A stretch of DNA of 64,000 bases from Thermodesulfobacteriota bacterium (GTDB taxonomy: Bacteria; Desulfobacterota_D; UBA1144; Nemesobacterales; Mycalebacteriaceae). Below the pieces are notes generated by a model. The model did no database searches and was not told the origin of the DNA. It worked only from the letters and a program-made list of their open reading frames with translations. Positions 1-64,000 of the stretch are shown here, piece by piece (the first letter of the stretch is position 1; each line of letters begins with the position of its first letter). Location of the stretch: contig OZ245366.1 in the NCBI GenBank assembly GCA_965226585.1, positions 487,423 to 551,422 on the forward strand, read 5' to 3'. The position numbers were made by a program, and so were the translations under genes.

Positions 1-103
1 GAAATGTCAGGCCATGTCGATTCCACCTGTCAAAAATATACTTTAGTGTTTCCCTTGCCCCGTCTCTTACTATTTGAGTGTCAAACCTATTTGGTGTGCT
101 CAT
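1..103 (-). CDS. Partial CDS (N-terminus only; runs off the window start), hypothetical protein. Its start codon overlaps the Fic stop (ATGA).
   Basis: The reverse complement of bp 1-103 reads ATG AGC ACA CCA AAT..., giving MSTPNRFDTQIVRDGARETLKYIFDRWNRHGLTF... with no stop before the window edge. The ATG at 103-101 overlaps the TGA of the upstream Fic gene at 102-100. It is not in the ORF track because it is truncated. Confidence 0.3.
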   Translation of the reverse strand, partial: MSTPNRFDTQIVRDGARETLKYIFDRWNRHGLTF

Positions 104-1536
104 GTGTCACCCTTACATTCCTTGAGAATATCAAGAAACAAATGTTTGCCTTCAGCAAACAACTTTTTAACTTCTTCTTCGGAGTAGGGTTGGCTGTAGT
201 CCTTTTTCAAACCATTCACACTCTTTGCATTCAGTCCCTCTTTTTTAATTCTTAAACCTGTTTTATAACCGAGTTCTTCCAAAAAAAATGCTAACTTGCA
301 GTTGCAGTCAAAAGATCTATTTGCTTGGCCCATATATCCATAATATTGGTAATCTATTACGAATAAATTTCTTGCATGCCGTGAGATATACTCAAAATTC
401 ATAGTGAAGTTTTCTTTGATAGTATTAATTAGATTGTTTAGATTCTCATCCGTCAATTTAGCACCTTGGGAAATTGTTTGTAAGCATTTGTTAGAGTTGT
501 TCTCACTATAATTTTCATCCATTCTTGTTATTTCCAATGAAGTTTGCTCAAACAGGTCGCTATACACACTAAATTCTTTGATGAACATTTTAGAAGTCTC
601 TGCAAAACATTTATCAAATATTTCTGTGCAATTTGTCGGTGTGATTGGCACTTTTAACCCTGTTTCTTTTTGCTGTCGGATGAATTGCTGAGTTTCTTTA
701 TCAATGTCTTCAATCTCGCTTATATCTTCACCTTTTGCCGCCTTAACCCCAATCTCCAGCCAATAAACAAGAATGTTCCCAAGATATGTTGCAAGAGTAT
801 CCATATCTTCGTCATCCGCTTTCTGCAAAGCCGCAAAGTAGTTTCTTTTCTCTTCGCTCTTAATTACCAAAGGCGGGTAACCCAGTTTCAATAAAACATA
901 GTTCACCCACAGACGCACTACACGGCCGTTGCCGTCATCAAACGGGTGTATAACGATAAAGCGGTGGTGTAGTTCCGCGATAAAAGAAGCGATTGGCAGA
1001 GTCGGTTTTTCAATCTCATTGTTAAACCAATCCATAAGTTCATTCATTTTGGGAGAAACTTCCTGAGGTTCCGCAAACTTGAAAATCTCTCCCGTCTCTG
1101 TCCTTACGTGATTAGGTTGTGTCTTATACTGTCCGGGGATTATCTCTTTCTGAGTTTTTTGTCCGTCAGTAGTTTCCGCTTCTTTCCAGAAAGATTCTTT
1201 GAGAATAATTTTGTTCAAGCCCCTGATGTCGGCTTCCGTGAGATTTCTCTGTTTGTCTTCTGCAAACTCTCTGACTTTATCTATTGCCACATCGTGCGCT
1301 TTCATTTCCATATAATCGCGTTCAGGGTGAATTCCTTCCTCTTTTCCCTCAAGTATTAAGGCAACAGTTTCGCCGTAGGTAAGCGTATTCCCTTCAATGT
1401 GATTTGAATTGTAGTTCCACTCCAGACGGACTTTCTTATCAAACCGTTCCTTATCCTCCGGTTTAAGCGGTTGAATCTCCCGCCATTCCTTAAAAAGCGT
1501 TTCTATGCGTTTGTTAGTTTCCTGTAAAGACATCAC
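100..1536 (-). CDS. Fic/DOC family protein (class II Fic, putative AMP-transferase) with a roughly 190-aa C-terminal extension of unknown function
   Basis: It carries the canonical Fic motif HPFDDGNGR. An N-terminal SNHIEGN element matches the (S/T)xxxE(G/N) inhibitory-helix motif of class II Fic proteins. The coding DNA for the C-terminal third (about 100-700) is markedly AT-rich compared with the rest of the gene. Confidence 0.85.
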   Translation of the reverse strand: MMSLQETNKRIETLFKEWREIQPLKPEDKERFDKKVRLEWNYNSNHIEGNTLTYGETVALILEGKEEGIHPERDYMEMKAHDVAIDKVREFAEDKQRNLTEADIRGLNKIILKESFWKEAETTDGQKTQKEIIPGQYKTQPNHVRTETGEIFKFAEPQEVSPKMNELMDWFNNEIEKPTLPIASFIAELHHRFIVIHPFDDGNGRVVRLWVNYVLLKLGYPPLVIKSEEKRNYFAALQKADDEDMDTLATYLGNILVYWLEIGVKAAKGEDISEIEDIDKETQQFIRQQKETGLKVPITPTNCTEIFDKCFAETSKMFIKEFSVYSDLFEQTSLEITRMDENYSENNSNKCLQTISQGAKLTDENLNNLINTIKENFTMNFEYISRHARNLFVIDYQYYGYMGQANRSFDCNCKLAFFLEELGYKTGLRIKKEGLNAKSVNGLKKDYSQPYSEEEVKKLFAEGKHLFLDILKECKGDT

Positions 1537-2156
1537 TTCACTCCGGCTTTTGGTCTGTAATCCCTTTCGTCAATGCATCGGTCATACATATCCCTATCAA
1601 TCTTAATCCAATCCGTATCGTTTATTCCCCTTTTGTTTCTGCTTGCCGGGCCCACCGGAAACGCGCTTGCGATTTTAATCCAACGACTTTCCTTCCGTGC
1701 TATGTATCTAACTTCCTCCGCCACTTCGGACAAATCTTGATCTTGACTGAAGATAACTACAACATCACAGAGATTTTCAATTGCCGCCCTTGTAACATCA
1801 AGAGCGATTCTTATGTCAATTCCCTTCTCTCGCCCCACAAGTATTGGTGTGGAGTCATCCCGACTTGCATTTGAGTACTGGAGTTTTCTGGAGAAGACTT
1901 CTATTTCCGGGACTCTTCCCATAGCCGCCAATTTATTTTTCCAAAAAGCATGCCAATATGGGTCAACTTTTTCATCGGGAGTGCCGGTACAAAAGGTAAT
2001 TCCTGTTAGTTGCCATTTCTTGAGTTCACAGACTTTCTCCGAAAGTTTTTTGACTTCGTAGTTCGGGTATTTGTGTCCGAAAGCTTCCTTTGCTGAATGG
2101 AACAGATTTTGACCGTCAATGAAGAAACGGGCTCTTTTGATTTCGGGTTCAATCAT
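1533..2156 (-). CDS. NYN-domain (LabA/DUF88-like) putative ribonuclease
   Basis: FIDGQNLFH near the N-terminus and a KGIDIRIALD...VVVIFSQDQDL core are typical of NYN/LabA PIN-like nucleases. I placed the start at MIEPEIK (ATG at 2156-2154) because it is preceded by GGAGGTTT. The ORF-track start at 2246 has no RBS. The stop overlaps the Fic start (ATGA at 1533-1536). Confidence 0.7.
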   Translation of the reverse strand: MIEPEIKRARFFIDGQNLFHSAKEAFGHKYPNYEVKKLSEKVCELKKWQLTGITFCTGTPDEKVDPYWHAFWKNKLAAMGRVPEIEVFSRKLQYSNASRDDSTPILVGREKGIDIRIALDVTRAAIENLCDVVVIFSQDQDLSEVAEEVRYIARKESRWIKIASAFPVGPASRNKRGINDTDWIKIDRDMYDRCIDERDYRPKAGVK

Positions 2157-2315
2157 TGTTAAACCTCCAAAAAGCCAAAAAATAACCCCACTCAGAGGCC
2201 CGAAGGCAGGTCTGAGGGGGGGCAAATAGTTCAATATAAGTATCACCTGCCCTGAACATTGTCAAGAACGATGCCAAAGTTGACAAATTCCCCGATACAG
2301 ACATTTCCTTTACAA

Positions 2316-4112
2316 TCACTTTCCAGCCCCCAATTCCTTAAAAATCTTCCCGATTTCCCTGTCGCTTTTCTTTGCCTCTTTCTCAAGCATTGCCAGCTCC
2401 GCCCATATATCCGGTATTGAACGAAGAACCTCTTTCTCCGTTGTGTCTATGTAACGAGACGGCGAAAGGTTGTAGTCATTCTCCGCCGCCTTTTTGACGG
2501 TTATGACAGTTGAAAAACGCTCTTCCTCTTTCCATTTGGAAAAGACGTTCTCAATCCGCTTTGAACCCTCATCCGTCAAATGGTTCTTCGGGCTGACCTT
2601 TTTGAACTCGTTGCTCGCGTTGATAAGAACGATTTTCCGCTTTCTCGCGGCACTTTTGTTTTTATTCATAATGATTATGACACCCGCCGCCGCCGCATTG
2701 TAGAAAAGGTTGTCGGGAAGAAGGATTACGCCCTCAATCAAATCTTTATCAACAAACCATTTGCGTATTTTCTTTTCCTTGTCCTCTCCCGATGCCCCGC
2801 TTCCGCGTGTTACGGCTCCGGTGTCTATCACTACCGCCGCTCTCCCCCTGCTACTCATAGATTTTGCCGTGTGCTGAAGCCATGCCCAGTCCGCCTTTCC
2901 CGTTGTTGAACCGCCCTGCGACTCAAATCTGTCAAATTGGTCGTCTTCGTAAGTCCGGACATTAAACATCTGATTCCACATCGGATTGGCGACAACAATG
3001 TCAAAAGTCTGAAGCCCCCCCGTTTTATTGCGAAACTTCGGGTTCGTCATTGAGTTGCCCCGCACAATCTCACAGTCCATGTCGTGTATGATGGCATTCA
3101 TTCGCGCCATCGCGTAGTTGTCCGGTCCAAGTTCCTGCCCGGACAGTTTTAAGGGGATTCCCTTTTTCACATCGGGATAACGCTCGCGAAACGCAAGTTC
3201 GCACTTGATAAGCAGACCCGCAGACCCGCAAGCATAGTCATAAACGGTTTCGCCCTGAGTCGGCTTCATAATCCGCGCCATAAGCCACCCGACTTCCGTG
3301 GGCGTGAAAAACTCGCCCGCAGTCTTTCCCGAACCTTCCGCAAACTTTCTCAAAAGATATTCGTAACAACGTCCAATAAAATCCGGCTCCACATCGTGAA
3401 GACCAAGCCGGTATCTTGGCTTTGAAAACTTTTCTATTACTTCCTTGAGCGACTCGTCGCTTACCTCCCTCTCTCCGCCGGTTGTTTTGTTGTAGTCAAC
3501 AAGATCTATGACACCGTTTAACAACGGATTTCTTCTGGCGACCGCGCGCATCGTTGTAGTTATCTGCTCTCCCAGAGTTTTCGGCTTCTTTCCTTTCCGC
3601 CAGTTGAAACTTTTTCTGCCGCTCAGAACTTCCCATCTGGTTTCCGGCGGCAGATAAAAGTGGATGTAACCCTCTCCCCCGCTGACCATCTCCTCCGCCT
3701 CTTCCATACTCCCGAGTTTTTCCGCAATGCGGTTCATTTCGTCTTCAAACACATCCGAGAGGCGTTTGAGGAAAACGAGCGGAAGGAGAAAGTTTTTGAA
3801 CTGCGGCGCGTCTTTTTCACCCCTGATTGAACAGGCGGCGTCCCACAGCATCGTTTCCATCATCTTTCTGCTCAAAACATCTTGCCCGGTTTTGAGCCTG
3901 CGAACAGGCGATTCCGGGTCAGACTGTTCCGCTTTCTCCGCCATTGTCATTATTCTCTTGTGATACTTTTTGTGCGGAGACCGGCGTCCGTTTTCCCAGC
4001 CGTTCAGAGTGGAAAACGAAACGCCCAGCTTCGCGGCAAGGTTCTCCTGAGACAGATTCATCTTTTCTCTGATGCCCGCTATAATCTCTGATATGTTTTC
4101 TTTTTCCGCCAT
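2316..4112 (-). CDS. hsdM: N6-adenine DNA methyltransferase of the type I R-M HsdM family with an N-terminal XRE-type helix-turn-helix
   Basis: An HsdM_N-like region (MLWDAACSIRG...FLLPLVFLKRLSD) is followed by a SAM-binding motif (YDYACGSAGLL), the catalytic VANPMW (NPPY-type) motif and an HsdM C-terminal signature (YNLSPSRYID). The first 50 aa or so (LSQENLAAKLGVSFSTLNGWENGRR) look like an HTH_XRE. Confidence 0.8.
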   Translation of the reverse strand: MAEKENISEIIAGIREKMNLSQENLAAKLGVSFSTLNGWENGRRSPHKKYHKRIMTMAEKAEQSDPESPVRRLKTGQDVLSRKMMETMLWDAACSIRGEKDAPQFKNFLLPLVFLKRLSDVFEDEMNRIAEKLGSMEEAEEMVSGGEGYIHFYLPPETRWEVLSGRKSFNWRKGKKPKTLGEQITTTMRAVARRNPLLNGVIDLVDYNKTTGGEREVSDESLKEVIEKFSKPRYRLGLHDVEPDFIGRCYEYLLRKFAEGSGKTAGEFFTPTEVGWLMARIMKPTQGETVYDYACGSAGLLIKCELAFRERYPDVKKGIPLKLSGQELGPDNYAMARMNAIIHDMDCEIVRGNSMTNPKFRNKTGGLQTFDIVVANPMWNQMFNVRTYEDDQFDRFESQGGSTTGKADWAWLQHTAKSMSSRGRAAVVIDTGAVTRGSGASGEDKEKKIRKWFVDKDLIEGVILLPDNLFYNAAAAGVIIIMNKNKSAARKRKIVLINASNEFKKVSPKNHLTDEGSKRIENVFSKWKEEERFSTVITVKKAAENDYNLSPSRYIDTTEKEVLRSIPDIWAELAMLEKEAKKSDREIGKIFKELGAGK

Positions 4113-4149
4113 TTTAATTTGCCCGCATACAAAATAAACGCTATAGCGT

Positions 4150-5637
4150 TTATGTCAAGTTAGACCTGTCTTCAGTTAAGTTTTTTACGAGAGATTCTCT
4201 GAAATCGTTGCTGTTCAGAACCTTTCCCCATTCAAAGCAGAACAGGCTTGTGGGCAAAAACATGACTAATCTGTTTCTTACGGATTTGTGCCCAAACTTG
4301 CTTTTTGTCAGGCACGTTATGCCCCCGTTTTCGTTTCCAATATCGTGCTTTTGTGCAAAATCAAGAAGCCCCTCAATTTCCGACAAGTTGTCATAGGGTT
4401 TATCCGACCATTTGATTTCAATCGCGGATTCAACTTTTGTTCCGGTTTCATCCGGCAATACCAAATCCACCTCCTTACTGTTCCAGCGCGCGTAGTAGAG
4501 AGCTTCCGGCTTTTTTATCAAGTGAAACAGATGGCTGAACACCGCCGTCTCCACGAGTCTCCCAAGAACCGTGCCATCGCTGTCCTGCTCTCCCACAGTT
4601 CCGAAAAGCGCCGCATACATTGAGGGGTTTGTCAGATAGATCTTGAAAGTGTGGTCTCTTTGAAATCTTTTTATGTTCCTGTCCACCCTGCGGACGCGCC
4701 TAATAAGGAAAGCCGCCTCAAGGTATTCCAGATACTTTGAGATTGTGCTTTTGGTAACACTTGAGCCTTGCGAGAGTTTGGACAGATTAATTTCAAGCCC
4801 CGTATTATGGGCAACAGTCATGAAAAGGCGGTTGAGTTCGGGGATGTCCGTTATCCCGTATAAACTCGGCAAGTCTCTGAGGAGCACCTTGTCTATGATG
4901 TCGCTTCTGATAAAACGCCCCGGATCTTTTTTAATTTCCTCGGAAAACACGGCTTCGGGGTATCCTCCAAAATTCAGGTATTCGATGAAGTGTTTGTTGA
5001 TTTCACCGATATTTTCCACTGCTTTGCCGGCATTCATAAACACTCCGCCGCTTTGGTCAAATATCTTTGACTCTTCATCCGCAAACTTCATGTACTCCTG
5101 AAAAGTCATAGGCGGAAGAATAAAGTCCGTGAACCTTCCCGCGCCGGACTCGGTGCTTTTCAGTTTTAGTGCCGCCGCTGAAGATCCGGTAGCGATAAAG
5201 CGGTGCTGAGGGTAGGAATCAACAAGTGATTTCAGATGTATTTCCCAGTTTTTGAGATATTGAATCTCATCAAAAAAGATATAGGCGGAACTGTCCTGCG
5301 GGACTTTCTGCAGTTCAAGAAATGTCAGAAGAACTTTTTCAAGGTGCAGCCCGGCGTAAACGGGGTTGTCCAGAGGGATGTAGAGAATGTTTGCCGGACT
5401 GGTGTTTTCCTCTATCAGTTTGGCAATTGACTGATGCGCCATTACAGTTTTGCCGACCCTGCGCGGTCCCATGAGGACAATGGCGCGATTTATTCCGGTT
5501 TTGCACACCAACTCATAGAACGGGTCGAAGTAGACCCTTTTGGGTTCATCCTTCCACCTCACATTCTCAGGCTGTGTCCACCACGGATTGTCAGCTTCAA
5601 GACGTTGGCGGATTTCTTTTTCCGATATCTCAAGCAT
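4150..5637 (-). CDS. AAA+ ATPase of the DUF4143 family (ATP-binding protein)
   Basis: It has a Walker A (GPRRVGKT) and Walker B (IFFDEIQ). The N-terminus (PWW...YFDPFYELV) and the C-terminal region resemble AAA_14 plus DUF4143 proteins. Confidence 0.7.
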   Translation of the reverse strand: MLEISEKEIRQRLEADNPWWTQPENVRWKDEPKRVYFDPFYELVCKTGINRAIVLMGPRRVGKTVMAHQSIAKLIEENTSPANILYIPLDNPVYAGLHLEKVLLTFLELQKVPQDSSAYIFFDEIQYLKNWEIHLKSLVDSYPQHRFIATGSSAAALKLKSTESGAGRFTDFILPPMTFQEYMKFADEESKIFDQSGGVFMNAGKAVENIGEINKHFIEYLNFGGYPEAVFSEEIKKDPGRFIRSDIIDKVLLRDLPSLYGITDIPELNRLFMTVAHNTGLEINLSKLSQGSSVTKSTISKYLEYLEAAFLIRRVRRVDRNIKRFQRDHTFKIYLTNPSMYAALFGTVGEQDSDGTVLGRLVETAVFSHLFHLIKKPEALYYARWNSKEVDLVLPDETGTKVESAIEIKWSDKPYDNLSEIEGLLDFAQKHDIGNENGGITCLTKSKFGHKSVRNRLVMFLPTSLFCFEWGKVLNSNDFRESLVKNLTEDRSNLT

Positions 5638-5672
5638 CGCAACGGGAGTATAGTGAAAATGCCTAAAATGTC

Positions 5673-5856
5673 AAATAAGAACAATCAATTAGTCTTATTT
5701 GCCTTTTTGCTGTTTCGGTCAATAAAATCAGTATGATGAACAATGCAAATAGTGTAATGCAAAATAAGAACAGTTGATTAGTCTTAATGCATAGATACGC
5801 AATAAAGGTTGTGATACCAGTAAGTTATGTAATGCAAATAGTGTAATGCAATGCAA
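5673..5856. repeat. AT-rich intergenic repeat cluster: two copies of a 25-bp unit and two copies of a 21-bp unit, with TAATGCAA reiterated at least five times
   Basis: aaataagaacaatcaattagtctta at 5673-5697 matches aaataagaacagttgattagtctta at 5762-5786 at 22 of 25 positions. aatgcaaatagtgtaatgcaa at 5742-5762 is identical to 5831-5851. More taatgcaa copies occur at 5848 and 5879. Confidence 0.6.
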
Positions 5857-5985
5857 GACGCATAGGTTAACAGTCCGGTAATGCAATCCGCACAAAACCG
5901 GCGCGATGCCGTCTATTTCCGTTTGTTACTTTTTGACCTCAACCTCCGTTTAATTTACACTTTCCGCCGTTTCAGGGGCGGAACT

Positions 5986-7896
5986 ATGAACGGAGAAAAA
6001 ATCTGCAACGTTATTGTGATAGGCGGCGGGCACGCGGGCTGTGAAGCCGCGCTTGCGGCGGCGCGCATGGGGCGCAAAACACTTCTGCTTACGGCAAATA
6101 TAGACACAATCGGCGTTATGTCATGCAACCCGTCCATCGGCGGGGTTGGCAAAGGGCATATCGTGAGAGAGATAGACGCCCTCGGCGGCGAGATGGCTAA
6201 AGCCGCAGACGCAAGCGCGATTCAATACAGAACACTCAACACACGCAAAGGCGCGGCGGTGCGCGCCACCCGCTCTCAGGCGGACAGACAGGTGTACAGA
6301 GCGCATATGCGCCGGGTTCTTGAAGAGTGCGAAAATCTTGACATAAAACAGAGAATGGTGGACGGATTTCTTGTTTCCGGGGATGAGGTGAAGGGCGTGA
6401 AAACAAGCCTCGGAGAAACCTTTTTCTCTGACTCCGTTGTCGTTACGCCGGGAACTTTTCCGAACGGGCTTATACACGTTGGAGACGAACGCTACTCTTC
6501 GGGACGCGCCGGGGAAAAAGCGGCGATGGAGATAACCGGCTCATTCAAAGACCTGGGGCTTGAAGTGGGCAGACTCAAAACCGGAACGCCGCCCCGCTTT
6601 GACGGCAGAACAATACGCTGGGACGCCCTTACAGAGCAGAAAGGCGATGAAAATCCAAGACCGTTTTCTTTCTCAAACACCCGGACAGGCATCAGCCAGA
6701 TGTCGTGCTACATCACGCACACAAACGGGAAAACGCACGAAGTTATCAGAAAAAACCTTTCCCGCTCGCCCCTCTATTCTGGCGTGATAAGCGGCGTGGG
6801 TCCGCGCTACTGCCCGTCCGTTGAAGATAAAATTGTGAAGTTTCCCGACAAAGACCGCCACCAGATATTTCTTGAGCCGGAGGGCAGAAACACCTACGAA
6901 GTCTATCCAAACGGCATATCAACCAGCCTTCCGCTTGACGTGCAGACGGAGATGTCCAGAACGATAGAAGGGCTTGAACAGGTTGAAATAATGCGCCCCG
7001 GATACGCGGTGGAATACGATTTTATAAACCCGACACAACTGAACTCGGCGCTTGAATGCAAACGCGCGCGAGGGCTTTTCTTTGCCGGGCAGGTGAACGG
7101 AACAACCGGATACGAGGAAGCCGCCGGGCAGGGGATTGTGGCGGGAATAAACGCCGCTCTGCACTCGCGCGGCGACAGCCCCTTTGTGCTTGACCGCTCA
7201 GACGCCTACATCGGAATCATGATAGACGACCTTGTTACAAAGGGCGTTGACGAGCCATACAGGATGTTCACTTCAAGGGCGGAATACCGCCTTGTTCTGC
7301 GCGAAGACAACGCAGACATCAGACTTATGGAAAAAGGACACCGCGCGGGGCTCATAAGCGATGAACGCTACGAGCGGCTTGTCATCAAAAAACACGCGCT
7401 CAAGAGTGAAGTGGAAAGACTTGAACAGACCCGCTGTGTTCCCGGAAGCCCGGCGGATTTGCAACTGAAACAGATGGGCTCATCGGCGCTGAAAAAACCG
7501 CAGTCGCTCGCAGAGATTCTCAGAAGACCCGCAATCACTTACTCTGAACTCGCCCTTTTTGACACCGTGTCCGCCGAACTCGCCGGTTCAGACACCGCCG
7601 CGCAGGCGGAGATGCAGGTTAAATACGCGGGCTATGTGAAGATGCAGACGGAACAACTCGGCAGGTTCAAACGGTTTGAACGCATGTCCATACCGGAAAC
7701 CTTTGACTACGCCAAAGTGTCCGGGCTTTCCAAAGAGATAGTTCAGAAACTTTCAAGCGCGAGGCCGCGCTCTCTCGGGCAGGCGGGGCGAATATCAGGC
7801 GTTACGCCCGCCGCCGTTTCGGTTCTTATGCTGCACCTGAGGAAAAATCCCGCAAGGGAAGGTCAGTCAACCATCTCGACATCTTCTTCCTCGTAG
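5986..7896 (+). CDS. mnmG: tRNA uridine-5-carboxymethylaminomethyl modification enzyme MnmG (GidA)
   Basis: The FAD-binding N-terminus NVIVIGGGHAGCEAALAAARMG and the MnmG-specific motifs are present. I placed the start at M36 of the track ORF (ATG at 5986). The upstream 35 codons are not conserved. Confidence 0.93.
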   Translation: MNGEKICNVIVIGGGHAGCEAALAAARMGRKTLLLTANIDTIGVMSCNPSIGGVGKGHIVREIDALGGEMAKAADASAIQYRTLNTRKGAAVRATRSQADRQVYRAHMRRVLEECENLDIKQRMVDGFLVSGDEVKGVKTSLGETFFSDSVVVTPGTFPNGLIHVGDERYSSGRAGEKAAMEITGSFKDLGLEVGRLKTGTPPRFDGRTIRWDALTEQKGDENPRPFSFSNTRTGISQMSCYITHTNGKTHEVIRKNLSRSPLYSGVISGVGPRYCPSVEDKIVKFPDKDRHQIFLEPEGRNTYEVYPNGISTSLPLDVQTEMSRTIEGLEQVEIMRPGYAVEYDFINPTQLNSALECKRARGLFFAGQVNGTTGYEEAAGQGIVAGINAALHSRGDSPFVLDRSDAYIGIMIDDLVTKGVDEPYRMFTSRAEYRLVLREDNADIRLMEKGHRAGLISDERYERLVIKKHALKSEVERLEQTRCVPGSPADLQLKQMGSSALKKPQSLAEILRRPAITYSELALFDTVSAELAGSDTAAQAEMQVKYAGYVKMQTEQLGRFKRFERMSIPETFDYAKVSGLSKEIVQKLSSARPRSLGQAGRISGVTPAAVSVLMLHLRKNPAREGQSTISTSSSS

Positions 7897-7991
7897 AATT
7901 CTCCCAGTTCGTTCAATTCCACGTCGCCGACATCCATTTCTTCAGGGTCGTCGTTTCCCGCGTAAACCTGCTCATCAGGGTCCTCAATCAT
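7863..7991 (-). CDS. Possible very acidic 42-aa micro-ORF overlapping the 3' end of mnmG on the opposite strand (speculative)
   Basis: The minus-strand ORF ATG...TGA encodes MIEDPDEQVYAGNDDPEEMDVGDVELNELGEFYEEEDVEMVD. It is below the ORF-track size cutoff. No RBS was evaluated. Confidence 0.12.
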   Translation of the reverse strand: MIEDPDEQVYAGNDDPEEMDVGDVELNELGEFYEEEDVEMVD

Positions 7992-8120
7992 ATTGACGAG
8001 GTCTCTGATTCTTTCGTCTCTTGAAGTAGCCACCTCAACACCCCCTGTGTTGTGATTTAACGGACAGAGCCCGTTTCCGCCCCCATAATATTGACGGACG
8101 GGGAAAAATCAACCCTTTTT

Positions 8121-10190
8121 TTAGTCCGCAATTGAAGCGGCAAAATCGTCCGCGCCGGAAGGAAGTCCGCACGTCCCGTCTTCGCACACATAGACAAGCG
8201 TTTTCCCGTTTCCGCCCGCAGAGCATCCGGCGGCAAAAGGGGCTATGTTGCCGGTCTCAGAGCAGTCCGGTTTTTTGAGCAGAACTGTTGCCCCCGGCTC
8301 GTAGTTTTTCGCGAGCGCGTCCGTAACTTTTTCCGCCCCGTCCGTGCCTTCGGCGATAACAACCTCAAATGTTTTTCCCGCGGCAAACTCAAGCGCGCAG
8401 AGAAGCATTCCGTGTGAAGACGGCAGTTTTTCAACCGACAGCGAAAGAGAGCGGGCAATTTTAGCGGCGTCCTCATCGTACCGGTGGTTTCCCGTCAGGC
8501 GGGATATTTTCATCAGGTTGAGAGCCGCAACCGAGTTTCCGCACGGAAGCGCGCCGTCATGAAACTCCTTTTTCCTCACTATCAGACTTTCCGCCCCCGA
8601 CGGGGTGAAGAAAAAACCGCCTTTTTCCTCATCAGAAAAAAGTTCAATCATCTTGTCGTTCAGCCTCATCGCGGTTTTAAGGCGCGAGATGTCAAACCCC
8701 GCTTCGTAAAGCTCAAGCAGTCCCCAGACCATAAACGCATAGTCGTCCAAGTTTCCCCTGATGGCGGCGTCTCCGTCTCTGAATCTGTGCAGAAGTTCAT
8801 TGCCGTCAAACATATTTGCGAGAATGAAATCCGCCGCAGTTTCCGCCGCTTCAACATATTCTTTCCGCCCGAAAGCTCGTCCCGCTTTTGAGAACGCCGC
8901 TATCATCAAGCCGTTCCAGTCGGTCAGAATTTTGTCGTCTTTGTGCGGACGCGGGCGTTTTTCTCTGCGTTCAAACAGCTTTTTCACCGCAGATTCAGTA
9001 AGCCGCTCCGCTTCGGTTTTGTCTGTGCCCGCAGTTTCCGCCGCAAAGGAAAGCGGTTTTGTTCTGTGCGGGATGTTGGTTCCGGGCATTTTTCCGGTCG
9101 CCTCGTCAACAAAGTTCCCGCCGCTTTTTATGGTAAAAACCTCCGCCGCAATGCGGGCTTCATCCGCTCCCGCCGTCTCTCTGAATTCCTCTTCGCTCCA
9201 TAGGTAGAACTTTCCCTCCTCGCCCTCGCTGTCCGCGTCTTCTGCGGAGAAGAACGCGCCGCCTGAAGCGGTCATGTCTCTCATGACGTATTCAAGCGTT
9301 TTTTCCGCGCCGTTTTTATAGGCGGGGTTTGAGGTGGCAAGCCACGCCTCGGTCAGGGCGGCGCAGATAAGCGCCTGATCGTGGAGCATTTTTTCAAAGT
9401 GCGGCACAAGCCACCGGCGGTCGGTTGAATACCTGTGAAATCCGCCCCCGATGTGGTCGTTTATTCCGCCGTCAAGCATGGAGCCGAGCGTTTTTTCAGC
9501 AACTTCAAGGGATTTGGCATCTCCGGTTCTTTTCCAGTGGCGAAGCAGGAATATCAGGTTTTGCGGAGAGGGGAATTTAGGCGCGTCTCCGAAGCCCCCG
9601 AAAACGGGGTCAAAAGCCGCCGCCAGAGTTTCCGCGCCGTTTTTCAGCAGATCCTCATTGCCCATGCGCCCCTCAGACTGCATCACCGCTTGAGAGTCTC
9701 TGATGGCAATCTCAATGTCTCCGGCGGATTTTTCTATGTCTGCGCGCCGGGAACTCCACACCTCTTTTATCTGCGGTATCAGTTCAACCATTCCGGCTCT
9801 GCCGTATCTGTTGTGTTTCGGTATGTAGGTTGCCGCGAAAAACGGTTTTTTGCCGGGCGTCATAACAACATTCAGGGGCCATCCGCAGTTTCCTCTTGAA
9901 ACTATCTGGCACACGCTCATCAGAACCCCGTCAATGTCCGGACGCTCTTCGCGGTCAACCTTGATGGAGATGAAAACATCGTTCATCAACTCCGCCACTT
10001 CCGGGTCTTCAAAAGACTCCTTTTCCATCACGTGGCACCAGTGGCAGGTTGAGTATCCGACTGAAACGAGAACGGGCTTGTCTTCGCGCGCGGCGGTTTC
10101 AAACGCCTCTCCGCACCAGGGGTACCAGTTCACCGGGTTGCCCGCATGCTGGAGAAGATAAGGGCTTTTTTCTTTTGAAAGTCTGTTCAT
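8121..10190 (-). CDS. Thioredoxin-domain protein of the DUF255/YyaL family (N-acylglucosamine-2-epimerase-like C-terminal domain)
   Basis: The N-terminus ([17 protein letters not shown]...[18 protein letters not shown]) is the DUF255 thioredoxin-like signature. The long alpha/alpha-toroid-like C-terminus is typical of YyaL. Confidence 0.8.
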
Positions 10191-10295
10191 CGGCTTGTCT
10201 GAAACCGCAAAGAAAATACCCGTCCGCGCCGCGCCGTTCCATTATTTTTATGCAATATGTGTCCGGACGGTTTATATTGAAGGCGGGATTTTGCC

Positions 10296-10679
10296 GTGAA
10301 GTTGTATCACAAAGCCGGAGTGGTTGTCCGCAGAAGCGGAGATGACGGGGACGAGATTCTTCTCGTCAGCGCGCGCCGTCATGCCGGTTCGTGGGTTTTT
10401 CCCGCCGGAACGGTTGAAGAGGGAGAAGCCGCCGCGCAAGCCGCCGCGCGCGAGTGCGAGGAGGAAAGCGGATACACCGTCCGCACGGGGGAGGAGATAG
10501 GCGCGGTTACCGTTACGGGAGACGGCTGGACAAAAGAGTTTATTTTTTTCTCAGCCGCCGTTACGGGCGAGGTGGAGAGAAAGGAGAGCGACAGGGAACG
10601 CAAGTGGGTGCGGGTTTCCCGTCTTGAAGACGAGGTTGCCGATGTTTTCGCCCCCATAGCGAAACTTGTGAAAAAATAG
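10296..10679 (+). CDS. NUDIX hydrolase
   Basis: It carries the Nudix box GTVEEGEAAAQAAARECEEESG (Gx5Ex7REUxEExGU). Confidence 0.8.
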   Translation: MKLYHKAGVVVRRSGDDGDEILLVSARRHAGSWVFPAGTVEEGEAAAQAAARECEEESGYTVRTGEEIGAVTVTGDGWTKEFIFFSAAVTGEVERKESDRERKWVRVSRLEDEVADVFAPIAKLVKK

Positions 10680-10736
10680 CCGTTTTACGGTCTGCTCCCG
10701 TTCTGTTAGAATTGGCGCGAAATACGGACTGCCGCA

Positions 10737-11504
10737 ATGGAAAACTACTACGAAAAACTGGCGGGAAGATACAGAACCCTCCGCATGACGGACAACGAGC
10801 CGGTGGACTTTGCCTGCAAACTGCTTTCGTCATTAAAAGAAGGGCGCGTTGAGGTTGCCGACATGGGCTGCGGCGCAGGAAGATACGCCAAACTGTTTCT
10901 GGAAAATCTCGGAGACAACCTTTTTCTCCACTGCTTTGACACAAACGAAGTTATGCTCAACCAGCTTGAGAAATATCTCTCAGGCGAGGGCATAAAAAAC
11001 TTTTCCGCCAAAGTGGCGGACGCAAGAGAAGTTCCTCTCACCGAAAACACGCTTGATGCGGTGGTGTGCTTCAACTCCGTTCACCACATCGGGATTGTCG
11101 GTTTGCTGCAGGAGATTTCAAGGATATTGAAACCCGGCGGTCTGTTTTTTATCTACACAAGGTCGAGAGCCCAAAACGCGCGAACCGTGTGGGGGCGGTA
11201 TTTTCCGCTTTTCCAGCGCAAAGAGTCGCGCCTTTACGATCCGGAAGAGTTTGAGTTCAAGATTGAAAAATTTCCCGAGTTTGAAATTGAAGCCGCAAAA
11301 ACCTTCACCTACGAGCGCGTAACTTCAAAGAAAGACCTTGAAGAAAAGGCGTCCGCGAAGGCATATTCGCCTTTTCATTTCTACGGGCCCGAAGAGTTTG
11401 ACAGGGCGTTTGACGAGTTCAAAAGGAAACTGGAAGAGCAGTTTGAAGGCGATGTGGAGTGGGAGGACGAGAAGATAATGTACGTCCTCAAAAAACGCGC
11501 CTGA
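10737..11504 (+). CDS. Class I SAM-dependent methyltransferase
   Basis: Motif I VADMGCGAGRYA and a post-I acidic residue are present. The substrate is unknown. Confidence 0.7.
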   Translation: MENYYEKLAGRYRTLRMTDNEPVDFACKLLSSLKEGRVEVADMGCGAGRYAKLFLENLGDNLFLHCFDTNEVMLNQLEKYLSGEGIKNFSAKVADAREVPLTENTLDAVVCFNSVHHIGIVGLLQEISRILKPGGLFFIYTRSRAQNARTVWGRYFPLFQRKESRLYDPEEFEFKIEKFPEFEIEAAKTFTYERVTSKKDLEEKASAKAYSPFHFYGPEEFDRAFDEFKRKLEEQFEGDVEWEDEKIMYVLKKRA

Positions 11505-11519
11505 TATCAAAAAGCGGCT

Positions 11520-12434
11520 TCAACTGAGACAGTCTTTTATCTCGCGTGCGAGGTTTTCCACCACTTCAAAATAGAGGTCTTCACCCGGAGTGATGCCTGA
11601 GCCCAGAGGGTCTATAACTCCGATTTTCGCGTCTGTTCCCTCAACCACCGTTTTCATGATTTTTCTGCTGAACTGCGGCTCGCCGAAAACGCAGACGGCT
11701 CCGGACTTGCGTATTTTTTTGCGTATGCGGGTTATCTCCGCCGCAGACGGAGGGGAATCCGGGTTGAAGGTTATGGAGCCCACCGGTTTCAGCCCGTACA
11801 GTTTTTCAAAATAGATGTAGGCATCGTGAAAAACCACGTACGGAATGCCTTTCACTCCGGCGAGTTCTTTGCGTATTTTCGCGTCCAGTTTTTTCAGCCG
11901 CGCGATAAGAGCCCGCGCGTTTTTTTTGTATCTGCTTCTCTCGCCCGGATTTGCCTTAGACATTTCCCGCGTAATTATCTTCACGATTTTCTCCGCCATT
12001 GGAGGCGACAGCCAGATGTGCAAGTTGTGATTTCCGTGGTCGTGCCCGTCAGACTCCCATTCTCCGCTTTTTCTGACTTTCATAAGCGACAATCCGGAGT
12101 TATCCGCCACCGCCACCGTGCGAACGCCTGAGGGAACGGAGCGCAGGGCGTTGTTGAGAAACCCCTCAAGACCGCCGCTAATATAGAAAACCGCTTTCGC
12201 GTTTCTTATGCTTCTCACGTGCGACGGGCTGAGACTGAATCCGTGAGGCGAAATGCCTGACTTCACTATCAAATCCGTTTTTTCCGCGCCCTTTACAACT
12301 CCCGACACAAGAGCGTGAAGCGGCGCGATGCTTGCCGCTACCCTGCCCGAATCCTTCGCATTTACACCGCCTGAAAACACGGCAAACATCACGCCCGCAA
12401 GAACAAAAACACTTGCAAATCTTTTCATGTGCAA
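11520..12434 (-). CDS. znuA: Zinc ABC transporter substrate-binding protein ZnuA (TroA/cluster A-I SBP)
   Basis: It has a signal peptide and a cluster-9 SBP fold with a His-rich loop (DGHDHGNHNLHIW). It is divergent from zur-znuCB. Confidence 0.85.
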   Translation of the reverse strand: MHMKRFASVFVLAGVMFAVFSGGVNAKDSGRVAASIAPLHALVSGVVKGAEKTDLIVKSGISPHGFSLSPSHVRSIRNAKAVFYISGGLEGFLNNALRSVPSGVRTVAVADNSGLSLMKVRKSGEWESDGHDHGNHNLHIWLSPPMAEKIVKIITREMSKANPGERSRYKKNARALIARLKKLDAKIRKELAGVKGIPYVVFHDAYIYFEKLYGLKPVGSITFNPDSPPSAAEITRIRKKIRKSGAVCVFGEPQFSRKIMKTVVEGTDAKIGVIDPLGSGITPGEDLYFEVVENLAREIKDCLS

Positions 12435-12444
12435 CCCACCTCTT

Positions 12445-12477
12445 TTGACACAATATGCGTTATGTTATAACATAACG
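12445..12477. promoter_or_regulatory. Divergent znuA / zur-znuCB promoter region with a perfect 20-bp Zur-box-like palindrome
   Basis: TTGACA at 12445-12450 is followed by CGTTATGTTATAACATAACG (12458-12477; 10+10 perfect inverted repeat with a TGTTATAACA core). This resembles Fur/Zur-family operators and lies between znuA and zur. Confidence 0.6.
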
Positions 12478-12484
12478 CTTGATT

Positions 12485-12979
12485 ATGCAAAATTCAGAGC
12501 GAAAAACTGGAAATTCCGCAGTTTTCTGCGGCGACCATGATGTTTGCGTTGATGATGTTACCGCTTTTGCCGCCCGTGTTTGTTCGGAAAGGGGGGCGCG
12601 GCTCACGCCTATCAGAAAGCGCGTTCTTGAGATAGTCGCGCGCGCTCACAAGCCCGTCAAGGCGTATGACATCCTCGCCGACCTTTCAAGTTTCGCCAAG
12701 CCGCCCACGGTCTACCGCGCGCTTGATTTTCTGATAGAAAACGGTCTTGTCCACAAACTTTCCAGCATATCGTCTTACTCCGCCTGTTTTCACCCCGAAA
12801 GCGGGCACGCGGAGTGCTTTTTCCTTATCTGTTCGGAATGCGGAGGCAGTAGAGAGTTCTGCGGCTCAGACCTTTCGGGAGCAATAGAGGGAGCGGTTTC
12901 CCGTGAGGATTTCCGCAAGAAAAACGCGATTGTTGAAGTGCTCGGAACGTGCGCCGTGTGCGCGGAGGACGGGCGGTGA
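12485..12979 (+). CDS. zur: Fur-family zinc uptake regulator Zur
   Basis: It has a Fur-family winged helix (RKRVLEIVARAHKPVKAYDIL) and a C-terminal CxxC pair (CSECG...CAVC). It sits in the znu operon. The start is uncertain; I used the first ATG (12485), whereas the track uses TTG at 12479. Confidence 0.8.
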   Translation: MQNSERKTGNSAVFCGDHDVCVDDVTAFAARVCSERGARLTPIRKRVLEIVARAHKPVKAYDILADLSSFAKPPTVYRALDFLIENGLVHKLSSISSYSACFHPESGHAECFFLICSECGGSREFCGSDLSGAIEGAVSREDFRKKNAIVEVLGTCAVCAEDGR

Positions 12980-13728
12980 GGGAAGCCCTTATAAAGACTG
13001 AAAATGTGAACGTGTCGAGAGGCGGCGTTGAGATTTTGCGCGATATTTCGCTTGAGATAGGCGCGGGCGATTTTGTTTCAATCGTGGGTCCCAACGGAGC
13101 CGGAAAGACCACACTTCTGAAAATTCTCACGGGCGTTCTCAGCCCCGATTCCGGTTCGCGCTTCCGCAAGCCGGGGCTCAAAACGGGTTATATGCCGCAA
13201 ATCGTTGACAATATGAGTTTCATGCCCGTTTCGGCGGCGCGTTTTATACGTCTGCGTCACGGAAACGCCGGGGAAGAGGAGTTTAAATCTGTCTGCGGGG
13301 AAACGGGGGTTGCCGGTTTTGTGAACAGGGAGATGGGAAGACTTTCGGGCGGCGAGATTCAGCGCGTTCTGCTTGCAAGGGCTCTTATGGACAGCCCGGA
13401 CATACTCATTATGGATGAGCCCGCGCAAAACCTTGACGTTTCCGGGCAACTGGAGTTCTACAAACTGCTTGAAAGAATTCACCGCGAGCGCGGGGTTGCC
13501 GTTGTGATGGTATCGCACGACCTACACATGGTGATGTCTTCCACAAAGAATGTCATCTGCCTTTACGGGCATATATGTTGCGAGGGAGAGCCTCAGAGTG
13601 TGGCGAAACACCCGGAGTTCTCGGTGATGTTCGGCGAGGGTATGGCGCAACTGATGTCTGTCTATTCCCACAGTCACGAGCATACGCACGGCGGCAACAC
13701 GGGCGGAGAGACGAGCAAAAATGGGTGA
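12976..13728 (+). CDS. znuC: Zinc ABC transporter ATP-binding protein ZnuC
   Basis: It has Walker A GPNGAGKTTLLK, the ABC signature LSGGEIQRV and Walker B ILIMDEP. I propose a GTG start at 12976 overlapping the zur stop (GTGA). Confidence 0.85.
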   Translation: MREALIKTENVNVSRGGVEILRDISLEIGAGDFVSIVGPNGAGKTTLLKILTGVLSPDSGSRFRKPGLKTGYMPQIVDNMSFMPVSAARFIRLRHGNAGEEEFKSVCGETGVAGFVNREMGRLSGGEIQRVLLARALMDSPDILIMDEPAQNLDVSGQLEFYKLLERIHRERGVAVVMVSHDLHMVMSSTKNVICLYGHICCEGEPQSVAKHPEFSVMFGEGMAQLMSVYSHSHEHTHGGNTGGETSKNG

Positions 13729-14536
13729 AGATTTTGTCATACGCGCTCTTATAGCCGGAGCGGGGGTCGCAATCGCCGCGGGCGCGCTGGGATGCTTTGT
13801 TGTGTGGCGGCGCATGGCTTATTTTGGAGACTCGCTGTCTCACACCGCGCTTGCGGGCATTCCGTTCGGATTGCTTGCCGGAATAGGAATTGACTACGGG
13901 GTTTTTGCGGTTGTGGTGGTGTTTTCCCTTCTGCTCACTTGGGCGTATAAGCGCGGCAAACTCGGCACAGACACGGTTCTCGGCATAATAGCCCACGGCG
14001 CTCTTGCCATCGGTGTGGTCGCGGTTTCCCTTGTCAATTTCACTGCCATCAACCTTCACTCGGCTCTTTTCGGCGACATACTCACGGTCGTAAACGCAGA
14101 CATAGTGCGGATATACGTTTGCTGTGCCGTTGTTCTCGCCCTGATTTTGCTCAACTGGGATTCCCTTGTGCTTATAACGATAAGCGAAGACATGGCAAAG
14201 GCGGAGGGCGTCAGGGTGTTGGTGATGAACTTTATGCTTGTGTTTCTGATGGCGGTTATGGTGTCTGCTTCCTTCCGAATTGTGGGGGCTTTGCTGATAA
14301 CTTCAATGCTTATAATTCCCGCCGCCGCCGCGCGGATGCTCGCGCGTTCTCCCGAAATGATGGCGATTCTCGCGTGCGCGGTCGGGGTTTCATCCGTTGT
14401 GGTTGGCATATACGGTTCGCTTGTCTACAACACCCCTTCGGGGCCCACAATAATCACGGCTTCCGTTCTGTTTTTCGTTCTTTTTCTCGCTTGCGGGTTT
14501 ATTTACGAAAAGTGGTTCGCGGGCGTAAAAAACTAG
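13721..14536 (+). CDS. znuB: Zinc ABC transporter permease ZnuB
   Basis: It is a multi-TM protein of the ABC-3 family (GALGCFVVWRRMAYFGDSLSHTALAGI). Its start overlaps the znuC stop. Confidence 0.85.
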   Translation: MGEDFVIRALIAGAGVAIAAGALGCFVVWRRMAYFGDSLSHTALAGIPFGLLAGIGIDYGVFAVVVVFSLLLTWAYKRGKLGTDTVLGIIAHGALAIGVVAVSLVNFTAINLHSALFGDILTVVNADIVRIYVCCAVVLALILLNWDSLVLITISEDMAKAEGVRVLVMNFMLVFLMAVMVSASFRIVGALLITSMLIIPAAAARMLARSPEMMAILACAVGVSSVVVGIYGSLVYNTPSGPTIITASVLFFVLFLACGFIYEKWFAGVKN

Positions 14537-14548
14537 AGGTGTAATGTT

Positions 14549-15970
14549 ATGAAAACGTTTTTTGCTTTTATTCTAATGGCTTCCGCGATATTCGCGGCTG
14601 TTCCGCCCGCGTCCGGTGAAATAACCATAGACGGGCATATTGATATGAAACTCCACATGGACAAAGTCATAGACTCAGCCGAAGCAACCGGCGAGGTGCT
14701 TGAGGGCTATACCGATTCCCATATCTACACGATATTGCACCTGCCGTGGGGTTTTTCCCTTGAAACGGAAGTGCTTCTTGAGGGTGAACCGTGCGGACAC
14801 GACCACGGGCACGGCGAAGAAGAGGAGGAAGAAGAACATGCTCATGAAGCGGTGTGCAGAACAGCGGTAGAGGAGCATGAAGAAGAAGCAGCTGAGCCAC
14901 ATTCACACGCCGACCCTCCGGCAGCAGCACAAGCACAAGAAGAAGAAGAGGAAGTGGAATTAAGGAAACTTTCTTTCTTCGGTGACCATGTTTTTACGCT
15001 TCAAACCTTTATGCTGAAATACACACGCGCTTTCGGTCCCGTAAAATGGTCTCTCTACGGCGGCAAGTTTGTTCCCGTTGTCGGAATAGACGCGGAATCC
15101 CTGCCGGGTGTGTATTCATACCGCGCTCTCCACGAATACGATTTAGACCCGAAAATCGGTTTAGGCACAAAGTTTGTCGTGAACGCGGAGGATTTTGGAA
15201 CGCACCAGTTGAATACATCCCTCTTTACGGCGGACACAACCGCTTTCAGCGATAACGGCTCGGGCGACCGCCTCAAAAGGGCGGACGGTGGACCGTCCAA
15301 CAACGGCGACCTTACATCCGTGGTTTTTTCGCTTGGCGGAAAAAATTTCTACACCCTGAGAGACGGCTTTTTTGCCAACTTTCTGGAAGGTTTTTCATAC
15401 CGCATCGGCTATGCGAACCAGAAGAAGCAGAGCATGGCATATGAAGGTGAATATGATGAACACATCGGACCGCCGACCACAGGAGACGAAACGAGATACA
15501 CATTTTCAATGGGGCAGAAACGGAACTTTACGGAAAATCTCTCCCTCACACTCAAGACCGAATACATCAACATAAACAACTACGGGGGCGAAACGGGACG
15601 ATTGCGCAATGCGTGGACGGTGGCAACCGCTTTTGACTGGAAGCGGTGGACGCTTGCGGGTTCTTATTCCTCAACGGACAACAGGTCATCCACTTTCACC
15701 AGAAGGAGGATAGCGATAGAGACGCAGGTAAGGGATAGGACACCGAGAGAAAACGTGCTTCCGCCGGAAGAAGATACGGGGAGCCTTGGCGCGACTATTT
15801 ACAGCTTTTCCCTCTCACGCAAACTTGGCGGCGGCGGAGCGAAACTTGGTGTCGGCTACCAGAGTGTGAAAGAAGAGGGCGAAACAACCGGCAGAATTGG
15901 AATGCTCCTCAGTTACAGCGGCTCGTTTTTCTCAGGCTCCGCAGAGAGCCACGAAGGGCACGACCACTAA
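14549..15970 (+). CDS. Secreted/outer-membrane protein with a His- and Glu-rich low-complexity metal-binding region, co-transcribed with znuCB
   Basis: It has a signal peptide (MKTFFAFILMASAIFAAVPPASG). A tract GHDHGHGEEEEEEEHAHE...EEHEEEAAEPHSHAD...QEEEEEVE and a C-terminal SHEGHDH are present. The rest has the alternating pattern of beta-barrel strands. It begins 13 nt after znuB, with an RBS. Confidence 0.5.
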   Translation: MKTFFAFILMASAIFAAVPPASGEITIDGHIDMKLHMDKVIDSAEATGEVLEGYTDSHIYTILHLPWGFSLETEVLLEGEPCGHDHGHGEEEEEEEHAHEAVCRTAVEEHEEEAAEPHSHADPPAAAQAQEEEEEVELRKLSFFGDHVFTLQTFMLKYTRAFGPVKWSLYGGKFVPVVGIDAESLPGVYSYRALHEYDLDPKIGLGTKFVVNAEDFGTHQLNTSLFTADTTAFSDNGSGDRLKRADGGPSNNGDLTSVVFSLGGKNFYTLRDGFFANFLEGFSYRIGYANQKKQSMAYEGEYDEHIGPPTTGDETRYTFSMGQKRNFTENLSLTLKTEYININNYGGETGRLRNAWTVATAFDWKRWTLAGSYSSTDNRSSTFTRRRIAIETQVRDRTPRENVLPPEEDTGSLGATIYSFSLSRKLGGGGAKLGVGYQSVKEEGETTGRIGMLLSYSGSFFSGSAESHEGHDH

Positions 15971-15973
15971 TTT

Positions 15974-16354
15974 TCAGATGAGATATATGGCAAGAAAGGC
16001 GAAGAAAAATCCCGTCAAATAAATAACCACGGATACCGCCACCGTCCACAAACTCAAGGCGCGCAGACGCATGCACGAGCGCGCCGCCTCAGGGTCTGCC
16101 GGGCACGGGGCGTTTCTCTGCGAGTATCTCGCCACGGCGGCGATAAGAAGCATCACCCCCGCGACTGAAAAAACCCACACCTTGTGAGTGGAAAGCCAGA
16201 TAAGCCCCGGAAACGCGCTGACGAGCCCCGCCGTAACGGCTCCCATCCCGATTGCGGCAAGAAGCGAGGGAAGGGCGCAGCAGATTAGAGTTCCCGCAGA
16301 TGTGAACAGTGAGAAAAAGGGCAAAGCCGTGTCTTTCAGCCCTGCCTGTCTCAC
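15974..16354 (-). CDS. MerT-like inner-membrane metal transport protein
   Basis: It has three TM segments, a vicinal Cys pair in TM1 (LICCALP; compare MerT CCLGP) and a second Cys pair in the cytoplasmic loop (APCPADPEAARSC). Its size is about 125 aa. Confidence 0.6.
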   Translation of the reverse strand: MRQAGLKDTALPFFSLFTSAGTLICCALPSLLAAIGMGAVTAGLVSAFPGLIWLSTHKVWVFSVAGVMLLIAAVARYSQRNAPCPADPEAARSCMRLRALSLWTVAVSVVIYLTGFFFAFLAIYLI

Positions 16355-16749
16355 CGCCTGCCCTCTTTTTTGTAGAACGATATGGACTCAACCGAGTATC
16401 CGGCATCGTTCACAAGTTTGCTGATTTTCTTATCAGACAGTTTCTTTCTTTTCTTCATGTAGATGTTGATAAAACTGCGTTTCAGGTTGACATCCACATC
16501 TTCAACCGCGCCGGTTTTGAGAAAAACCTTGCGTATGGAACGCGCGCAGAAATCGCACACAAGCCCCTTCACCCGCACATGAACTATGTTTCCCGAAGAC
16601 ATGGGTTTGGCGTTTGCCTGTTTCTCTTTCTTTTCTTCCGAGTGGTCGTGTCCTCTGCTTCCGGAATGGTCTGCGTTTGCGGCTCCGGTGAGGCAAACCG
16701 CCGCCAGAATAAACGCCGCAACAAAAGTTCGTATCGCTGTTGTTTTCAT
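16351..16749 (-). CDS. MerP-like periplasmic heavy-metal-associated (HMA) domain protein with a His-rich N-terminal segment
   Basis: A signal peptide is followed by DHSGSRGHDHSEE, and then an HMA fold with a metal-binding VCDFCA motif (a variant of GMTCxxC). Its stop overlaps the merT-like start (ATGA). Confidence 0.65.
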   Translation of the reverse strand: MKTTAIRTFVAAFILAAVCLTGAANADHSGSRGHDHSEEKKEKQANAKPMSSGNIVHVRVKGLVCDFCARSIRKVFLKTGAVEDVDVNLKRSFINIYMKKRKKLSDKKISKLVNDAGYSVESISFYKKEGRR

Positions 16750-16759
16750 GGTTTTCCCC

Positions 16760-17398
16760 CTAAAACCGCCTGATAAAGTTCAGGGTCAGTTTTTCGCTAA
16801 AACTATATCCTACCTCAACAAGAGATTTCCCCTTAAACAAACGGACAACCGGCGTTATATCAATGTCTTTGTTTTCTCCGCCCTCAAAACGCTGGGTTGC
16901 ATCAACCATCAGCCATGTGTGAAGGGCTCCGTATTCCGCCACATACGGGGCGATTCCCGCTCTTGCGGAATGAGTAAAAAACTTTCCCGCGTCTCCAAGC
17001 GTCCACCCGCGACTTTCATAACGCGCAAAAAGCCGCCGCGTTTCCCAGTCCACAGCCGCGCCACCGAAAACGGCGGGAAAATAACGGTCTTCATAACGCC
17101 CGCCGCCCGCGCCCAGTTTTATGTAGAAGTTCGCCTGCGAGCCGATTTTGTTTATCCGCCTGATAAGAAAATTGGCTTGAGCCACCGCGCCCCGAAAATC
17201 ATTGCGCCTCAAATGGACCATCCTCAAGCCCAGCGAATGCCGCGCTGTGGGCGAGTAGTGGATGTGGAGCGAGGTGTTGTCTGCGTTGTGAAGTTGCATC
17301 ACAGTCCACCCGCCCGGATATGAAACGGGTCTTGCAAGCGCGGAAAAAGGAGCGAACGCGAATACGGTGAGAATTAGAAACAGTTTTATATTCCGCAA
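16760..17398 (-). CDS. Small outer-membrane beta-barrel protein (unknown), first gene of the merP/merT-like operon
   Basis: It has a TTG start with an AAGAGGA RBS and a signal peptide ending ALA. There is an alternating amphipathic pattern and a C-terminal aromatic (…NFIRRF). It lies 10 nt upstream of the merP-like gene. Confidence 0.5.
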   Translation of the reverse strand: MRNIKLFLILTVFAFAPFSALARPVSYPGGWTVMQLHNADNTSLHIHYSPTARHSLGLRMVHLRRNDFRGAVAQANFLIRRINKIGSQANFYIKLGAGGGRYEDRYFPAVFGGAAVDWETRRLFARYESRGWTLGDAGKFFTHSARAGIAPYVAEYGALHTWLMVDATQRFEGGENKDIDITPVVRLFKGKSLVEVGYSFSEKLTLNFIRRF

Positions 17399-17445
17399 AT
17401 CTTTTCCTCTTTTGGAACGGCGGGGCGGGGAAATAAAGGGAAAGG

Positions 17446-17523
17446 TGGCGCGCCCGAGAGGATTTGAACCTCTGACCCTTGGCTCCGGAGGCCAATGCTC
17501 TATCCGGACTGAGCTACGGGCGC
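17446..17523 (-). tRNA. tRNA-Arg (anticodon CCG), CCA encoded
   Basis: The reverse complement folds as GCGCCCG-TA-GCTC-AGTCCGGATA-GAGC-A-TTGGC-CTCCGGA-GCCAA-GGGTC-AGAGG-TTCAAAT-CCTCT-CGGGCGC-G-CCA. The anticodon loop is CU-CCG-GA. Confidence 0.9.
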
Positions 17524-18255
17524 TTAACCTTTTTTCAACTCCTCCATCACCACTTTCATATCATCCCACAGGGGGCGTTTGAAAGCCGGATTCCTGAGGA
17601 GCGCGGCGGGATGGTAGGTTACCATAAGTTTTGTTTTCCCGTATTCGTGAAACACCCCGCGCAGAGAGCCGAGAGAGACTCCGGCGCCGAGTTTCAAAAT
17701 CGCCTTTGCCGCCACAAGCCCCAGACACACCACAATTCGCGGAGAGATGACGCCCAGCTGCCCGAGCAAAAACGGCTCGCACTGCGCCACTTCATCGGGT
17801 TCAGGGTTGCGGTTTTCAGGCGGTCTGCACTTCACCACATTGCAGATATAGACATCGGAACGCTCCATATTCATCGCGGATATTATCTTGCCCAGAAGCT
17901 GTCCCGCCCTGCCGATAAACGGTCTTCCCTGCTCGTCCTCGTCCTTTCCGGGACCTTCGCCCACAAACACGAGTTTCGCCTCCGGGTTTCCTTCGCCGAA
18001 AACTATTGATTTTCTGCCCTCGTGAAGTTTGCACCTTTCGCAGTCGCCAAGATGCTCTCTTACTTCCTCAAGTGTTTTTGCTCCTTTTCCGTCAAAAAGC
18101 GATGACGGCGGGGCGACAGACACGGAAGACGGTTTTGCGGGAGATGGTTTTGCAGTTTTCGTTTTTATCGCCATTCCGTTTCCCATTCGCGACTGAAACT
18201 CAAGATAGCCCTTGAGGTCTCTTATCACGGCTTCGGTTTCTTCTTTTCTTCCCAT
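17524..18255 (-). CDS. Uracil-DNA glycosylase, family 4 (UdgA-type, Fe-S)
   Basis: GEGPG...EDEQGRPFIGRAG and the HPAALLR motifs are present with a Cys cluster (CERC...C). A low-complexity N-terminal extension of about 70 aa precedes the domain. Its stop codon directly abuts the tRNA-Arg 5' end. Confidence 0.85.
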   Translation of the reverse strand: MGRKEETEAVIRDLKGYLEFQSRMGNGMAIKTKTAKPSPAKPSSVSVAPPSSLFDGKGAKTLEEVREHLGDCERCKLHEGRKSIVFGEGNPEAKLVFVGEGPGKDEDEQGRPFIGRAGQLLGKIISAMNMERSDVYICNVVKCRPPENRNPEPDEVAQCEPFLLGQLGVISPRIVVCLGLVAAKAILKLGAGVSLGSLRGVFHEYGKTKLMVTYHPAALLRNPAFKRPLWDDMKVVMEELKKG

Positions 18256-18351
18256 TTGTCCGGGCGGTTAATTCATTTGAAAGCCGCCCCCCGTTAATCT
18301 ACAATATACACCCTTACGGGCGGCAGGTGGGATTTTTGCCGCAAGCGTCCA

Positions 18352-20781
18352 ATGAAAAAGATTTATACCCCTCAAACCGTTGAGACAAAATGGCAGGAAA
18401 AATGGGAGCGGGACGGCGCGCACAAACCCTGTTCCGATTCCGGCAAGCCGAAGTTCTATGTTCTGGAGATGTTTCCCTATCCGTCCGGGCGGATACACAT
18501 GGGGCACGTGCGCAACTACACAATTGGCGATGTTATTGCCCGCTATAAAAGGGCGCGCGGCTTTGACGTTCTGCATCCAATCGGGTGGGACGCCTTCGGT
18601 CTGCCCGCAGAAAACGCGGCGATAAGCAACGGGGTTGACCCTTCGGAGTGGACAAAAACAAACATCGCCCAGATGAGAACGCAGTTGAAACGGCTCGGTT
18701 TTTCCTACGACTGGTCGAGAGAGATAGCGACTTGCGACCCGTCATATTACAAATGGGAGCAGTGGCTTTTCACCCGGATGCTTGAGAAGGGGCTCGCGTA
18801 TCGCAAAAAAACATTTGTGAACTGGGATCCCGAAGACAAAACCGTTCTCGCCAATGAGCAGGTGATAGACGGAAAGGGCTGGCGTTCCGGCGCGCCCGTT
18901 GAGCGCAGGGAGATAGAGCAGTGGTTTTTGCGCATAAGCGACTACTCGGACGAACTGCTTGACGGACTGAAAAATCTCCGAGACTGGCCCGAGCCGGTAA
19001 AAACCATGCAGTCAAACTGGATAGGGCGTTCCGAAGGCGTTGAGATGACGTTTGACTGCCCGGATTCCTCTCCCGTAACGGTTTTTACCACAAGACCCGA
19101 CACGGTGATGGGGGTTACCTTCATCGCGGTTGCGCCGGGGCATCCGGCGGCTCTCGCGGCGGCAAAAACGGATAAAAAAGTTGCTGATTTTATCGGCGCG
19201 GCGAAAGCCCTTCCGGTTTCAGAGGCGCAGCTTGAGGCGGTTGAGAAAAAAGGCGTTCCGCTTGGGATTTCCGCCATACATCCGGTTTCCGGCGAAAAAA
19301 TTCCCGTGTGGGCGGCAAACTTTGTTCTTACGGGCTACGGTTCGGGAGCCGTTATGTGCGTTCCCGCTCACGACAGAAGGGATTTTGATTTTGCGAAAAA
19401 ATACGGATTGCCCGTAAAACAGGTTGTTTTCCCCAAAGGGGAGGATTTTGATATTGAGGAGGGCGCGTTTACGGGTGAGGGGATTTTGAAAAATTCAGGC
19501 GATTTTGACGGGCTTTCTTCAGATGAGGCGTTTTCAGAGATAGCGGATTTTCTGGGAAAAGCGGAAAAAGGCGGACGGGTTACAAACTACCGCCTGCGCG
19601 ACTGGGGAATATCGCGCCAGAGATACTGGGGCGCGCCCGTTCCCGTTATCCATTGCGGCGCGTGCGGGGCGGTTCCCGTTCCGGACGGCGACCTGCCCGT
19701 GCGTTTGCCCGAAGGCATGAATTTCAGCAGAGGAGAGGTTGCGTCTCTCGCTTCGGTAGAGTCTTTTGTGTCTGTCAACTGCCCGAAGTGCGGCGGAAAA
19801 GCGGAAAGAGACACAGACACGATGGACACTTTTGTTGAGTCGTCCTGGTATTTTCTCAGGTACGTGTCTCCCGATTTTGACGGGGCGATGTTCAACCCCG
19901 AATCCGCGCGCCGCTGGATGCCGGTTGATCAGTACATAGGCGGCGTTGAGCACGCGATACTTCACCTGCTTTATTCAAGATTTTTTGTGCGCGCTCTCAG
20001 GGATTTGGATATGTGCGATTTTGACGAGCCGTTTTCCGCCCTTCTCACTCAGGGCATGGTTACAAAAGACGGGGCGAAAATGTCAAAATCTCTCGGCAAC
20101 ACCGTTGACCCGGACGAAATGATAGAAAAATACGGCGCGGATGCGGTTCGTCTTTTTATTCTTTTCGCGGCTCCGGCGGAAAAGTCGCTTGACTGGAACG
20201 AAAAGGGAATTGAGGGAATGAGCAGATTTTTGAAGCGGCTTTGGTCTCTTGTCCAGTCGGCAAATACGGCGGATGAGGAGAGAAATCCCGGCGGTGAGGA
20301 AAAGCGGATACTCAGCCTTATGCACGGGACGATAAAAAAAGTTACCGAAGACACGGACGGTTTTCATTTCAACACCGCGATTGCCGCCCTGATGGAGTTT
20401 TTGAACTCCCTTTCCGCTTTCGCGGAAAAAAATCCTTCCTCCGCTCTGGTAAAAGAGGGGGCGGTTTCAATTATAAAACTCCTTTCCCCTATGGCTCCGC
20501 ATTTTTGCGAAGAGGCTTGGGAGATGACGGGCAATAAAGAGTCCGTTTTTCTTGAGCCGTGGCTTGAATTTGACAAGGAATTTTTGCATGGAGACACGAT
20601 GAGGGTGGTTTTTCAGGTGAACGGAAAGGTGAGGGCGCAGGCGGATATGCCCTCCGGTTCAACCGAAAAGGATATGGAAAACGCCGCTATTGCCGCTCCG
20701 GGGGTGGAGAAGTTTATTTCGGGGAGAGAGGTGAGGAAAATTATAGTTGTGCCGGGAAAACTGGTAAATATTGTGGTTTAG
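18352..20781 (+). CDS. leuS: Leucine--tRNA ligase
   Basis: It has the class I HIGH region ([15 protein letters not shown]) and a KMSKS motif (KMSKSLGN), at 809 aa. Confidence 0.95.
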
Positions 20782-20814
20782 AGATGGTTGATTCTCAAAA
20801 TACGGAGGCGTTTC

Positions 20815-21876
20815 ATGGGAAAGGATGACAAATTCTTTGAGAAGAAAGTTGAAGCCGTTGAGGTGGAGGGCGGCAAAAGCGTTTCGGATTTAATCTCCGC
20901 GATGTCAAAAACGGGCTTTCAGGGCAGAAGCCTTGCGCGAACGGTTGAGGTTTTCGAAAAAATAGTTAACGATCCTGATGTTACCGTTTTCCTCGGCTAT
21001 GCGGGCTCTCTCTCCACAACCGGGCAGTGGAAAATAATAAACTGGTTTATTGAGAACCGCTTTGTTGACGTGCTTATTCCCACGGGCGCGAACATATCAG
21101 AAGACATTATAGACGCGATGGGTTTCGGGTATTTTCAGGGTTCGGCAAACGCGGACGATACAAAACTTTTTTCCGAGGGAATAAACCGCTATTACGATGT
21201 CTATGGGAAAGAATCCGACTATCTTGAGATGACGGAGATGATAGCGGAGTTTATCCTCACTCTTGACAAGGGGCATAAATACTCTTCTCGTGAGTTTTTG
21301 AAACTTTTCGGCGGCTATCTTTCAAAAAAGAAAATAAACTCAATAGTGTCTGCGGCGGCTGACAGCGGTGTTCCGGTTTTTTGTCCGGCAATCGCGGACA
21401 GCCCGTACGGAGACGCCGCGCTTATAGCGGAGAGCCGGGGTTTTCATCTCACAATAGACGCGATAAAAGATTATGTGGAGTTTATGGAGATGGGCGAGAA
21501 GGTTAAAGATACGGCGGTAATTTATATCGGCGGCGGCGTTCCGAAAGATTTTATTCAGCTTTTTGCCGTAACCGGCGACCTGCTTTATGAAGACAGAGCG
21601 GTTCCGGGCAGAAAACAGGGAGTGAACAGAAAAGGAACGGGACCGGCTGAGACATACTATCCGCACAAATACGCGATTCAGATAACAACGGATTCTCCGC
21701 AGTGGGGCGGTCTCAGCGGTTGCACTTTTGAGGAGGCGGTTTCATGGGGAAAGGAAAATCCCGAAGGCGGTCTTGTGCAGTGTTATTGTGATGCGACAAT
21801 CGCCCTGCCGATTATTTCCCGCGCAATCGCGGAGAGGGTGAAAAAACCGAGAAAGGGAACGGATTTGGGATTTTAA
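20815..21876 (+). CDS. Deoxyhypusine synthase-like protein (DHS family)
   Basis: A DHS-family fold is recognisable (GYAGSLSTTGQW...IPTGANISEDIID). I placed the start at MGKDDKFF. Confidence 0.7.
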   Translation: MGKDDKFFEKKVEAVEVEGGKSVSDLISAMSKTGFQGRSLARTVEVFEKIVNDPDVTVFLGYAGSLSTTGQWKIINWFIENRFVDVLIPTGANISEDIIDAMGFGYFQGSANADDTKLFSEGINRYYDVYGKESDYLEMTEMIAEFILTLDKGHKYSSREFLKLFGGYLSKKKINSIVSAAADSGVPVFCPAIADSPYGDAALIAESRGFHLTIDAIKDYVEFMEMGEKVKDTAVIYIGGGVPKDFIQLFAVTGDLLYEDRAVPGRKQGVNRKGTGPAETYYPHKYAIQITTDSPQWGGLSGCTFEEAVSWGKENPEGGLVQCYCDATIALPIISRAIAERVKKPRKGTDLGF

Positions 21877-21896
21877 TTTATATGGAGGTTTCAAAA

Positions 21897-22658
21897 ATGA
21901 GACTTAAAGGAAAAACGGCTTTAATAACCGGCGGCAGTGAGGGCATTGGAAAGGCGACCGCTTTGCTTTTTTGCAAAGAGGGCGCGAAGGTGGGAATTAT
22001 GTCCAGAACCGCGAAAAACCTTAAAAAGGTTGTTTCCTCTGCGAAAGGGCGCGGGGAGATAAAAGCGTTTTCGGGTGATGTGTCAAACGAAAAAGATGTT
22101 AAAAGGGTTGTGAACGCATTTTACAAGCAGTTTGGCAGGATAGACATTCTTTTCAACAACGCCGGAATTCTTGAAGGCGGAACGGTTGCCACGACCACAA
22201 GCGAAGTTTGGGACAGAACGATTAACATAAATGTAAAGGGGGTTTTTCTGGTGAGCAAATACGCCGTTCCTTTAATGGCGAAGCACGGCGGCGGTTCCGT
22301 GATAAATAATTCAAGTGTTCTTGGAATGGTGGCGATGGAGGATTGTGTTGCGTATAACGCCTCAAAGGGCGCGGTTAGGCAGATAACAAAAAGCATGGCG
22401 CTTGACCACGCGAAGGAGAATATACGGGTTAATTCCGTTTGTCCGGGTTACATAAAGACGAAAATGGATGTTGAGTTTATGGGCAATCCTCCCGATGCTG
22501 AGGAGAAGCTTGATGAGATAGCGGCGGGGATGATACCGATGGTAAGAAGGGCTGAGCCGCTTGAGGTTGCGCAGTCCGTTCTTTTTCTCGCGTCTGACGA
22601 GTCAACATATATGACGGGTTCGGATCTTGTAATAGACGGCGGATGGACGGTTTTATAG
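21897..22658 (+). CDS. SDR-family oxidoreductase (3-oxoacyl-ACP reductase-like)
   Basis: It has TGGSEGIGKA (Rossmann), NNAG and the catalytic YNASK. The ATG at 21897 is preceded by GGAGG at an 8-nt spacing. Confidence 0.85.
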   Translation: MRLKGKTALITGGSEGIGKATALLFCKEGAKVGIMSRTAKNLKKVVSSAKGRGEIKAFSGDVSNEKDVKRVVNAFYKQFGRIDILFNNAGILEGGTVATTTSEVWDRTININVKGVFLVSKYAVPLMAKHGGGSVINNSSVLGMVAMEDCVAYNASKGAVRQITKSMALDHAKENIRVNSVCPGYIKTKMDVEFMGNPPDAEEKLDEIAAGMIPMVRRAEPLEVAQSVLFLASDESTYMTGSDLVIDGGWTVL

Positions 22659-22662
22659 GCAA

Positions 22663-23064
22663 GTGAGTGATATTGAAACAAGGGAGGATGTGGAACTGCT
22701 TGTAGACCGTTTCTACGACAAAATGCTCGCGGATTCAATTCTCGGTTTTATTTTCACGGATATTGCGAAGGTTGATATTGATAAACACAAGCCGGTTATT
22801 TGTGATTTTTGGGAAACGCTTTTGTTTAACAAGGCGGTCTACAAACGGGGACCCGAAGTGATGAATGTGCACAAGAGGCTTAATGAAAAGATTCCTCTAA
22901 AAAAAGGGCATTTCAAAAGGTGGCTTTTTCTGTTCTCAAGAACCGTTGACGAATTGTTTGAAGGCAAACGCGCAAGTTTTGCCAAAGAGAAAGCGGATTC
23001 AATTGCGGTGCTGATGCAAAAGAGAGTTGGGGTTGAGGGAGGGGTGGAAGGGAAAAGCATATAG
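22663..23064 (+). CDS. Globin-like protein (truncated haemoglobin family)
   Basis: It is about 130 aa with a truncated-Hb-like pattern (FYDKMLADSILGFIF...FWETLLF). It has a GTG start. Confidence 0.45.
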   Translation: MSDIETREDVELLVDRFYDKMLADSILGFIFTDIAKVDIDKHKPVICDFWETLLFNKAVYKRGPEVMNVHKRLNEKIPLKKGHFKRWLFLFSRTVDELFEGKRASFAKEKADSIAVLMQKRVGVEGGVEGKSI

Positions 23065-23089
23065 TGGTATTCTACGGGAGGTAGTATTG

Positions 23090-23896
23090 ATGGAATTACA
23101 AAAGAAGAAGTCAATTGAAGCTATAGTTCGTTCTGCTGTGGAGTCGTACGCCGTAGGCTTTCAAGCACGCCATGAAGGAGAGGTTGATAATCCTTCTGGC
23201 GTCATCAATATGAAGGTTCATAATGTTTTTATTGAGGCACTTGGGAAAGATATTCAATACTACGCTGCACTTGTACGTTCTTTGGATAGTTCACTCGGAA
23301 ACATGCTTGAAAACATGGCAATCAACATAGCAAAGATGTCATTTGAGGTGAGAACCAATGTTGAAGGTCCGCTTGACCCATCTCAAACACGGAAGATTGC
23401 AAATATTCTGGAGAAGTACAAAAGTCGCAAGAAGGTACCGGCAATATCTGACTATAAGGGTTTGAGAAAACCCCCGAAGGGTGACAAGGCAAGTAAAAAA
23501 CGCCATGAAAGCGATTACTACTTGATTGATGACAAAAATGACAGTCACTATTTGATTGAACTGAAAATTGGCGGTGATCTGGATAACAAGAAAGCCCGTT
23601 CCGAGAAAGAGGCGATTTTAGAACAGTTTGCCATATTGTCTAATACTCTCCCACAAGATAAAGAAATTAAGATTTTCTTTGCAACAGGCTATAACCGCTT
23701 TGGTGAGAATCAGCCTTGGAAACAGGAGCGTGTTCGTCAGTTTTTTGCTGATGAAGAACTACTTGTCGGCAAAGATTTCTGGAATTTTGTATGTTGTTCA
23801 GATGACGGCTATCCTACCGTCATTAATACTTACAGAGAGAGTGCCCACTTGATTAACAAAGCACTCGAGTCGATAAAGAGGACTTATCTTGGCTAA
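23090..23896 (+). CDS. Putative type II restriction endonuclease (PD-(D/E)xK fold)
   Basis: It lies immediately upstream of, and overlaps, a DNA methyltransferase gene. A candidate catalytic motif is ...YYLIDDKNDSHYLIELK (D...ELK). It is AT-rich and its start has a GGGAGG RBS. Confidence 0.5.
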   Translation: MELQKKKSIEAIVRSAVESYAVGFQARHEGEVDNPSGVINMKVHNVFIEALGKDIQYYAALVRSLDSSLGNMLENMAINIAKMSFEVRTNVEGPLDPSQTRKIANILEKYKSRKKVPAISDYKGLRKPPKGDKASKKRHESDYYLIDDKNDSHYLIELKIGGDLDNKKARSEKEAILEQFAILSNTLPQDKEIKIFFATGYNRFGENQPWKQERVRQFFADEELLVGKDFWNFVCCSDDGYPTVINTYRESAHLINKALESIKRTYLG

Positions 23897-24659
23897 AAAA
23901 GTAGAAAAGAGTTATCAATTGCGTCTGGGGGATAGCCATGAATTGATAAAGCAAGTACCCACTTCTTCTGTTGATTTAATCCTTACAGATCCTCCCTATA
24001 ATCTAAGTCCTTATTCTACCGGCAACATTAAGATGTCTTGGCGAAAAGATTTGAACAACGATCTTGCGGACTGGGATAAGGTTGAATTCAAGCCGTCCGA
24101 ATGGGTCAAGGAGTTTAAGAGAATACTAAAACCAGAAGGAAACATTTTTGCCTTCTGTAGTTACAATCTTATTGGCAAATGGCACGAGGTTTTCGACCCT
24201 GAATTTGATACATTCCAATTTATGGTATGGCATAAAACAAACCCAGCACCCAAGATTCGTCGGGCGGGTTTCTTGAACAGTTGTGAAATGATAATTTGTA
24301 TGTGGAACAAAAACCACACTTGGAATTTTACAAATCAAAGAGATATGCACAACTTTATTGAAACACCGATTTGCATGGGTGTTGAAAGGATGAAAAAACC
24401 GAAACACCCTACACAGAAGCCAGTAAGGGTTTTAGAACATTGTATCAACCTTGCTTCGGTGGAGGGTGATGTTGTTTTTGACCCGTTTATGGGAGTTGGT
24501 TCAACAGGAATTGCCGCCCTCAATTTGGATAGGAAGTTTATTGGATTTGAAATAGAAAAAGAATATTTTAAGGCAGCAGAGAAAAGATTGGATGGTAAAC
24601 CTGCCAAACTAGTTTTTGATTGCGATAAGCAAACTTCACGTAAGGTAGGTGTATCATAG
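23889..24659 (+). CDS. DNA methyltransferase, beta-class (N6-adenine or N4-cytosine)
   Basis: The catalytic DPPYN motif comes first, then HPTQKP, then a C-terminal SAM motif FDPFMGVGSTGIAA. This order is typical of beta-class amino-MTases. It has a TTG start overlapping the REase end. Confidence 0.85.
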   Translation: MAKKVEKSYQLRLGDSHELIKQVPTSSVDLILTDPPYNLSPYSTGNIKMSWRKDLNNDLADWDKVEFKPSEWVKEFKRILKPEGNIFAFCSYNLIGKWHEVFDPEFDTFQFMVWHKTNPAPKIRRAGFLNSCEMIICMWNKNHTWNFTNQRDMHNFIETPICMGVERMKKPKHPTQKPVRVLEHCINLASVEGDVVFDPFMGVGSTGIAALNLDRKFIGFEIEKEYFKAAEKRLDGKPAKLVFDCDKQTSRKVGVS

Positions 24660-25278
24660 GGTGATTATAGACTTTCCTGAGGCACAAACATATATTGCCA
24701 AGATAATTTCACAATATGTCAATAGACAAATTCGTGAACGCTCTAAATTGCTTTCAATGATGAATCCGGTACATGTCGTACATGAGGGTGACAGAATTGG
24801 AATTCACCGTGAAGATGGGAGCCGTGAGTCTAAACCACTTACGCTTCATAAGAGTGAGGTCCAAATAACAGGTGATAATGGGGTTGCAATTGGAGCAGAA
24901 GAACTGGTAAAAGGTCTTGATGATATGGTCGGGGATATGTCTCGTCAACTTGAAAAAAGTGTTGTGAGTGGAATACAAGATATCGCCGAGAAAGGCGAGA
25001 ATACAGTCTCAGGCAGTATGGACAATATTGAAAGTATGCAAGATATGCTTCTTCAATCAATGGAGAATATGCATATTGATTTCAAAGATGGTGATCGCAA
25101 TAAGCCAATACTCCCAAGTTTGCTTGTTCACCCCACTATGGGTTCAAAACTCGCCGAACTTGCATCAGGAGAGACGCAGATACAAAAAGATAACTTTAAG
25201 GAACGCGAAAAAAAGATATTGGATGAAAAATATAAGGATTACATAAATGATATCAATTCTCGTATTATCGTAGATTGA
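24649..25278 (+). CDS. Hypothetical protein X (no recognisable domain), third gene of the R-M operon
   Basis: Its start overlaps the MTase stop, and it is followed 1 nt later by the next gene. It is AT-rich. The start codon is uncertain (GTG at 24649/24661, or ATG at 24757). Confidence 0.45.
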   Translation: MYHRVIIDFPEAQTYIAKIISQYVNRQIRERSKLLSMMNPVHVVHEGDRIGIHREDGSRESKPLTLHKSEVQITGDNGVAIGAEELVKGLDDMVGDMSRQLEKSVVSGIQDIAEKGENTVSGSMDNIESMQDMLLQSMENMHIDFKDGDRNKPILPSLLVHPTMGSKLAELASGETQIQKDNFKEREKKILDEKYKDYINDINSRIIVD

Positions 25279-25279
25279 T

Positions 25280-26896
25280 ATGTGCAGTAGTAACAATCAA
25301 AATAGAGACCCTTTTTTACAGAGAGCTATTGAATACTGGCTAGATTCTGCAAACGAACTTGGCTATCAGCCACTTTTCTGTGAGTCATTGATAAACAAAG
25401 GGTATAGTCTCAAATATTCAATTAAAAATACGAGTTTTGAACAGGGAAAGGATGTTGTTGCAGTTGATTCTGAAGGAATACCCCATGCTTATCAATTAAA
25501 GGGTGGAAAGATAACTTTGGATAGGTGGAGAAGAGAAGTTAGACCTGAGATAGAGGCATTAATTGATTGTCCAATAGAGCATCCTGAAATTAAAAAAGAA
25601 GACATGCATGAGTCTCACCTCGTTACTAATGGTGAGTTAGATGATAGTGTTAGGGTTGAAATAAATAGCCTCAATTCCAAGAAATGGAAGGAAACTCCTC
25701 TGCGTTTAGAAACAAGAGGGGATTTGCTAAGTGCTTTTCAGAAAATGGCAGAAGGGATGTTTCCTATTGATGCGCAAATGTACAGACAAATTGTTGATTT
25801 AATGTTTGTGGATGGAGAGGGTTCTCCTAATCTGGATCGAGTAAACAATTTTCTTGTTGGGATTCTACAAATAAACAAAGACGGTAAAGTTCCAAAAGAG
25901 CAGAGGAAAAGAGATATAGCGGCAGCACTTCTTTACTCAACAATTTTTGTAGGGCATTACAGAAAAATGGAAAACCATATTTCCGTTGTCCGGATAATGG
26001 TTTTGTTGCTTTCTCTAATCTTTCATTTAGTCGACAAGCATAATCTTGAAGACAAGTATTGGATTGATTCCTACAAAATCATCTGGAATGACATTGTTGA
26101 AACATTAAAATTATTAGAAGGTGAAATTAAAGATGGTTCTCTTCATAGAATTCCTGAAGACCCTCTGAAGAGTGGACTCAAGCAATTTAGAGAGCATGGA
26201 GCAGTTTCCCTCCTGCTTTCCCTTCAATTGGCAGAATGTATCTCAAACAAAGAAAAACGTAACGATATAGTTGATTACTTAACTCAAGTAGATATAAACA
26301 AACATATTTTACTCTGGGGAGAATCTTCTTTAGTCCCCTACATTTTTATGTCGTTGATATTAAAGGTTCAAGAACCAAAATTCGCGTCTGATATTTTGAA
26401 AAATGCAGCATTAGAGATAATCAGACATAATGGAAGAACATCTAATGAAAAACTAGGTCTGCTTTCTCCTTATTATGATATAGATTATGCAGTAAAAATA
26501 AAATTCGATTTGTTGGAGAAAGAATTCGAGGATCATACACCTCTGCATTCTTATTTTTTAAATCCTCTCGTTCACCTGCTTGCAAGATTTCAAGAAAGAG
26601 CTTTTCTTTCTAGTGTTTGGAAGGAGATTTCCTTCATATATTTTGAAGAGTTTGTATTTGATAATAACATAGACTATTACCTTTGGAGATCCCAAAGAGG
26701 GGAAAATCTTACCACCGCTCCACAGAAACAGCAAAGTTGGTCGGATCTAGAGAATAAATCTTCTCAAACCAGTAGTGATATGCCTCCGAAAACGATGCAA
26801 AGATTTCCAGAATTTTTACCACTTTTCCTCTCAGTATTTCCTTTCAGATTAAATTCTCAAACACTATGTTTTTTGGACAGTCAAATTAATGGCTAA
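25280..26896 (+). CDS. Hypothetical protein Y with an N-terminal Mrr/NERD-like PD-(D/E)xK nuclease signature and a large C-terminal helical domain
   Basis: The N-terminal segment GKDVVAVDSEGIPHAYQLKGGK fits the D-x(n)-E/Q-x-K pattern of Mrr_cat/NERD restriction-endonuclease-like domains. The remaining roughly 420 aa have no recognisable motif. Confidence 0.5.
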   Translation: MCSSNNQNRDPFLQRAIEYWLDSANELGYQPLFCESLINKGYSLKYSIKNTSFEQGKDVVAVDSEGIPHAYQLKGGKITLDRWRREVRPEIEALIDCPIEHPEIKKEDMHESHLVTNGELDDSVRVEINSLNSKKWKETPLRLETRGDLLSAFQKMAEGMFPIDAQMYRQIVDLMFVDGEGSPNLDRVNNFLVGILQINKDGKVPKEQRKRDIAAALLYSTIFVGHYRKMENHISVVRIMVLLLSLIFHLVDKHNLEDKYWIDSYKIIWNDIVETLKLLEGEIKDGSLHRIPEDPLKSGLKQFREHGAVSLLLSLQLAECISNKEKRNDIVDYLTQVDINKHILLWGESSLVPYIFMSLILKVQEPKFASDILKNAALEIIRHNGRTSNEKLGLLSPYYDIDYAVKIKFDLLEKEFEDHTPLHSYFLNPLVHLLARFQERAFLSSVWKEISFIYFEEFVFDNNIDYYLWRSQRGENLTTAPQKQQSWSDLENKSSQTSSDMPPKTMQRFPEFLPLFLSVFPFRLNSQTLCFLDSQING

Positions 26897-26945
26897 TTCA
26901 GGAGGTTGCCAAATTTGTCTTTTTCCCGGCATTGTTTTAGGTATT

Positions 26946-28037
26946 TCACCCCATCTCATACCCCGTACTCCTTCCGCCTTCTTTGCTTTTCTTTAATATC
27001 TTCAACTCAATCAGCGCGTTAATATCCCTTTGCGCGGTGTCTTGGGAGCATTTTCCCATCTTTGCCCACTTTGACGAAGTGAGTTTGCCCTTGAAGTTTC
27101 CGTCCAGAAGCAAGTTCAAAATCTTTGTCTGCCTGCTGTTGAAAGGCACCTCAGCGTATTCCTCCCAAAAACGCGCCTTATGCAGGATTGCCGACAGCAT
27201 TTTGTCGGAACCCGCTATGGAACGTTTGAGACAACCCAGAAACCAACTCAGCCATTTTGTAATATCAACTCCGCTGTTTTGCGTTTCCTCAAGCTGTCTG
27301 TAGTAGTCCTGCCTCTCTTCCATTATCTGCGTGGACATACTGTAAAAACGTTGCGATGTTTCCTCGGAACGGGCAAGAGCCATCTCCGCTATCGCCCTTG
27401 TTGTGCGCCCGTTCCCGTCATCAAACGGGTGGATAATTACAAACCACAGGTGAGCAACCGCCGCTTTAATCACCGGATCCATTGAAGACGGCGAGTTAAA
27501 CCACGAAAGAAAATCATCCATCTCCTTCGGAACCCGCTCTGCGGGCGGAGCAACAAAATGAACCCTCATCCTTCCCTCGCGCCCCGATACAACCTGAACT
27601 CCGTGAGTACGCCACTTTCCGGTTGTTATCTTGTGAAAACCACTGCGCCCGTCCGGGAAAAGAGAAGCGTGCCAGCCGAAAAGCCGCTTTTTTGTGAGCG
27701 TTTTGTCAAAATTTGTTGTGGCGTCAATCAGTATCTCCACTATGCCGTCCACCTCACGCCCGTACGGTTTGCCCTCATACGTATCTATTCCCAAACGCCG
27801 CGCAACGGATGAACGAACCTCCTCAACATCAAGAAACTCCCCCTCAATTTCACTGGTTTTGATAATCTCTCCCGACAGAGTCCGGAAAGCGGCGTCACGC
27901 CTCAGATTAAAACCGAGACCGCTCATGCGTCCCAGCAAAAGCCCCTGCGTGCGGTGAACCTCCGCCAAAAGAGCAGACAACTCGCCGTCATCCCACTTCA
28001 AAAGGGGCCAACCCTTTTCTTCCCATAAATACGGCAT
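26946..28037 (-). CDS. Fic family protein (DUF4172-type N-terminus, C-terminal winged-helix domain)
   Basis: It carries the Fic motif HPFDDGNGR and an inhibitory-type motif TSEIEGE, with a C-terminal wHTH (KILNLL...SSKWAKMGKCSQDTAQRDINAL). I placed the start at MPYLWEE (ATG at 28037, RBS AGAGG). The 14-codon extension in the ORF track overlaps the operator-like repeats. Confidence 0.85.
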   Translation of the reverse strand: MPYLWEEKGWPLLKWDDGELSALLAEVHRTQGLLLGRMSGLGFNLRRDAAFRTLSGEIIKTSEIEGEFLDVEEVRSSVARRLGIDTYEGKPYGREVDGIVEILIDATTNFDKTLTKKRLFGWHASLFPDGRSGFHKITTGKWRTHGVQVVSGREGRMRVHFVAPPAERVPKEMDDFLSWFNSPSSMDPVIKAAVAHLWFVIIHPFDDGNGRTTRAIAEMALARSEETSQRFYSMSTQIMEERQDYYRQLEETQNSGVDITKWLSWFLGCLKRSIAGSDKMLSAILHKARFWEEYAEVPFNSRQTKILNLLLDGNFKGKLTSSKWAKMGKCSQDTAQRDINALIELKILKKSKEGGRSTGYEMG

Positions 28038-28046
28038 ATTGTGAAC

Positions 28047-28212
28047 CTCTGCGGAGATTAATGTTGCTATTCTCCGCATATTTTGCGGAGAATATAGCCC
28101 GCATTCACCGCAAAATCAACCTTAATCTCCGCACATTCTGCGGAGATTAGCAATTTCTATGACTCATAATTTGGGGGTTTTATGAGTCATAGAACAGTTT
28201 CCTATGACTCAT
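28047..28212. promoter_or_regulatory. Cluster of three perfect palindromes plus half-sites in the Fic 5' region
   Basis: The first palindrome is ATTCTCCGCA-tattt-TGCGGAGAAT (28069-28093). The second is TAATCTCCGCA-cattc-TGCGGAGATTA (28123-28149), with a half-site TGCGGAGATTA (28050-28060) overlapping the Fic RBS. The third is CTATGACTCATAA-N10-TTATGAGTCATAG (28157-28192), with a third CTATGACTCAT copy at 28202-28212. Confidence 0.55.
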
Positions 28213-28834
28213 CATTAAAAAACCCCGCCAGTTTTCGCGCCGCAGTTTCGGGGTCTTTCTCCCCAAATATTGCCGTGATGACGGCTATTCCGTCCACTCC
28301 GGTTTTCAGCACATCGGCGGCGTTTTCGGGGGTTATTCCGCCAATCGCGAAAACGGGGATGGTCAGTTTCGCTTTTGCCTCGCGCAAAACCTCAAACGGG
28401 GTCGGTTTTCTGCCGGGCTTTGTGGGAGTGAAATACGGAGTTCCAAAAGCCGCGTAATCCGCCCCCGCTTTTTCGGCGGCAACCGCCCTTTCAATATCCC
28501 CGTAGCATGAAACGCCTATAATCGCCCCGCCGCCAAGCAGTTCTCTCGCCTCACAAACGGTTTTGTCTCCGCCGCCGAGATGAACCCCGTCCGCGCCCGC
28601 CTTTTTCGCAATCTCAGGGCTGTCATTGATTATGAACGGAACTCCGTATCTCCGCGCAATCGCGGCAAGGGCTTTTCCCTTTCCGGCTGTCTCATCTGCG
28701 CTTGAGTTTTTATCGCGCAGTTGAACAACCCTCGCCCCGCCTTTTATCGCGGCTTCAACGGAGCGGGCAAAACCGCCTTCCGGAATCAGCTTTTCATCCG
28801 TAATTGCGTAGAGTCCGCGCAGGGAAAAGTTCAT
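28202..28834 (-). CDS. thiE: Thiamine-phosphate synthase
   Basis: It shows a TMP-TENI fold (GLYAITDE...VVQLRDK...VHLGGGD...IGVSCY...IAIGGI). Confidence 0.85.
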   Translation of the reverse strand: MNFSLRGLYAITDEKLIPEGGFARSVEAAIKGGARVVQLRDKNSSADETAGKGKALAAIARRYGVPFIINDSPEIAKKAGADGVHLGGGDKTVCEARELLGGGAIIGVSCYGDIERAVAAEKAGADYAAFGTPYFTPTKPGRKPTPFEVLREAKAKLTIPVFAIGGITPENAADVLKTGVDGIAVITAIFGEKDPETAARKLAGFFNDES

Positions 28835-28843
28835 CGCGGTTTT

Positions 28844-30238
28844 TCAGTTTCCTTCAATGTGTTTGAAAATTGCGTCTTTCACAACGTCATAACTGTTGGG
28901 CAGTTCCAGAGGCTGATTGCGGAACGTTTTGTTCGCGCCCTTTATCTTCCCCTCGTGATACCCGATTTTGAACTCAACAAACTTCAGCCCGTGCGCCGTG
29001 GAGATAATCACCACCTTGTCTTTCTTTTTGAAAGTTCCCCGCGCCTGAAGTTTAAGGAAAACGGCAAGTGCCACACCCGTGTGCGGGCAGTTGAATGTGC
29101 CGGTTTTATCCGCCATCGCAGAAGCGTCTGACAGCTCTTTTTCAGATGCCTGCTCCACAATTCCGTCAAACTCCCGCAAGGTTTTTATCGCCTTGTTCAC
29201 GCTCACCGGGTTTCCAATCTGAATCGCGTTGGCAAGCGTTTTCTTTGCCTTCACGGGCTTGAACTCTTTGAATCCTTTTTTGTAACTCAAGTAAAGCGGG
29301 TTGGCGTTTTGAGACTGCGCGCAAACGATGCGGGGCAGTTTTTTTATCAGCCCCAAGTCGCGCATAAGCAGAAATCCCTTTCCCAGCGCGGACACATTTC
29401 CGAGGTTTCCGCCCGGAATTATAATCCAGTCCGGCACGTCCCATTTGAACTGCTGGCAAAGCTCAATGCTGATGGTTTTCTGCCCTTCAATCCGCAAAGA
29501 GTTTATGGAGTTCGCCAGATATATGTTGTTTTCCTGCGTAACTTTCTGAACCATTTTCATACAGCCGTCAAAATCGGTATCAAGAGAAAGCACCATCGCG
29601 CCGTTTGAAATTGGCTGAACAAGTTGAGCGAGAGAAACCTTTCCTCTCGGCAGAAACACAATCGCCGGAATATCAGCCGCCGCGCAATAAGCCGCCAGAG
29701 CGGCGGAGGTGTCTCCCGTTGAGGCGCAGGCGACCGCCGGAATGTCGCGGTTTTTTTTGCGCATATGCTGAACAACGGAAACAAGAACCGTCATTCCGAG
29801 GTCTTTGAAAGAGCCCGTGTGGCTGTTTCCGCACATCTTTATCCAGATGTCATTCATTCCCACCTGTTTGCCGAACCTCTCCGCCCAGAACAGATTTGTT
29901 GAGCCCTCATACATTGAGACGATGTCTTCATCCTTCACCACCGGGCAGACCCATTCTTTTTTGCCCCACACCGAACTGCCGAAGGGCCATGACTGATTTT
30001 TGTAGCGTTCGTCAAAGATGTTTTTCCACTCTTGCGGAGGCGTTTGGGCAAGCAGTTCCCTGTCGTGCGTTACTTCAAGCAGTTCGCCGCATTCACCGCA
30101 ACGGTAGATAACTTCGTCAATTTCGTAGGTTTTGCCGCATTCGGGGTTGATGCAACTGAGCCATGCCCTGTAGACGGGTTTTTTTCCGGAGAGCTTTTTT
30201 TTGCGGGTGCTTCGGGAACCCGGAGAGGTGTTGGGCAT
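28844..30238 (-). CDS. thrC: Threonine synthase (long form with N-terminal zinc ribbon)
   Basis: It has a PLP-lysine motif (HTGSFKDLGM) and a fold-type II PLP enzyme layout. The N-terminus carries CxxC...CxxC. Confidence 0.8.
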   Translation of the reverse strand: MPNTSPGSRSTRKKKLSGKKPVYRAWLSCINPECGKTYEIDEVIYRCGECGELLEVTHDRELLAQTPPQEWKNIFDERYKNQSWPFGSSVWGKKEWVCPVVKDEDIVSMYEGSTNLFWAERFGKQVGMNDIWIKMCGNSHTGSFKDLGMTVLVSVVQHMRKKNRDIPAVACASTGDTSAALAAYCAAADIPAIVFLPRGKVSLAQLVQPISNGAMVLSLDTDFDGCMKMVQKVTQENNIYLANSINSLRIEGQKTISIELCQQFKWDVPDWIIIPGGNLGNVSALGKGFLLMRDLGLIKKLPRIVCAQSQNANPLYLSYKKGFKEFKPVKAKKTLANAIQIGNPVSVNKAIKTLREFDGIVEQASEKELSDASAMADKTGTFNCPHTGVALAVFLKLQARGTFKKKDKVVIISTAHGLKFVEFKIGYHEGKIKGANKTFRNQPLELPNSYDVVKDAIFKHIEGN

Positions 30239-30288
30239 AGCGAAAAATACCGCACGAAACGGGCGGGTGTCAATCTCTGGGCGCGGAT

Positions 30289-32691
30289 TTAGAACAGATA
30301 CTTCAGGCGCAAGCCAATCCTTCTCGGCTCCGTAACGGTTCTGGCGTATATGCGGATGGAAAAGCCGTCTCTGAGGCTGAATAATGGGTCGTTCAGAAGT
30401 GGCACGCCGTTCACGGCGCTGGTTGCCGAGTATTTGTTGAACAGGTTTTCCGCGAATGCGGAGAGCTTCATCCGTCCGACTGAAACCGAAGCCGAAAGGT
30501 TGTGAACCCCGTAGCCGCCGAATTTGTCGCGGTAGTTCCCGTGCCCTCTGAAGAATTTGGATGTGCGCGAGTATCCGTAGAGAAAGTCCACGGGCGCGCC
30601 CGCCAGAGCGGTTTTGTAGAGCGCGAGCAAACTTGCCGTGTGCTCCGGCGCGTACGGGATTACCTCGTTATGCCCGTCTTCGGTATTCAGATAGCTCCAC
30701 GAGCCGCGAATCTCCGCCTCTTCAAACGGCTTCAACACAAGCGAGAATTCCAGACCGGCGGTTTCGGCTTCCCCCTCATTAACGGTGATTGCCTCGCCGC
30801 TTCCGGTGGATGCGGCAATCGTCTGAATGTCTTTCCATTGCGCGCTGAAAACCGCCGCGTCCGCTTCCACCGCGCCGCCAAGCCATGAGCCGCGAAACCC
30901 GATTTCGTAATTTGCCACGCTGTCCGGCATGAAGCTCACCTCATTCGGCTGAAGGCAACTTGCCTGCACGGTTTCGCCTTCCCCGGCGCCGAGATGCTGA
31001 CTGCAGACCGGAAGCCGGTTGCGCCCGCCCAGCCGGTAGCCGCCCGCCCGCGTGAAATACGCGAAAAAGTTTTCCCGCATTTTCATCTCCATTTTCACGC
31101 TGTAGACCGCGCCGCTGTCTTCACTGCCGAATTTTGAGTAGGGCGAGTCGTGCTCTCCGGTCCCGCCGTTTTCTCCGGGCGTGAACGGAAAGCGGGTGAA
31201 CCCTTCAACCGTTCCCTCATACGAATACCACCGCCCGCCCGCGCTGATTTTCAGCCACCGGTCGAAAAGCGAGCGCGAAACCTCGCCGAACACGGCTTTT
31301 TCCGTATTCCGGTTGCGCTCTTCCGTTTCATATTCAAGCGTTTTGTCTGCGGCGTCAAAATCCGCAAGATTGAAAAAATCCACAAGTCCGGGCGTGAACT
31401 CCTTTTGCGCGTCCGTATCGTCATTCTCCTCATAGAAAAGCCCCGCCGCAAATCTCCACTTGCCAATGTCATCTGACTCGGCGCGTATTTCAAAGCGCGT
31501 GTTTTCAATCTCAAAGTTGTCAACCGTAAGGGCGGAAAACTCCCGGAAACAGAAAGCGGCGGCGGTGGCGGGGTTACCGCACACACTCAAATCCGGCTGT
31601 CCGTTTTCGAGATAGGGCGAATAGTCGGCGTCATTTTCGTCTGCGTAGGGCGCAACCGTGCCGTGGGGCAGTAAGCCGCCGATGCCGAGCCACAGGAGCA
31701 GAAAATCCGTCTGGTCGCGCCAGCCCTCATACGAAAACTTTGAGTGTCCCGCCACGCCGGTGAACAGAACGGGACCTTTTTTCCATTTGAGGTTCGCGCT
31801 CCATATTTCGTTTTCAGAGTCGCCGGGTTCAAGGTAGCGGAATGCGGATTCATATTTTCCGGTGTTAAAATCGGAGATTGTGTGGTTTGCCCGCCGCGCG
31901 CCGGATTCCTGTTTTTGTCTGTCGTATGACACGGCTGCCTCAATGTCTTCTGTCAACCGCCAGAGCAGTGAAAGGCGCGAGTACAGGGCTTTCTCATCAT
32001 CCGCGTCTTTTTTCCTGCGCAGGTTGTCCGCCCGTGCGCTTTCGCCAAAATCCCTTGGGTCTGGCAGGGAAACTCCCGGTTCCCGCAGAAGGTAGTTGTA
32101 GTCAATAAATCCCGGCTCTCCGCTCCGCCGCACCGCGCCGCGAAAGGCAAGGCGGTTTTTCAAAACGGGCAGGTTGACGATTGCGTCCGCTTCGTAGCCG
32201 TATCCGCCGCTCTTACTGCGAACATCTCCGCCCGCGCGGACGGACAGAGAAAATTTATCGGTATCCGGCTTGCGGGGAATGTAATGCACCACGCCGCTCA
32301 TAATGCCGGAGCCGTGCGCGACTCCCTGAGGTCCCTTAACGATTTCAACGCGTTCAAGGTCAAGCAGTTTCGGGTCTATGCCGATAACCGGAAGTTCGCC
32401 GAGAAAGGCGGCGGAATGCGAGAAGCCGCGTATCAGCCGCAGGTTTTCTTCCCGTCCGCCCGTGTCAAAAACTGAAAACCCCGCAACCCACGGCGACAAG
32501 TCCGAGATGTTGTCCGCGCCGAGCCGGTCAATTAAATCGCCGTCAATCAGAGTTACGGCGAAAGGTGTTTCAAAGAAGTTTTCCGTGTGCCATGTTTCCC
32601 TTGAGTAACCCGGCTCTGCGGTAAGGAGCAGGGCAAGGGAGACAAACAAGAAGTGGGTAAAAATGAGAGTTCTCGTCATGATGTGCTTCAC
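30289..32691 (-). CDS. TonB-dependent outer-membrane receptor
   Basis: It has a signal peptide, an N-terminal plug, a long beta-barrel of about 800 aa and a C-terminal aromatic (LRLKYLF). The substrate is unknown. Confidence 0.85.
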   Translation of the reverse strand: MKHIMTRTLIFTHFLFVSLALLLTAEPGYSRETWHTENFFETPFAVTLIDGDLIDRLGADNISDLSPWVAGFSVFDTGGREENLRLIRGFSHSAAFLGELPVIGIDPKLLDLERVEIVKGPQGVAHGSGIMSGVVHYIPRKPDTDKFSLSVRAGGDVRSKSGGYGYEADAIVNLPVLKNRLAFRGAVRRSGEPGFIDYNYLLREPGVSLPDPRDFGESARADNLRRKKDADDEKALYSRLSLLWRLTEDIEAAVSYDRQKQESGARRANHTISDFNTGKYESAFRYLEPGDSENEIWSANLKWKKGPVLFTGVAGHSKFSYEGWRDQTDFLLLWLGIGGLLPHGTVAPYADENDADYSPYLENGQPDLSVCGNPATAAAFCFREFSALTVDNFEIENTRFEIRAESDDIGKWRFAAGLFYEENDDTDAQKEFTPGLVDFFNLADFDAADKTLEYETEERNRNTEKAVFGEVSRSLFDRWLKISAGGRWYSYEGTVEGFTRFPFTPGENGGTGEHDSPYSKFGSEDSGAVYSVKMEMKMRENFFAYFTRAGGYRLGGRNRLPVCSQHLGAGEGETVQASCLQPNEVSFMPDSVANYEIGFRGSWLGGAVEADAAVFSAQWKDIQTIAASTGSGEAITVNEGEAETAGLEFSLVLKPFEEAEIRGSWSYLNTEDGHNEVIPYAPEHTASLLALYKTALAGAPVDFLYGYSRTSKFFRGHGNYRDKFGGYGVHNLSASVSVGRMKLSAFAENLFNKYSATSAVNGVPLLNDPLFSLRDGFSIRIYARTVTEPRRIGLRLKYLF

Positions 32692-32728
32692 CGGGGCAAT
32701 TTATACGACTTCTTCCCCGCCGTAAATC

Positions 32729-32757
32729 TTGACACAAAACGGCTTTTGAAACACAAT
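32729..32757 (+). promoter_or_regulatory. Sigma70-like promoter for tRNA-Val
   Basis: TTGACA (32729-32734), a 17-nt spacer and CACAAT (32752-32757). The tRNA 5' end is at 32772. Confidence 0.4.
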
Positions 32758-32771
32758 AGGCGGGCTTAAAA

Positions 32772-32843
32772 GAGCGCGTAGCTCAGCGGGAGAGCGCTTG
32801 CCCGACACGCAAGAGGTCGCTGGTTCGATCCCAGCCGCGCTCA
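32772..32843 (+). tRNA. tRNA-Val (anticodon GAC inferred); no CCA encoded
   Basis: It folds as GAGCGCG-TA-GCTC-AGCGGGA-GAGC-G-CTTGC-CCGACAC-GCAAG-AGGTC-GCTGG-TTCGATC-CCAGC-CGCGCTC-A. The loop CCGACAC gives GAC at positions 34-36, but position 33 is C instead of the near-universal U. Confidence 0.75.
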
Positions 32844-33280
32844 TGGAGGGAAATCTATTGCTAAAGGATTACCAAGAAAGGACAGATTTTGGGTACATAT
32901 TTCCCGCCAAGAGAAAGGACGGAAGTATGATTATGCTTGTCAGATTTGGAAGACATGATGGGAAGGGGTATGACTTTGAGCTACATTGTATATCTGCCGA
33001 ACACCACAAGGAATGGTTAAAATTAGGACACGCACCATCAGACATTAAGACTGTTAGGCAACACGTCAGTGTTAGTCCACATTGGGAGGACAGCAGTAAG
33101 TGGGTAGTAACTGATGTATCTGCGGATTACGACCAAAAAATTGTAGACTCAAGGGAAGATGCTTTTGCTGAGGCAATTCGTGCAATGACGGAAGATGATG
33201 ACCCTATAAGGGAAAAGATTCCCGATGTTAATCACAGTATTAAATGGTGGATGGATGAAACCGCAAAGTTTGATTGGTGA
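32843..33280 (+). CDS. Hypothetical protein P1 (island cargo)
   Basis: This AT-rich ORF begins at the last nt of the tRNA (MEGNLLLKDYQ...). An alternative start is MIMLVRF at 32927. No recognisable domain was found. Confidence 0.4.
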   Translation: MEGNLLLKDYQERTDFGYIFPAKRKDGSMIMLVRFGRHDGKGYDFELHCISAEHHKEWLKLGHAPSDIKTVRQHVSVSPHWEDSSKWVVTDVSADYDQKIVDSREDAFAEAIRAMTEDDDPIREKIPDVNHSIKWWMDETAKFDW

Positions 33281-33282
33281 AA

Positions 33283-33948
33283 ATGAACTCAGATCTTATA
33301 GAAGTCATCACAACTTACGCTACCAAGTCTCACGGAGACCTGAATGCCTTGTTATCTGGAAAGTCAAAAGACAACATCACTTCTATTCTTGTTGACCTTC
33401 TCACCACTTACTACAATGACAAAAACTCATCAACTTTAAGAGAGTTTGTTCTGGTGTCCCTGAGTGGTTTTGAACAGAACCTCGGTAAAATCGGCTATAA
33501 CGGTTACAAGCATGAGAGTATTGGTAGCAAGACAAAATATTGCGAAGCGAAACCCAAGAATGTCAACACAAACGATCCGAAGCCAAAGAAGCTGAATGGC
33601 GGGGGAAACTTTACGGACTACACTTGGGCGAGACTGGAAAAAGATAAGTCGTCTAACCCAACAATGCTTGTTGGGGGCTTTATAGACGGACGCCTGATTT
33701 ACATATTCAAGTTTCCTTTCAATTCAAAGGATTTTGTTGATAGGCTGGAGCACCAGTTAAAAAACAAGTTTCCTGACGGAGACGTAAGTGGATACTTTCT
33801 CAGAAGTGCTTCTTTTGGCTTAAAACACTACAAAAGTATTGCTAATTTGGATGTTGAAGTTTTTGTAAAAGAGCAAGATTTACCTAAATATGAAAACAGC
33901 ATTACAAAAGGGTTATACTCTTTCATAGAGGAGTCCTTTACCGAATAA
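33283..33948 (+). CDS. Hypothetical protein P2, possible restriction endonuclease partner of the downstream methyltransferase
   Basis: Its start is 2 nt after the P1 stop, and its stop overlaps the MTase ATG (TAATG). It is AT-rich. A possible PD-(D/E)xK-like segment GYKHESIGSKTKYCEAK is present. There is no secure domain call. Confidence 0.4.
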   Translation: MNSDLIEVITTYATKSHGDLNALLSGKSKDNITSILVDLLTTYYNDKNSSTLREFVLVSLSGFEQNLGKIGYNGYKHESIGSKTKYCEAKPKNVNTNDPKPKKLNGGGNFTDYTWARLEKDKSSNPTMLVGGFIDGRLIYIFKFPFNSKDFVDRLEHQLKNKFPDGDVSGYFLRSASFGLKHYKSIANLDVEVFVKEQDLPKYENSITKGLYSFIEESFTE

Positions 33949-34829
33949 TGGAACTCAAGCCTGAACAGTACAGAAACAAACTTATATGTGGTGATACTTT
34001 CGAGGCTTTGCGGTCAATCCCAAACGGTGTTGTAGATGTTGGTGTAACCTCTCCTCCATATAACAAGAAAGAAAAAAACAAGGGCTGGTTGGTAAAGAAT
34101 GTTGTCTACTCTGAATACAAGGACAAAGTTCCTGAAAACAAGTATCAGGCAAATCAAGTTGCTGTTTTGAACGAAATCCACCGTATAACCAAAAGCGATG
34201 GGTCTTTTTTCTATAATCACAAAATCAGGTGGGAAGATGGAGAGATGTTTCACCCTATGGATTGGTTGAGAAAGACCGATTGGGTTGTTAAGCAAGAAAT
34301 CATCTGGGATAGGACTATCGCCGCGAATATAAGAGGGTGGAGATATTGGCAAGTTGAGGAGAGGATTTACTGGCTTTACAAGCCGATTGGTACAAACAAG
34401 AAAGGGAGAGAGCTGGCATCAAAGGATGCAAAGTTAACCTCAGTGTGGCGAGCAGTTCCTGAAAACAACAATCCTCATCCCGCTCCTTTTCCCCTTTGGC
34501 TTCCGGCAAGGATCATCATTTCACTTTTAGAAGGTAAAAAAAGCGGTCTTGTTTTAGACCCGTATGTTGGTAGTGGCACAACTGCGGTTGCCGCAAAATT
34601 GCTCGGCTTTGATTATCTGGGTGTGGATATTGGAGAGGAGTACATTGACTACGCTGAAGAACGTCTTGCAAATGCTGAAAGAGAAAGAAGCAAGATTATG
34701 GGTGAGCAGAGCCTTCATAAAGTCCACAAGACCTTTAAGTCCAGAAAAGAAAGGGGAGAAAATACTGGCAAATATCGTAAAGAGGAAGAATCTAACAAGC
34801 CTCTAACACTCTTTGAGCATAGGAAATAG
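33948..34829 (+). CDS. DNA methyltransferase, beta-class (SPPY motif; N4-cytosine or N6-adenine)
   Basis: VGVTSPPYN comes first, then a C-terminal SAM motif LDPYVGSGTTAVAA. Its size and layout match beta-class amino-MTases. Confidence 0.85.
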   Translation: MELKPEQYRNKLICGDTFEALRSIPNGVVDVGVTSPPYNKKEKNKGWLVKNVVYSEYKDKVPENKYQANQVAVLNEIHRITKSDGSFFYNHKIRWEDGEMFHPMDWLRKTDWVVKQEIIWDRTIAANIRGWRYWQVEERIYWLYKPIGTNKKGRELASKDAKLTSVWRAVPENNNPHPAPFPLWLPARIIISLLEGKKSGLVLDPYVGSGTTAVAAKLLGFDYLGVDIGEEYIDYAEERLANAERERSKIMGEQSLHKVHKTFKSRKERGENTGKYRKEEESNKPLTLFEHRK

Positions 34830-34880
34830 TGCGCTAAGTAAGGGTAATTTGCTAGGGTGGTTTTTATTTTGAGTTTGAAT

Positions 34881-35285
34881 ATGGAAGACAAAGTCCAGAA
34901 AGATTATGATTACAGGCAGGGACTTATTTCCACAGAAACCAGTCTCAGACATTCTTATGACAAATTAGTAGTTGCCATTGCAACGGGTACGGTTTGGATA
35001 AGTGTTTTCTTTGTTGATGGTAGGGAGATGATAGTCTCAGAAAGGTTTATCTTCTGGGGCTGGTTTTTTTCAATTCTTTCCATAGTTTCCGTGTTGTTCT
35101 CAGTCTATTTAGGTATCAAAGCACACAGAAAAGCAGTTGAGCAAAGGGATAAAAACCCTAGCCAGACACACAGGCTAGGTGGAAATTTTTCGCTTTTGTC
35201 GAGCTATTTTCACAACTCTGCCTTAGCCTTTTTGATTGTCGGTATGTGTTTTATATGTGCATTTGTCTTTTTTAATATAAGGTAG
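34881..35285 (+). CDS. Small membrane protein (3 predicted TM), unknown function
   Basis: Hydrophobic segments VVAIATGTVWISVFFV, FIFWGWFFSILSIVSVLFSVYL and LAFLIVGMCFICAFVFF. It is AT-rich. I placed the start at MEDKVQ. Confidence 0.4.
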   Translation: MEDKVQKDYDYRQGLISTETSLRHSYDKLVVAIATGTVWISVFFVDGREMIVSERFIFWGWFFSILSIVSVLFSVYLGIKAHRKAVEQRDKNPSQTHRLGGNFSLLSSYFHNSALAFLIVGMCFICAFVFFNIR

Positions 35286-35300
35286 TACAATTCGGGTGGC

Positions 35301-35465
35301 ATGAAGGACGATAAACAAAATCCTCCAACTCCTACAGAGCCAGAGGAGCGTCCCACTCCTAAGCCTGTTGGGGACAACAGAAGGGATCAGTCTTGGGAAC
35401 CACCGCCACCACCCCCGTCGCCACCATCACCCCCGCCAAAAGAAAATCCTAATCAAGATGATTAG
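35301..35465 (+). CDS. Possible proline-rich 54-aa ORF (speculative)
   Basis: It encodes MKDDKQNPPTPTEPEERPTPKPVGDNRRDQSWEPPPPPPSPPSPPPKENPNQDD. It is below the ORF-track cutoff and sits between the membrane-protein gene and the tRNA. Confidence 0.15.
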   Translation: MKDDKQNPPTPTEPEERPTPKPVGDNRRDQSWEPPPPPPSPPSPPPKENPNQDD

Positions 35466-35520
35466 ATGGACAGTTGGTTTTTTGACAACGCTTGTTATTT
35501 CAAAGCATATACGAACTTCA

Positions 35521-35592
35521 GGCCCCGTAGCTCAGGGGGAGAGCGTTCGCCTCACACGCGAAAGGTCGTTGGTTCAATTCCAACCGGGGCCA
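35521..35592 (+). tRNA. tRNA-Val (anticodon CAC); no CCA encoded
   Basis: It folds as GGCCCCG-TA-GCTC-AGGGGGA-GAGC-G-TTCGC-CTCACAC-GCGAA-AGGTC-GTTGG-TTCAATT-CCAAC-CGGGGCC-A. It is preceded by TTGACA (35482-35487). Confidence 0.85.
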
Positions 35593-35627
35593 AGCTAGGC
35601 TAGGATAAGAAATATAGGGGATTGATT

Positions 35628-36173
35628 ATGTTTTCTATTGTTTTTGCATCAATTGCTCTCTTGATTTCTGTTTTCACCCTTTACTTACAGTTTTTTCATC
35701 ATCCGCGCAGGATCAGAGTTGTCAGCCTCGGGATACACACCCCTCACGGACAAAGGTTTGCTATATGTAATGGAGGCAAGCAAGCAGCTTATCTGGTCAG
35801 CATATCGGCAAATTATATGTTTCCGCTGAATCAAGGAACTCTTTTTTCGCCGGTTGAGAAAATACAAACGGTAAGTACCAGTTTTATCCAACCTGATGGT
35901 TTCCTCGAATTTTTCTATCAAGATACACAAGAAAATTTTCGGAAAGCTACGGACACATACTCATCTCTTGCGAGGTCGGGTAAGGTTCAAAACAAAAGAG
36001 TGAGCATCATGATTGATGTTTCCATTTCATTTTCTGATGGCGTAATATTCTATCATCAGTTTGAATCTGCTGTGGTCTCATTCAACGACCAGCATGCTCT
36101 TCAAGCAATGTCTTACAATGAGGTTGGTCTTGATTTTTTAAAGAGTGCAAAAGAAAAAGGCTTTTCTAAGTGA
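35628..36173 (+). CDS. Hypothetical protein with an N-terminal TM helix (AT-rich, island-like)
   Basis: MFSIVFASIALLISVFTLYLQFF, followed by a soluble domain with no motif. AGGGG sits 6 nt upstream of the ATG. Confidence 0.4.
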   Translation: MFSIVFASIALLISVFTLYLQFFHHPRRIRVVSLGIHTPHGQRFAICNGGKQAAYLVSISANYMFPLNQGTLFSPVEKIQTVSTSFIQPDGFLEFFYQDTQENFRKATDTYSSLARSGKVQNKRVSIMIDVSISFSDGVIFYHQFESAVVSFNDQHALQAMSYNEVGLDFLKSAKEKGFSK

Positions 36174-36247
36174 AATCCGTTGAATAGTTTGGTAAAAACG
36201 GCAAGGTATGTCTCAAGTTTCTTCTGAAAACCATCGTATCTCTCACT

Positions 36248-38179
36248 ATGTCTAGTATAACAATCACAAACAAAGACAACTCCGCCGAAATTGAATTCGG
36301 TTCAACAGTCGCGCAAGCCCTTGCCGCTCTCGGCGCGGAGAAATCCGCTATCGGGGCTACTGTCAACGGCAACCTGATGGACTTGACGCAAACCCTTGCG
36401 GAAAACTCCGCGCTTGAACCCGTTAAACAAAACTCCCCCGAAGGGCTTGCCCTTATACGCCACACCGCCGCGCACGTTATGGCGGAAGCGGTTCAAGGGC
36501 TCTTCCCGGATGTGAAAGTTACCATCGGTCCCGTTATTGATAACGGTTTCTATTACGATTTTGACGCTCCAACACCGTTCACACCGGAAGACCTGGAGAA
36601 GATTGAAGAAAAAATGACGGAAATAGTCTCGGAAAACAAACCGCTTGCGCGCAAGACCGTCTCACGCGAAGACGCGGTTAAAACCTTTTCGGATATGGGC
36701 GAAAACTATAAAGTGGAAATCATCCGCGACCTGCCCGAAGACGAAGACATCACGATTTACGAACAAGGCAAATGGTTCGACCTGTGCAGAGGGCCCCACG
36801 CGCCTTCAACCGGCGCGGTCAAAGCGTTCAAACTCACGTCCTCCGCCGGAGCTTACTGGCGCGGCGTTGAAACCAACCCCATGCTTCAGCGCATATACGG
36901 CACGGCTTTCCCCGACAGAAAAGAACTGAAAAAACACCTCGCCATGCTTGAAGAAGCAAAAAAACGCGACCATAGAAAACTGGGCAAAGAACTCGACCTT
37001 TTCAGCATCCGAGACGATGTGGGTCCGGGGCTTGTTCTCTGGCATCCGAAAGGGGCGAGAGTGCGCGGAATTATTGAAGACTACTGGAGAAAAGAGCACC
37101 GCAAGGCGGGATACGACATTCTCTACACACCGCACCTTGCGCGTCTCGACCTTTGGAAAACAAGCGGACATCTGGACTTCTACTCTGAAAGCATGTTCTC
37201 GCCGTCACAAATTGACAACGCAGACTATCAGATAAAACCGATGAACTGCCCGTTTCATATCCTTATCTACAAATCCACCGTCAGAAGCTACAGAGACCTG
37301 CCGCTTCGCTGGGCGGAAGTGGGAACGGTCTACAGATACGAACGCTCAGGCGTTCTGCACGGGCTTTTGAGAGTGAGAGGCTTTTCACAGGATGATGCCC
37401 ATATATTCTGCCGCCCCGACCAGATTGCGGATGAAGTGGGAGACGTTATAGACCTTACGCTCTCATTCCTGAAAAAGTTCGGGTTTGACGATTTTGAGAT
37501 ATTTCTCTCCACACGCCCCGACAAGTTTGTGGGAAGCGAAGAAGACTGGGAAAGATCAACCGAAGCCATCAAATCCGTGATGGAGGACAAGGGGCTGGAG
37601 TATTCCATTGACGAAAAAGGCGGCGCGTTTTACGGGCCCAAGATAGACCTCAAGATAAAGGACGTTCTCGGAAGGTCTTGGCAGTGTTCCACCGTTCAGT
37701 TAGACTTCAACCTGCCCAAGAGGTTTGACATGGCGTTTGCGGGTGAAGATAATGCGCGCCATGTTCCGATAATGATTCATCGCGCCATATTCGGTTCGTT
37801 TGAGAGATTTTTCGGGATTTTAGTTGAGCATTACGGCGGAGCGTTTCCGTTGTGGCTCAGCCCGGTTCAAGTCCGGGTTGCCACTGTCGGGGGCGAATAC
37901 GCCGGATACGCGCAATCGGTTGTGGATGCTCTCAGGGGGAAGGGAATACGGGTTGAAGAAGACTTCAGAAACGAAAAACTCGGCTACAAGGTTAGAGAGG
38001 CTCAAGTGATGAAGGTGCCGTACCTGCTCGTGATTGGAGAAAAGGAAGCCGCGAATTCAACCGTGGCGCCAAGAAAATATGGAAGTGAAAGTTTGAACCC
38101 AATGGGGATTGGCGAGTTTATAGAAGTGCTGAACACTGAAGGCGCGGAGTTTGAATCCGGCGGGGAGATGTCGCCATAA
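36248..38179 (+). CDS. thrS: Threonine--tRNA ligase
   Basis: It has a TGS/second-site N-terminus, class II motifs and a C-terminal anticodon-binding domain, at 643 aa. Confidence 0.95.
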   Translation: MSSITITNKDNSAEIEFGSTVAQALAALGAEKSAIGATVNGNLMDLTQTLAENSALEPVKQNSPEGLALIRHTAAHVMAEAVQGLFPDVKVTIGPVIDNGFYYDFDAPTPFTPEDLEKIEEKMTEIVSENKPLARKTVSREDAVKTFSDMGENYKVEIIRDLPEDEDITIYEQGKWFDLCRGPHAPSTGAVKAFKLTSSAGAYWRGVETNPMLQRIYGTAFPDRKELKKHLAMLEEAKKRDHRKLGKELDLFSIRDDVGPGLVLWHPKGARVRGIIEDYWRKEHRKAGYDILYTPHLARLDLWKTSGHLDFYSESMFSPSQIDNADYQIKPMNCPFHILIYKSTVRSYRDLPLRWAEVGTVYRYERSGVLHGLLRVRGFSQDDAHIFCRPDQIADEVGDVIDLTLSFLKKFGFDDFEIFLSTRPDKFVGSEEDWERSTEAIKSVMEDKGLEYSIDEKGGAFYGPKIDLKIKDVLGRSWQCSTVQLDFNLPKRFDMAFAGEDNARHVPIMIHRAIFGSFERFFGILVEHYGGAFPLWLSPVQVRVATVGGEYAGYAQSVVDALRGKGIRVEEDFRNEKLGYKVREAQVMKVPYLLVIGEKEAANSTVAPRKYGSESLNPMGIGEFIEVLNTEGAEFESGGEMSP

Positions 38180-38778
38180 GGGGACCCAGGAGAAAACCGG
38201 AAAGACGCCCCCCCGCCACACGGATAAACCGCAGGATAAGGGCTCCACAGGTGAGAGTGATTGACGAAGAAGGTAATCAGCTTGGGGTTATGGCAATAGA
38301 TGACGCTCTGGCAAGGGCGGAGCAGGTTGAGCTTGACCTTGTTGAGGTCGCGCCCGAATCAAGCCCTCCCGTTTGCAGGCTTGTTGACTACGGAAAATAC
38401 AAATATCTGCAGAAGAAAAACACGCGCAAGCAGAAGCCGAGCCAGGTGAAGGAAATAAACTTGAGACCGCACATAGGACAGCACGATCTGGCAGTTAAAA
38501 TGGGAAGACTGAAGAACTTTCTTCAAGACGGCTGCAAGACGAAACTGAAGGTTATGTTCAGGGGAAGAGAGTTTGCTCATCAGAACACCGGCTTTGAACT
38601 TATCTCCTCAATAGTGGCACAAGTCTCGGATTTGGGTAAAGTAGATTCTCCGGCGAAACTTGAAGGCAGAAGCATAGTGGCTGTTCTGTCTCCCGCTTCC
38701 GGCGCGGTTAAGGCGGAAGGCACAGATAAGGCGGCGGAAAAGAAACTGCCGGAAGACGGAGCGCGGGAAGCGTCATGA
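38176..38778 (+). CDS. infC: Translation initiation factor IF-3; a non-AUG start is inferred (AUA at 38176; the minimal ORF begins at GTG 38251)
   Basis: IF3 N- and C-domains are present (VRVIDEEGNQLGV...). The in-frame translation upstream of the GTG gives RINRRIRAPQ. This matches the conserved IF3 N-terminal RINxEIRA motif, so the true start lies upstream, probably ATA 38176 overlapping the thrS TAA, or ATA 38224. Confidence 0.85.
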   Translation: MRGPRRKPERRPPATRINRRIRAPQVRVIDEEGNQLGVMAIDDALARAEQVELDLVEVAPESSPPVCRLVDYGKYKYLQKKNTRKQKPSQVKEINLRPHIGQHDLAVKMGRLKNFLQDGCKTKLKVMFRGREFAHQNTGFELISSIVAQVSDLGKVDSPAKLEGRSIVAVLSPASGAVKAEGTDKAAEKKLPEDGAREAS

Positions 38779-38975
38779 AAAACAAAATCAAAACAAACAG
38801 AAGCGCGGCGAAAAGGTTTTCTTTTACCGGCGGCGGAAAAGTGAAAATGGCAAGGGGCGGCAAATCGCACCTGAACGTCAAAAAGAACTCCAAGAGGATG
38901 AGGCGGCTCGGCTCGGCTCTCTACCTTGACGGAGCCGCGGCGAAAAAAATCGCCTCGTATATTTCGGGGAAATAA
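38775..38975 (+). CDS. rpmI: 50S ribosomal protein L35
   Basis: [15 protein letters not shown]... is a classic L35. Its ATG overlaps the infC stop. Confidence 0.95.
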
Positions 38976-38991
38976 CACAGGAGCAAATCAG

Positions 38992-39360
38992 ATGAGAGTA
39001 ACACCGTCAGTCGCGTCACGGAACAGGCGCAAAAAACTTCTGAAACAGGCAAGGGGCTACTGGGGACGCAGGAAAAACAACCTCAGGAAAGCCAAAGAAA
39101 CTCTTCTGCGCGCTATGGCGTATTCATACCGCGACCGCCGCAACAGAAAGAGAGAGTTCAGGGCGCTGTGGATAACGCGCATAAACGCGGCGGTTAGACC
39201 CTACGGGCTTTCATACAGCCGTTTTATGGCGGAACTCAAAAAATCAGGCGTTGAACTTGACAGGAAATCCCTTTCGGAACTCGCCATCAGAGACCCTCGC
39301 GGATTTGAGCAGATTGTCAAAAACGCGGGCGGCGATGCCTCCGCTTCCGCCGCCAACTGA
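38992..39360 (+). CDS. rplT: 50S ribosomal protein L20
   Basis: [29 protein letters not shown] is a classic L20. CAGGAG lies 9 nt upstream of the ATG at 38992. Confidence 0.95.
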
Positions 39361-39372
39361 AGGCGGCATTTT

Positions 39373-40065
39373 TCATCCAACAGTTTTTGCCCCGCCCGGC
39401 GGAAGGTCTGCGCGAAGCGGGCAGTTTTCGCAATCCGGTTTTCTTTTGTGGCAGAACAGTTTTGCCGTTCTGACTATAAGCGCGTGATACTCGCCCCACA
39501 TCTCCACATCACGGGGCAGGTTTTCTTCAAACAGTTGTTGAACATCTCCGTAAGCCGCTTTTTCATCCGAAAGCCCGTGCCGCGAGGTTATCCGTTTGGT
39601 GTAGGCGTCAACAACAAAAGAGGGTTTGCCCGCCGCGTAAAGCGTTATGCTGTCCGCCGTTTCGGGGCCTATGCCTTCAAGGTTCAAAAGGGTTTCCCGC
39701 AGTTTTCCGGTTTCTTCGGCAAGAAGGGCGTCTATTTCCCCGCCGTAGTTTTGTGTTACAAAACGGGCAAAGATTTTCAGGCGTTTTGCTTTCTGATTGA
39801 AGTAGCCGCTTGGTTTTATCAACCGCGCAAGGCGGAAAAGCGGCATATCGTCAATCCCCCGGACGGTCAGTTTCGCGCTGTTTTTCAGGTTTTTTATCGC
39901 CTTCTCAACGTTTGTCCAAGCCGTGTTTTGCGTAAGGATTGCCCCCGCCACGCACTCAAACGCCGTTTCAGCGGGCCACCAGTTCTGCCCGCCGAAGTGT
40001 GAAAACATCGCGCCGTAGATTTTTTCAAGCCTTTCGCCCGTTTTGCCCACGGCGGCAATATACAC
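39373..40065 (-). CDS. HhH-GPD superfamily DNA glycosylase (endonuclease III-like)
   Basis: It has a helix-hairpin-helix plus Gly/Pro-rich loop (LLNLEGIGPETADSI) followed by the catalytic Asp. A C-terminal Cys cluster CHKRKPDCENC has only three Cys. Confidence 0.7.
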   Translation of the reverse strand: MYIAAVGKTGERLEKIYGAMFSHFGGQNWWPAETAFECVAGAILTQNTAWTNVEKAIKNLKNSAKLTVRGIDDMPLFRLARLIKPSGYFNQKAKRLKIFARFVTQNYGGEIDALLAEETGKLRETLLNLEGIGPETADSITLYAAGKPSFVVDAYTKRITSRHGLSDEKAAYGDVQQLFEENLPRDVEMWGEYHALIVRTAKLFCHKRKPDCENCPLRADLPPGGAKTVG

Positions 40066-40093
40066 GGAAAGTGCGTCTCATCCGCCGTGTTTG

Positions 40094-40121
40094 TTGACAA
40101 TTTCTCTGTGTGATGTTTAAT
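40094..40121 (+). promoter_or_regulatory. Sigma70-like promoter of the gcvTHP operon
   Basis: TTGACA (40094-40099), a 16-nt spacer and TTTAAT (40116-40121). The leader is very short, so there is no room for a glycine riboswitch. Confidence 0.4.
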
Positions 40122-40134
40122 CATAACTCTTTCG

Positions 40135-41229
40135 ATGAAGCACACCTCCCTTTACAGGAAACACATAGAAAACGGCGCGAAAATGACCGAATTTGCCGGC
40201 TGGGATATGCCGCTTTTCTATGAGGGAATCAGAGAGGAACACCGCGCCGCGCGCTCCTCCTGCGGCGTTTTTGACGCAAGCCACATGGGCGAAATCGAGA
40301 TAACCGGAACCGGCGCGCAGGAGTTGTGCCAGCGGCTTGTTACAAATGATGTTTCGCGCATAGACGGCGGGCGCGTCCAATACAACCTGCTCTGCAACGA
40401 AGAGGGCGGCATTCTGGACGACCTTATGGTCTATAAGTTTTCCGAAGAAAGATTTGTTCTTTGCGTCAACGCCTCAAACACGGAGAGAGACTTTGAGTGG
40501 ATAGCGGAACGCGCCAAAGGTTCCGGAGCCGAAGCCAGAAACATAAGCGACTCAGTTGCCCTTGTCTCCGTGCAAGGGCCTGATTCTCCCTCAGCCGCCC
40601 GCGCCGCGCTTTCAGAAACAGGAGCGGATGTTGAACTTCCCGGCAGGTTTTCATTCACACTGCTTGACGGCGGCACGGAGGCGTTCATATCGAGAACCGG
40701 CTACACGGGAGAGGACGGTTTTGAGATATTTCTTCCGCAGAAAAACGCGCCCGCGCTCTGGGACGCGCTTGTTTCATCAGGCGCTGCAGTGTGCGGGCTC
40801 GGATGCAGAGACACGCTCAGGCTTGAGATGGGGTACACTCTTTACGGAAACGAAATATCAGAGGAGATAAACCCTTTTGAGGCGAACCTCGGCGGGTATG
40901 TGAAAATGGACAAGGGCGATTTTTGCGGCAGAAGCGCGCTTGAAAAAGTTGTGAGCGAAGGGGCAAAACGCTCTCTCTGCGGCATCACAATGGCTGAACC
41001 GGGTATTCCGCGAAGTCTTTACAAGGTGTTTTGCGGCGGCGATGAGGCGGGCTTTGTTACAAGCGGAACGATGTCGCCAAGTTTGGAAAAACCGGTCGGG
41101 CTTGTGATGATAAACTCTGCTGCGGTTGAAACGGCGCGGCGCGAAGGTGTTGAGATTCAGATTAGAAAAAACCGCAAAAAAGCGGAGATTACAGACCCGC
41201 CTTTTTACGGAAAAGACGGCAAAAAATAA
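40135..41229 (+). CDS. gcvT: Glycine cleavage system aminomethyltransferase T
   Basis: MKHTSLYRKHIENGAKMTEFAGWDMPLFYEG is the GcvT N-terminal signature. Confidence 0.9.
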   Translation: MKHTSLYRKHIENGAKMTEFAGWDMPLFYEGIREEHRAARSSCGVFDASHMGEIEITGTGAQELCQRLVTNDVSRIDGGRVQYNLLCNEEGGILDDLMVYKFSEERFVLCVNASNTERDFEWIAERAKGSGAEARNISDSVALVSVQGPDSPSAARAALSETGADVELPGRFSFTLLDGGTEAFISRTGYTGEDGFEIFLPQKNAPALWDALVSSGAAVCGLGCRDTLRLEMGYTLYGNEISEEINPFEANLGGYVKMDKGDFCGRSALEKVVSEGAKRSLCGITMAEPGIPRSLYKVFCGGDEAGFVTSGTMSPSLEKPVGLVMINSAAVETARREGVEIQIRKNRKKAEITDPPFYGKDGKK

Positions 41230-41250
41230 ATTCACAGGGAGGAAACTGTT

Positions 41251-41637
41251 TTGAGCGAGCCGGAAAACTTGAAATATACACGGGAGCACGAGTGGGCGCT
41301 GCTTGATGGCGGCGTGGTAACGGTGGGCATAACGGACTATGCCCAGCAGACACTCGGCGAGATAGTTTTTGTGGAACTGCCTTCAGAGGGAGCCGCGTTC
41401 GGGCGGGGAGATGTTTTCGGGGCGGTAGAGTCCACCAAGGCGGTTTCCGACCTGTTCTGCCCGGTTTCGGGAAAGGTGGTTGAGATAAACGAGACGCTTG
41501 TTGACTCCCCCGAAACGGTCAACGGCTCGCCTTACACGGAGGGCTGGATAATAAAGGTTTCCGTTGATGACGCTTCCCCGCTTGAAGGTCTGATGGATTC
41601 AGCCGAGTATAAGAAATTTTTGGAGACCGCCGGATAA
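41251..41637 (+). CDS. gcvH: Glycine cleavage system H protein (lipoyl carrier)
   Basis: The lipoyl-lysine motif ESTKAVSDL is present. It has a TTG start with a GGGAGG RBS. Confidence 0.93.
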   Translation: MSEPENLKYTREHEWALLDGGVVTVGITDYAQQTLGEIVFVELPSEGAAFGRGDVFGAVESTKAVSDLFCPVSGKVVEINETLVDSPETVNGSPYTEGWIIKVSVDDASPLEGLMDSAEYKKFLETAG

Positions 41638-41658
41638 GGTTTTCTCCGCGGAGTTTTT

Positions 41659-44526
41659 TTGATGGACAAAGACTCTTACCCTGACGGTTTTGATTTAAGG
41701 CACATCGGCTCTCTCGGGCGCGACTGCGGGGAGATGCTGAGCGAGATCAAGGCGGATTCTCTTGAAGCCCTCATCCGCCAGTCAGTTCCCGCAGACATTC
41801 TTGACGACAGCCCCCTTTCCATTCCGCCCGCCTCTGATGAGCACGGGTTTCTCAAAGAGATGAAGGAACTGGAGTCCATGAACAGGCGGTTCAAATCGTT
41901 TATCGGGCTCGGCTACAGCGACTGCAAAACCCCCGAAATTATAAAAAGAAACGTGCTGGAAAACCCCGGCTGGTACACGCAGTACACCCCTTATCAGGCG
42001 GAAATAGCGCAAGGGCGTCTGGAAGCACTTCTCAATTTTCAGACCGTTGTGTGCGATATGACGGGTATGGAGGTTGCCAACGCCTCGCTTCTTGACGAGG
42101 CGACCGCGGCGTGTGAGGCGATGGCGATGATGCACAGAATATCCCCGTCCGGCGCGGGCAGATTTTTTGTTGACAGCGGATGCTTTCCGCAAACCATTGA
42201 AGTTTTGAAGTCGCGAACCGAGCCGCTTGGGATAGAGACCGTTGTTGACAGTTATGAAAACTTTGACTCTTCCGCCGGTTTTTTCGGCGCGCTGGTTGCT
42301 TTTCCCGACAGGCGCGGACAGGCAAACGACTACTCGGATTTTATTGAAGCCGCCCACAAAGAGGGCGTTCTGGTGGCGGTTTCGGCGGATATTCTTTCGC
42401 TCGCCGTTTTCACCCCGCCCGGAGAGATTGGGGCGGATGTGGTTGTGGGCTCAACCCAGCGGCTCGGCGTTCCGATGGGTTGCGGGGGCCCTCATGCGGC
42501 GTATCTGGCGACCAGAGAGAAGTTTCAGCGGCAGGTGCCGGGAAGGATTATAGGGGTGTCGGTTGACCGCGAGGGAAACCGCGCCTACAGGATGTCTCTT
42601 CAAACCCGCGAACAGCACATAAGACGGGAGAGGGCGACCTCTAACATCTGCACGGCGCAGTCTCTTCCGGCGATAATGGCGGCGATGTATTGCGTCTATC
42701 ACGGACCCTCAGGGCTTGAAAAAACGGCGAAAAAGATTCACTCTTCCGCCCTCGCCCTTTCCCGCGCTCTCACCGAAGCGGGATTTTCACAAACCAATTC
42801 GCGCTTTTTTGACACACTTTCGTTTGACCTCTCCGCGCTTCCCCCCGGAACGGGGGAGAACATCAGAAAAGTATCCCTTGAGCACGGGGCGAACTTTCTT
42901 CACGAAGAGGGCAGGGTGGGCGTTTCGCTTGACGAAACAACCGGAACCGCGGAATTGAACCTCATAGCGCGGATATTTTCCTCCGCCGCAGGCAAAGACG
43001 CCCCGGCGGTTGAGGATTTGGAAAACGGCGACAGCCTCCGGGGGCTTGAGAGAAAGACCGCGTTTTTATCTCATCCGGTTTTCAACACGCACAATTCGGA
43101 AACGGAGATGGTCAGATACATAAAACAACTTGAGAACAAAGACCTTTCGCTTACGCACTCCATGATACCTCTGGGTTCATGCACAATGAAACTGAACTCC
43201 GCTTCGGAACTTGCTCCGGTCAGCTGGGACGGTTTTTCAAACATCCACCCGTTTGCCCCGCGCGAGCAGATTGCGGGATATGAAAAAATCATCAGCGAGC
43301 TGGGCGGCTTCCTTTGCGAGATAACGGGTTTTTCTTCCGCGTCATTACAACCGAACTCCGGGGCTCAGGGCGAGTTCGCGGGGCTGATGGTTATAAGGGC
43401 GTATCACAGAAACAGGGGAGACGAGGGCAGAAATGTGGCTCTTGTTCCGTCTTCCGCTCACGGAACAAATCCGGCGTCTGCGGCGGCGGCGGGGATGAAG
43501 GTTGTTACGGTTGCCTGCACGGGTGACGGCTCCATAGACACGGACGACCTTGAGAAAAAATGCGCTGAAAACGCAGAAACTCTTTCAGCGATAATGATCA
43601 CCTATCCGTCCACTCACGGCGTTTTTGAGAAAGACATCAAAAAAGTGTGCGCGACCGTTCACGCCCACGGCGGGCAGGTCTACATGGATGGCGCGAACCT
43701 GAACGCGCAGGTTGGAATCACAAAACCCGCGCTCATAGGCGCGGACTTGTGCCACGTGAATCTTCACAAAACTTTCAGCATACCGCACGGCGGCGGAGGT
43801 CCCGGAATGGGCCCCATCTGCGCCGCCGCGCACCTTGCCCCGTTTCTGCCCGGACATCCGTTTTCTCCGGAAGGCGGGAGCCCCTCCGCTTCCGCTCCCG
43901 TCGCCTCCGCCCCGTGGGGAAGCGCGAGTATAACGGTGGTTTCCTACGCCTATATCAGACTGCTTGGCGCGGACGGAGTTAAGAGCGCGACCATGCACGC
44001 GATACTGAACGCCAACTATATGAAGCAGCGTCTTGGGCGCACTTACAAGGTTCTCTATGAGGGAGACGGCGGCCGTGTGGCGCACGAGTTTATTCTGGAT
44101 TTGAGAGAGTTTAAAAAGAGCGCGGATATAGACGTTGAGGACTTTGCCAAACGGCTGATGGATTACGGCTTTCACGCCCCGACCGTCTCATGGCCCGTTG
44201 CCGGAACCATAATGATAGAGCCGACCGAGAGCGAATCAAAAGCCGAGATTGACCGTTTTTGCGAAGCTCTTGAAAGCATCCGCGCTGAGATAGCGGACAT
44301 AGAGGCGGGAAAGGCGGACAAGGCGGACAATGTTTTGAAAAACAGCCCGCACACCGCGAAAACCGCAACGGCGGACATCTGGGAACATTCCTACTCGCGC
44401 CGGGAAGCCTGCTTTCCCGCAGGTTTTGTGGAGGCGAACAAGTTCTGGCCCCCCGTATCGCGCATAGACAGCGCTTACGGAGACAGAAATCTTTTCTGCA
44501 CCTGCCCTCCGCCGGAAGACGATTAG
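41659..44526 (+). CDS. gcvP: Glycine dehydrogenase (decarboxylating), single-chain P protein
   Basis: It is 955 aa and shows the tandem PLP-dependent GDC-P domains. Confidence 0.9.
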   Translation: MMDKDSYPDGFDLRHIGSLGRDCGEMLSEIKADSLEALIRQSVPADILDDSPLSIPPASDEHGFLKEMKELESMNRRFKSFIGLGYSDCKTPEIIKRNVLENPGWYTQYTPYQAEIAQGRLEALLNFQTVVCDMTGMEVANASLLDEATAACEAMAMMHRISPSGAGRFFVDSGCFPQTIEVLKSRTEPLGIETVVDSYENFDSSAGFFGALVAFPDRRGQANDYSDFIEAAHKEGVLVAVSADILSLAVFTPPGEIGADVVVGSTQRLGVPMGCGGPHAAYLATREKFQRQVPGRIIGVSVDREGNRAYRMSLQTREQHIRRERATSNICTAQSLPAIMAAMYCVYHGPSGLEKTAKKIHSSALALSRALTEAGFSQTNSRFFDTLSFDLSALPPGTGENIRKVSLEHGANFLHEEGRVGVSLDETTGTAELNLIARIFSSAAGKDAPAVEDLENGDSLRGLERKTAFLSHPVFNTHNSETEMVRYIKQLENKDLSLTHSMIPLGSCTMKLNSASELAPVSWDGFSNIHPFAPREQIAGYEKIISELGGFLCEITGFSSASLQPNSGAQGEFAGLMVIRAYHRNRGDEGRNVALVPSSAHGTNPASAAAAGMKVVTVACTGDGSIDTDDLEKKCAENAETLSAIMITYPSTHGVFEKDIKKVCATVHAHGGQVYMDGANLNAQVGITKPALIGADLCHVNLHKTFSIPHGGGGPGMGPICAAAHLAPFLPGHPFSPEGGSPSASAPVASAPWGSASITVVSYAYIRLLGADGVKSATMHAILNANYMKQRLGRTYKVLYEGDGGRVAHEFILDLREFKKSADIDVEDFAKRLMDYGFHAPTVSWPVAGTIMIEPTESESKAEIDRFCEALESIRAEIADIEAGKADKADNVLKNSPHTAKTATADIWEHSYSRREACFPAGFVEANKFWPPVSRIDSAYGDRNLFCTCPPPEDD

Positions 44527-44535
44527 GCGGCGCGT

Positions 44536-45471
44536 TTAGATTCTGAGGTCTATCAGGGAGTTGCTGAAACCTTCTTCTATGACGGACGAGATTATGCGCT
44601 CGGTTTCCAGAAAAGCCATCTCTTCAATCAGCGAGTTTTTCAGTTCGGGCGGAACAATCACTCCGCTGTCTTTTACGGCAATCACCCTCACGATGTGAAA
44701 ACCCGCGCCTGACTTCACGGGCCCGTTCACGTCTCCCGGCTCCGCGCCGTCCACGGCTTCCTGCAGAGGTTTGATAAGTTCGTCGTATTTGAAGTATCCG
44801 AGGTCTCCCCCTCTGGCGGCGGTTCGCTCGTCAATTGAATGTTCTGCGGCGAGTTCCGGAAAGTTCGCCCCTTCTTTTTTTGCTTCAAGCGCGATTTTTT
44901 CCGCCGCCTCAAGAGAGTTCCGCTTTACGGACGGCAAAAGTATGTGGGCTATTCTCACTTGCGCGGATGAGTCCGCGTCCGGGTTTTTCTGTCTGTAATA
45001 CTCTTCAACCTTCTTGTCGTCTATGGAAAGCCCCGACCGCGACACTTCGTATTGCACAAGTTTTCTGGTCAGAATCTGCACGCTCATCTCCCTGAAAAAG
45101 CCGTCCATCGTGAGATTTTTTTCAGTAAGCGTTTTTACAAAACCCGCGTCATCAAGCCCCTGAGACTTTTTGAAATCCGCCGTGGCGGCTTGAAGTTCTT
45201 CGGGAGACGTTTTGATATTTCTTTTCGCGGCTTCCTGAAAGATAAGCGTTTCGCTTATGATGTTGTTCACAATATCGTCTTTTGACGCCTGAGGGGCGCG
45301 CTGTCTCACCCTGTCTGCCCTGCGGTTGTATTCGGAGAGCGTGACTATTGAGTTGTTGATAACTATGGCAATTCCGTCAACCTTCTCCTTTGCGCGCGCG
45401 TCCGCCGAAAGCGCGAGGACGAAGGCGAGAAAAACCGCAATGATGATTTTTGCTCTGGTCACGAAATTCAA
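44536..45471 (-). CDS. Periplasmic peptidyl-prolyl isomerase (SurA N-domain plus parvulin)
   Basis: It has a signal peptide, a SurA_N-like chaperone region and a parvulin PPIase domain (FHIVRV...). Confidence 0.7.
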   Translation of the reverse strand: MNFVTRAKIIIAVFLAFVLALSADARAKEKVDGIAIVINNSIVTLSEYNRRADRVRQRAPQASKDDIVNNIISETLIFQEAAKRNIKTSPEELQAATADFKKSQGLDDAGFVKTLTEKNLTMDGFFREMSVQILTRKLVQYEVSRSGLSIDDKKVEEYYRQKNPDADSSAQVRIAHILLPSVKRNSLEAAEKIALEAKKEGANFPELAAEHSIDERTAARGGDLGYFKYDELIKPLQEAVDGAEPGDVNGPVKSGAGFHIVRVIAVKDSGVIVPPELKNSLIEEMAFLETERIISSVIEEGFSNSLIDLRI

Positions 45472-45480
45472 TTCTACACC

Positions 45481-48400
45481 CTAAACGCTCTTTATAGAAG
45501 AGAGAAGCCGCGCCGCTCTGCCCGCCGCTTTTTCAGATATGCCTTTGCGGAACACCGTCCGCCACTGTCCGCCGCTTTCAGAGAATGTTGCCACAGTTTC
45601 CGCGCGGTCTTTTGATGTGTAAGCCCTCGCCCCGCCGCTTTTTATCTCCATAAATCCAACCGAGTGTTTTTTCAAAATGATTTTCAGGGCGGCGAGGGCG
45701 AGCAGATTTTTCAGCCGCGCGGGCGGGGGCCCGAACCTGTCCGTCATCTCTTTTTTCAGTTTGTTCACCTCCCCGATTGCGGATGATGACGATATTCTTC
45801 TGTAAAACACAAGTCTTTCCCCGTTGTTTGCCACATAGTCTCCCGGAATGCGGGCGTCTGTGTTTATTTTGATTTCCGTCTCAACCGTTTTTTCCGTCTT
45901 TCCGGTTTTCAGGCTTTCCACCGCCTCGCGAAGCATCTCCATATAGAACTCAACGCCCACGCCCGTTATATGCCCCGACTGCTCCACGCCGAAAAGGTTT
46001 CCAACCCCGCGCATCCGCAGGTCTGAAAACGCCAGTTCGTATCCGCTGCCGAAATCCCACAGTTCGGCAAAACGCCGGAGCCGCCGCCACGCCTCTTCCG
46101 GCGGGCTGGTTTTTTCAGGCACAAGCAGGCACGCGTACGCCTGTTCCGACCCGCGCCCGACTCTGCCCTTGAGCTGGTAAAGGTCTGCCACTCCGAACCT
46201 GTGCGAATCGTTCACGATTATCGTGTTTGCCCTTGTTATATCAAGCCCCGATTCCACTATCGCGGTTGTTACGAGCATATCAACCTCGCCGCGCGCGAAC
46301 CTTTCAATTCTGCTCTCAAGATCTTTTTTCCCCGTTCTGCCGTGCGTGATTTCAATTGACACTCCGGGCGATATTTCCTCAAGCCGTTTCGCTGTCTCGC
46401 CGATGTTTTCAATCCTGTTGTGTATGAAAAACACTCCGCCGCCCCTGTTCGTTTCCCTGCTGATAAGGTCGCGTATCAGATTTTTGTTCCACCGCTTTAT
46501 CTGTATTTTCACCGGAAGCCGTCCGCGCGGCGGCGTGCTGATGGGGCTGATGTCTCTCATTCCGGCGAGAGAAAGCTGGAGCGTTCTCGGTATGGGAGTT
46601 GCCGAAAGCGAAAGCACTTCAAGGTTTTCCTTCATCGTTTTCAGTTTTTCCTTGTGCCGCACACCGAATTTGTGCTCTTCGTCTATTATCAGCAGACCGA
46701 GATTTTTGAATCTGACCCCGCCGCCAAGCAGTTTGTGCGTTCCGATAACGATGTCCGCCGTGCCGCGCTCAATTTCCTCAAGTATCTTTTTGCTCTCGCT
46801 CTGAGTGTTGAACCTTGAGAATGCCACCGCGTTTACCGGGAATTTTTCAAGGCGTTTTTTTGCGGTTTTTATGTGCTGGCTCACAAGCAGGGTTGTGGGC
46901 GTTATAAAGGCGACCTGAAAACCGTCCATCGCCGCCTTGACCGCCGCGCGTAAAGCCACTTCGGTTTTTCCGAAACCCGTGTCGCCGCATATCAGCCTGT
47001 CCATAGGGCGCGGCGACTCCATGTCTCTCATAACGTCTTCTATCGCTTTTTTCTGTTCCGGAGTTTCCTCAAACATAAAACCCATCTCGAACTCCCTGAA
47101 CTCCGCGTCCGGAGGCGAAAACCTGTGTCCCGAAACTGATTTTCTGCTCGCGTACAGTTCAAGCAGTTCCCTTGCCATGGTTTCGGTCGCTTTCTTCGCC
47201 CCTTTGACGGTTTTCCGCCACGTTACGCCGCCCAGTTTGTCTATCTTCGGCTTGCTTTCATCGCCGCCCGAATATTTGTGAAGAAGGTTGAACTTTGACA
47301 CGGGAACATAAACGCTGTCTCCGCCCTGATATTCGCACTCTATAAAATCGCCCGCCGCCCCTCTAATCGACAGATTTTTCAGCCCCCTGAATATCGCAAT
47401 TCCAAACTCCCGGTGAACCACAAGGTCTCCGTCTTTCATCTCACCGAAAGCGGATTCAAAAGACGCGGGTGAAAGTTTGTCGTTTGCCGGGGTTTTTGCC
47501 GCGGGGATTTTCTCCGTAAAATCGCGCTCGTCTATAAACGCCGTTCCCATATCCGGAAAAACAAACCCTCCGCCCGCGGTTCCGGTGTGGAACTCCGCTC
47601 CGGAAACGCCTTCCGAAGCAAAAATCTCGCGCATCTTCTCCGCTTCGGCCGCGCCTGAGAGAAACAGTTTCAGTCCGTACCCCTCGCGCTTCAAAAGTTT
47701 TGCCGCGTTCAGTATTTTTCCCGCCGTTGTGGATGTTTCTCCGCCCCCCGGCGGCACGGGAGAAGTTTTAAAATCTATCTCCGCCGTGTTCAGGCTTCGC
47801 GCCAGAACTTTTTTCCGCCCGGCAATCTTTTGTTCCATTTCCTCCGCGCTGAAAAATCCGTCCGTATCTGACTCCGCGCCCGCCCTCGCGGCGTTGCCGA
47901 GAGATTCTCCGGGGCTTTCATCGTTTTTTTGCTCAACAAACACAATGCCGCCGCAGTAGTCAAAAACAGACGCCTCCGCCTCTCCGCCCCCCGTCCCGCT
48001 CAGACCGGCGGGAAGAATATGCGCCCCGACCGCCTGCTCCGTTGACATTTGGCTTTGAGGAGAAAAAAGTCTCATAGACCGTATTTTGCCGCCGGAAAAC
48101 TCAACCCTCAGGGGCGTTTCCCCTCCGGCTCCGGCTACGTCAACAATCGCGCCCCGCACAGACATTTCTCCCTCAAGCCGCGCGAACTCCCTGTCTTCGT
48201 AACCCATTTCCCGCAAGCGGGCGGCAAAAACATCTCTCTCAATTTTCTGCCCGGCTTTTACGCTCAGAGAGACGGATTCAAGAAGTGAAGGGTGAACAAT
48301 TTTCCGCGCGGCGTCTTCAAAGGTGGAGCAGACGATTTGAGCGTTTTTCGCCCGCGCGGCAAAAGAAGCGGTGTCCCGCCCCGCAACCGGCGGCTCTTCT

Positions 48401-48702
48401 CCCGTAAACGCCGCAATGGCTTGCACAGCCCGCGCGCAGTTTTCGCTTGAGTTTGCTATGTAGAGAAGGCGAGTTTTAAGGTGTTTTGATATAAGACAGG
48501 CGATAAGGAAAGATGAGCCGCCCGCAAGTCCGGACACTTCCACTTCGCCGTCTGCAGGCGCGTTCCGCAGGGTTTGCGCGAGCGTTCCAATCCTGTTTCC
48601 GGGGTCTGAGGCAAAGAGGGAAAGCCCTTCAACCGGGGAGTTTCTCGCGGGCGCTACCGTTTGAGAAGTTTGCCCGCCACTGTTTCTCCCATCTCGCGGC
48701 AT
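45481..48702 (-). CDS. mfd: Transcription-repair coupling factor Mfd
   Basis: It has UvrB-homology, CarD-like/RID, DEAD/DEAH-box helicase (FGKTEVALRAA, DEEH) and TRG motifs, at about 1070 aa. The start is ambiguous; the ORF as drawn overlaps the leuB 3' end by 49-64 nt. Confidence 0.9.
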   Translation of the reverse strand: MPRDGRNSGGQTSQTVAPARNSPVEGLSLFASDPGNRIGTLAQTLRNAPADGEVEVSGLAGGSSFLIACLISKHLKTRLLYIANSSENCARAVQAIAAFTGEEPPVAGRDTASFAARAKNAQIVCSTFEDAARKIVHPSLLESVSLSVKAGQKIERDVFAARLREMGYEDREFARLEGEMSVRGAIVDVAGAGGETPLRVEFSGGKIRSMRLFSPQSQMSTEQAVGAHILPAGLSGTGGGEAEASVFDYCGGIVFVEQKNDESPGESLGNAARAGAESDTDGFFSAEEMEQKIAGRKKVLARSLNTAEIDFKTSPVPPGGGETSTTAGKILNAAKLLKREGYGLKLFLSGAAEAEKMREIFASEGVSGAEFHTGTAGGGFVFPDMGTAFIDERDFTEKIPAAKTPANDKLSPASFESAFGEMKDGDLVVHREFGIAIFRGLKNLSIRGAAGDFIECEYQGGDSVYVPVSKFNLLHKYSGGDESKPKIDKLGGVTWRKTVKGAKKATETMARELLELYASRKSVSGHRFSPPDAEFREFEMGFMFEETPEQKKAIEDVMRDMESPRPMDRLICGDTGFGKTEVALRAAVKAAMDGFQVAFITPTTLLVSQHIKTAKKRLEKFPVNAVAFSRFNTQSESKKILEEIERGTADIVIGTHKLLGGGVRFKNLGLLIIDEEHKFGVRHKEKLKTMKENLEVLSLSATPIPRTLQLSLAGMRDISPISTPPRGRLPVKIQIKRWNKNLIRDLISRETNRGGGVFFIHNRIENIGETAKRLEEISPGVSIEITHGRTGKKDLESRIERFARGEVDMLVTTAIVESGLDITRANTIIVNDSHRFGVADLYQLKGRVGRGSEQAYACLLVPEKTSPPEEAWRRLRRFAELWDFGSGYELAFSDLRMRGVGNLFGVEQSGHITGVGVEFYMEMLREAVESLKTGKTEKTVETEIKINTDARIPGDYVANNGERLVFYRRISSSSAIGEVNKLKKEMTDRFGPPPARLKNLLALAALKIILKKHSVGFMEIKSGGARAYTSKDRAETVATFSESGGQWRTVFRKGISEKAAGRAARLLSSIKSV

Positions 48703-49733
48703 CCGACCTTCCTGCATCCTTCCTCGTATATGTCTGCGGTTCTCAAACCTTCATCCAGCGCGCTCCTCACGGCGAGGTCTATTTTTTCCGCCTCATCGTT
48801 CATTCCGAAAGAGTATTTCAGCATCATAGCGACAGACAGTATAGCCGCGACCGGGTTGGCGATGTCTTTGCCTGCTATGTCCGGCGCGCTTCCGTGAACC
48901 GGCTCGTATATCGCGCCGCCGTCTCCCATGCTTGCGGACGGAAGCATTCCAAGCGAGCCCGTGAGTTGCGCCGCCTCGTCGCTTATGATGTCGCCGAACA
49001 GGTTTCCCGCAAGGATTACGTCAAACGTTGCGGGTCTTCTGATTATCTGCATCGCCGCGTTGTCCACGTAAAGGTGGTCAAGTTTCACGTCCGGGAACTC
49101 TTCCCGCCCGACTTTTGAGACCGTTTCCCTCCACAGAACCATAGATTCCAGCACGTTTGATTTGTCAACCGAGGTGAGAATTCCCTTCCGTAACTGCGCG
49201 GCGGCAAACGCTTTTCTTGCCACGCGCTCTATTTCCGGTGTTGAGTATGAGAGCGTGTTGAAGCCCTTGCGCCCGCCGTCCGGAGAGTCTTCAATCCCTC
49301 TCGGCTCCCCGAAATATATGCCGCCCGTCAACTCGCGCACAACAAGTATGTCTGTGCCGGAGACCACCTCTTTTTTAAGCGATGACGCATCCGCAAGCGC
49401 GGGATAGACCTTCGCGGGACGCAGATTGGCGTAGGCGTCAAGCTTTTTTCTGAGCGTAAGCAGACCGGTTTCGGGCTTGATTGAGTGCTCAATATTTTCC
49501 CATTTTTCGCCGCCCACCGCTCCCAGAAGCACGGCGTCCGCTTTTTCCGCCATAGCGATAACCTCGTCCGTTACGGGAACTCCGTGTTTATCTATGGAAC
49601 AGCCGCCAAAAAGCGCGGTTGTTTTTTCAAAAGAAACGCCTGATGCTTTCTCCGTTTCTTCAAGCACCTTGAGAGCCGCAGAGGTTACTTCGGGACCTAT
49701 CCCGTCACCGGGGATGATTAGAATGTGAGGCAT
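48654..49733 (-). CDS. leuB: 3-isopropylmalate dehydrogenase (isocitrate/isopropylmalate dehydrogenase family)
   Basis: It has IIPGDGIGPEV and NLFGDIISDEAAQLTGSLG, at 359 aa. Substrate assignment within the family is by size and similarity only. Confidence 0.75.
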   Translation of the reverse strand: MPHILIIPGDGIGPEVTSAALKVLEETEKASGVSFEKTTALFGGCSIDKHGVPVTDEVIAMAEKADAVLLGAVGGEKWENIEHSIKPETGLLTLRKKLDAYANLRPAKVYPALADASSLKKEVVSGTDILVVRELTGGIYFGEPRGIEDSPDGGRKGFNTLSYSTPEIERVARKAFAAAQLRKGILTSVDKSNVLESMVLWRETVSKVGREEFPDVKLDHLYVDNAAMQIIRRPATFDVILAGNLFGDIISDEAAQLTGSLGMLPSASMGDGGAIYEPVHGSAPDIAGKDIANPVAAILSVAMMLKYSFGMNDEAEKIDLAVRSALDEGLRTADIYEEGCRKVGCREMGETVAGKLLKR

Positions 49734-49759
49734 TTAAGAGGGGAGTATATCACAGCGCC

Positions 49760-50497
49760 TTAATACTCAACCTTTTCCAAAAACAGCCCCTGCGGCGGAG
49801 CCGACACTACGTCAACCGTTTTTACGCCGGTTTTCATTATCTCCTCAAAACCCTTTGCGCTCAGTTTTCCCCTGCCCACCCGCACAAGCGTTCCGACAAT
49901 CAGCCTGACCATTCGTTTGAGAAAACCGTTTGCCTCAATTGAGAAAATAAGAAAATCACCGCTGTTTTTCAAGGTCGCGGAAAAAACCGTTCGCACCGTT
50001 GTCCGCACCTTTGAATCCGCGTGCGCGAATACGGCAAAGTCATGCTCTCCCACCACAAACCCGCAGGCGTCTCTCATCGCATCCGCGTCAAGAGGCTGGG
50101 GTATGAACCAGCAGGTTTTTCTCTCAAGCGCGGACGGGGAAGGGCGGTTCAGTATTTTATAGACATAAGTCTTTTTAATCAGGGAAGCCCGCGAGTGAAA
50201 ATCTGACGGCATTTCCTCCACGCGGCTTACCGAAATGTCTTCGGGCAGAAAAGAGTTAAGCGCCTTGCACAGGGTTTCCGTGTCCATCTCCGTTCCGGTG
50301 AGAAAATTCGCCGTCTGCGCTATGGCGTGAACCCCCGCGTCTGTTCTGCCTGAGCCGTGAATGGCGATTTTTTCGCCCGTGGTTTTGAGGATGGACTCCT
50401 CTATTTTTTCCTGAATTGTTACTTCCGATTTTGTCTGTCTCTGCCAGCCGTTGTATGCCGTGCCTTCATATTCCACTGTTAATTTGATATTTCTCAA
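49760..50497 (-). CDS. truA: tRNA pseudouridine(38-40) synthase TruA
   Basis: MRNIKLTVEYEGTAYNGWQRQ with a catalytic Asp in the GRTDAGVHA motif. Confidence 0.9.
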   Translation of the reverse strand: MRNIKLTVEYEGTAYNGWQRQTKSEVTIQEKIEESILKTTGEKIAIHGSGRTDAGVHAIAQTANFLTGTEMDTETLCKALNSFLPEDISVSRVEEMPSDFHSRASLIKKTYVYKILNRPSPSALERKTCWFIPQPLDADAMRDACGFVVGEHDFAVFAHADSKVRTTVRTVFSATLKNSGDFLIFSIEANGFLKRMVRLIVGTLVRVGRGKLSAKGFEEIMKTGVKTVDVVSAPPQGLFLEKVEY

Positions 50498-53439
50498 ATC
50501 TTTTTTCTTACATAGAAAGTGCGCACGGTTTCAAGGTCGCTTGTGTCTTTCGCGGTTATTTTCATCTCGTTTATTCCGTCTTCAAGCGGAACGGTGAAAC
50601 TGAAACTGCGCTCTTTTTCCCTGGAATTAATTATGTGTATTTTGTCGTCATTGTTAAAAAACGAAATGTTGACCACCATCTCCATGTCTTTTACCGTGCC
50701 GCTTATTTCTATCTCGTTTTTGTCCGTTACGGAAACGTGCTTGTCAATACTTATAACGGGTGAACCCTCAAACTCGTATTTCAGCCCCGGGCGCGGTCTT
50801 CTGCTTTCAAGAGGGGATGTGAGCGCGGTTTTTATCCAGCCCGCTCTTTTTCTGCCGGTTTTTATTTTCAGCCACTCCCCGGCATTCCCCCGGACGCGAT
50901 ATGAGCTTCCCGCCTTTGCCAGAAAAACCGGAACAGCCCCGTCAAATCCGCCGCCCAGAATTTCCGTGTCTTCGGGAATTTTTACCGACCCCCTTTTGCC
51001 GGAAAACTCCTCTCCTTTTTCTATGGGAACGGTTATGCCGTAAATTGCTGAAAAACCGGATTCAAAATCGTTTGCCATAAGTTCAAATTCCGCCTCTTCG
51101 GGAATTTTATCGCCTTCCCCTTTTTCAAAATGAAACCTCATTGCCACGTCTTCCTCTTCACCGGGTTTTATTTCCCCTATTTCTTCAATGGCTTTTTCAA
51201 GAAACAGTTTTTCACCCGATTTGTTTTTAAGGTAAAGCCCCAAATCCTCGCTGACTCCGAGCCCCGTGTTTTTTATTCTGAACAGAAGCGTGATTGTTTC
51301 ATCCGCCGATATCCGTCCGTCTCCGTTTCCTTTTGAGCCGAACCTTCCGTCATCAACTATTTCGTAGTTGTAACTGATTGCCGGCATATCCCTTTCCTCC
51401 ACCGCAACCGTGAATGTTTGTGAGAAAACCTCTTTTCCCGAAGAGTCAAAAAATCTTATCACGCACTCGTCATCGCGGGCGCGGGCGTTTTTCGGGATTT
51501 TCACCCCGGATTTCCATCCGGCATTTTCGCCCGGAGAGATTTTTCCGAAAATAAACTCCCTGCCGTCAAAAAGAAAGTTTTCAGAATCGGTAACCGCCGT
51601 GAGTTTATAAACGGGATCGCCGCCGAGATTTTCAACCTTGATTTGCAGTTCCGCTTCTTCGCCCGCTTTGAATACTCTGCTCTCCGGAGATATTGTTACC
51701 TTGAGGTCGGCTTTTTTTATTTCCCCTTCCGTCTTTTTGCCGTCATCAGACCAGTCCACTTTGAATTCTTCCAGTTTTTCTTTTATCCGTCCGTTTTCCT
51801 CTTCTCTTATGCTCTCAAGAACCCGCGAGGCGGTTTGAAGCATGTCGCTTCTGTCAACGCCCTTTGATTCCGTAATTATGCGCCGCGCCGCGAGTATAAG
51901 CGGGTCTTTTTCCCAATTCTTTCTTTTCTCTTTTTTATCCGGATTCCGGGGCAGGTCGTCATCGTCTTCATCGTATTCCCGCGTGAGGGATTCATTCAGA
52001 ATTTTGAACGCGTAGGACGGAGGCTCCGGTTCGCGGTGCATTTTGTCGTCAATATAATCCTTGCGGTATTGCTCAAGCCGGAACTCAAACTCAGGCGTTT
52101 TGTATATCGCCATATCTTCAGAAAAATCCACCTCTTCAATAAATATGTCGGGGGTTATTCCAACCTTGTGTATGGATATGTCTCCCGGTATCAGATATTT
52201 GGCTATCGTGAGTTTGAAGGCGGAGCCGTCTGAAAGTTCAACTATGTCTTGAATGGAGCCCTTGCCGAATGTTTTTGTTCCCATTGTGAGGGCTCTGTCA
52301 TTTTCTTTCAGGGCTCCCGTTACAATTTCAGACGCGCTTGCCGAGCCGGAGTTTACCAGCACAACCGTTTTTTCCCGCAATTCAAAACGGCTTCGTCCGG
52401 AGGCGGGATAGGGGTTTATTTCATCGCCCTTTTTCACGCTGAAAACAGTTCCGTATTTAAGAAAAAGGTCTGATATTTCCGCCGCCTGATTAAGAAGCCC
52501 GCCGGGGTTGTCTCTGAAATCAAGAATTATTCCCGTGAGTCTCTCTTTCTTTTTTCGTTTTATCAGGGCTTCAACCGCGCTTTCCGTAGTGTTTCTCTGA
52601 AAGTTTTTAATTTTGAGATAGAGAATGCCGTCTGAAAAAAGATGCTCTTCAACGCTCTCTATTTTTATCACGTCTCTGACTATCGTAAGCAGTTTGGGTT
52701 TTGTCAGGGAATCCCTGAGAATTCTTATGTTGACGGGCTTGCCCTTGGGACCCCTCAGTTTGCTGACCGCCTCTTCAATGGACATATTCACGGTGGATTC
52801 GTTTTCTATCTGAACTATTTTGTCGCCCGATTTCATGCCCGCCCTGTAAGCGGGAGTGTCTTCAATTGGAGACACGACTGTTATCCACCCTTTCCGGGAA
52901 CTGATTACAATTCCGAGCCCCGTAAAACTGCCCTCGGTTTCAACCTTAAACTCTTTGTATTCCCTCGGCGGAATTATGCGCGTGTGCCTGTCCACGGCGG
53001 AAAACATTCCGTTTACCATCGCGTACTCTATGTCTCCGCCGTTTTCTTCTCCGCTGTCCGCATTTTTATGGACAAAGGAAAACGCCTGAGATGATATTTT
53101 TTCAAGGTCGTTCCACGAGCGCGGGTCTCTGTATCTGAAACTCTTTTTGTTCTGTCCGACCACCAGTTCGAATTTGCGCCCATCTTCGGGCCAGTCAACA
53201 AGAACTTCGTCTATGTTGGTTTCCAGATTGTTCAGCCCTTTTTTGAGCATTTCGGGGAAATCCGCCTCGGATTTGTAAAAGAATCTCTGCCGCGCGATTT
53301 CAAAAACCCTTGCCATGATTTTCGGAGAGGTTTTTTCCTCCGCGCCCGCGCCGGAAACCAAAAGCATTGCCGCGCAAAGATGCGCGCAGGCAAGCGCGAA
53401 CACCGTCTGTTTTCTCAATCTTCTCAATACAAACCTCAT
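50494..53439 (-). CDS. S41-family carboxyl-terminal processing protease (PDZ plus S41) with a roughly 500-aa C-terminal extension
   Basis: It has a signal peptide, a PDZ (GLGIVISS...GDKIVQIE) and an S41 catalytic core (VLVNSGSASASEIVTGAL...TFGKGSIQ). The C-terminal half has repetitive beta-rich segments of unknown function. Confidence 0.85.
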   Translation of the reverse strand: MRFVLRRLRKQTVFALACAHLCAAMLLVSGAGAEEKTSPKIMARVFEIARQRFFYKSEADFPEMLKKGLNNLETNIDEVLVDWPEDGRKFELVVGQNKKSFRYRDPRSWNDLEKISSQAFSFVHKNADSGEENGGDIEYAMVNGMFSAVDRHTRIIPPREYKEFKVETEGSFTGLGIVISSRKGWITVVSPIEDTPAYRAGMKSGDKIVQIENESTVNMSIEEAVSKLRGPKGKPVNIRILRDSLTKPKLLTIVRDVIKIESVEEHLFSDGILYLKIKNFQRNTTESAVEALIKRKKKERLTGIILDFRDNPGGLLNQAAEISDLFLKYGTVFSVKKGDEINPYPASGRSRFELREKTVVLVNSGSASASEIVTGALKENDRALTMGTKTFGKGSIQDIVELSDGSAFKLTIAKYLIPGDISIHKVGITPDIFIEEVDFSEDMAIYKTPEFEFRLEQYRKDYIDDKMHREPEPPSYAFKILNESLTREYDEDDDDLPRNPDKKEKRKNWEKDPLILAARRIITESKGVDRSDMLQTASRVLESIREEENGRIKEKLEEFKVDWSDDGKKTEGEIKKADLKVTISPESRVFKAGEEAELQIKVENLGGDPVYKLTAVTDSENFLFDGREFIFGKISPGENAGWKSGVKIPKNARARDDECVIRFFDSSGKEVFSQTFTVAVEERDMPAISYNYEIVDDGRFGSKGNGDGRISADETITLLFRIKNTGLGVSEDLGLYLKNKSGEKLFLEKAIEEIGEIKPGEEEDVAMRFHFEKGEGDKIPEEAEFELMANDFESGFSAIYGITVPIEKGEEFSGKRGSVKIPEDTEILGGGFDGAVPVFLAKAGSSYRVRGNAGEWLKIKTGRKRAGWIKTALTSPLESRRPRPGLKYEFEGSPVISIDKHVSVTDKNEIEISGTVKDMEMVVNISFFNNDDKIHIINSREKERSFSFTVPLEDGINEMKITAKDTSDLETVRTFYVRKKI

Positions 53440-53495
53440 ACGGGGGAAGCCGTGTATAATATCACAATCTGTTTTTTTATAATAGAGTTTTCCGG

Positions 53496-54674
53496 ATGGA
53501 AGTTCTTGTTCACTACGGAGATTTGTCCCTCAAGGGAAGGAACCGGGGCGACTTTGTCAGCCGCCTCGCAAACAACATAAGACTTGCCACAGGCGGAAGA
53601 TGCGAAGAGCACAGAGAGCGCATCATTTTGCGCGGCGGAGACCCTTCAAAACTGAAAGACATTTTCGGAATATCGTGGTACGCGCCCTGCTTCACCTGCG
53701 GGAAAAAAATGGATGAGATAGTTCCGCTTTGCGTAAAAGAGACGGAAAACGAGATTGCCCGGCGCGGCGGGAAGGATAAAACATTTGCCGTCTTCGCAAA
53801 ACGCGCGGACAAAGACTTTCCCCTGAAATCGTCTGAAATAGAGGCGGAAGTTGGCGAGAAGATACGCCGGGGTTTCGGTCTGGAGGTCAACATAAAGTCT
53901 CCCGATTTACAGGTGCATATCAGAATAGACCGCGACACGGCGCGTCTGCATTTTGAGAGAAATCCCGGAGCCGGCGGTCTTCCGGTTGGCGTTTCCGCGC
54001 CGCTTCTCTGCCTGCTTTCGGGCGGAATAGACTCTCCGGTTGCATCATTTCTCGCCATGAAACGGGGCTGCGCGGTGGATTTTCTCCACTTCCACGTTTT
54101 TCCCGACTCAGTTCCCGTGCGCGGCACAAAGATTGCCGACATATCCGGTGAACTGGAACGCTATCAGCCGGAGTCAAAGATGTTTCTCGCGTCCTACAAG
54201 TATTTTCAGGCGGGCGCGCTTGCGTCTTTTCCGAAGTCGGAAATATTCAGGGGTTACGAACTTGTTCTTTTCAGAAGGTTTATGCTGAAAGTGGCGGAAG
54301 GGATTTTACAAAAGCGCGGATACGGCGGCGTTGTTACGGGAGACTGCATAGGGCAGGTGGCTTCGCAGACCGTTGAAAACATGGCTTGCGCCGCAGTCGG
54401 GCTTGACTGCCTCGTTATGAGTCCGCTTCTGGGTTTTGACAAGAACGAAATCGTGGAAACCGCCCGCCGTATCGGAACCTACGGACACAGCACACAGCCC
54501 TACAACGAATGCTGTTCAATAGTCTCGCCGTCTCCCCGGACGCGGTGCCGCGCTTCGGTTTTACGGCGGCTTGAGGAAGATGTTTCAATGAACGCTCTTG
54601 TCGCGTCAACCCTTGAAAATATTGAGGAGTTTGCTCCCGCATCGTTACAGGAGGAGAAAAGTGAAACGGGTTAG
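53496..54674 (+). CDS. thiI: tRNA 4-thiouridine synthase ThiI
   Basis: It has a THUMP region and a PP-loop (SGGIDSPVASFLAMKRG). Confidence 0.85.
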   Translation: MEVLVHYGDLSLKGRNRGDFVSRLANNIRLATGGRCEEHRERIILRGGDPSKLKDIFGISWYAPCFTCGKKMDEIVPLCVKETENEIARRGGKDKTFAVFAKRADKDFPLKSSEIEAEVGEKIRRGFGLEVNIKSPDLQVHIRIDRDTARLHFERNPGAGGLPVGVSAPLLCLLSGGIDSPVASFLAMKRGCAVDFLHFHVFPDSVPVRGTKIADISGELERYQPESKMFLASYKYFQAGALASFPKSEIFRGYELVLFRRFMLKVAEGILQKRGYGGVVTGDCIGQVASQTVENMACAAVGLDCLVMSPLLGFDKNEIVETARRIGTYGHSTQPYNECCSIVSPSPRTRCRASVLRRLEEDVSMNALVASTLENIEEFAPASLQEEKSETG

Positions 54675-56367
54675 GGTGGCTCTGTGCCAGATGAACTGCC
54701 GCGTGGGCGCGATAGGGCGAAATGTTTCCGCCATCAGGCGAAACACCGAAAAAGCCATCGCTTCGGGCGCAGACATCGTCTGTTTTCCCGAACTGGCGGT
54801 TTGCGGCTATCAGCCCGAAGACCTTTTGCTCAAGCCCGCGTTTATAGAGAAAAACATTCAGGGGATGAAGGAACTGAAAAAAGCCGCTTATCCCGTAACG
54901 ATGGTGTTCGGTTTCGTTGAGCGCGGCGGCACAAAAAAATCGCCCTTAATCCATAACGCCGCCGCAGTTGTTTCAGGCGGGCGCGTTTCCGGAATCTACC
55001 GCAAAAACCGGCTTCCGAACTACGGCGTTTTTGACGAAAGCCGCTACTTTGAGAGCGGCAAAGACGCTCCCGTTTTTGAAGGCGGCGGCTTCAGGGCGGG
55101 GGTAACGATATGCGAAGACATCTGGTTTGCAGACGGTCCCGCCGCCGCAATGGCTGAGCGCGGGGCGGATTTGATAATCAACCTTTCCGCCTCTCCCTAC
55201 GCCATCGGCAAACCGCAGGCAAGGGAGAAAATGCTTTCAAAAAGGGCGAAATCGGCGGGCGTTCCGCTTGCCTTTTGCAATCTTGCGGGCGGACAGGACG
55301 AACTGGTTTTTGACGGGCACAGCGTCTTTCTGGACGCTCGCGGGAAGGTTACGGCGCGGGCGCGGGGCTTTGGTGAAGACATGATATTCGGTGATTTTGA
55401 GATTCCCCGGCGGGGAAAGAAAAAACTGCAGAGCGCGGAATACAAAATAAAATCCCCGTCCGCGAAAGAAAAATCCCCCGCGCCCCCCCGTATGGAGAGG
55501 TTCACGGAAAAAGAGGATGAGATATTTTCCGCCCTTGTGCTCGGCACACGCGACTATGTGGAGAAAAACGGCTTCAAGTCCGTTGTTCTCGGTCTGTCGG
55601 GCGGGATAGATTCCGCCCTTGTGGCGGCGGTTGCCGTTGAGGCTCTGGGGGCGGAAAAGGTTGCGGCGGTCAATATGCCGTCTGTTTTCAGTTCCTCTCC
55701 GGGCATCAGGGATTCAGAAAAAGTTGCCCGCAACCTGAACATAGAACTCCTTTCCGTCCCGATACAAGACATCGTTGACTCCTACCGCAAAAATGTGTCC
55801 GCGCCTTTCAAACTTCACTCAGGCGAGAAATCAAGCCCCGCCCTTGAAAACATACAGGCGCGGGTGAGGGGAAACATACTTATGGCGTTTTCCAACCGCT
55901 TCGGGTGGCTTGTGCTGACAACCGGCAACAAAAGCGAACTCAGCATAGGCTACTCAACGCTCTACGGCGACACCGCCGGAGGCTTCGCGGTCATAAAAGA
56001 CGTGAAGAAAACCCTTGTGTACGACCTTGCCCGCTTTTACAACCGCAAGCGCGGTTTTGACGCCATCACAAACTCCGTGATTGAAAGACCTCCGTCCGCA
56101 GAACTTAAAAGGGGGCAGCTTGACTCGGATGAACTCCCGCCCTACGAAGTTCTGGACGAGATACTGAAACACTATGTTGAGCGAGACAGGAGCGTAGCCG
56201 AAACGGTTGCCCTTTCGGGCATGGGAGTGAAAACGGTTCGCAAGGTTATAGACATGGTGGACAGGAACGAATACAAAAGAAGGCAAAGTCCGCCGGGCAT
56301 CAAACTGACCGACAAGGCGTTTGGCAAAGACCGCCGCATGCCGATAACAAACCTCTACCGAAACTGA
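54661..56367 (+). CDS. nadE: Glutamine-dependent NAD+ synthetase (nitrilase domain plus NAD synthase domain)
   Basis: The N-terminal CN-hydrolase has catalytic C in TICEDIWF. The C-terminal PP-loop is SGGIDSALVAAVA. It has a GTG start at 54661 with AGGAGGAG upstream, overlapping the thiI end by 14 nt. Confidence 0.9.
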   Translation: MKRVRVALCQMNCRVGAIGRNVSAIRRNTEKAIASGADIVCFPELAVCGYQPEDLLLKPAFIEKNIQGMKELKKAAYPVTMVFGFVERGGTKKSPLIHNAAAVVSGGRVSGIYRKNRLPNYGVFDESRYFESGKDAPVFEGGGFRAGVTICEDIWFADGPAAAMAERGADLIINLSASPYAIGKPQAREKMLSKRAKSAGVPLAFCNLAGGQDELVFDGHSVFLDARGKVTARARGFGEDMIFGDFEIPRRGKKKLQSAEYKIKSPSAKEKSPAPPRMERFTEKEDEIFSALVLGTRDYVEKNGFKSVVLGLSGGIDSALVAAVAVEALGAEKVAAVNMPSVFSSSPGIRDSEKVARNLNIELLSVPIQDIVDSYRKNVSAPFKLHSGEKSSPALENIQARVRGNILMAFSNRFGWLVLTTGNKSELSIGYSTLYGDTAGGFAVIKDVKKTLVYDLARFYNRKRGFDAITNSVIERPPSAELKRGQLDSDELPPYEVLDEILKHYVERDRSVAETVALSGMGVKTVRKVIDMVDRNEYKRRQSPPGIKLTDKAFGKDRRMPITNLYRN

Positions 56368-56455
56368 CTCCGTGTTTTTGAAATAAGGCGGGTTTTCTGT
56401 TAGCTTAAAACCCCTGAAATTGTAGTTGGAGTTTCCCGCGACAAAGGGGTGATTT

Positions 56456-59400
56456 ATGGGTTTTTCCTTTGAGAAACAAGGTCTTTATGACCCCTCTTTT
56501 GAGCACGATTCGTGCGGAGTGGGTTTTATTGCCAACATAAAGGGCGTAAAATCGCGCTCCATCGTGGCGGACGCCCTGACCGTTCTTCAAAACCTTGAAC
56601 ACAGAGGGGCGTGCGGATGCGAGCCCGAAACCGGTGACGGCGCGGGCATTCTGATACAGATACCTCACGGGTTTTTCAGCAAGCAGTGCTCTTCCTCCGG
56701 GGCGGAGCTTCCGCCTCCGGGAGACTACGGCGTGTGCATGATGTTTGCCCCCCCGGACGAAAAAGAGAGGGAGAGCGCGCTCAAAACTTTTGAGAAGATA
56801 GTGGAAAGCGAGGGGCAGACGGTTATCCACACAAGAGCCGTGCCGACAGACAACTCTTCGCTTGGCAAAACATCAAGAGAGTCTGAGCCGTTTTCATGTC
56901 AGATGTTCATAAGGCGCGGCTCATCCACCAAGCCCGGAACGGAGTTTGAAAGGGCTCTGTTTGTCATAAGAAAACAGGCGGAAAAACAGATAAATTCCGA
57001 ATGGTTCTACGTTTCAAGCATTTCTTCAAAAACCGTTGTCTACAAGGGAATGCTCACCACCGCTCAAGTGCCTCTCTACTATCCCGACCTTGCGCACGAA
57101 AAAATGGAGAGCGCGATAGCCCTTGTGCATTCGCGTTTCAGCACAAACACCACCCCGAACTGGAGCAGGGCGCATCCGTACCGCTTTATTATCCACAACG
57201 GCGAGATAAACACCTTGCGCGGAAACACAAACTGGATGCATTCAAGACACCCGATGCTCGGGGCAGACGGCGGGGCTTTCGGCTCAGAACCGGAAAAGGT
57301 TTTCCCCCTCACAGAGCAAGACGGAAGCGACAGCGCGGCTTTTGACAACTGCCTTGAACTTCTAACCCTTTGCGGCTTTTCAATAGAGCACGCCGTTATG
57401 ATGATGGTTCCCGAACCGTGGTTTAAGCACAAAGATATGGACGAAGCGGCGCGGGCGTTTTACAGGTATCACGGCTGTCTGATGGAGCCGTGGGACGGTC
57501 CCGCGTCCGTTTGCTTTACAGACGGCGAAAAGGTTGGAGCCGTGCTTGACAGAAACGGGCTTCGCCCCGGCAGGTACTACGTTACAACCGACGACACGGT
57601 GATACTTTCCTCTGAAGTCGGCGTTCTTCCGGTCGCGCCCGAAAAGGTGGTCTCAAAAGGGCGGCTTGAGCCGGGGCGGATGCTTCTGGTTGACACTCGC
57701 GAAGGCAGAATAGTGGAAGACGGGGAAATAAAATCCGGTCTTTCAGAAGCGTTTCCCTACAAGAAATGGACTGACGAGCACATGGTTAATCTGTCTGCCG
57801 TAGGGCCCGCGCCCGCAAGGGAAAACGGGATCGCGCCCTCAGACATTCTGATTCAGCAAAAGATATTCGGATACACATTTGAGGAGATACGGATACTGCT
57901 TGAGCCGATGGCTCTAAACGGCGTGGAGCCGGTGGGGGCGATGGGCAAAGACGTTCCGCTCGCGGTTCTTTCCGAAAGACCCAAACTGCTCTACAACTAC
58001 TTCAATCAACTCTTCGCGCAGGTTACAAACCCGCCCATAGACTCAATCAGAGAGGAGATTGTTACGGCGTCAAACATGAATCTGGGCGCGATGGGAAACC
58101 TGTTCAGCCCCGCCCCGGACAGTTGCAAAGTGATACAGATAGACAGCCCGATTTTATCAGGCGGCGAGATGGAAAAGATTCGCAACCTTTCGGGCGGTTT
58201 CAAATCAGCCGTGCTGGAAAGTTTTTTTGACCCCGGCGGCGGCGGAAAATCGCTTGAATCAGCCCTTGAGGAGATGTTCTCAAAAGCCGATGAAGCGGTG
58301 CGGGGCGGCGCGAATGTGCTGATAATTTCAGACCGGGGAGCCGGAAAGGGAAAATGCCCCGTCCCCGCGCTTCTTGCCACGGGCGGGCTTCACCACCACA
58401 TGATACGGAGCGGAAACCGGATGAAGGCAAGCATAGTTGTTGAGTCGGGAGAGCCGAGAGAGGTTCATCACTTTGCCCTGCTTATAGGCTACGGCGCTTC
58501 GGCGGTCAACCCGTATCTGGCTTTTGAAACCCTTGCCGATATGAAACGTTCGGGCGCGCTTGCAATAGAACTTGATGACGCTTACAAAAACTACATCACG
58601 GGAATGACAAAGGGGATAGTCAAAATAATGTCGAAAATGGGCATCTCCACCGTGCAGAGTTATCACGGGGCGCAGATTTTTGAGGCTCTTGGTCTTTCAG
58701 ACGAACTTGTGGACAGATACTTCACCCGCACACAGTCGCGGATAGGCGGAATAGGCATAGATATTGTTGCCGAAGAGGCGGCGCAGAGATACGCAAAGGC
58801 GTTTCCCGAACGCGGAGATTCGTCTGCCGAACCGCTTGAAGAGGGCGGCGTTTACCAGTGGAGGCGCGAGGGCGAGGCGCATATGTACAGCCCGAAAACT
58901 GTTCACACCTTGCAGAGGGCTTGCCGCACGGGAGATTTCTCGATGTTTGAAAAGTTTTCAGAACTCGTGGGAAATGAGGAGCGCGCGCATTTCACCTTGA
59001 GGGGAATGCTTGATTTCAAGTTTCAGAAAAACCCCGTTCCGCTTGAAGAGGTGGAGCCGGAAGAGGAAATACTCAGGCGTTTCAAAACGGGCGCGATGTC
59101 TTACGGCTCCATAAGCGCGGAAGCGCACGAGAGCCTTGCCATAGCGATGAACAGAGTGGGCGGCAAAAGCAACACCGGGGAAGGCGGGGAAGACACCCGC
59201 AGGTGGACGCCCGATGAAAACGGCGACCTGCGCCGGAGCGCGATAAAACAGGTGGCTTCGGGCAGATTCGGTGTTACGGGCGAGTATCTTGCCAACTCCG
59301 ATGAGATACAGATAAAAATGGCGCAGGGCGCGAAGCCCGGCGAGGGCGGACAGCTTCCGGGCAAAAAGGTGTACCCGTGGATAGCCAAAGTGCGTCTTTC

Positions 59401-61036
59401 CACTCCCGGAGTGGGTCTAATATCACCGCCGCCTCACCACGACATCTACTCCATTGAAGACCTCGCGGAATTGATATACGACCTTAAAAACTCAAATCCC
59501 GCAGCGCGGGTGAACGTCAAACTCGTTTCAGAGGCGGGCGTGGGAACCATCGCGGCGGGTGTTGCCAAAGGGCACGCCGATGTGATTCTGGTAAGCGGAA
59601 ATGACGGCGGCACGGGCGCGTCTCCCCAGAACAGCATTCAATACGCCGGGCTTCCGTGGGAACTCGGCGTTAGCGAAACGCACCAGACCCTTCTTCTGAA
59701 CAACCTCAGAAGCCGCGTGGTTCTTGAGACGGACGGGCATATGAAAACCGGCAGAGACGTTGCCATCGCCGCGCTTCTGGGAGCCGAGGAATACGGGTTT
59801 TCAACCTCTCCGCTTATCGCGCTCGGCTGTATAATGATGAGGGTTTGCCATCTGGACACCTGCCCCGTAGGCGTGGCGACACAAAACCCCTCACTCCGCG
59901 AAAAATTCACCGGAGACCCCGCCCATGTGGTCAACTTCATGCGTTTTGTCGCCCGCCAGATGCGGCAGATTATGGCACAGCTGGGCTTCCGCACGATGAA
60001 TGAAATGATAGGCAGAACAGACAAACTGAAAGCCGTAAAGCCCGAAGGGCACTGGAAGGCGGCGGATATTAATCTGGACGCGATACTGCACCGCCCTGAT
60101 GTTCCCGCAAACTACGGAACCTACTGTCAGATTAAACAGGATCACGGCATAGGCGAGAGTCTTGACATGACAAAACTGCTGAAAATCTGCGCTCCGGCGA
60201 TAGAAAGGCGCGAAAAGGTTGAGGCGTCTGTCGCCATAAAAAACACAGACCGCACGGCGGGCACGATAGTTGGCAATAAAATATCATCCGCCTACGGATC
60301 TTCTTCTCTTGATGACGACACCGTTACGCTAAAATTCAGCGGCTCTGCGGGGCAGAGTTTCGCGGCTTTTGTTCCGAAAGGGATGACCATGCTTCTTGAA
60401 GGTGATTCAAACGACTACATCGGCAAAGGGCTTTCGGGTGGAAAGGTGGCGGTTTTTCCGCCGAAGCAGTCAACCTTTGCGGCTGAAGAAAACGTGATAA
60501 CCGGCAACGTGGCTTTCTACGGGGCGACTGCGGGCGAGGCGTACATACGCGGGGCGGCTGGAGAGCGTTTTTGCGTGAGAAACAGCGGTGTGGACGCCGT
60601 TGTTGAAGGCGTGGGAGACCATGCGTGCGAGTACATGACCGGAGGCCGTGTGGCGGTTCTCGGCTCTGCGGGCAGGAACTTCGCGGCGGGAATGTCGGGC
60701 GGGGTGGCTTATGTTTTTGACGAAAGCGGGGATTTTGAGGAGAAAAAGTGCAACACTCAGGTGGTTTCCGTCTCATCTGTTCCGCCCGAAGACGGCAAGT
60801 CTCTCAAAACGATGATTATGCGCCATCTCCAGTACACCGGAAGCACAGTTGCCGAAAGGATTTTGAGCGACTGGGAGGCGTCTTTGAGCAGGTTCGTCAA
60901 GGTAACGCCCAACGACTACAAAAGGATGCTTGACTCCATCAAAAGAGTGGAAGACAGGGGTCTCAGCGGAGAGGAGGCGCTTATGGCGGCGTTTGAGGAA
61001 AACATCAAAGATGCGTCCCGCGTAAGCGGCAATTAG
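56456..61036 (+). CDS. gltB: Glutamate synthase large subunit
   Basis: It is 1526 aa with an N-terminal Ntn amidotransferase (CGVGF), a central FMN/Fe-S domain and a C-terminal GXGXG domain. Confidence 0.95.
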
Positions 61037-61044
61037 GAGAAACA

Positions 61045-62526
61045 ATGGGAAACCCTACAGGATTTATGCTCCACAACAGGAGAACGGGAAAAGACCGAGA
61101 CCCTTCCGAAAGAGTTTCGGACTGGGATGAGTTTCACGGTCATCTTTCAGAAAAAGACCTTGGCGTTCAGGGTTCAAGATGTATGGACTGCGGAGTGCCG
61201 TTTTGCCAGACGGGCGATATTCTCGCCGGAATGGCGACCGGGTGCCCGGTCTACAACCTGATTCCCGAATGGAACGACCTTGTCTACAAGGGCAAATGGC
61301 GCGAGGCTCTCGGCAGGCTTCACAAAACCAACAACTTTCCGGAATTCACCGGCAGGGTTTGCCCCGCGCCGTGCGAAGGTTCCTGTGTTCTCGGCATAAA
61401 CGAGCCGCCGGTAACCATCAAGGCGATAGAGTGCGCGATAGTGGACAAGGGCTTTGAGGAGGGCTGGATAGTTCCCGAACCTCCCTCCCGCCGCACGGGT
61501 AAAAAAGTGGCGGTTGTGGGCTCCGGTCCCGCCGGGCTTGCGTGCGCGGCGCAACTGAACAAAGCCGGACACAGCGTTGTTGTCTATGAGAGAGACGACC
61601 GCATTGGCGGTCTTTTGATGTACGGGATTCCCAATCCGCACCTTGACAAAAAGGTTGTGGAAAGGCGGGTGGACATTCTCAAACGGGAAGGCGTTGAGTT
61701 TGTCGTGAGCACGGAGATTGGAAAAGACATAGAGCCTCGAGACCTTGTGAGGGATAACGATGCGGTTGTTATCTGCAGCGGGGCGACAAAGCCCAGAGAC
61801 CTTGACGTTGAGGGCAGAAAATCAGAGGGCGTGTATTTCGCGATGGATTTTTTGCGGGGAAACACAAAAAAGCTTCTGGACAGCGGCTTCAAAACCGCGG
61901 GTGACATATCCGCCGAGGGCAAAGACGTTATCGTTCTGGGTGGCGGAGACACCGGAACGGACTGTGTTGCGACCTCAATGAGGCACGGATGCAAGAGTCT
62001 TCTGCAGTTTGAGATACTTCCCATGCCTCCCGAAAAAAGGGGCGCGGAAAACCCCTGGCCCCAGTGGCCCAGAGTGTACAAACTGGACTACGGGCAGGAA
62101 GAGGCGATGGCAAAGTTCGGCGGCGACCCGCGCAAATACCGCGTTCTCACAAAAAGCATTGAAACGGGCGGCGGCAGAGTAAAAGGGCTTAACACCGTGC
62201 GTATAGAGTGGAAACAGTCTGCGGACGGGCGTATGGAGATAGAGGAACAGCCCGGAACGGAAGAGTTTTTCCCCGCCCAGCTGGTTCTGCTCGCGCTCGG
62301 GTTTCTGGGTCCCGAACAGGGGCTGATAGACAAACTGGGCTTGGATAAAGACGACCGCTCCAACATCAACGCTCAATACGGCAAGTATCAGACCAGTGTT
62401 GAAAAAGTGTTTGCCGCCGGAGACGCGAGAAGAGGGCAGAGTCTTGTTGTGTGGGCGATAAACGAGGGGCGCGAAGCCGCCAGAGAGTGCGACCGCTACC
62501 TTATGGGTTCAACCGAACTCCCTTGA
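61045..62526 (+). CDS. gltD: Glutamate synthase small subunit (NADPH)
   Basis: It has N-terminal Fe-S Cys clusters and an FAD/NADPH Rossmann (KVAVVGSGPAGLACA), at 493 aa. Confidence 0.9.
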   Translation: MGNPTGFMLHNRRTGKDRDPSERVSDWDEFHGHLSEKDLGVQGSRCMDCGVPFCQTGDILAGMATGCPVYNLIPEWNDLVYKGKWREALGRLHKTNNFPEFTGRVCPAPCEGSCVLGINEPPVTIKAIECAIVDKGFEEGWIVPEPPSRRTGKKVAVVGSGPAGLACAAQLNKAGHSVVVYERDDRIGGLLMYGIPNPHLDKKVVERRVDILKREGVEFVVSTEIGKDIEPRDLVRDNDAVVICSGATKPRDLDVEGRKSEGVYFAMDFLRGNTKKLLDSGFKTAGDISAEGKDVIVLGGGDTGTDCVATSMRHGCKSLLQFEILPMPPEKRGAENPWPQWPRVYKLDYGQEEAMAKFGGDPRKYRVLTKSIETGGGRVKGLNTVRIEWKQSADGRMEIEEQPGTEEFFPAQLVLLALGFLGPEQGLIDKLGLDKDDRSNINAQYGKYQTSVEKVFAAGDARRGQSLVVWAINEGREAARECDRYLMGSTELP

Positions 62527-62528
62527 CT

Positions 62529-63719
62529 ATGAAAGACTTGACCCCCACAGAGCAACTTGAGATTATCAAGAGGGGCGCAGACAATGTTGTCTCCGACTCT
62601 GAACTTATTGACAAGTTGAGCAAGACCCGACCCCTGCGCGTCAAAGCCGGATTTGACCCCACCGCGCCCGACCTTCACCTTGGGCATTGTGTTCTTTTGA
62701 AGAAACTGAGGGATTTTCAAGATCTGGGGCACACGGTTGTTTTTCTCATAGGCGATTTCACGGCGCAGATAGGCGATCCAAGCGGCAGGGCGGACGAGAG
62801 ACCTCTTCTTTCTCCCGAAGACATAAAGAAAAACGCGCAAACCTACAAAAGCCAGGTTTTTCCCATACTGAACAAAGAGCAGACCGAAGTGCGTTTCAAC
62901 TCGGAATGGCATTCCGGCATGAGTTCGGAAGACCTTTTGCGCCTTGCGTCAATGGCGAATGTTGCCAATTTGCTTGAAAGGGATGACTTCAAAACCCGCT
63001 ACAAGGCGGGAAAACCCATATCAATAAAGGAGTTTCTCTATCCGCTGATACAGGCGTATGACTCTGTTGCCCTTGAGGCGGATGTTGAGATAGGCGGCAC
63101 AGACCAGACTTTTAATCTTTTGCTTGGCAGAGAGGTGCAGAAGCGGTTTAATCAGCCTCAGCAGGCGGCGGTTTTTCTGCCCATACTTGAAGGGCTTGAC
63201 GGCGTGAACAAGATGTCAAAATCGCTTGGCAATTACATAGCGGTAAAAGACACGCCTGAGGATGTGTTTGCAAAGGTTATGTCTGTTTCCGATGAGATGA
63301 TGTGGAGATATTACGACCTGCTCAGTTCAAAGACTGCGGATGAGGTTAAGGGTTTGAAAAAAGAGCATCCTATGGACGCGAAAAAGACGCTTGCGTTTGA
63401 GATAACGGCGTGGCTGAACGGTGAAAAAGAGGCAAAACAGGCGGAAGGCGCGTTTGCGGGCAAGTTTTCAAAAAGGGAGTTTCCCGAAGATGCTCCTGAA
63501 AAAGAGGTTTCACGCGGAAATATAAAGACGGTTCTTGATTTCGCGGTTGAGGTTTCGGATTCGCTGAAAAGCAGGGCGGAGGCGAAACGTCTGATAGCGC
63601 AGGGCGGATTGACAATAAACGGCGAGAAGTATTCCGACCACGGCGCAAACGCGCCTGAGGGAGAGGTTTTTGAGGTTAAAATTGGGAAGAAGGAGTTTGT
63701 GAGGGCGCGGGTGGGGTGA
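62529..63719 (+). CDS. tyrS: Tyrosine--tRNA ligase
   Basis: It has the class I HIGH (HLGH), KMSKS (KMSKSLGN) and a C-terminal S4-like domain. I placed the start at MKDLTPTEQ (ATG at 62529), 2 nt after the gltD stop. Confidence 0.93.
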   Translation: MKDLTPTEQLEIIKRGADNVVSDSELIDKLSKTRPLRVKAGFDPTAPDLHLGHCVLLKKLRDFQDLGHTVVFLIGDFTAQIGDPSGRADERPLLSPEDIKKNAQTYKSQVFPILNKEQTEVRFNSEWHSGMSSEDLLRLASMANVANLLERDDFKTRYKAGKPISIKEFLYPLIQAYDSVALEADVEIGGTDQTFNLLLGREVQKRFNQPQQAAVFLPILEGLDGVNKMSKSLGNYIAVKDTPEDVFAKVMSVSDEMMWRYYDLLSSKTADEVKGLKKEHPMDAKKTLAFEITAWLNGEKEAKQAEGAFAGKFSKREFPEDAPEKEVSRGNIKTVLDFAVEVSDSLKSRAEAKRLIAQGGLTINGEKYSDHGANAPEGEVFEVKIGKKEFVRARVG

Positions 63720-63758
63720 ATCTGTTATATTAGACAGCAACGGGAGACACGCCCAGAT

Positions 63759-64000
63759 ATGAAAACGCCCGCCATTCCGCATTTTTACCGCCAGAGATTG
63801 TTGCTTGCTCTTATAAGAGAGTTTGAAGGCGACATGAACAGAACCGATCTTCATAAACGCCTTTTCCTGTTTATGCGGGAAGAGGGGCGCAGTGAATACG
63901 AGTTTTTTCCTTACAAATACGGTTGCTGGTCAATGAACTGCGACAACGACCTGCAGAGATTGTCCCGGTTAGGATGGCTTGAGACGGGTGATAACGTCAG
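63759..64000 (+). CDS. Partial CDS (N-terminus only; runs off the window end), hypothetical
   Basis: An ATG at 63759 opens a frame (MKTPAIPHFYRQRLLLALIREFEGDMNRTDLHKRLFLFMREEGRSEYEFFPYKYGCWSMNCDNDLQRLSRLGWLETGDNV...) that stays open to the edge. No domain was recognised. Confidence 0.3.
   Translation, partial: MKTPAIPHFYRQRLLLALIREFEGDMNRTDLHKRLFLFMREEGRSEYEFFPYKYGCWSMNCDNDLQRLSRLGWLETGDNV

Follow-up and report, generated by a model that had tools for sequence, protein, structure and literature searches.

The question raised by this locus is whether three closely packed genes encode a restriction-modification (R-M) system and, if so, which of the three belong to it. They lie within a 64,000-nt stretch of DNA, referred to here as the window. 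The original prediction, made from the letters alone, was that the first two ORFs (P1 and P2) might form a two-subunit nuclease, or a nuclease plus a controller, acting with a methyltransferase (MTase) of the N4C/N6A type. The features of the region are the following.

32729..32757, + strand: promoter-like site TTGACA-17-CACAAT (consensus scan, 10/12 matches), upstream of tRNA-Val(GAC)
32772..32843, + strand: tRNA-Val, anticodon GAC (ARAGORN), left border of a low-GC island
32843..33280, + strand: P1 ORF, ATG 32843-45, stop TGA 33278-80, 145 aa
33283..33948, + strand: P2, restriction endonuclease candidate, ATG 33283-85, stop TAA 33946-48, 221 aa
33948..34829, + strand: beta-class N6_N4 MTase, ATG 33948-50, 293 aa
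34857..35285, + strand: predicted small membrane protein, 134-142 aa, with a weak DUF4199 match only
35301..35465, + strand: Pro-rich small ORF, 54 aa, within the island, with a counterpart in the related locus L001
35521..35592, + strand: tRNA-Val, anticodon CAC (ARAGORN), right-hand bracket of the R-M-bearing segment

The tight spacing described earlier is correct: the P1 stop lies 2 nt before the P2 ATG, and the last A of the P2 TAA is also the first letter of the MTase ATG (TAATG). The lengths given then for P1 (146 aa) and P2 (222 aa) are each one residue too long, since the sequence gives 145 and 221 aa. The tRNA-Val(GAC) gene ends on the A with which the P1 ATG begins. The GC content is 0.37-0.46 across positions 32850 to 36200 versus 0.50-0.61 in the flanks, and this low-GC block is bracketed by the two tRNA-Val genes, which are 82% identical over 61 nt. 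Apart from these two genes, no direct or inverted repeats marking the insertion of P1 or the ends of the island were found. The R-M pair described below is carried by this small acquired low-GC island of about 3.3 kb, with the two tRNA-Val genes flanking it.

A scan of the + strand from the tRNA to the MTase showed no terminator-like site, and the promoter-like sequence is conserved in L001, a Dadabacteria relative. This sequence probably drives a tRNA-(P1)-P2-MTase transcript, in which P2 and the MTase would be co-transcribed by read-through from the tRNA-Val promoter. The L001 locus shows the same arrangement of two tRNA-Val genes, and its P2 and MTase are 80% and 83% identical to those of the window. 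In L001, the P2 homologue starts 8 nt past the same tRNA-Val(GAC), with no P1 in between.

The MTase matches PF01555 (N6_N4_Mtase, E 1.4e-31) and the PADLOC model MTase_II (2e-35). Its motif IV, VTSPPYN (SPPY at residues 34-37), precedes motif I, LDPYVGSGTT (GSGTT at residues 207-211), which confirms the earlier assignment to the beta class of N4C/N6A enzymes. Its best solved relative is the rotifer enzyme N4CMT (8S9N/8S9M, E 2e-43, 38% identity), and M.PvuII (1BOO) is a weak PDB match (2e-4). Relatives of the MTase such as M.NciI give 4mC. The SPPY motif, the likeness to N4CMT and the M.NciI-type relatives suggest that the product is probably m4C rather than m6A. The SPPY motif is no guarantee of m4C; one SPPY enzyme carries a 6mA label in a REBASE-derived list, and TCGA in H. 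pylori is adenine-methylated by a beta-class enzyme (PMC3936762).

Regarding the recognition site, the MTase has full-length identities of 55-62% with a group of putative TCGA enzymes in REBASE, M.PmaEXORF210P, M.Tru12173ORF8030P, M.HciORF741P, M.Hwi430ORFCP and M.TbaTF1ORF1101P; the entries of this group are labelled N4N6 and marked P (putative), so that both their site and their modified base are predicted ones. The MTase that directly follows the P2 homologue of Helicobacter cinaedi, a protein 49% identical to the P2 of the window, matches M.HciORF741P at 100% identity. The MTase identity together with this adjacency indicates that the system of the window is orthologous to the REBASE putative TCGA group. 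The MTase is most likely TCGA-specific, judging from its identity to these putative entries. For TCGA, the window has an observed/expected ratio of 0.29; over 73 loci, all of them carriers, the ratio is 0.48, the second lowest of 16 palindromes. GGCC, GATC and CTAG are depleted as much as TCGA or more, and palindrome depletion is consistent with TCGA recognition and not discriminating. Literature searches revealed neither H. cinaedi methylomes nor a TCGA/m4C enzyme of this MTase group that has been characterised, and there were no H. pylori proteins among the best 120 homologues (at least 62% identity) of the H. cinaedi MTase.

The P2 gene encodes a member of a family with at least 674 unannotated homologues, which spans bacteria, archaea and, distantly, cyanophages, and includes proteins of Campylobacter gastrosuis and H. 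cinaedi, the latter labelled 'hypothetical' at NCBI. P2 had no match at E <= 1 in Pfam (the PvuII family included), NCBIfam or PADLOC, and no match at E <= 10 in sequence and profile searches of the PDB; among PHROGs, it matched phrog_3210 alone. No homologues were found in a plasmid collection. The AF2 model of P2, built with a 52-sequence MSA, reached a pLDDT of 91.1 and a pTM of 0.88. The Foldseek search that had been suggested earlier for P1 and P2 was informative for the second protein: PvuII accounted for 11 of the 15 best PDB matches of the P2 model (prob 0.96-1.00), with TM values of 0.54-0.64 normalised to PvuII and modest E-values of about 3e-3, followed in rank by DpnI, SPARDA DREN, ThaI, Hjc and RecU. 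As judged from this model, P2 has a PvuII-like PD-(D/E)XK fold and, lacking a match to the PvuII family at the sequence level, it is a structural relative and not a member of that family.

The motif of P2 reads G71-Y-N73-G ... C87-E88-A-K90-P-K-N93. Among 116 members of the family, C87-E88-x-K90-P91 is invariant, as are D46 and D112. The earlier reading of an HES...KYCEAK stretch as PD-(D/E)xK-like was right with respect to CEAK, which holds the invariant ExK, and wrong with respect to HES, which is not conserved. The PvuII motif, G56-N-D58...E68-L-K70-S-I-N73, parallels the G-x-(N/D)73...E88-x-K90-x-x-N93 of P2. An hhalign comparison of the P2 family with a PvuII sequence gave E 0.42, which is not significant and serves for column pairing only. 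At the position of PvuII D58, the first of the PD motif, the family has Asn in 113 members and Asp in 3, the P2 of the window having N73, and the distant phage homologue has the canonical D (GRDAKD...EVKPKN). This Asn in place of the first catalytic Asp is the sole unusual detail of the system and may point to an active site that is not of the standard kind. On the strength of the predicted fold, P2 is presumably a restriction endonuclease, which would be active as a homodimeric nuclease.

The genomic context links P2 with the MTase. Of 80 genomes, drawn from many phyla of bacteria and archaea, 78 have an MTase orthologue (54-74% identity) that abuts the P2 homologue, and in the two remaining genomes the contigs end within about 120 nt of P2, too soon to tell. 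An adjacent N6_N4 MTase is also present in all seven metagenome contexts of P2 homologues (7/7). Both gene orders occur, with a reversed order at one locus (L005) and a convergent arrangement at another (L052), and this variation of order and orientation fits an R-M pair and not a fixed operon with another function. No conserved gene was found upstream of P2-MTase at the other loci, and the conserved unit is P2 plus the MTase alone. P1 or P2 homologues occurring without an MTase neighbour had been named beforehand as refuting the proposal; none was found in the close P2 family, and the only one seen is a distant cyanophage homologue of P2 (34% identity).

The nuclease fold of P2 and the beta-class MTase, linked in nearly every genome, bear out the proposal that the cassette holds an R-M system. 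With strong confidence, we consider P2 and the MTase to be a classical two-gene Type IIP system, with P1 an ORFan outside it. The architecture is that of a classical Type II pair and not the uncharacterised R-M variant that had been envisaged: since P2 and the MTase are the sole conserved unit, there is no new R-M architecture here, and the nuclease family is merely unannotated in general databases.

The alternative that survives best, although improbable, is that P2 is not an active endonuclease and serves as a catalytically altered, DNA-binding partner of the MTase with a PD-(D/E)XK fold, e.g., a specificity or regulatory factor. The prevalence of Asn at the D58-equivalent position, with Asp confined to three members and the solitary phage homologue, would suit such a role, and we found no report in the literature of cleavage by a member of the P2 family. 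However, E88, K90, D46 and D112 are strictly invariant, and variant PD-(D/E)XK sites occur in active restriction endonucleases such as MspI (D-N-K), BglII (D-E-Q) and Cfr10I/NgoMIV. At one locus (L059), P2 is frameshifted and the MTase is intact, which is how toxic R genes usually end. The strict co-occurrence with the MTase in both orientations and the depletion of TCGA in the host also suit a cutting enzyme.

The involvement of P1 is still less probable. In this reading, P1 would either be the other subunit of a heteromeric nuclease, in the manner of BslI or BbvCI, or control P2, and several local features speak for it. The P1 stop codon is 2 nt from the P2 ATG, and no terminator separates the two. 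P1 also looks like a genuine coding sequence, with coding-like composition (GC1 > GC3 > GC2; purine at codon position 1 = 0.69), an in-frame codon likelihood that is the best among the three frames, and codon usage that matches the island and not the host; a stop-free run as long as that of P1 appears in 3% of 1-kb shuffles. In addition, a GGTGA just 5' of the P2 ATG lies within P1, so the translation of P2 may here depend on ribosomes finishing P1. The start of P1 is more probably ATG 32927, giving 117 aa, since a Shine-Dalgarno-like AAAGGA lies 7 nt 5' of it, residues 1-28 of the longer form are predicted to be disordered, and ATG 32843 overlaps the tRNA.

Against this stands the lack of any relative of P1. 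A search among 5.8 billion proteins returned the self-match only, and a full phmmer search against 1.84 billion cluster representatives returned nothing beyond it; a marginal multi-stretch phmmer match to a 765-aa protein (E 7e-4) was taken as noise. A tblastn search against 89 related loci gave zero matches, and P1 is missing at the syntenic locus of the close relative L001, where P2-MTase is intact. P1 matched nothing in Pfam, NCBIfam, PADLOC or PHROG and has neither an HTH nor a nuclease signature; a PDB sequence match was attributed to chance. Its single-sequence AF2 model is of low confidence (pLDDT 57.6), and the fold search with this model found no match. The likeness to the heteromeric Type II enzymes BslI, BbvCI and Bpu10I is superficial, namely that a pair of small ORFs precedes an MTase gene. 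The genes for both R subunits of these enzymes are conserved together, unlike P1, which is unique to one genome, and in many phyla P2 and the MTase form a complete, conserved pair that lacks P1. The two-subunit nuclease and the nuclease plus controller of the original prediction are not sustained by these results, and a C protein or a second R subunit was rejected for P1, which has neither the conservation nor the domains. The three-component model is largely refuted as a general architecture. P1 is a genome-specific ORFan and not a conserved R-M component or a second nuclease subunit, and it may have a local accessory role. Being an ORFan despite the 2-nt gap, P1 illustrates that stop-start closeness alone is weak evidence of functional partnership.

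An orphan or regulatory status of the MTase, with P1 and P2 as unrelated island cargo, is hardly credible: beta-class relatives do stand alone in cyanophages (P-TIM68, S-CAM22, S-RIM12) and rotifers, but P2 has a restriction-endonuclease fold and abuts this MTase clade in the genomes of many phyla.

In the two-gene system that we favour, the target of the MTase would be a short palindrome, TCGA most likely, with the methyl group most likely placed on the cytosine N4, and a P2 homodimer would cut unmethylated copies of the same site, so that incoming phage or plasmid DNA would be destroyed. The TAATG overlap would couple translation of the MTase to that of the nuclease, and the protective enzyme would thus always be produced along with the toxic one. 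P1 would be an insertion, confined to this genome, that separates the nuclease gene from the tRNA, and its effect at most would be an altered translation of P2 through the 2-nt stop-start spacing.

Among known systems, the closest in design is PvuII, the fold of R.PvuII being the best structural match to P2. R.PvuII is a PD-(D/E)XK homodimer and M.PvuII a beta-class N4-cytosine MTase, and the PvuII system has a controller, C.PvuII. Both systems join a small nuclease to a beta-class MTase of the SPPY N6_N4 type in a two-gene Type IIP architecture, and the two nucleases have the same motif layout, G-x-D/N ... E-x-K-x-x-N. In contrast, no sequence homology is detectable between P2 and PvuII, P2 exceeds PvuII by about 65 residues, has an additional helical bundle at its N-terminus and carries Asn where PvuII has D58, the system of the window has no C gene, and the PvuII site is CAGCTG versus the TCGA predicted here. 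Compared with the REBASE putative TCGA systems, the window copy alone carries P1, and its host is a Dadabacteria-like symbiont.

The TaqI and M.HpyAX systems share TCGA recognition with that predicted here. M.TaqI is a gamma-class m6A enzyme, and M.HpyAX is of the beta class and yields m6A. An enzyme with a PvuII fold would be expected to cut TCGA otherwise than TaqI does; blunt cutting, for example, is typical of the PvuII/EcoRV branch. The bdelloid rotifer N4CMT (8S9M/8S9N/8S9O) resembles the MTase in its SPPY motif and in the beta-class order of its motifs. It is a eukaryotic enzyme of bacterial origin, with a chromodomain, relaxed specificity and no nuclease partner (PMC10406627, PMC8885841), and its nearest bacterial relatives are TCGA and CCSGG MTases (PMC8885841).

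This locus is biologically routine: it brings a further Type II R-M system to a genome of the sponge-symbiont type, in which palindrome avoidance is already heavy. One modest gain is a fold and a predicted function for the widespread P2 family, listed as 'hypothetical' in general databases. As P2 has no model in Pfam, NCBIfam or PADLOC, defence-system annotators overlook the nuclease gene and record the MTase as an orphan. If TCGA specificity and a PvuII-like cleavage geometry were both true, the enzyme could be a useful new one, a neoschizomer of TaqI if it cut blunt, and if the family works with the Asn at its first metal-ligand position, this would represent a non-canonical active-site variant. 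The full combination, i.e., an uncharacterised lineage of PvuII-fold endonucleases with an Asn site, a TCGA cut unlike that of TaqI and a translational gate formed by P1, is a speculative possibility that we consider rather unlikely as a whole.

The small membrane protein encoded at 34857..35285 has a 139-aa counterpart in L001 and is absent next to P2-MTase at five other loci (L004-L008). Being shared with L001 and not with P2-MTase elsewhere, it represents island cargo outside the R-M pair. The Pro-rich ORF at 35301..35465 is also outside the pair.

The P2 and MTase genes very probably constitute a Type IIP R-M system of the standard two-gene kind, i.e., a candidate nuclease with the PvuII fold and a beta-class SPPY methyltransferase. 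In this Dadabacteria-like genome the pair occupies a low-GC island that lies between two tRNA-Val genes, and the ORFan P1, specific to the genome, separates the left-hand tRNA from the R gene. What is new here is limited to a nuclease family that is unannotated outside REBASE-type resources and to an Asn-for-Asp variant at its predicted active site.

Features of the island (the three ORFs as read from the sequence)
32772-32843: tRNA-Val(GAC), overlapping the P1 'ATG', whose A is the final tRNA base
ATG 32843 to TGA 33278-80, + strand: P1 ORF, 145 aa
ATG 33283 to TAA 33946-48, + strand: P2, 221 aa
ATG 33948 to 34829, + strand: MTase, 293 aa
35521-35592: tRNA-Val(CAC), second tRNA-Val of the pair

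Direct reading of the sequence confirmed the coordinates and junctions of the original prediction: two bases lie between the P1 stop and the P2 ATG, and the MTase ATG begins with the last A of the P2 stop (33948). The layout thus stands, with the lengths of P1 and P2 corrected from 146 and 222 to 145 and 221 aa. The MTase has the beta-class order claimed for it, VTSPPYN being ahead of LDPYVGSGTT, and matches Pfam N6_N4_Mtase (1.4e-31) and the Type II MTase models of PADLOC (2e-35).

By sequence, P2 has no match in Pfam, NCBIfam, PADLOC or PDB. It has at least 674 homologues, each of about 220 aa; few of them carry a source name, and the name given is 'hypothetical'. An AlphaFold model built on a 52-sequence alignment is confident (pLDDT 91.1, pTM 0.88), and the Foldseek search that had been proposed for P2 found a PvuII-type PD-(D/E)XK fold: PvuII endonuclease accounts for 11 of the 15 first PDB matches (probability 0.96-1.00, TM 0.54-0.64 normalised to PvuII), and the matches that come next are likewise PD-(D/E)XK enzymes: the DpnI catalytic domain, SPARDA DREN nucleases, ThaI, Hjc and RecU. 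On the strength of this model, P2 is a candidate restriction endonuclease of the PvuII fold. The most conserved block of the family, K69-x-G71-Y72-N73-G74 ... C87-E88-x-K90-P91-x-N93, pairs with G56-N-D58 ... E68-L-K70-S-I-N73 of PvuII, in an alignment that is not significant alone. E88, K90, D46 and D112 are invariant in 116 family sequences. CEAK had been rightly guessed as a PD-(D/E)xK-like stretch; the HES put forward with it varies within the family. Where PvuII has D58, 113 of the 116 sequences have Asn and three have Asp, and this predicted substitution is the single non-standard feature of the nuclease.

An N6_N4 MTase gene abuts the P2 homologue in all seven metagenomic contexts, in the order P2-MTase in six and reversed in one (L005, beside a prophage). 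A genome scan with one genome per species gave 203 relatives, and tblastn of the best 80 of the 203 loci placed an orthologue of this MTase, with 54-74% identity to it, right beside P2 in 78; the remaining two contigs stop at most ~120 nt from P2. The hosts are bacteria of the Poribacteria, Patescibacteria/CPR, Elusimicrobiota, WOR-3, Dehalococcoidia, Bacteroidota and Campylobacterota (Helicobacter cinaedi, H. labetoulli and Campylobacter gastrosuis), together with Thermoplasmata and DPANN archaea. The two genes are convergent in one locus (L052). In another (L059, 4001-4719) the P2 homologue is frameshifted into two overlapping ORFs beside an intact MTase; R-M pairs usually decay in this way, and the locus is an example of R-gene loss that leaves an apparent orphan MTase. 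Taken together, linkage and decay bear the signature of a Type II R-M system with P2 alone as the R gene.

Some copies have additional neighbours. In Poribacteria (L006/L015, 5665-7222) the pair is directly followed by a second N6_N4 MTase (310 aa) and then by a 205-aa protein without Pfam match; these two probably make up another R-M pair in tandem, whose candidate nuclease is again unannotated. In a TARA ocean contig (L008/L009, 3360-3926) the gene immediately 5' of the pair encodes a 188-aa GIY-YIG_2 domain protein (Pfam 1.3e-24), which may be a further nuclease tied to that copy.

Phages carry one gene of the pair without the other. Synechococcus phage ACG-2014d (NC_026923.1, 29568-30164) encodes a distant P2 homologue (34% identical, phrog_3210) that adjoins a helicase, and its genome contains no MTase of the window MTase clade. 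Its sequence there, GRDAKD...EVKPKN, has the canonical Asp at the PD position, and the protein is predicted to be a solitary PvuII-fold nuclease of a T4-like cyanophage. P-TIM68, S-CAM22 and S-RIM12 have the MTase clade without P2. These uncoupled genes leave the reading of the close P2 family unchanged.

Among solved structures, the nearest relative of the MTase is N4CMT, the N4-cytosine MTase of bdelloid rotifers (8S9N/8S9M, E 2e-43; PDB codes as assigned in PMC10406627). Among the REBASE beta-class MTases listed with recognition sites in Supplementary Data 1 of PMC8885841, the window enzyme is 55-62% identical to all five TCGA-labelled entries (M.PmaEXORF210P, M.Tru12173ORF8030P, M.HciORF741P, M.Hwi430ORFCP and M.TbaTF1ORF1101P). 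Its identity is 44% to a Prochlorococcus phage MTase, 38% to N4CMT, 33-38% to CCSGG enzymes and <30% to GTAC, CGCG, CCCGGG, CTCGAG and CCGG enzymes. In H. cinaedi CCUG 18818, the MTase immediately after the P2 homologue is 100% identical to M.HciORF741P, and thus the window system is an orthologue of a catalogued, putative TCGA system. Judged from these similarities, its specificity is probably TCGA. The window has 33 TCGA sites where 114 are expected, and over 556 kb from 73 loci, all of carriers, the O/E of 0.48 is the second lowest of 16 four-base palindromes; the depletion is shared by GGCC, GATC and CTAG, which are similarly low. The window values (1-64000) are GGCC 0.11, GATC 0.18, CTAG 0.24, TCGA 0.29, AGCT 0.41 and ACGT 0.49, and such strong avoidance of several 4-bp palindromes suggests that several R-M systems exert pressure on this genome. 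As to the modified base, m4C or m6A, REBASE labels the putative TCGA group 'N4N6' (list in PMC8885841), SPPY is not an absolute predictor in the REBASE-derived list, and in H. pylori TCGA is methylated on adenine by a beta-class enzyme (PMC3936762).

P1 had been proposed as the partner of P2 in a two-subunit enzyme within a three-gene cassette. Its statistics resemble real coding sequence, and with 2 nt between stop and start, translation of P2 may be coupled to that of P1. The proposal fails because P1 lacks homologues, domains and presence in 89 related loci. Among 5.8 billion proteins it retrieved only itself; word-index-free phmmer against 1.84 billion cluster representatives added one marginal match (E 7e-4), and tblastn in the 89 loci gave none. 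No HTH or nuclease domain was found in Pfam, NCBIfam, PADLOC or PHROG, and the single-sequence model, poor at pLDDT 57.6 and with residues 1-28 disordered, has no fold match. The locus in the Dadabacteria MAG GCA_026708425.1 (L001) has identical synteny (thiE, PALP, tRNA-Val(GAC), P2, MTase, membrane protein, Pro-rich ORF, tRNA-Val(CAC), thrS), with P2 80% and MTase 83% identical. There the P2 ATG lies 8 nt past the tRNA, so the ~435 nt carrying P1 are absent. P1 is not part of the R-M system, and any role is local. Its start is probably ATG 32927, behind an AAAGGA site.

In the same relative (2598-2612), the ATG corresponding to 32843, whose A is again the last base of the tRNA, opens a 3-codon mini-ORF, ATGGAATTATGA, whose TGA overlaps the P2 ATG (ATGA). 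In both genomes an ORF from the tRNA 3' end therefore stops at or beside the R start codon, which may be relevant to nuclease translation from a tRNA read-through transcript. A promoter-like TTGACA-17-CACAAT (10/12 consensus matches) lies 5' of tRNA-Val(GAC), and a scan found no + strand terminator-like site from this tRNA to the MTase end.

GC content falls to 0.37-0.46 from ~32850 to 36200; the housekeeping genes on either side have 0.50-0.61 (to the left thiE and the genes of a PALP enzyme and a TonB receptor; to the right thrS, infC, rpmI and rplT). Given the low GC, the tRNA-Val pair and these flanks, the cassette is the cargo of a small acquired island. A second low-GC ORF (35622-36173, + strand, 183 aa, GC 0.39) directly follows tRNA-Val(CAC), without match in Pfam, NCBIfam, PADLOC or PHROG; it is missing from the syntenic relative, where thrS comes after the tRNA, and like P1 it is genome-specific and inserted right after a tRNA-Val gene. 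The TonB-dependent receptor (Plug and beta-barrel; 30289-32691, - strand), between the PALP enzyme gene and the tRNA-Val, is also missing at that position in the relative, another local gene-content difference beside the island. A Fic/DOC family protein with an N-terminal DUF4172 domain (26946-28079, - strand; Pfam 5.5e-18 and 1.4e-29; motif HPFDDGNGRTTR) is encoded 5 kb upstream of the island. In Candidatus Hopanoidivorans cymbastelae (L045), a tRNA-Val(CAC) gene (3803-3881) has a P2-MTase pair ~120 nt downstream, which hints at a recurrent association of this R-M system with tRNA-Val loci.
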